Position numbers and translations under genes: made by a program
Origin: Verrucomicrobiota bacterium
Lineage (GTDB): Bacteria > Verrucomicrobiota > Verrucomicrobiia > Limisphaerales > CANJSG01
Length of the DNA stretch: 23,939 nucleotides
NCBI GenBank assembly: GCA_038209745.1
Contig: JBBQXJ010000074.1
Span: 1-23,939 of the forward strand
Direction of reading: 5' to 3'
The notes under the pieces: generated by a model
Told to the model about the DNA's origin: nothing
Seen by the model: the letters and a program-made list of their open reading frames with translations, nothing else
The model's database searches: none
In this document: positions 1-23,939 of the stretch, in pieces
Numbering within the stretch: the stretch's first letter is position 1
Layout of the letters: every line of letters starts with the position of its first letter

Positions 1-111
1 CATGCTCTTGATGTGCGCTTGGGCGGCGAACTCCTTGGAAGGCTTGAAGACGCGGGTCTCCTTCAGATGGGACTCGATGTTGTTCGACGCGGCAGATTTT
101 TTGGCGGCCAT
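1..111 (-). CDS. acs: Acetyl-CoA synthetase, 5' end only (runs off the window)
   Basis: Manual translation from ATG at 111: MAAKKSAASNNIESHLKETRVFKPSKEFAAQAHIKSM, resembling the typical Acs N-terminus (IES.L.E.R.F.P..EF...AHI.S). Only 37 codons visible. Confidence 0.75.
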   Translation of the reverse strand, partial: MAAKKSAASNNIESHLKETRVFKPSKEFAAQAHIKSM

Positions 112-255
112 AAGTCTGTGTTTCTCGGGGAAATTGTAGGCCGAGTCTGCGGACGGAACACGCCGTGGGTCAAGGGCGTGGCCACCACTGAAACGGGCTT
201 GAGAAGCGGGAACGGCGGCGGCCATAGGGGAATGGCGTTCCGTGTCGCGCCTCCA

Positions 256-285
256 TTGACGCCCGCCGGGGGTTTTCCCTAGCTT
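256..285 (+). promoter_or_regulatory. Putative sigma70 promoter for rpe (TTGACG-18-TAGCTT)
   Basis: TTGACG 256-261, TAGCTT 280-285, ATG 10 nt after the -10 box. Confidence 0.5.
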
Positions 286-295
286 CTGCGAAGAC

Positions 296-1006
296 ATGAT
301 GATCATCGCGCCCTCCCTGCTCGCCGCCGATTTCAGCCGCTTTGGCCGGGAAGCGGCGCGTGTCGAGAAAGCCGGGGCCGAATGGCTCCATCTCGACATC
401 ATGGACGGGCACTTCGTCCCGAACATCTCCTTCGGCCCCGAAGTCGTGCGCGTGCTACGGCCGCTGGTGAAGTCCTTCTTCGACGTGCATCTCATGTGCT
501 CCAAGCCCGAGATCCTGCTCGAATCCTTCGCCAAGGCCGGCGCCGACCAGATCATTATCCACGCCGAACTGGGCGAAAAGGTGGTGGAACAGCTCGTCTG
601 GAAGATCCGTTCCCTCGGCAAGAAAGTCGGTCTCGCCATCAACCCGCCCACGCCCGTGCAGGTGCTCGACAAGATGCTCTCGCCCAAGATCGATCTCGTG
701 CTCGTCATGACGGTCAACCCCGGCTTCGGCGGCCAGTCGTTCATCCGCGAATGCCTCCCGAAGGTCGAGCAGGTGGCCAAGTGGAGGAAGCAGCGCGGAC
801 TGAACTACCGCATCGAAGTGGACGGCGGCATCAAGTTCGACACCGCCGCCGAATGCGCGGCCGTCGGGGCGGACACCTTCGTCAGCGGCACCGGCCTCTT
901 CGGCGAAAAGAGCCTGGGCGGAGCCGTGAAGAAGATGCGCCGAGTGGCCCAGGAAGCGGCCGACAAGGCCAAGGAATTGGCGAAGAACGGGAAAGAGCTG
1001 CTTTAG
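296..1006 (+). CDS. rpe: Ribulose-phosphate 3-epimerase
   Basis: IAPSLLAADF, HLDIMDGHFVPN, DVHLM, MTVNPGFGGQ, IEVDGG motifs. Confidence 0.97.
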   Translation: MMIIAPSLLAADFSRFGREAARVEKAGAEWLHLDIMDGHFVPNISFGPEVVRVLRPLVKSFFDVHLMCSKPEILLESFAKAGADQIIIHAELGEKVVEQLVWKIRSLGKKVGLAINPPTPVQVLDKMLSPKIDLVLVMTVNPGFGGQSFIRECLPKVEQVAKWRKQRGLNYRIEVDGGIKFDTAAECAAVGADTFVSGTGLFGEKSLGGAVKKMRRVAQEAADKAKELAKNGKELL

Positions 1007-1022
1007 AAATCCAACGAGCGTT

Positions 1023-1307
1023 ATGCGCCGCCTGATCATTGCGTTCTTTTCCGGTCTTCTGCTGGCTTCATTGTATTTCGTATTTCTGGTGTTTCCACGA
1101 TACGCCCAAGAGAAGGCCGAGTTTTGGAAGAAGCAGGGCGAAATCAGCACCAAATTGGAGTTGATGGACAGGGTTGCGAAGACGTTGGGTGACGATTATC
1201 GAGGATCGGATGGCTATAACACATTCTTTGAGGTCAAGGCGGACGCTGTCGTCGTGGTTGAGCGCGATGGTGTGAAGACGTTGAGGAACTTTGTTGGCGG
1301 CCGTTGA
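1023..1307 (+). CDS. Small hypothetical protein with one N-terminal TM helix, AT-richer than the flanks
   Basis: 94-aa ORF fills the rpe-pgm gap in the same orientation; hydrophobic LIIAFFSGLLLASLYFVFLVF; more A/T-ending codons. Confidence 0.65.
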   Translation: MRRLIIAFFSGLLLASLYFVFLVFPRYAQEKAEFWKKQGEISTKLELMDRVAKTLGDDYRGSDGYNTFFEVKADAVVVVERDGVKTLRNFVGGR

Positions 1308-1333
1308 AGGTTCGGCACCTCCACCCACCAAAC

Positions 1334-2752
1334 ATGCCCCAGATCAAATTCGGCACCGACGGTTGGCGCGCGGTCATCGCGGAGGACTTCACCTTCGCCA
1401 ACGTGGAACGGGTCGCCCAGGCCACGGCGGACGCGTGGACGGCAAATCCTCCGGCCGGCACCCAGCCTCTGGCCGTCGTCGGCTATGACCGACGCTTCCT
1501 TTCCGACCAGTTCGGGGCCCGGGTGGCGGAGGTGTTCGCGGGGAACGGCTTCAAGGTGGTGCTCTCCGATTCGCCGGTCCCGACTCCGGCCGTCTCGTAT
1601 GCGGTGAAGGCCCACCGCGCGGCCGGCGGCGTGATGATCACGGCGAGCCACAATCCACCCGCGTTCAACGGCTACAAGATCAAGGCCTGGTTTGGCGGTG
1701 CGGCCGATCCGGTGCTGTGCCAAGCGGTGGAGCGGAGGCTCGGTGCGTCGCCGGTCCGAGCGCTGCCATTGGCCGGCGCGATCAAGGCGCGGCAGGTCGT
1801 TCTCATGGATCTCCGGCGCCCCCACTACGCGGCCATCAAACGACTGGTGGACTTCAAGCTCATCGCCGCTTCCGGGCTGCGGTTCGCCCATGAAGCGCTC
1901 TTCGGCGTTGGCGCCGGATGCTTCGACGAACTTCTCGCCGGCACCACGTGCCGGGTGACGACGCTCAACGCCGCGCACGACGTGAACTTCGGCGGGATCA
2001 ATCCCGAGCCGTTGGCCAGGAACTACGTCCGCAGCGCCGCGTATCTGAAGAAGCACCCGCACGATCTCTGTCTCGTGACCGACGGCGACGCGGACCGGAT
2101 CGGCGGCATGGACGGGCGCGGCAACGCCCTCAGCACCCACCAGATCATCTGCCTGCTGCTCCGGCACTACGTGGTGAATCGCGGCCTGACCGGACGGGTG
2201 GTCAAGGCGCTGACCACCACGTCGATGGTCGACAAGCTCTGCGCGAAATACGGCCTGCCGCTGACCGAGACCGGGGTGGGCTTCAAGTTTATCAGCACCG
2301 AACTGTTGGAAGGCGACGTGCTCCTCGGCGCGGAGGAGAGCGGCGGCATCGGTTTCCCCGGCCACATTCCCGAGCGCGACGGCATCCTCGCCGGACTGGT
2401 GCTGCTGGAGATGTTGGCGATGGAGAAGAAGCCGTTGACCACTTTGTTGGCCGGCTTGGAGAAGGAATTTGGCCCGCACCGTTACGGCCGGATCGATACC
2501 CGTTTCCCGCTGGAGAAACGGGCTGCGCTGATGGCGTTCTGCGCGGCCCATCCCCCGGCCAAGCTCCTGAAATCCTCGGTGGTCGACGTGAAGACCTACG
2601 ACGGGGTGAAGTTCATCGCCGCCGATGGGTCCTGGCTGATGTTGCGGGGTTCCGGCACCGAACCGATCCTCCGGATCTATGCCGAGACCCGGTCCGACGC
2701 CGGCGTGAAAGCGCTGCTCAAGTCAGGAGTGGCCATGACGAAAAAGGTCTAG
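1334..2752 (+). CDS. Phosphoglucomutase/phosphomannomutase family protein
   Basis: IKFGTDGWR, phosphoserine motif TASHNP, metal loop DGDADR, AEESGG, RGSGTEP; start at ATG 1334 (MPQIKFGTDG). Confidence 0.95.
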   Translation: MPQIKFGTDGWRAVIAEDFTFANVERVAQATADAWTANPPAGTQPLAVVGYDRRFLSDQFGARVAEVFAGNGFKVVLSDSPVPTPAVSYAVKAHRAAGGVMITASHNPPAFNGYKIKAWFGGAADPVLCQAVERRLGASPVRALPLAGAIKARQVVLMDLRRPHYAAIKRLVDFKLIAASGLRFAHEALFGVGAGCFDELLAGTTCRVTTLNAAHDVNFGGINPEPLARNYVRSAAYLKKHPHDLCLVTDGDADRIGGMDGRGNALSTHQIICLLLRHYVVNRGLTGRVVKALTTTSMVDKLCAKYGLPLTETGVGFKFISTELLEGDVLLGAEESGGIGFPGHIPERDGILAGLVLLEMLAMEKKPLTTLLAGLEKEFGPHRYGRIDTRFPLEKRAALMAFCAAHPPAKLLKSSVVDVKTYDGVKFIAADGSWLMLRGSGTEPILRIYAETRSDAGVKALLKSGVAMTKKV

Positions 2753-2851
2753 CACCAAGGAGTTCGGTCGTCGGCGCGGGAAGGGGGAACTTTTCGCTCA
2801 AGTAATCCGGACCGATGCCGATACCCGAGTGGCTCCAAAGGCCATTTTACC

Positions 2852-3406
2852 ATGCTGACCATTCTCGCTATCGCCGCCACTGCTTGGGGAAGCCTGTTGT
2901 TCGCCGCCTGGTCTCTCGCCCGCGCCAATCGTCTTGAAGGCGGTATCGAAGAGGCCTTGGCCTTCGCCACCGCAGCGCCTGCGTTCGCGATGTCCCTGAG
3001 GGAAACCGCGCAGCCGATCCCGACGACTGGCCCGAAACGCACCGTCTTTGTGGTGGACGACGATCCGGGCGTGCTGGAACTGGTCACCGAGGTGTTGAAG
3101 ATCCAGGGCTTCACGGTCCGTGGCTTCACCGATCCGGTCGAGGCGCTCAATGATTTCAAGGCCGAACACGGCGACGACGACCTGCTGGTGACCGACTACC
3201 GGATGGAGCGGATGACCGGGCTCGAACTGATAAAAGGGTGTCGCGTCGAATGCCCGAGCCTCCGCTCCGTGGTCATCTCCGGCATCCGCGAAGAGGACGA
3301 GTTGGCCCGTATTCCCCTCGAATCCGATCGTTTCCTGGCCAAGCCCTTCAGCGTTCACGCGCTCATGGAGTCGATCGACTCGACCCTGGCCTTGGCCAAG
3401 AACTGA
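2852..3406 (+). CDS. Response regulator receiver (CheY-like) domain protein with N-terminal hydrophobic helix
   Basis: VFVVDDD, LVTDYRM (phospho-Asp), VISG, LAKPF; hydrophobic first ~24 aa; start uncertain. Confidence 0.85.
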   Translation: MLTILAIAATAWGSLLFAAWSLARANRLEGGIEEALAFATAAPAFAMSLRETAQPIPTTGPKRTVFVVDDDPGVLELVTEVLKIQGFTVRGFTDPVEALNDFKAEHGDDDLLVTDYRMERMTGLELIKGCRVECPSLRSVVISGIREEDELARIPLESDRFLAKPFSVHALMESIDSTLALAKN

Positions 3407-3421
3407 GGTCTCCCGTTTCTC

Positions 3422-3464
3422 AAGGCCCCGCCCGGCTTTCGCGCCGTTGGCGGGGCTTCTTTTT
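3422..3464 (+). terminator. Rho-independent terminator
   Basis: gccccgcc-cggc / gccg-ggcggggc stem followed by ttcttttt, just after the receiver gene. Confidence 0.75.
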
Positions 3465-3505
3465 GCCTTGGCCGCGCCGGTGGCTGCCGCATCGTCGGCG
3501 CACTG

Positions 3506-4036
3506 ATGAAGACTGAATCCCTGCACTTCGGGATGCGCGTGCGGCATCCGCAATACGGCGTCGGCACCGTCAAAAGCATTTCCGAGCACACGGCGGACAT
3601 CCGCTTCGAGGACCTGGTCCGGACGGTTTCGCCCGAGACCGGCGGACTGGAGCCGGCGGAGCCGCAAATCTCCGTCCAGAATCTGGAGCTGCCGTTGTCG
3701 GTGCTGATCTCCGAAACGGTCCAACGCGTGATCGAAGAGCTCGGATTGGAGCGCCCCGGCTCCGTGGTCGAACAGCTCGGGGCCCGCTGGCGGAATGGGA
3801 ACGTCCTTCTCAAGTCGGGCGATGGATCGACCCAGCCGAAGGAGATCCCGTTGGAGACGTTTTTCCACAAGATCGTGATGGTAAGGGATAGACTAAGGGT
3901 GCTGGAACAGAAGGTGAACGGCCACCCAGTTTTGACCGATGCAGAGAAAGTGGAGATGCAGCAATACGTCACTCGCTGCTACGGATCACTGACGACGTTC
4001 AATATCCTTTTCAAGGAGAAGGAGGACCATTTTTGA
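3506..4036 (+). CDS. Conserved hypothetical protein (N-terminal Tudor/SH3-like RVRHPQYGVGTV module, helical C-terminal domain); 3' end appears supplied by an insert
   Basis: 176-aa ORF with host-like codons up to ~3882, then AGG/AGA/CTA/GTA-type codons; C-terminal part duplicated at 5300-5479. Confidence 0.85.
   Translation: MKTESLHFGMRVRHPQYGVGTVKSISEHTADIRFEDLVRTVSPETGGLEPAEPQISVQNLELPLSVLISETVQRVIEELGLERPGSVVEQLGARWRNGNVLLKSGDGSTQPKEIPLETFFHKIVMVRDRLRVLEQKVNGHPVLTDAEKVEMQQYVTRCYGSLTTFNILFKEKEDHF
3981..4033 (+). repeat. 53-bp perfect direct repeat, copy 1
   Basis: acggatcactgacgacgttcaatatccttttcaaggagaaggaggaccatttt, identical to 5215-5267. Confidence 0.95.
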
Positions 4037-4067
4037 TGGTTCTGAATGGGAGAACGAAAAAAATGAA

Positions 4068-4442
4068 ATGGAGTGGTATGCCCTTTTTAAATATCGGACC
4101 CAACTTTTCTTCCGACTCACGCCCTCCAAAAATCGCGAAAAATTTCAATTTCCAACCCTTGCGGTCTACTCGCCGAGATCTACCCGCTTCAAAATTGTGA
4201 AATCTAGAAGACGACCGAGGTGAGGCTCACTTTTTGAACTTAGACTGCGGGGTGTCCACGTCGGAAATCCGGAGTTCAATTTCACGATGGCGATTGCGAG
4301 TGCCCAAGAGAAGCTTGCGGAGCAAGCAAGAGGGTTCCTTTCCGTTGCCTTCCAGTCAAAAGACGGAATTGCCATCAAGATGAGGGCGCTGGAAGATCCG
4401 ATGCTGGCCAGTGTTTGGGTGCTGCCTAATCGGGAAAGGTAG
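4068..4442 (+). pseudogene. Possible degraded cargo ORF with in-frame TGA at 4221-4223
   Basis: Single frame MEWYALFKYR...RRPR*GSLFELRLRGVHVGNPEFNFTMAIASAQEKLAEQARGFLSVAFQ...NRER*; no family recognised. Confidence 0.25.
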
Positions 4443-4512
4443 ACCCGAATAGACCGTTGCGAATCAAAGTCAAAACACATAATAATAAGACGCGACTGTA
4501 AGAGCACATCAC

Positions 4513-5115
4513 ATGAATGTATTTATCTTCAAGCATTTCAACGAACTTTTTGGGAAGCTCATTGTCACAAACATTCAGGAAATTCCTGAACGAATAGCGC
4601 ATTACCACAGACACAATAAACCAATTCCATTACATTCTTACGTTCAAGCGGGTGGCCAATACTGGACTGTCATTTCCGTTGAGCCAATTAAGTTACAGGA
4701 CGGCCGATTGGAAAATGATGATTTTGAAAGTCGCCAATCGCAACAAATAATTGATTCTGAGCAACGTCGCCAGGATGCTGAGCAACGTCGCCAGATTACG
4801 GTCGAGCAGATTCGCTCTCAGCTTACTAATTCACTCGCGATACTGCTCGTGAAGTATGTTAATTCAACAATCCGAATTAACTATCATCGCCCTGACTCCT
4901 GTGACGAGGCAACGCTGGTATCCATTACAGACGATTTCTTCACCGCTGAGATTCGACAACATCTGCCGCAGCGGCGTGAGTTTGTGCATGTTCCACTCAA
5001 TCAAATAATGCAAATCGTTGATGTGACAGGATTTCCTCCTTTTATAGCGATTGCGCAGCTTGTCATATACAAGAACAAGGGCGCGATGGGCATTGGAGTT
5101 TCATTTCCAATTTGA
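4513..5115 (+). CDS. Hypothetical cargo protein (AT-rich)
   Basis: 200-aa ORF in AT-richer DNA, where long ORFs are less likely by chance; Q/E/R-rich linker; ends LVIYKNKGAMGIGVSFPI. Confidence 0.7.
   Translation: MNVFIFKHFNELFGKLIVTNIQEIPERIAHYHRHNKPIPLHSYVQAGGQYWTVISVEPIKLQDGRLENDDFESRQSQQIIDSEQRRQDAEQRRQITVEQIRSQLTNSLAILLVKYVNSTIRINYHRPDSCDEATLVSITDDFFTAEIRQHLPQRREFVHVPLNQIMQIVDVTGFPPFIAIAQLVIYKNKGAMGIGVSFPI
4753..4794 (+). repeat. 21-bp tandem duplication (2 copies, 1 mismatch) within the cargo ORF
   Basis: gattctgagcaacgtcgccag / gatgctgagcaacgtcgccag, encoding DSEQRRQ / DAEQRRQ. Confidence 0.85.
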
Positions 5116-5214
5116 GGGCAATGCATAAGAATTGTTTTTCAGCCGAGCCAGCAAGTCGAGAGAACCGCCATGTCACATACGTGACCCCGTCTTATTTTTC
5201 TTCCACCGTTTACA

Positions 5215-5267
5215 ACGGATCACTGACGACGTTCAATATCCTTTTCAAGGAGAAGGAGGACCATTTT
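5215..5267 (+). repeat. 53-bp perfect direct repeat, copy 2
   Basis: Identical to 3981-4033; followed by GGA where copy 1 has the TGA stop. Confidence 0.95.
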
Positions 5268-5299
5268 GGAAACTACCCAACAGATGGTTCCTCTGGCTG

Positions 5300-5479
5300 G
5301 TGATGGTCCGGAACAACCTCCGGGTGCTGGAACAGAAGATCAACGCCCACCCAGTTTTGACCGATGCCGACAAGGTGGAGCTCCAGCAATACGTCACCCG
5401 AAGCTACGGATCGCTGACGACCTTCAACGTCCTGTTCAAGATCGAAGGCGACAAGTTCCGCGGAGCGAGCGAGGGGTAG
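5300..5479 (+). pseudogene. Displaced original 3' end of the 3506 gene
   Basis: [59 protein letters not shown]; 41/53 aa identical to the present C-terminus; host-like G/C-ending codons; stop is 7 bp from the convergent gene's stop. Confidence 0.85.
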
Positions 5480-5486
5480 ATCGACC

Positions 5487-6254
5487 TCACCGCGCCGGGC
5501 CGGTGACGTCCTGGAGGCGTCGCGTTTCGATGAACTTCTTCAACTCGTCCTTGCTGCTGAGGAACCGCATCGTATCCACGATGAGGGAGACCCCGGCGGG
5601 ATCGCTGATCCAGTCCATGGACAGTTTGGCGCATTCCATCCGGCGTTCGTCGAAGGTGAAGAGGGTGAGGATTTCGGCGGTCTGCTGGCAGGTCAATCGG
5701 CCACGGAGGCCCCTGTCCTGGAGGCGCATCTTGGCCATCTTGGCGTCGTCGAACGGTTCCTTGCGGAGCGATTCGAGGATGCCGGCCAGTTCCTCCGCGC
5801 CAACGGGGGCGGGCCGGGAGATCACCGGTGGCCCGCCGACGGGTGGAACGGGACGACGCATCGCGGTCAAACGGTCATGGAGCCGGAAGACCTTGGAGAA
5901 CGTCTCGAAGGCGTCGTAGACGTCGTAGAAGTTTTCCGGGTCCGCGACATGGGGAAAGGCGGCGGCGGCGAATTCGATCCGCTCGTCCTCGTCGTCGATC
6001 TCCTTCGCCAGTCGCTTCACCTGTTGGCTGGAAAGGGTGCGCTTGAAGAAGCTGAGTTCGGCCCGCCGCATGCGCTCGGCCCGGTCGGGGGCGGCCTTCC
6101 ATTCCGAGACTCCGCGTTCGAACTCCGCGTCGGCCGGTTTGGTGTTCTCCGGCTCGGCGCCCTGGACACTCGGAGCGATCAACGAAAGGACGAGGAGAAT
6201 GACGGCCGTCCACCCGGGCCCGGTGACGCGGTGGATCAAGGAACAGGTTTTCAT
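5487..6254 (-). CDS. Exported protein with two DUF4476-like domains
   Basis: Signal-peptide-like N-terminus (WTAVILLVLSLIAPSVQGA); two repeats of the LS/T..Q......F..D.ER.E.A......DP pattern joined by a Pro-rich linker. Confidence 0.75.
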   Translation of the reverse strand: MKTCSLIHRVTGPGWTAVILLVLSLIAPSVQGAEPENTKPADAEFERGVSEWKAAPDRAERMRRAELSFFKRTLSSQQVKRLAKEIDDEDERIEFAAAAFPHVADPENFYDVYDAFETFSKVFRLHDRLTAMRRPVPPVGGPPVISRPAPVGAEELAGILESLRKEPFDDAKMAKMRLQDRGLRGRLTCQQTAEILTLFTFDERRMECAKLSMDWISDPAGVSLIVDTMRFLSSKDELKKFIETRRLQDVTGPAR

Positions 6255-6297
6255 GGGGGTGGGTTGGATGTCGGACGGGCGGAGGGTAAGGAAGCGG

Positions 6298-7683
6298 TCA
6301 GCCTCCGGGAGCGGCGGCGGTCGTGGACAACCAACGCTGGGCGCCTTCGAGATCGTCAAATCTTCCCTCCAGCTGCGCTTCGTAGGCCGTCTTGAGGAGT
6401 TCGCCAAACGCCGGGCCGGCGGGAAGCCCTCGTTCCAGCAGATGCCGCCCGAGAAGGATCGGTTTGGGCGCTTCCGCCCGGACGCGGAGAACCGCCGCCC
6501 GCTCCAGCAGTTCCGTGACGCCGGCGGGAACGACGGCCGGTTTGGGCGGCCGACCCATGTGGTCGGCGGTCATCACGACACAGAGCCCGTTGATGTTCCC
6601 CGGCTCCAACCGTTTGGAAAGGCGACGCACGGCGTGATCGGTCCAAGCGCAGTGGCAGGACATGTGGTTGCGGATCAGCGGCGGAACGTGGTGGCGCAGG
6701 ATGTTCGGCAAACCGAGGCGATCAAAGAATGCTTCGGCTGGAGGGAGGCCGGCGGATTCATGGCCGGGAGAGACGATACGTTCTTGCCCGTGGCGCTCGG
6801 CCCTCGCGGTGGTCAGTGGCTTGCCGACGTCGTGCAGCAGCACCGCCAACGAATAGATCGCGCGGCCCGTGTCGTCGGCTTCCTGCCAGGCAGGCAGGGT
6901 CACGAGGGCGTCCAGACAATGGCCGGTGTGGACGAAGACATTCCCCTCCGGATGCCATTCGGGATCTTGTGGCGTCTCCACCATGGCCGCGAGTTCCGGA
7001 TAGTTCTCGAGCCAGCCGGAATCGGCGAGGAAGCGCAGGCCCAGCGAGGGCTTCGTGCTGCGGGTGGCCCATTTGAGCCATTCGTCGCGGACCCGCTCCA
7101 CGGCCAGTTCCGCGTGGGTGTGGCGGATGCTCCGGCAGAGCTCCAGCGTGCCGGGCGCGGCCACGAGCTGGAACCGAGCGGCGAACTGCATCCCGCGGAG
7201 CACGCGCAAGGGGTCCTCCGTGAAGGCGTCGCTGGTGTGGCGGAGAACGCCCTTCTCCAGGTCTGCCTTGCCGCCGAAGAAGTCGAGCGTCTCGCCGGAG
7301 CGCGGATCGAACATCAGGGCGTTGATCGTGAAGTCGCGGCGGGCCGCGGCTTCTTCCGGAGACAGACCGGGATCGAGCTCCACGCTGAAGCCTTTGTGGC
7401 CGGGCGCCGTCTTGGAATCACGCCGAGCGATGGAGAAATCGAACTGGGACTGGTCCGGCCCGGAGAGCTTGACCACGCCAAACGATTTGCCGACCAGATC
7501 GACCCGCCCCCACGGTTCCAAGGCGCGGACCAGCTCGGGATAGCCGAGCCCGAAGACCTCGATGTCGAAGTCCTTCACCGCTCGGCCCAGGAGGCCGTCC
7601 CGCACGCAGCCGCCGACGAGATACGCGCGCTTCAGCGCGGGCGTTTCGGTCAGGATGCGATGGAGCAGCGGAGGAAGATTCAC
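6298..7683 (-). CDS. cca: CCA tRNA nucleotidyltransferase / poly(A) polymerase family with HD domain
   Basis: LVGGCVRD..LG...KDFD, RRDFTINA, EDPLRVLR, HPEGNVFVHT, LLHDVGK; GTG start at 7683 inferred. Confidence 0.9.
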   Translation of the reverse strand: MNLPPLLHRILTETPALKRAYLVGGCVRDGLLGRAVKDFDIEVFGLGYPELVRALEPWGRVDLVGKSFGVVKLSGPDQSQFDFSIARRDSKTAPGHKGFSVELDPGLSPEEAAARRDFTINALMFDPRSGETLDFFGGKADLEKGVLRHTSDAFTEDPLRVLRGMQFAARFQLVAAPGTLELCRSIRHTHAELAVERVRDEWLKWATRSTKPSLGLRFLADSGWLENYPELAAMVETPQDPEWHPEGNVFVHTGHCLDALVTLPAWQEADDTGRAIYSLAVLLHDVGKPLTTARAERHGQERIVSPGHESAGLPPAEAFFDRLGLPNILRHHVPPLIRNHMSCHCAWTDHAVRRLSKRLEPGNINGLCVVMTADHMGRPPKPAVVPAGVTELLERAAVLRVRAEAPKPILLGRHLLERGLPAGPAFGELLKTAYEAQLEGRFDDLEGAQRWLSTTAAAPGG

Positions 7684-7693
7684 GACACGACCG

Positions 7694-7722
7694 AGCGTGG
7701 TCGTCGTCGTTGGGGCTGACAA
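7694..7722 (-). promoter_or_regulatory. Putative promoter for cca (TTGTCA-17-CACGCT)
   Basis: -35 at 7722-7717, -10 at 7699-7694, 10 nt before the GTG. Confidence 0.35.
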
Positions 7723-7903
7723 GCACGGCATTGGGCAGGCCGACGACTTCGGCCAAGCCGCCTTGAGGGCTGTTCCAATCCAATAGGGATCGCGGGTGAG
7801 TCCGGAACGGCCGGGAGTCGCCGGAATCGCTTTTCTGGCTTCAGTCGATCCTCCGGCGGCTCGGCGGGAGCCGTCGCCCCACCGGTGCCGTTCGTTCCAC
7901 GGG

Positions 7904-10345
7904 TTACTCCCTCATCGTCGCACCCAGCGCCTGCTTCAGCCGGGCCACGAGTCCGTCGTGGGCGGAGCTGACCTCGGTGTCGGTCAGCGTCTTGTCCGCG
8001 CCCCGGTAGGTGAAGGCGTAGGCCATGCTCTTCTGGCCTTCGGGCACGCTCTTGCCATGGAACACGTCGAAGAGCTCCACGGATTCCAGGTTGGCGGCCT
8101 TGGCCTGCTTCACCGCTTGGAGCACGGCGTCGTGGGTCGTGGCTTCGGGCAGGAGGAGGGCGACGTCGCGGCGGCTGGAAGGGTAGGTCGGCAACGGCTT
8201 GAAGGACTTGGCCGCGTTCCGGCGGGCGAGCAGGAGGTCAAGGTTCAGCTCGGCGAGGAAGACGCCTTCGCGGATGTCGTTCTTGCGGGCGAGCAAGGGG
8301 GAGAGCTGGCCGAGCTCGCCGAGGATCTGCTTGCCGCCGAGCGCAATTACTGCGGACTCGATGAAGAGACCGGTCGGCTCGGGCCGGCGTTGATAGCCGA
8401 GACCGCGCAGGCCGAACTGTTCGAAGAATTCTTCGAGCAGTCCCTTGAGGTCGAAGAGGTCGAGCTTGGCGTCGCGGTCGTCGCCTTTCCAGAAGGTGGC
8501 GGCGCGTTGGCCGGCGATGGCGATGGCGACCCGGCGTTCCTCCTTCGGGCCGTTGGGCGTGTTCAGGAAACAGCGGCCGATCTCGAAGAACGAGACGTCG
8601 TGGTTCCGGTGGGTGGCATTGTGGCGGAGAGAAGCGATGAGGCCGGGGAGCAGACTGGGCCGGAGCGCGTCCATGTCGCTGCTGAGCGGATTGGCCAGGC
8701 GGACCCAATCGACGTCGGGAAGCTGGAACTCGGACTGCGAGATCAGCGTTTGGCTCTGGGCTTCGTTCAAGCCGAGACCGGTCAAGAGACGGCGGGCTTC
8801 GGCGAGCTGGTCGTGGACCAGATCGTAGGCGTTCTGGCCCATTCCGCCACGGGGTGCGGTGGACGGGATCTTGTCCACGCCGAAGAGCCGGGCGATTTCC
8901 TCGATCAGATCGACCTCGCGCTTCAGGTCCACGCGGTAGCTGGGAATCACGAAGGTTCCGGGCGCGACGAGCTGGAGACCCAGCTGCGTCAGGAAGCCGT
9001 CGATCTGCGTGGGTGTGAGCTGGAGGCCGAGGAGTTCGTTGACCTTCGCGTGGCGCAGCGTGAGCTGCTTGGCGGTCGCCGGGGAGGGATAGGCATCCAC
9101 GACGCCATCGGCGAGTTGGCCGCCGGCGGTTTCCAGAATGAGCTGGGCGGCGCGTTGGCTGGCGAAGTCGCACACGCCGATGTCCGCACCCCGCTCGAAG
9201 CGGTAGCTGGCGTCGGTGCGCAGGGCGAGCGTCTTGCTGGTGCGGCGGATGTTGGTGGAGTTGAAGTGGGCGCTTTCCAGCAGCACATCGACCGTCTGGC
9301 CGTTGATTTCCGTGTTGAGACCGCCCATCACCCCTGCGAGGGCGATGCCCTTCTGTTCATCGGCGATGAGCAGGGTCTCGGCGGACAAGGTGTGTTCCTT
9401 CTTGTCGAGGGTTCGGAACTTCTCCCCGTCCGTGGTGCGACGCACCACCAGAGTGGGTTTGCCGTCGGCGTTCTTGGCGATCAGACGGTAGTCGAAGGCG
9501 TGGAGCGGTTGTCCGGTTTCCAGCATCACGAAGTTCGTCACATCGACGACGTTGTTGATGCTGCGAATGCCTACTTTTTCCAACGCGGCGCGAAGCCAAT
9601 CGGGACTGGGACCGACCTTCACGCCCTGGATCACCCGGGCGGTGTAGCGCGGGCAGAGATCGGCGGCGTCGAGCCGAACGGAGACGAGTCTGTCGCAAGC
9701 GATGCCGGATGTCGGATGCCCGACGGCAGACGTGTCGGGGAGTTTCAGCGGATTGCCGGTGACGGCGGCGATCTCGCGGGCGATGCCGATCAGGCTGTTC
9801 AGGTCGGGACGGTTCGGGGTGATTTCGAGATCGAAGACCACGTCGCCCGCGCTGCGGCCGAGATAGGCGGCGAAGGCCTGCCCGACCGGCGCTTCCTCTC
9901 GCAGGATGAGGAGGCCTTCCTCTTTCTTGTGGCCGATGGTTTCCGGATCCAGTCCAAGTTCCTCGTGCGAGCACATCATGCCGTGCGACTCCACGCTGCG
10001 GATCTTGCCGATCTTGATGGTGAAGGCCTCCTTGTCGCCCGGCTTCGGCGGGAGGGAAGCGCCGGGAAGGATCAGGGGAATCTTGTCGCCAACCTTGAAG
10101 TTCTGAGCGCCGCAGACGATCTGGCGTTCGCCCGTGCCGTCGTTGACGCGGCAAACGGAGAGCTTGTCGGCATTCGGGTGCTTTTCCTTGGTCAGGACTT
10201 GGGCGACGACGATGCCGTCGAACTCGCCGACCACCTTCTGGACACCCTCGACTTCGAGTCCGAGCAGCGTGAGGCGCTCGGTCAGCTCTTCGGGAGACCA
10301 GGTGAAATCAACGTATTGCTTGAGCCAGTTCAGGGTGACTTTCAT
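7904..10345 (-). CDS. pheT: Phenylalanine--tRNA ligase beta subunit
   Basis: MKVTLNWLKQYV, HPNADKL, IVCGAQN, EITPNRPD, INNVVDVTNFVMLETGQPLHAFD, DASYRFERG, REVDLIEEIARLFG, C-terminal FDX-ACB (RRDVALL, ELFDVF.G). Confidence 0.98.
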   Translation of the reverse strand: MKVTLNWLKQYVDFTWSPEELTERLTLLGLEVEGVQKVVGEFDGIVVAQVLTKEKHPNADKLSVCRVNDGTGERQIVCGAQNFKVGDKIPLILPGASLPPKPGDKEAFTIKIGKIRSVESHGMMCSHEELGLDPETIGHKKEEGLLILREEAPVGQAFAAYLGRSAGDVVFDLEITPNRPDLNSLIGIAREIAAVTGNPLKLPDTSAVGHPTSGIACDRLVSVRLDAADLCPRYTARVIQGVKVGPSPDWLRAALEKVGIRSINNVVDVTNFVMLETGQPLHAFDYRLIAKNADGKPTLVVRRTTDGEKFRTLDKKEHTLSAETLLIADEQKGIALAGVMGGLNTEINGQTVDVLLESAHFNSTNIRRTSKTLALRTDASYRFERGADIGVCDFASQRAAQLILETAGGQLADGVVDAYPSPATAKQLTLRHAKVNELLGLQLTPTQIDGFLTQLGLQLVAPGTFVIPSYRVDLKREVDLIEEIARLFGVDKIPSTAPRGGMGQNAYDLVHDQLAEARRLLTGLGLNEAQSQTLISQSEFQLPDVDWVRLANPLSSDMDALRPSLLPGLIASLRHNATHRNHDVSFFEIGRCFLNTPNGPKEERRVAIAIAGQRAATFWKGDDRDAKLDLFDLKGLLEEFFEQFGLRGLGYQRRPEPTGLFIESAVIALGGKQILGELGQLSPLLARKNDIREGVFLAELNLDLLLARRNAAKSFKPLPTYPSSRRDVALLLPEATTHDAVLQAVKQAKAANLESVELFDVFHGKSVPEGQKSMAYAFTYRGADKTLTDTEVSSAHDGLVARLKQALGATMRE

Positions 10346-10370
10346 TGAGAAAAATAGGGGTCTTCAGAAA

Positions 10371-11342
10371 TCAGCAATTCTTCAAATCTTCCAAAAGAAC
10401 AGGATCCTTCAGTCCCAATAGGATGAGCAGTTTTACGACTTCGTTCAGGAAGGAGAGCACATTGTCTCTCCCTTTGAGAGCAGGATACTTCGAGTCGGGA
10501 CTTGCATTCGACTCATGGGCAATCGCGCTCCTATAGCCAAACAACTGTTTCCAGAGTGGATCTGCGGCCAGACCTGCAAATCTCTGCTGAAGATCAATCG
10601 GACGCTCAAAACGCTTTGAAAGCAGAACAAGTTTTGATCGAAGCTGATGGTTGATCGAATCCAAGGACTCAGCCAATCGCGGCTTGTGAGCAATGATGGA
10701 CTCGATTATCGCAAAATAGCCGATGACAAGCATTTCGCTTTGTCTAGGCAGGCATCTCAAATCTCTGAAGCGGTTGATCGCTTTGAAGATGGGCAGATGA
10801 TTCACACTCGCCACTTTTAAGGCGTGATAGTTCTTCGCCACCTCAGCCAGTTCGGTGCTCGAAATCTTTGGGACGGAATTTGTCCGGCAGAGCTGAAGAT
10901 CGAGAAAGAAACTTGAGAGCATCAAAGGATGAGATCGACATCCGAAGTGGTCCGAGCCGTTCATTCTCAGGAAGGAAAATCCAAGCTCAAATGAATGGGG
11001 CAGCAGAGAAGCGGCCAGATCGATCAACGATGTTTCATCGGGGCCGTCAGACATGGTGACAACGCGATACCGCCAGAGTTGAGCGTCGAGCGGATAATCA
11101 TTCCATGCGGTAGACCCAGTCTCCGTATCTACCTCTTGACGCCAGTCAAACTCATACTGAGGAGCCACCCCTGGGAAAGGTCCAATATGCTGAGACAACC
11201 TCGGTTTGATTAGATCGATTTCAAACGCATTTGCCTTTCGGAGCCAATGGCCAGCAACCAACTCGAAGGGCTGTTCGGGTTCGAGATCAAATGGCGTAAG
11301 GATGAAGCTAAATGAAGACTGCACCTTTTCGTTTCGAGTCAT
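10371..11342 (-). CDS. HEPN-domain protein (ApeA-like), putative RNase
   Basis: 323 aa from ATG 11342; C-terminal YFAIIESII...SINHQLRSKL...LFGYRSAIAHE with R-x4-H motif; AT-richer than the flanks. Confidence 0.7.
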   Translation of the reverse strand: MTRNEKVQSSFSFILTPFDLEPEQPFELVAGHWLRKANAFEIDLIKPRLSQHIGPFPGVAPQYEFDWRQEVDTETGSTAWNDYPLDAQLWRYRVVTMSDGPDETSLIDLAASLLPHSFELGFSFLRMNGSDHFGCRSHPLMLSSFFLDLQLCRTNSVPKISSTELAEVAKNYHALKVASVNHLPIFKAINRFRDLRCLPRQSEMLVIGYFAIIESIIAHKPRLAESLDSINHQLRSKLVLLSKRFERPIDLQQRFAGLAADPLWKQLFGYRSAIAHESNASPDSKYPALKGRDNVLSFLNEVVKLLILLGLKDPVLLEDLKNC

Positions 11343-11412
11343 GCTCGGAATCCAGAATTCAGAAATGCCGGTGAGATTCGCCGTAAATCGAATTGCTCCC
11401 TTTAGGCGCAAA

Positions 11413-11622
11413 CTAGGCAAAGACCAGTCGCCCCTTCGGCTCCGGGATCGGACGGCCCAACGACTTGGCGGTGGCGATCCATTGCTTGATGACGACATCG
11501 ACGGCTTTGAGCGCGGCGGCGCGGGTCGCACCGTCGGCGGCGCAGCCGGGCAGCTCCGGCACTTCGGCGATGAAGGATTGGTCGTCCTCGCTCCAGTAGA
11601 TGATGACTTCGTATTTGGTCAT
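11413..11622 (-). CDS. hicB: HicB family antitoxin (short, 69 aa)
   Basis: MTKYEVIIYWSEDDQSFIAEVPELPGCAADGAT...WIATAKSLGRPIPEPKGRL. Confidence 0.93.
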   Translation of the reverse strand: MTKYEVIIYWSEDDQSFIAEVPELPGCAADGATRAAALKAVDVVIKQWIATAKSLGRPIPEPKGRLVFA

Positions 11623-11624
11623 GG

Positions 11625-11876
11625 TCAGTCCTCCGCCAGCTTGTGCTTCACGATGACGGTGCGCACCTGTTTCACCTGATAGGGCTTGGCGTGGGGCCCT
11701 TTGGGTTGAAGGTTCAAAATCTCCTCCACACCTTGTCTGAAAAAGATGTGGTGGCTGCCTTGGATCCGGCACTCGAAGCCCAGACGTTTCAACAGAACAC
11801 AGAGCCCATCGAACGGAATGCCCGCGTCGGAGGTTCCACGGAGAATCTTCTCCAGCAGTTTTTCATGTCGGCTCAT
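11625..11876 (-). CDS. hicA: HicA family toxin (83 aa)
   Basis: LLKRLGFECRIQGSHHIF...ILNLQPKGPHAKPYQVKQV; directly upstream of hicB. Confidence 0.93.
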   Translation of the reverse strand: MSRHEKLLEKILRGTSDAGIPFDGLCVLLKRLGFECRIQGSHHIFFRQGVEEILNLQPKGPHAKPYQVKQVRTVIVKHKLAED

Positions 11877-12040
11877 GCCTGTGCGGAACCGTCCTCGGTC
11901 ACGGATGACGTGAGCTTTGTCGGCTCCATTGTGACGGGGCCATCTTGGCAAAGCCCAATCAGCCGCAACCTCTCCGGTTGGAGGCGAAAGAGGGGCTCGA
12001 CTTTGGAATGTGCTCTGAAGGGATGCATGAATTCCCGGCC

Positions 12041-12068
12041 ATTGTGGTCGGCGACCGGGAGGCGTCAA
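12041..12068 (-). promoter_or_regulatory. Putative promoter facing hicA (TTGACG-16-CACAAT)
   Basis: cgtcaa 12063-12068 and attgtg 12041-12046 on the + strand. Confidence 0.4.
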
Positions 12069-12170
12069 TCTTCTCGGTCCGACCGGGCGGAGTTGGTTGT
12101 GGGGCAGCTGGAACTTTTCCCTGCCCGGTGGTTTGACAGTCTGGGCCACCTTTGTTAGCCATGATGCAAG

Positions 12171-12530
12171 ATGAGTGAGACCGCTACAGAACCTTCCGTT
12201 GAGACCGTGATTTCCGTGACCGAACGGGCCGCACAGGAAATGCTTTCCGTCCGGGCCGGCGAACCTGAAAACACCGACAAGGGCCTCCGGGTCTATGTCG
12301 AGGGTGGCGGGTGCTCCGGCCTGCAATACGGCATGACCTTCGACGAGAAGCGCGCGGACGATGTGGTCGCCGAATATTTCGGTCTGCCCGTTTACGTCGA
12401 TGCCTTCAGTTCCAGCTATCTGAAGGGAGCCGTCATCGAGTTTTCCGAGGCTCTGACCGGTGGCGGGTTCAAGATCAAGAATCCGAACGCCCACAGCTCC
12501 TGCGGTTGCGGCAAATCCTTTGAGGCCTGA
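12171..12530 (+). CDS. erpA: A-type Fe-S cluster carrier (ErpA/IscA, HesB family)
   Basis: LRVYVEGGGCSGLQYGMTFD, NPNAHSSCGCGKSF. Confidence 0.93.
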   Translation: MSETATEPSVETVISVTERAAQEMLSVRAGEPENTDKGLRVYVEGGGCSGLQYGMTFDEKRADDVVAEYFGLPVYVDAFSSSYLKGAVIEFSEALTGGGFKIKNPNAHSSCGCGKSFEA

Positions 12531-12566
12531 GCCGTCGCGCTGGAAACAGCGCTCCGGCTGGTAAAC

Positions 12567-12600
12567 AGCCACTCCGTGAGATGCGGGGTGGCTTTTTCTT
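12567..12600 (+). terminator. Rho-independent terminator after erpA
   Basis: agccactccg-tgagatg-cggggtggct followed by ttttctt. Confidence 0.75.
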
Positions 12601-12637
12601 TGATAGGAGGAGGTCGGCCGCAGCCACCGTGCGTTTC

Positions 12638-12666
12638 TTGCGTTTCCGGCGACGCGACCGTAGCTT
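12638..12666 (+). promoter_or_regulatory. Putative promoter for the S41 peptidase-tsaD unit (TTGCGT-17-TAGCTT)
   Basis: -35 12638-12643, -10 12661-12666; same -10 hexamer as the rpe promoter. Confidence 0.5.
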
Positions 12667-12689
12667 CCCTTTCGCGGGCAATCCGGCCT

Positions 12690-14036
12690 ATGATTAAAAA
12701 GCTTCTTTTCGGTTCCACGGCACTCCTTTTGGGGTTGAATCTCTTTTTTGGCACCCGGCTCCATCTCTATGCGGGCGCGGCGGATGCGGAGAATCCCTAT
12801 GATCAATATCGGATCTTCAGCGAGGTGTTGGAGAAGGTCCGTCAGGACTATGTGGACGGCGAAAACCTGACCTACAAGGAACTCATCCAGAGCGCCCTCA
12901 AAGGCATGCTCAATTCGCTGGATCCGCACAGCGAATACATGGTGCCCACGGCCTACAAAGATCTGAAAGACGACACCCAGGGCGAATTCAGCGGCATCGG
13001 GATCGTGGTCAACGCCTCCAAGGAAGGTCGCCTCGTGGTGGTGGCGCCGATGGAAGACAGTCCCAGCTCCAAGGCTGGCATTTTGGCCGGCGACCGCTTG
13101 ATCAAGATCGACGGACGCTCGACGGAGGCGATGTCGTTCGACGACGCGGTCAAGCGTCTGCGTGGGCGGACGGGATCCGAAGTGAGCGTGACCGTGGAGC
13201 GGGCCATCACCAAGGAGGAGAAGGAGTTCACCCTGACCCGGGCCGTGATCAAGATCAGCACCGTCAAAGACATCAATGGCCGCTCGGAATTCCCGTTGGG
13301 CGAGAATGGCGTCGGCTACGTGAAGCTCACGCAGTTCGGCGAGCAGACTGCCTCCGATCTGGAAAAGGCCCTCCAGAAGCTGGAGAAGCAGGGGATGCAG
13401 GCCATTATCATGGATTTGCGCAACAATCCCGGCGGTCTGCTGGAACAGGCGGGGGAGGTGGCGGAAAAGTTTCTGCCGCGTGGGCAGCTCGTGGTTTCGA
13501 CCGAAGGGCGTGGGGCCGAGCAACGTTCCGAGTATATCTCCACGGGCAAAACCAAGCAGCGCAAATTGCCGATGGTGGTTCTGGTGAACGGCGGGAGCGC
13601 CAGTGCCTCCGAGATTGTCGCTGGTTGCCTCCAGGATCTGCAGAAGATCACCCGGGCGGTGATTCTCGGCGAGCAGACCTTCGGCAAAGGCTCGGTGCAG
13701 AGCATCGCTCCGTTGCGGGACGGTTCGGCTCTGAGACTCACAACCGCCAAGTATTACACCCCGAGTCACCGCGTGATCCATGAGCACGGCATCACACCCG
13801 ACATCGTCGTAGCCATGAGCGAGGACGACGAGCGTGCGCTCGCGATCCAACGTTCTCCCGGGAGCCTTGATCGTCTTGAGGATCCGGAGCGCGCCCGGGT
13901 GGCCGCCGTCCGCGACGTCCAGTTCGATCGTGCGATGGATCTGCTCAAGGGCATCACCCTCTACACCAAGGGCGTCCTGCCCGACGTGAAGAGGGTGGCC
14001 GACGCCAAGGCCGCGGTGCAGTCCGACGCCCCGTGA
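12690..14036 (+). CDS. S41 family C-terminal processing peptidase (CtpA/Prc-like, PDZ)
   Basis: LDPHSEY, GEFSGIGI, DLRNNPGGLL, SASASEIVAG, TFGKGSVQ; N-terminal signal/anchor. Confidence 0.95.
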   Translation: MIKKLLFGSTALLLGLNLFFGTRLHLYAGAADAENPYDQYRIFSEVLEKVRQDYVDGENLTYKELIQSALKGMLNSLDPHSEYMVPTAYKDLKDDTQGEFSGIGIVVNASKEGRLVVVAPMEDSPSSKAGILAGDRLIKIDGRSTEAMSFDDAVKRLRGRTGSEVSVTVERAITKEEKEFTLTRAVIKISTVKDINGRSEFPLGENGVGYVKLTQFGEQTASDLEKALQKLEKQGMQAIIMDLRNNPGGLLEQAGEVAEKFLPRGQLVVSTEGRGAEQRSEYISTGKTKQRKLPMVVLVNGGSASASEIVAGCLQDLQKITRAVILGEQTFGKGSVQSIAPLRDGSALRLTTAKYYTPSHRVIHEHGITPDIVVAMSEDDERALAIQRSPGSLDRLEDPERARVAAVRDVQFDRAMDLLKGITLYTKGVLPDVKRVADAKAAVQSDAP

Positions 14037-15070
14037 CGCTGCTGGCCCTCGAAACCTCCTGCGACGAGACCAGCGCCGCCGTCATCCGTGACGGGGCGGT
14101 CTTGTCCAATGTGGTCTCTTCCCAAGCCCGGCTCCACGCGGAATACGGTGGCGTGGTCCCTGAGCTCGCCACCCGCGAACACCTTCGAAACCTCACGCCG
14201 GTCATCGCCGAGGCCCTCGCTCTCGCAAAGACCGAAGTGTCGCAGCTTGACGCCTTCGCGGTGACGCGGGGACCCGGACTACCGGCGGCGTTGATGGTCG
14301 GGTTGAAGGCGGCCGAAGCGATGGCTTTCGTGCGCGGGAAGCCGCTGGTCACCGTCCACCACCACGAGGCCCACCTCTATTCGCCCTGGATCGGCGGCCA
14401 GCCGGCGCGGGCCGAGTTCGATCTGTTCGAGCCTTCTGTTTCATTGGTGGTCAGCGGCGGGCACACGATTCTCGTCCACGTGGAGTCGGAGCTGCGCCAC
14501 CGCGTGTTGGGAGCGACGATCGACGACGCGGCGGGAGAATGCTTCGACAAGGTGGCCAAGCTCATCGGCCTTCCGTATCCGGGTGGACCTCTGCTCGATC
14601 GGCTGGCGCAGGAAGGGGACCCGGTCGCCTACGCGTTTCCGCGACCGCTCTTGGCTGATCCGGGCGACGATTTCAGCTTCTCCGGATTGAAGACGTCGGT
14701 CCGCTACTTCTTGGAGAAGCGGCCGGGACTGTTGGACGATCCGAAGGCGCTGCGCGACGTGTGTGCATCCGTGCAGGCGGCGATCGTCGAGACGCTTGTG
14801 ACAAAGACACTGCGGGCGGCGAAGCGCCTGGGCGTCCGCTGCGTGACCGCTTCGGGGGGCGTCTCCTGCAACAGCGGGCTGCGGGGAGCGCTCGAGGAAG
14901 GGTGTCGGCGCCGTGGATTGCGGCTGCGGTTGGCTGAAGGGGCTCTCTGCACCGACAATGCCGCGATGATCGGCATTTTGGCGGAGCGCCAGTTTCTGGC
15001 GGGCCGCATCGAAACCGATCTGGACGCGGAGCCGAAGCCGACGTGGCCGCTCGACGATGCGGCGGGTTGA
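14033..15070 (+). CDS. tsaD: tRNA N6-adenosine threonylcarbamoyltransferase TsaD
   Basis: LALETSCDETSAAV, GGVVPELATREH, HHHEAH, VSGGHT, TIDDAAGECFDK, FSFSGLKT, CTDNAAMI; GTGA overlap with the upstream gene. Confidence 0.97.
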   Translation: MTLLALETSCDETSAAVIRDGAVLSNVVSSQARLHAEYGGVVPELATREHLRNLTPVIAEALALAKTEVSQLDAFAVTRGPGLPAALMVGLKAAEAMAFVRGKPLVTVHHHEAHLYSPWIGGQPARAEFDLFEPSVSLVVSGGHTILVHVESELRHRVLGATIDDAAGECFDKVAKLIGLPYPGGPLLDRLAQEGDPVAYAFPRPLLADPGDDFSFSGLKTSVRYFLEKRPGLLDDPKALRDVCASVQAAIVETLVTKTLRAAKRLGVRCVTASGGVSCNSGLRGALEEGCRRRGLRLRLAEGALCTDNAAMIGILAERQFLAGRIETDLDAEPKPTWPLDDAAG

Positions 15071-15076
15071 CCCGGC

Positions 15077-15934
15077 TTACTTTCCCTGGGTTCGAAGTTG
15101 CAAATGCACCCGGGCGACGTCGCCCATGTAGCCGCCAACCTGGGCGCTTTCGACGGCTTTTCTGAGCCACGAAACACTCTTCGAAGAATCGCCCATCGCC
15201 TCGTAGTAGAGTCCGAGATAGAGGCGGGCGTAGAGTTCGCCGAGAGGGCGAAGCTCCGGTCGCGGGCATTTTGCCGGTGCGGCGATCACCGCCTCGACCG
15301 ATCCGGTGCCGGCGAAGAGAGCGTGGAGTTCCTTCATCGGTGGGCGGACATCGGCTTCGTCGTAGGGGTAGATGGCCTTGATCGCGGCGTTCGTGCCGGA
15401 CTCGCGGGCGACACACAGCCAGTGCCAAAGCGCAGTCTCGCAATCGGCGCCATTGACCGTCTGGTGGGATTCGAACTGCTTGCGGCCCTCGGTGTATCGC
15501 GCGAGGTCATAGAGCACGATGCCGCGCTGCCAATGCCACGCGGCGTCCTTGGGATTGCGGGCGAGCAGGGCGTCGAAGTCTTCCAGCGCCTCGGCGAGGT
15601 GGCCGCTGCGGAACTGGCATTCCCCCCGCCTCTGGAGGAGCGCATCGGCCCCCGGATCCAGATCCATCGCCAAGGTGTAGGCCTTGATCGCTTCAGGGAA
15701 TTCGTGCCGAGCCTCGTGAACCTCGCCGAGCAGGGCGCGGAGCTTGAAGAGAATGGGCCGCTCCTTGATCTCGCGCTGGACCATCAAGAGGGCCTCGTTG
15801 GTGCGTCCGTCGGCCATGGCGGACAACGCCTGCTGGCGCAGAACGCCGAAATCGAACTCCGGCCGGTCCAAGGGCTCGGCCGCGTGCGCGGACGCGATGG
15901 CGATTGAGAGAGCAGCGAAAACACCCAGCTTCAT
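15077..15934 (-). CDS. Exported TPR protein (NlpI-like C-terminal part)
   Basis: Signal peptide MKLGVFAALSIAIASAHA; TPR helices; WQRGIVLY..ARY.EGRKQFESHQTVNGAD.E. Confidence 0.8.
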   Translation of the reverse strand: MKLGVFAALSIAIASAHAAEPLDRPEFDFGVLRQQALSAMADGRTNEALLMVQREIKERPILFKLRALLGEVHEARHEFPEAIKAYTLAMDLDPGADALLQRRGECQFRSGHLAEALEDFDALLARNPKDAAWHWQRGIVLYDLARYTEGRKQFESHQTVNGADCETALWHWLCVARESGTNAAIKAIYPYDEADVRPPMKELHALFAGTGSVEAVIAAPAKCPRPELRPLGELYARLYLGLYYEAMGDSSKSVSWLRKAVESAQVGGYMGDVARVHLQLRTQGK

Positions 15935-15941
15935 GCGCCGG

Positions 15942-15970
15942 ACCTTGCAGCGGGACCCTGTCCGGCACAA
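15942..15970 (-). promoter_or_regulatory. Putative leaderless promoter for the TPR gene (TTGTGC-17-CAAGGT-7-ATG)
   Basis: Spacing would put the TSS at or next to the ATG at 15934; no SD visible. Confidence 0.3.
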
Positions 15971-15984
15971 GCCGGTGTCGGGTC

Positions 15985-16485
15985 TCAGAACATGATCTTG
16001 CCGATGATCTGGTTCCCGGCGACGGGGCCGAAAATGGTGATCCCGCGGTTGTCGCCGATGACGAAATAGGATTCGGGTTTCAGCTTCATGGGTCCGACGT
16101 TCCACGGAACTTCGGATTCGGTGTAGGGCTCCTCGATGGGCTTGCCGTTCACCAGCACTTTGCCTTGGCGGATGGAGACGGTCTCGCCCGGGAGGCCCAC
16201 GACGCGCTTGATATAGATGACCTTCGGATCCGACGAGCGGACTCCGACGACATCGCCCCGGACGGGCACGTCCTGGGAGTAGGCCCATTTGTTCACAAAA
16301 TTCAGGCCTCCGTCCTCGTAGTTCGGGAGCATGCTGTTGCCGCTCACGCGGATGGGGACGATCAGCGTGCGGAAGCCGAGGATGGTAATGGCGGCGATGA
16401 GCAGGGCGCGGTAGATCGCCATGTCGGAATTGTTCCCGAAAAGCCACCTTTTCCAGATCGTCCGTTCAAAGTTGAGGGTCGGCAT
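15985..16485 (-). CDS. lepB: Signal peptidase I (short form)
   Basis: One TM helix, VSGNSMLP (catalytic Ser), RGDVV, YIKRVVGLPGE (catalytic Lys), YFVIGDNR. Confidence 0.9.
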   Translation of the reverse strand: MPTLNFERTIWKRWLFGNNSDMAIYRALLIAAITILGFRTLIVPIRVSGNSMLPNYEDGGLNFVNKWAYSQDVPVRGDVVGVRSSDPKVIYIKRVVGLPGETVSIRQGKVLVNGKPIEEPYTESEVPWNVGPMKLKPESYFVIGDNRGITIFGPVAGNQIIGKIMF

Positions 16486-16616
16486 AGCGTTGTTTCTCCG
16501 GGGGACGTCGCGTTTCCCACCGTTGCATCGACGACCCGTTGGAAGCCTGAAGTGTTCCAACGCGTGAAATGCAAAAATGGTTTCTTCCAGCCGGAGTGGC
16601 TGGCACCGTTCGCGGC

Positions 16617-17006
16617 ATGAAAAAACTCGTCCTGCTCCTCGGTGTTGTCTGTCTCTTCGCCATGGCGGGCGTGATCGCCGCTGACTCCCCCATGAAGAAA
16701 CATAAACTGCTCCATGTCGTGTCGATCAAGTTCAAGGCCGACGCCACTCCCGAGCAGATCAAGGGGGTCGAGACCGCCTTCCGGGCGCTCAAGACGAAGA
16801 TTCCCCAGATCGCCACGCTGGAATGGGGCACGAACAACAGCCCGGAGAAGATGAACAAGGGCTTCACCCATTGCTTCGTCTTGTCGTTCAAGAGCGAGGC
16901 GGATCGGGCTGTCTATCTGCCGCATCCAGAACACAAGAAGTTCGGCGCGGTGCTGGGCCCGGTCATGGACGATGTCATGGTCGTCGACTTCTGGGCGCAG
17001 GACTGA
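16617..17006 (+). CDS. Dabb family (stress-responsive A/B barrel) exported protein
   Basis: Signal peptide, LLHVVSIKFK, WGTNNSPE, GFTHCFVLSF, YLPHPEH, VVDFW. Confidence 0.92.
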   Translation: MKKLVLLLGVVCLFAMAGVIAADSPMKKHKLLHVVSIKFKADATPEQIKGVETAFRALKTKIPQIATLEWGTNNSPEKMNKGFTHCFVLSFKSEADRAVYLPHPEHKKFGAVLGPVMDDVMVVDFWAQD

Positions 17007-17029
17007 CACCGGACACGAAGCGGCTGGAT

Positions 17030-17077
17030 AAAGACCCGCCCATTTCCTGATGCGGAAACGGGCGGGTCTTTTGCTTT
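17030..17077. terminator. Likely bidirectional terminator between convergent Dabb and YyaL-like genes
   Basis: aaagacccgcccatttcc-tgatgc-ggaaacgggcgggtcttt followed by tgcttt. Confidence 0.85.
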
Positions 17078-17090
17078 GGAAGGGAACCTC

Positions 17091-19313
17091 CTACCGACGC
17101 TTCGGAGCGAGTTCTTGCGTCAGTTTCTCCAGATCGGAGGTGGGCAGCTGGCAGACGTAGTCTTCGCACACGTAGGCCGTGGCTTTCCCGTTGACCGGTT
17201 TCACATCCCGGATGAACTCCAGATGTTTCCCCAGAAAGGCTTGGCCGGCCGCGCCCTCGGCCAGCAGGACGATCTTGTCCGGGAGAAACCGCGCGTGGAT
17301 CTCGCGAAGCATCGCCTTGGTATCGGGAGCGGAAGCCTTGCCGGCGACCACGATCTGCTTCGGTTTCGAGAGGCTGAAGTCCAGAGCGACCATCATCTGC
17401 GGCATGGTGCTCGGCCCCTGCTGGAGGCGGGCGCCGAACGCGGCCAACGTTTTTCCGGCCATGTCCTGAAACGGCTTGTCGTCGAGCATCTGGGCGAGGC
17501 GCAGGAGGTTCAGCGCGGCGACGGAGTTGGGCGAGGGTTCCGCCCCGTCGTAGTCTTCCTTCATCCGGAGGAGGACGCTTGGATCGTGGCCCGTTGTGCT
17601 GAAGAAACCGTGGCTGGTCGAATCCCAGAACAGGTCGTTCTGCTTCTTCTGGAGTTCGAGGGCCCAGGCCAGGTTGGCGGTGTCGAACGAGGCCTCGTAG
17701 AGGTCGAGCAGGCCCTGGATGAGGAAGGCATAGTCGTCCGCGAATCCGTCGATGGTCGCCTCTCCCACGCGATACCGGCGGATCAGCCGGCCCGTCTGCG
17801 GGTCGTAGAGTTTCGAGCGGATAAACTGTGCGGCCATCGTGGCCGCCTCCAGATAGCGGGGATCGTCGAGCACCTGATAGCCCCGGGCGAAGGCCGAGAT
17901 CATCAAACCGTTCCATGCGGTGATGGTCTTGTCGTCGAGCAGCGGACGAGGCCGTTTTGCCCGCACCGCGAACAGCTTTTGCCGCGCGTCGCCCAATAGG
18001 GTTTCAATCTCCGCCGAGGATTTTCCGAACTGTTTCGCCGTTTCTTCGAGGGTGTGCGAGACGATGAGCACGTTCTTGTGCGGGAATTCTCCGCGCGGAT
18101 CGGACTCCACGTTGCCGCCCTTCTGGACTCCGTAGCGGTAGTTGAAGAGGTCGGCGGGATCCTGGCCCAGCGCGTCGACGATCTCCTTTTGCTCCCACAC
18201 ATAGAACGCGCCCTCGGCATGGGCGGAGGGATTCTCGGGCAGCGGGCTGTCGGCGTCCTCCGCCGAGAAGAACTGCCCCTGGTCGCCCGTCATGTCGCGC
18301 CGGACATAGTCGAGGATGTCGCGGGCCACGTCGGCGAAGCTCTGGTCGTGGGTGATCTGGTAGGCGTCAAGATACGAGCCGGCCAGTTGGGCCTGGTCGT
18401 AGAGCATCTTCTCGAAATGGGGGACATGCCATCGCGTGTCGGTGGAGTAGCGATGGAAGCCCCCGCCCAGCGCGTCGTGCATGCCGCCGTCCGCCATCTT
18501 GCGCAGGGTGAAGAGCGACATCTCGAGCGCGTCCTTCGTGCCGGTGCGGGCGTAATAGTGCAGCAGAAAGTTCAGCGTGACGGGCCGGGGAAACTTGGGC
18601 GCGTCGCCGAATCCGCCGTAGAGCGGTTCGTAGCCTTTCTTGATCTCCTCGTAGGTCTGGTCCAGCAGCGCCTTTTCCATCGCGACACCGGCCGGGCGCT
18701 TCGATTCGGTGAAGTGCCGCAGCTGTTGGGCGACCGAGTCGCCGGACGCCTGGATCTGGGCGCGGTTGGTCCGCCAGGACTCGCCGATGTTCTCCAGCAG
18801 CGGTGTGAACTGCGCCGGGGAAAAGTAGGTCCCGCCGAAGAAAGGTTTCAGGTCGGGCGTGAGCCATACGTTCATCGGCCAGCCACCGCCACCCGTCGTG
18901 GCCTGCACGAAAGTCATGTAGACGCGGTCGACATCGGGACGCTCTTCACGGTCGACCTTGATGCAGACAAAGTGGTCGTTCAGGACTTTCGCGACCACCG
19001 GGTCTTCGAACGATTCGTGCTCCATGACGTGGCACCAATGGCAGGTGGAGTAGCCCACGGAGAGGAAGATCGGCTTGTTCTCGGTGCGCGCTTTCGCGAA
19101 GGCCTCCTCGCCCCACGGATACCAATCCACCGGGTTGTGGGCGTGCTGGAGGAGGTAGGGTGACTTCGAGTGGGCCAACCGGTTGGTGTATTTGGTTTCG
19201 GAGGCGGAGGGCATGGGCCCGGAGGATTTATTGACGTTCTGGAGCGCGAACACTGCTGCGGTGGTCAACGTAAGGGCGCCGCTGAGAAGAGCGATCTTGG
19301 TGGTTTTATGCAC
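17091..19313 (-). CDS. YyaL/SPATA20-like thioredoxin-domain (DUF255) protein
   Basis: [62 protein letters not shown]; start GTG 19313 (alternative ATG 19214). Confidence 0.93.
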
Positions 19314-19416
19314 GGGACAGGATCGACCGGAAACGCAGTCCGGTCGACCGGCAATCCTCGGTGCCCGCGACCTCGGAGCGTGTCTTGCCAATCCAGAAAC
19401 GACAAGCCGGAGAGGG

Positions 19417-20511
19417 TCAGCGGGCCCGGGCGGGTGAAACGGCGCCCGATACCGCCGCGCCGGGCGGCTGCGGCTGTGGGGCGGCCGGGCGTTGGATCCG
19501 ATGGGTCGGTGGCTTGCCGCTGCTTTCGCGGGTGACGATCTCCGTGGGCAGGCGGCGCGGGTCCGGTTTGTCGCCGGCGAGCAGGGCGGACATGAGCTCG
19601 AAGGCGGCGAACCCAAGCCGCAGCTTGGGCTGGCGCATGGTGGTGAGCGGCACCCGGAAATGTTCGCTGATCAGAATGTTTCCGAAGCCGACCATCGACA
19701 GGTCGTCCGGAATGCGGATGCCTTGGCGGAGGAGGGTGTTGGCGGCTCCGATGGCGACGAGGTCGTTGAAGGTCTGGACGGCGGTGGCGTCGGGCATTTC
19801 GTTCAGCATCTGGAGGGCGGTCGCCTCTCCTTCCTCGATGGTGCTGCCCGCGGAAAAGATCAGATGGTCGTCGGGGGGGATGTTCGCCTCGCGCAGCGCC
19901 CTCTGATAGCCCTCCAGCCGGTCCTTGGCCGTGGGGGACGTCCGGGGGCCGGAGAAGTAGGCGATGCGGCGATGGCCCAGTTCGATCAAGTGACGCGTGG
20001 CCGTCTGGCTCGCGAAAACGTCGTCCGGTTCCACGTTCACAAAGTCGCGGCAGAAGTCCGCCACCTGGCCGAGGATGACGGTGGGGACGCCGCGCTTGCG
20101 GAGTTCGTCGTAGCCCTGGGTCGGCCCGCCGAAGCGGTAGGCCGGGAAGATGAAGAGCCCGTCCACGCGCCGCGAAATCATGCGTCGGATGCAGGCTTCC
20201 TCGCGTTCCGGTTTGTTCAGCGAATGGGTCAGCAGCAGGTCGTAGCCGAGCTCGTTGGCCTTTTCTTCCAGCGCGAGGATGACGCGGGCATACAGGGGGT
20301 TGGCGACCGAGGGCAGGATGAGGCCGAGCAGGCGGGTGGTCCGGCTGCGCATGCTCTGGGCCATGACATCGGGCACGTAGCAAAGCTCGTCGGCGAGCTT
20401 GCGGACCCGCGCTTTGGTGGCGCCGGAGATGTCCTTGGCGTCGCGCATCACCTTGGACACGGTCATGACGGAGACGCCCGCTCGTTCGGCTATGTCTTTG
20501 AGTCGGATCAT
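19417..20511 (-). CDS. LacI family transcriptional regulator
   Basis: [59 protein letters not shown]. Confidence 0.96.
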
Positions 20512-20532
20512 GGGGAGGAGTCTCTTTCTCGG

Positions 20533-21417
20533 CTAGGTGTTGGAACCGCTCCAATGCAGCTTGCGCCGCAGGGTGTCGAAGAACGAGCTGCCCTCCAGAT
20601 GCAGCAGCCGGACGAACCGGCGGCTGCGCTGGATGGTAAGGGTGTCGCCCTCGGTGATCGACACCGAGACCTGGCCGTCGGCGGTCGCGATCATCTCGGT
20701 CCCGCGCGTCAACGCCTTCACCACGATGACCGAGTCGAAGCTGACGATGACCGAGCGGTTGGACAGCGTGTGGGGACAGATCGGAGTCAGGGCGAGGACC
20801 TTCGCGGTGGGGTGCACGATGGGACCGCCCGCGGAGAGGGAATACGCCGTCGAACCGGTCGGGGAACTGATGATCAACCCGTCGCTGCGATAGCGGGTGA
20901 GCGATTGGCCGTCCACGGTGATATCGAGCTCGATCATCCGGAGTTCGGCGCCGCGGGTGATGGTCACGTCGTTCAGGGCGCGAAGGTGTTCTCCGCGCGC
21001 GCCGGAGCCGAACTTCACGTCGATCAACGTGCGTTCGTCCACGTAGACGCGGCCCTCCCAGATCTGTTTGAGCGCCTTGTCGAGCTGGTGGGACTGCACG
21101 TCGGTCAGGAATCCGAGACGCCCGGCGTTCACGCCCACGATCGGCGTCCGCGCGCCGTCGATGCCCCGGGCCACGCGGAGGATGGTGCCGTCACCGCCGA
21201 AGACCAGCAGAAGCTGCGCCTCGCGGCCGAGCGTCTTGAAGTCGGGAAGCACCGTGCCGCAGGAGCCCGCCACTTCGGCGGTGGCACGGTCCAAGAGGAC
21301 CTCCGAGCCGCGACGACGGAACCACAGCGCCGCCTTCTTGAGGAGCTTCACGGCCGAGGGCTTGACCGTGTTGGTCACCAGACCGACGCGGCGCAGATTG
21401 TCAGGTGGCTGTTTCAA
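20533..21417 (-). CDS. nadK: NAD kinase
   Basis: GGDGTIL, GVNAGRLGFLT, ALND, DGLIISSPTGSTAYSLSAGGPI; TTG start 21417 inferred, overlapping the tlyA end. Confidence 0.96.
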   Translation of the reverse strand: MKQPPDNLRRVGLVTNTVKPSAVKLLKKAALWFRRRGSEVLLDRATAEVAGSCGTVLPDFKTLGREAQLLLVFGGDGTILRVARGIDGARTPIVGVNAGRLGFLTDVQSHQLDKALKQIWEGRVYVDERTLIDVKFGSGARGEHLRALNDVTITRGAELRMIELDITVDGQSLTRYRSDGLIISSPTGSTAYSLSAGGPIVHPTAKVLALTPICPHTLSNRSVIVSFDSVIVVKALTRGTEMIATADGQVSVSITEGDTLTIQRSRRFVRLLHLEGSSFFDTLRRKLHWSGSNT

Positions 21418-22141
21418 GCAGTGCGAGGAATTCCTTGTTTCCGGCGGGACCGAGCAACGGCGAGTCCGTCGCGCCCATCCATCTGAAACCGATTTCAGAC
21501 TCGGCAAAATGTCGCAGCTCGGCAACCACGCGTTCGTGGATGGCCGGATCGGTGATGACTCCGGCGCCCTTGGAGACCTCCTGCCGGCCCGCCTCGAACT
21601 GGGGTTTGATCAGGGCGACGATCCGACCGGGGCGTTTCAGCAGTTTGGCGGCGGCGGGCAGGATCTTGGTCAGGGAGATGAAGGAGCAGTCCGCCACGAT
21701 GATGTCGGCCGGAGTGAAGGGCGGGGGAAAAGATCCGGGAGTCAACGAGCGGGCGTTGGTGCGCTCCATCACGACGACCCGGGGATCGTTCCGCAGGGTC
21801 CACGCGAGCTGGCCATGGCCGACATCGACGGCGAAGACCTTGGCCGCGCCGCGTTGAAGCAGGCAGTCCGTGAATCCGCCAGTGGAGGAGCCCAGGTCCA
21901 TCGCGCTGAGGCCCGCAACGTCGATGGAAAAATGTTGGAGGGCGTGCTCCAGCTTGTGGCCGCCCCGGGAGACGAATTTTTCACGCTCGGTCAGCTCCAG
22001 CAGGTCGGTGTCGCGGGTCTTGTCGCCGGCCTTGCCGGCGGGTTGGCCATTGACGCGGACCTGCCCGGCGAGAACGGCGCGCTGCGCCTTTTCCCGGCTT
22101 TCGATCAATCCGCGCTGCACAAGGGCTTGGTCAAGTCGCAT
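21401..22141 (-). CDS. tlyA: TlyA family rRNA 2'-O-methyltransferase
   Basis: MRLDQALVQRGL S4 domain, FVSRGGHKL, DLGSSTGGFTDCLLQRGA, DCSFISL, LIKPQFEAG, GNKEFL. Confidence 0.96.
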   Translation of the reverse strand: MRLDQALVQRGLIESREKAQRAVLAGQVRVNGQPAGKAGDKTRDTDLLELTEREKFVSRGGHKLEHALQHFSIDVAGLSAMDLGSSTGGFTDCLLQRGAAKVFAVDVGHGQLAWTLRNDPRVVVMERTNARSLTPGSFPPPFTPADIIVADCSFISLTKILPAAAKLLKRPGRIVALIKPQFEAGRQEVSKGAGVITDPAIHERVVAELRHFAESEIGFRWMGATDSPLLGPAGNKEFLALLETAT

Positions 22142-22152
22142 GGCTCGGGCCG

Positions 22153-22182
22153 ACTATGCGGAGCGCGGGGTCGGAGGGGCAA
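22153..22182 (-). promoter_or_regulatory. Putative promoter for tlyA-nadK-lacI (TTGCCC-18-CATAGT)
   Basis: -10 box ends 11 nt before the ATG at 22141. Confidence 0.35.
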
Positions 22183-22317
22183 TGGCGAGTTTGACGCCGA
22201 TCGGTCATTGGGACCTTCAAGGGGTCGCTTGGGTCCGGCGTTTTCGGGCCGCCCAGATCGGTGGTAGCCCCAAAACAGGCGGCTGGTGTTCAGGCGATGG
22301 GTCGTTACAAAGAAGGG

Positions 22318-23058
22318 ATGGATCCAAATGTTGCCCGCCGAAAGCCTGTCGGGTTCACCTTGATCGAACTGTTGGTTGTCATCGCGATCATCGCGATTCT
22401 GGCGGGAATGCTTCTGCCGGCGCTGGCCCGGTCCAAGGCCAAGGCACTGAGCATAAAATGCATCAGCAACGAGAAGCAGCTCGGCATCGCCCTCAAGCTC
22501 TACGCGGACGACAACCGGGACTACTTTCCGGTCCATTCCGGTTGGGCCGACTACGGCGGGAAGTATACGGCGACGGCCAACGCGTCCGGGAACGCCTTCT
22601 CCTACGGAGGCAAGACCAAGGAAGAGAACCGTCCGCTGAACAAGTATGTGGGAGCGGTCGACCTGTTCCATTGTCCCGCCGATGCGGGCGATTCGTTGAA
22701 CACCCAGGTGAAGACCTGTTTCGAAGGATGGGGCAATAGCTACCTCATCGAGTGGGCCGCCGACGCGTTCCGGGTGCAACGCGTGACGGGCGACATTGCC
22801 GCGAAAGGAACCCGGCAAGGAACGCCGATGAAGGAGACGGAGATCGCGCGGAGCCCGGCCAACAAGATCATCCTCGGTGACTGGCCGTGGCACGCCAACC
22901 GCGACACCAAGGCGATCCAGACCGTCTGGCACAATTACAAGGGCAAGCGCTACGAGAACATGCTGTTTGGCGACACCCACGTGGAGAACTTCAAATTTCC
23001 CCCGCAGATGGACCAATGGATCGGGATCGCACCGGACGCCTCGTTTACTTGGTGGTGA
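22318..23058 (+). CDS. Prepilin-type N-terminal cleavage/methylation domain protein (PVC-type, H-X9-DG-like tail)
   Basis: [45 protein letters not shown]-terminal [10 protein letters not shown]; start could be 22297 or 22318. Confidence 0.92.
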
Positions 23059-23105
23059 TCGGTGCTCCGAGATTAGGACGGGAGCGAGCTGGATTATTTG
23101 ATCAG

Positions 23106-23149
23106 TTCAAAAGGGGGGTCGCGGACCTGGCCCGCGACCCCCCTTTGAA
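23106..23149. terminator. Strong hairpin, likely bidirectional terminator
   Basis: ttcaaaaggggggtcgcgg-acctggc-ccgcgacccccctttgaa (one bulged A). Confidence 0.7.
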
Positions 23150-23466
23150 GGGTTTTAATCCTGAGAAGTGGGCGTAGTTGGCCATCGGGCCCACCATCCC
23201 CGTCATGCAGACCACCAACCAGATCACGCTTATCATCCGCCTCCAAGTGCACGTCCGCCGCCATTCCGTTCGCTGCCAGATAGTCGGTGAAACGGCGGGC
23301 CTGTCCCGCGTTCTAAATATGTCCAACGGGTCTCATGCGCCGTCCGAAGCAGGCACGCATTTGAAGCCGGCTGCAACCAATGGACACTGTCCTAGGTTCT
23401 CTGACTATTGACCTGTCCCTTTGTATTCCACCGAGGACGATTGCCATTTTCAATTGAGATGAGGTC

Positions 23467-23913
23467 ATGAGAAATCTAGCGTCAGCTATACAGGGTAGTC
23501 CAATCTTGGCTATCGGAATTGTGATTGCCTTTGTTGCGAGGCTGATCACGCCTTGGCTTTTTCTGTCAGGATTCATCTCGTTGGCAATTTGCTATCTAAT
23601 TTTGGTGGCTTTTTTGGTGTTGGTTCCTGTCTTTCTGACGATTTGGCTGGTGACTCTGAAAAGGCGCCGCGTCATGCATATTGGCGTTTTTGCTCTCTTG
23701 GTTGCGACGGTAGGATACCTGTCGTTTGGATATAAGTTCGAGTATCAATTGCTTGATGAATTTGCTGTTCGGGTTAAAAAAGCTGGAGTTTACAATGTCT
23801 TAAGGGGACTTCCAGAAACTCGATTTTCCAGAAAAGAAACAGTCGTTGAAATTGAGCAAGCAGGGCGGGATTTTCGTCCAAGAACGCGTGTCCGAAACCA
23901 TTCGTCCCTCTGA
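23467..23913 (+). CDS. Hypothetical multi-TM membrane protein, AT-rich
   Basis: 148 aa, about three hydrophobic segments, GAGG just upstream of the ATG, foreign codon usage. Confidence 0.65.
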   Translation: MRNLASAIQGSPILAIGIVIAFVARLITPWLFLSGFISLAICYLILVAFLVLVPVFLTIWLVTLKRRRVMHIGVFALLVATVGYLSFGYKFEYQLLDEFAVRVKKAGVYNVLRGLPETRFSRKETVVEIEQAGRDFRPRTRVRNHSSL

Positions 23914-23939
23914 GCTTTCCTTCTTCTCCCTGACCGAGC

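Follow-up and report, generated by a model that had tools for sequence, protein, structure and literature searches.

Organization of the locus

The stretch of DNA analyzed here, the window, spans 23,939 nucleotides of contig JBBQXJ010000074.1 from a Verrucomicrobiota bacterium. At its center of interest is a gene whose 176-residue ortholog occurs in 291 of the 401 genomes of the order. In the encoded protein, a UvrD/PcrA-type Tudor domain at the N terminus precedes a helical middle region, and an AF2 model of the protein reached a mean pLDDT of 76.3. Pfam matches stayed below the cut-off. With Foldseek, the Tudor domain aligned to 7egt_B (TM 0.89, E 5.8e-4, rmsd 1.0 over 47 columns), with further matches to 7egs_B, 9dqs and 5dma. 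On the basis of the model, the target protein is predicted to have a Tudor fold of the type that binds the β lobe of RNA polymerase or UvrB.

The 3′ end of this gene is present twice, once attached to the reading frame (tail A) and once downstream (tail B). The original prediction had described 41 identical amino acids in 53 and 13 synonymous codon differences, and we obtained the same counts. Aligned from the GTG of codon 124, the two tails agree at 125 of 159 nucleotides and 41 of 53 amino acids, and their codons differ by 13 synonymous and 12 non-synonymous changes. The repeat as a whole (3863–4015 and 5288–5440) is 81% identical over 153 nt at a spacing of 1425. Both tails begin at the 8-bp sequence GTGATGGT, found at 3875–3882 and again at 5300–5307, exactly where the homology had been proposed to start. 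The codon contrast that had been noted is also present: GC3 is 0.84 in the 5′ part of the gene and 0.85 in tail B, versus 0.66 in tail A. GC content is 0.40–0.50 within the insert and 0.60–0.70 in the flanks. Tail B lies next to the convergent DUF4476 gene, as had been seen, with its stop codon at 5479 and the end of the neighboring gene at 5487.

Table 1. Features of the locus, in window coordinates.
Feature	Position	Strand	Remarks
Native 5′ part of the target gene (codons 1–123)	3506..3874	+	GC3 0.84; aligns to 176-aa ortholog
Left junction, attL-like	3853..3896	.	Conserved B arm, then GT of codon V124, then start of tail A
8-bp direct repeat GTGATGGT, copy 1	3875..3882	+	Fits both sides of the empty-allele joint
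Tail A, putative replacement tail of foreign RDR/EDHF type (codons 124–176 and stop)	3875..4036	+	GC3 0.66
TGATGGT and tail-start-like scrap TGATGGTTCTGAATGG directly after tail A	4034..4049	+	11/16 versus start of tail B, by eye; weak
AT-rich cargo	4037..5163	.	GC 0.40–0.52
ORF of 200 aa	4513..5115	+	ORFan, may not be a real gene; AF2 pLDDT 33.6
IS21-family terminal repeat remnant, 51 nt	5164..5214	+	Outer end (...TTTACA) at 5214
Partial second copy of the tail-A end	5215..5270	+	Truncated precisely where the IS ends
Linker and right-end arm of the insert	5271..5299	+	Contains GATGGTTCC, tail-start-like; weakly B-arm-like; weak evidence
8-bp direct repeat GTGATGGT, copy 2	5300..5307	+	Fits both sides of the empty-allele joint
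Tail B, displaced native tail (59 codons and stop)	5300..5479	+	GC3 0.85; 86% aa identity to G002
Convergent DUF4476 gene, native downstream neighbor	5487..6407	-	Pfam E 1e-26; synteny alike in G002

The attached tail is of another subfamily

Compared with the tail of the closest genome, G002, tail B is identical at 144 of 159 positions and tail A at 116. The same-genus relatives have ends resembling tail B rather than the EKEDHF end of tail A, the distribution expected if tail B is the native one. Tail A instead shares 82–87% amino acid identity with proteins of the RDR type and retains all invariant residues of the tail. An RDR motif was present in 23 of 26 hand-picked, mostly short proteins, many of which also end in EDHF, and the only members of this type seen with a named source were proteins from Saprospiraceae MAGs. 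Within the order, tails were read in 21 orthologs belonging to other genomes, and one of them (G057) had RDR; the motif was found in none of 14 proteins resembling the gene copy carried by an element in the genome G242 (see below).

By its sequence, tail A belongs to the RDR/EDHF subfamily of the target protein family, and we read it as a putatively expressed replacement tail, joined in frame. The codons of tail A had been interpreted as recoded and foreign, and we considered whether a recoded patch is unique to cassette tails. We rejected this idea because the RDR...EDHF stretch is the ordinary sequence of another subfamily, with no special recoding.

The insertion is precise and strain-variable

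An empty allele had been predicted in which the gene runs directly into tail B. Contigs from two other sediment metagenomes, X2 and X3 (5552 nt and 8427 nt, at depths of 8.6 and 27.9), omit exactly 3875–5299 and join 3874 to 5300, the joint foreseen, with 8 nt that fit either side. G002 likewise has no insert; its gene has a tail-B-like end and is followed by the DUF4476 gene and a CCA enzyme. The insertion is therefore real and strain-variable, measuring 1425 bp (window 3883–5307) and lying inside codon V124. Relative to the empty allele, which may be the ancestral state, there are 7 differences in 5300–5582 versus 0–2 in 5583–6000, and this crowding near the insert points to an old haplotype.

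The empty alleles also bear on the state of the displaced tail. They differ from tail B at 5393, 5401, 5442 and 5452, and an N-to-I change in tail B is absent both from them and from G002. With this change of its own, tail B looks like a decaying copy and not like a maintained silent alternative, which speaks against the suggestion that excision could restore a silent C-terminus. A further idea, that tail B had been converted by tail A at 5346–5366, was dropped, since the empty alleles have identical letters there.

A pair of similar repeats separated by 1.4 kb, one lying at a gene's 3′ end, could in principle reflect an assembly chimera of two strains or the VR/TR pair of a diversity-generating retroelement. 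We regard either origin as extremely unlikely, and both were refuted as candidates. Independent contigs from the run X1 span both junctions (3372–4033 and 5238–5407), so that the concern about a chimeric assembly raised with the original prediction does not apply, and a related structure of the G057 type is present in a second assembly, L060. The mismatches of tail A hit all four bases (A 13, G 12, T 7, C 2) and are not adenine-specific, and a reverse transcriptase was not found. A transposon or IS with an 8-bp target duplication was rejected as well: the borders have no terminal inverted repeats, there is no transposase, and the only inverted pair (4481–4492 and 5188–5199) is internal to the insert. 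The one IS end present, of the IS21 family, sits 85 nt inside the right border.

The insert is a composite

The original prediction held that a 1425-bp cassette had entered the gene, displaced its native tail and supplied a foreign one. These parts of the claim stand. The insert is, however, no clean single cassette but a composite that includes the remnant of an IS21 end, another, truncated tail A and tail-start-like scraps. The partial copy at 5215–5270, the third tail-like segment of the locus, is 98% identical to 3981–4036, and the IS21 remnant meets it exactly at 5214/5215. This remnant is 80–86% identical to multicopy IS termini beside istA starts (10 loci in 6 genomes) and 84% identical to the IS copies of its own genome at C126 and C102. 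A third exact TGATGGT occurs at 4034–4040, overlapping the stop codon of tail A, and tail-start-like remnants lie 3′ of each tail-A copy. Taken together, the partial tail-A copy, the IS21 end and the tail-start-like remnants suggest that two or more units were stacked here and have decayed.

The remainder of the insert gave few matches. Across the 401 genomes of the order, the cargo at 4037–5163 had a single match of 32 nt (E 5.9e-4) and no other, and an Rfam search of 3400–5600 matched no family. For the 200-residue ORF, a homolog search of 5.8 billion proteins returned only the query itself; Pfam, PADLOC and the protein atlas yielded nothing usable, and PHROGs and NCBIfam gave sub-threshold matches only. 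No recombination or transfer genes were found in the insert. Contigs from X14 cover 4014–4193.

Serine recombinase elements use the same codon in relatives

LSR (large serine recombinase) elements recombine attP with attB at a 2-bp core within short sites of about 40–50 bp, as described in PMC12286644. In two relatives, G113 and G242, elements have their crossover point at the GT of codon 124. In G242, an LSR gene with Resolvase, Recombinase and Zn_ribbon_recom domains starts 45 nt from the GT; in G113, attL and attR share the GT only and mismatch to either side of it. Each of the two elements has a dyad-symmetric attP (16/22, a value reached by 0 of 5000 shuffles). Dyad symmetry of attB was seen in four of five genomes (12–14/22, p<=0.003), with 8/22 in G051, and the reconstructed attB of the window is itself symmetric about the GT (13/22, shuffle p=0.0006).

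Both the G113 and the G242 element truncate the host gene. The latter also carries its own copy of the target gene, with 35% identity to the window protein; at least its first 103 codons are present, the contig ending inside it. Two further genomes have small inserts at this site. G051 contains a 581-bp insert without a recombinase and with a single DUF6968 gene, whose P arm matches that of G113 at 16/22. G057 contains a 228-bp recombinase-less insert whose tail agrees with tail A at 23 of its first 26 nt; its inner arm matches the P arms of G051 and G113 at 12/22, and its circle junction is not dyad-symmetric (6/22). We read the G051 and G057 inserts, together with that of the window, as a decay series at one site.

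The window insert is less easily assigned to such elements by its own ends. The circle junction reconstructed for it lacks dyad symmetry (8/22, p=0.17), and its right arm matches the P arms of G051, G113 and G242 at only 3–4/22. Compared with attB, the insert ends match at 14/22 (P′ versus B′) and 10/22 (P versus B); the last 22 nt of the right-end arm match the B arm at 10/22. The attL and attR of the window share 8 bp, a stretch beginning with the GT, in which a 2-bp core may lie.

The insert had been predicted to lack a recombinase, and we found none in the insert or in the window. For an orphan recombinase elsewhere in the genome, which the original prediction suggested looking for, the outcome depended on the enzyme class. 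The serine recombinase profiles PF07508 and PF00239 had no match in the window genome, which is 92% complete, nor was a homolog of the G242 LSR present; the tyrosine recombinase profile PF00589 matched eight times in the genome, with no match inside the window. Homologs of the LSR occur in 31 of the 401 genomes. Second LSR matches in G056, G243, G201, G348 and G097 were set aside as fragments or noise. The recombinases seen adjoining this site are serine recombinases only.

A motif search for an intact element with a tail of the tail-A type returned only G057 among genome contigs and nothing among viral contigs. Among metagenome contigs it gave 10 matches, of which only L060 (G057-like) encodes the target gene. 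C136, considered as a circular plasmid, was rejected as such (kinase-gene repeat). The original prediction had also looked to other genes with displaced 3′ ends, and in a genome-wide self-comparison only this locus qualified.

Origin of the insertion

We consider it probable that the insert is a CIME- or pseudo-SCC-like remnant at a serine recombinase attachment site, composed of at least two stacked, decayed units. A first unit would have contributed tail A, derived from an RDR/EDHF-type homolog of another lineage, together with the AT-rich cargo. A second unit would have left only 55 nt from the end of a second tail A and the 29-nt linker, having been shortened by an IS21-family insertion and a later deletion. 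Native tail B was displaced downstream, where it would now be drifting. The insertion itself was presumably made by a serine recombinase and can probably no longer move by itself; mobilization in trans is possible. The segment had been predicted not to be the deletion remnant of a larger integrase-bearing island. The insert is indeed without an integrase, but its site is the crossover point of LSR elements in relatives, which comes close to that very outcome.

Several observations count against an LSR remnant. The circle junction is asymmetric and the right arm is unlike LSR-type P arms. In just one of the 31 genomes with LSR homologs (G242) does an LSR lie beside a displaced tail, and among genome, viral and metagenome contigs no element turned up that combines an LSR with an RDR-type tail. 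A recombinase could also reside in the unassembled part of the 92%-complete genome. Lastly, the identity of 84% between the IS remnant and the resident copies fits decay before arrival, that is, movement of a unit already lacking its recombinase.

This last point would suit an active non-autonomous cassette, in which the 1425-bp unit or its subunits are moved by a recombinase acting in trans, as in integrons or SCC, with the tail rebuilding both gene and site. Such a cassette, which may have come in already decayed, would also account for the precise empty allele, for the recurrence of small recombinase-less units at this GT in three families (G000, G051 and G057), for X2 and X3 pieces of the insert at a depth of 2.4–2.5 beside the empty allele at 8.6–27.9 (contigs only), and for an X14 contig in which a different sequence, running up to GTGATGG, is joined at the same place. 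We nevertheless think current activity unlikely. No serine recombinase was found in the genome, the junction has no attP-like symmetry, and no circle junction was seen among the contigs, a weak point since it draws on contig data only. Judging by the diverged haplotype island that surrounds the insert, the allele seems old and inherited vertically or by homologous recombination, and units of 190–230 bp are too small for plausible mobile circles. Less likely still is a broader version, in which codon 124 would be the landing pad of an integron-like serine recombinase cassette system whose units are stacked and shuffled in trans, swapping C-terminal modules. If true, each recombinase-less unit would bring a replacement for the C-terminal helical hairpin, restoring both the gene and a target site that can be used, and the swaps would cross lineage subfamilies, from RN[NQ]/EDQF to RDR/EDHF, altering the action of the protein.

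A route independent of any recombinase is improbable in our judgment. Homology-facilitated illegitimate recombination, or a Campbell-type event at microhomology, would have brought in the tail of a foreign homolog together with the DNA downstream of it, and the overlap with the LSR site would merely mirror the strong sequence conservation there. The B arm is in fact the most conserved DNA stretch of the gene (15–20/22 between families). In G346, a duplication of aa 92–176 and the neighboring glyoxalase gene flanks integrase-free cargo in a Campbell-like arrangement, and an X14 contig is native-like at the start of the tail and tail-A-like from 3944. Against this, both borders fall in the same 8 bp, whose first two bases are the GT at which the elements of G113 and G242 cross over, and five independent displaced tails begin within about 4 codons of V124. 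RecA needs far more than 8 bp of homology, and the shared sequence is thus far short of its requirement.

The 8-bp identity would fit the overlap region of a tyrosine recombinase, for which such a length is typical, and in this respect also counts against the LSR reading. The enzyme could be element-borne or a host Xer-like protein that recombines a pair of similar sites, and GTGATGGT would serve as the overlap. Both insert ends resemble attB, as in elements that use dif-like sites, and the genome holds the eight PF00589 matches. We assign this explanation a very small probability, because none of the eight lies inside the window, only serine recombinases were seen next to the site, the identity at the G057 junction breaks after the GT (GTA versus GTG), and G113 shares the GT only.

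Implications and comparison with known systems

Read as a serine recombinase scar, the locus adds a new attachment site in Verrucomicrobiota to the protein-gene landing pads of serine recombinase elements, in a widely conserved gene predicted to encode a UvrD-type Tudor-domain protein. One codon is treated in three ways: the G113 element truncates the gene, that of G242 truncates it and brings a gene copy, and in G000, G051 and G057 an in-frame tail is supplied. Such a tail swap is a natural chimera between protein subfamilies with the invariant residues retained, a ready-made domain-swap experiment, and the presence/absence polymorphism over several sediment metagenomes allows one to measure directly how the scar is gained, is lost and decays. 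The findings do not establish a new kind of mobile element; the window insert is a further example of an already known type of scar.

The SCC/SCCmec and pseudo-SCC elements at the 3′ end of rlmH (orfX) in staphylococci resemble the window in that a conserved gene is hit in its 3′ part and the element reconstitutes the gene end. They are inserted by the large serine recombinases Ccr, which are LSRs with relaxed site choice. SCC units are delimited by direct repeats that include the site of integration and can be stacked in tandem. Units without ccr exist and are thought to rely on the recombinase of a neighbor, according to PMC2900268. The window differs from SCC in its phylum and target gene, in that 53 of 176 codons (~30%, a whole helical hairpin) are replaced instead of a few, in that the replacement tail comes from another protein subfamily, and in that a recombinase was not found in the genome.

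The recombinase-less insert with a stacked second unit also matches CIMEs (cis-mobilizable elements) and the accretion of integrative elements. The CIME cases are mostly elements with tyrosine integrases, in tRNA or protein genes of streptococci. At the window, the borders fall on the GT where the elements of G113 and G242 cross over, and the gene end recurs, but element-side arms are not recognizable.

Replacement of a long gene end is familiar from the icd gene of E. coli, where phage 21 and e14 supply an alternative for the last ~50 codons with many silent differences, keep the gene functional and displace the native end. Those are full-size prophages with tyrosine integrases, whereas the window insert is small, recombinase-less and located at a serine recombinase site. 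The G242 and G113 elements, with their truncated host gene, fit the pattern of LSR elements such as SPbeta and A118. Elements of that type usually leave the gene broken until excision, whereas the window insert restores the tail in frame.

Filled and empty alleles of the target gene

Tail A, the attached end of the target gene, and tail B, the displaced copy, form a direct repeat of 153 nt at 81% identity, and both begin with GTGATGGT. From the GTG of codon 124 they match at 125/159 nt and 41/53 amino acids, with 12 non-synonymous and 13 synonymous codon differences; our codon comparison reproduced the original prediction's counts of amino acid identity and synonymous differences exactly. GC3 is 0.66 in tail A, 0.85 in tail B and 0.84 in the 5' part of the gene, and the DNA separating the tails has a GC content of 0.40-0.50, compared with 0.60-0.70 in the flanks. 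The convergent DUF4476 gene ends 8 nt beyond the stop of tail B. The motif TGATGGT occurs 10 times in the whole window (1.84 expected; 10 reached in 0/100 shuffles); three copies fall in the tail/insert locus, and that at 4034-4040 overlaps the chimeric gene's stop codon.

Features of the target locus in the window and of related loci (LSR, large serine recombinase; G051, G057, G113 and G242, genomes of relatives)
Feature	Position or size	Description
Target gene	3506-4036	176 aa; its 53-codon end is tail A
Tail A	3875-4036	attached end of the target gene
Tail B	5300-5479	paralogous tail, 1425 bp downstream of tail A
Third, partial tail copy	5215-5270	98% identical to 3981-4036
IS21-family terminal repeat, outer 51 nt	5164-5214	directly ahead of the partial tail copy
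Tail-start-like stretch behind tail A	4034	TGATGGTTC
Tail-start-like stretch behind partial tail-A copy	5283	GATGGTTCC
G242 host gene	cut at ...CACAAGATCGT	reads HKIVI-stop
G242 LSR gene	begins after 45 nt of element DNA on the other side of the cut	516 aa; Resolvase + Recombinase + Zn_ribbon_recom
G051 insert	581 bp	tail start 21/22 identical to native, one DUF6968 gene, right arm 16/22 identical to G113 P arm
G057 insert	228 bp	present too in an independent metagenome contig (L060)

Logan contigs from four metagenome runs (X1, X2, X3 and X14) were aligned to window positions 3300-6000. X1, in which 0.82 of the sampled words occur and which probably represents the source sample, bridges both insert junctions (contigs over 3372-4033 and 5238-5407). 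The original prediction had proposed a search for an empty allele, and contigs of 5552 and 8427 nt in X2 and X3, runs from other studies, join 3874 straight to 5300 (depth 8.6 and 27.9), omitting 1425 nt, with 8 nt that fit either side of the joint. Insert pieces of 151 nt are also present in these two runs at depth 2.4-2.5. In X14, a loose contig end ahead of 5300 carries the target gene's own upstream sequence and is thus an empty allele, and in another contig an unlike sequence of 255 nt or more runs right up to GTGATGG, indicating that a different insert occupies this place. In G002, the closest genome (80% amino acid identity), the insert is absent: the target gene has a tail-B-like end, and DUF4476 and the CCA enzyme come after it; 5/5 same-genus orthologs also have a tail-B-like end (...DKFRG...). 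Because the empty alleles, G002 and these orthologs all end in this way, tail B is the native end and tail A the foreign one. The predicted insertion inside the gene, displacing its native tail, is borne out by the empty alleles in X2, X3, X14 and G002; it is real and strain-variable, and presence/absence polymorphism at this locus is well documented.

Differences between filled and empty alleles bunch beside the insert (7 in 5300-5582 and 0-2 in 5583-6000; 3806 and 3851 on the left side), which looks like an old haplotype island. Four fall within tail B, two of them residue-changing, and since an N to I change is found in the displaced copy alone, tail B appears to be drifting. Additionally, in X14, a soil metagenome, 4014-4193 is covered by four or more short contigs (86-123 nt, 90-99% identical), up to five at single positions. 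This takes in the initial ~160 nt after tail A, a stretch with no match in 401 genomes of the order.

The swapped part of the protein

The target gene was matched in 49/61 genomes of one sample and in 291/401 genomes of the order in another, and its protein matched no Pfam or NCBIfam family at cut-off. An AlphaFold model built from 25 sequences (mean pLDDT 76.3) predicts a beta-barrel at the N-terminus, together with two helices, a hairpin and a pair of long helices (116-138 and 145-163). By structure match, the predicted barrel corresponds to the C-terminal Tudor domain of UvrD/PcrA (7egt_B, E 5.8e-4, TM 0.89, rmsd 1.0); matches include 7egs, which is bound to the RNA polymerase lobe. Because codon 124 falls within predicted helix 116-138, the swapped part is predicted to be the C-terminal helical hairpin. 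Every invariant tail residue of the alignment is kept in tail A.

The codons GTA AGG GAT AGA CTA AGG (VRDRLR) of tail A were considered as element-specific recoding and this was rejected. A search with residues 117-176 returned at least 7997 relatives; RDR occurs in 23 of 26 selected ones, mostly short, many of which end in EDHF too. Among those selected are stand-alone proteins of 112-129 aa that lack the Tudor domain, as well as two partial proteins whose names assign them to Saprospiraceae MAGs, and tail A is 82-87% identical to those of RDR type. Within the order, RDR was read only in the attached tails of the window's genome and G057, the latter being the single case among 21 orthologs with tails read (window's own gene excluded). 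By its sequence, tail A is an ordinary tail of another subfamily, which makes the protein of the filled allele a natural inter-subfamily chimera. The C-terminal ~100 aa recur as a widespread stand-alone family of the RDR/EDHF type (112-129 aa, no Tudor domain), and one 286-aa protein has two tandem copies of this module.

Insertions at the same codon in relatives

Displaced tails beginning within ~4 codons of V124 were found in five genomes. In G242, a small resolvase gene lies behind the LSR gene, and the element carries its own divergent target-gene copy, 35% identical to the window's protein, which meets the contig end after 103 codons. The 14 relatives of this copy examined are of normal length and type, and 0/14 proteins resembling it have RDR. 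In G113, GT alone is common to attL and attR, with mismatches on both sides, and 44 nt further in there is an IS21-family element. Dyad symmetry about the GT is seen at the attP sites of G113 and G242 (16/22; reached by 0/5000 shuffles) and at attB in G000 (the window's genome), G057, G113 and G242 (12-14/22, p<=0.003); attB of G051 is not symmetric (8/22). Such dyad-symmetric att sites are marks of serine-recombinase sites, and serine recombinases need just two short sites of about 40-50 bp (PMC12286644). The G051 insert is read as a decayed member of this family of elements. The tail start of G057 agrees with tail A at 23/26 nt, the remainder being about 68% identical, and its inner arm agrees with the G051 and G113 P arms at 12/22 positions.

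Displaced copies of a second class (G346, G132 and G133) begin at aa 89-92 and look to be of different origin, a Campbell-type duplication in one case and with an IS21 element nearby in another. In G346, one contig (L033 4255-9817) has the full target gene and a truncated convergent glyoxalase-like gene, and the end of another (L027 9555-10865) a frameshifted aa 92-176 copy and the intact glyoxalase-like gene. The cargo between the copies encodes a 1220-aa protein, PEP-CTERM proteins and no integrase, and the arrangement looks like a Campbell-type duplication around cargo. In G133, a fragment (aa 89-134) of another allele lies ~115 nt downstream of the full gene (L030 6788-7570).

In G039 (L025 1391-4063), ~2 kb of high-GC DNA, in which two putative metabolic-type genes appeared on reading the DNA, separates the full gene from a tail fragment (aa 144-176). 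In G218 the contig with the target gene also has an LSR homolog, on the same strand and 34 kb further downstream (C99:65600-66127 and 100352-101443), and no displaced tail was detected on that contig. The ortholog of G053 is broken by a run of N plus a repeated TTTCCGATCGAGGTTTTTTTT motif (L024 1842-1851), most likely a scaffolding gap and not an insertion.

Make-up and origin of the insert

The original prediction of a single cassette did not hold: with its third, partial tail copy, its IS21 end and its tail-start-like stretches, the insert is a palimpsest made up of two or more units. The IS end (...TTTACA) is 80-86% identical to 10 multicopy IS termini in six genomes, most of them at or near contig ends with an istA start ~100 nt inside. 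It finishes at 5214, exactly where the partial tail starts, which suggests that a second complete tail A was formerly present at this place; it would have been cut by an IS21-family element and its remainder lost by later deletion. Within a 200-aa ORFan of the insert, a 21-bp tandem duplication (GATKCTGAGCAACGTCGCCAG x2, 95% identical; 4753-4794) repeats the peptide SEQRRQD. Elsewhere in the genome, a second low-GC insert (C24:54263-55093; 785 bp, GC 0.45 vs 0.62-0.64) is flanked by 46-nt direct repeats (96% identical) plus inner 24-nt repeats; it is intergenic, with a small ORF of ~130 aa and no gene tail involved.

The insertion is exact at the 8-bp repeat; this repeat opens with GT, the dinucleotide that the G113 and G242 elements use, the latter with an adjoining LSR. 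As predicted, the insert contains no recombinase, nor does the window. Elsewhere in the genome there are eight tyrosine-recombinase matches, and no serine recombinase was found in the 92% complete genome. We infer that a serine recombinase made the insertion or insertions, the remainder being a scar stack like those of CIMEs (cis-mobilizable elements) or pseudo-SCC (SCC, staphylococcal cassette). Two observations count against a plain 'attP with tail' model: the insert lacks symmetry where its ends are rejoined (8/22, p=0.17), and its right arm, weakly B-arm-like (10/22), does not resemble LSR-type P arms (3-4/22). The chimeric gene may have formed in situ, the cut host gene recombining within the highly conserved B arm with a gene copy carried by an element, as in G242, or tail-bearing units may have inserted successively; both routes fit the data. 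The IS remnant is just 84% identical to the genome's own copies of that IS (C126 and C102), which hints that an already decayed unit may have been moved in trans.

Prophages that replace icd offer a further analogue of gene-tail replacement. The closest analogues of this insert are the SCC and pseudo-SCC cassettes found at rlmH (PMC2900268), together with CIMEs that undergo accretion (PMC5704250).
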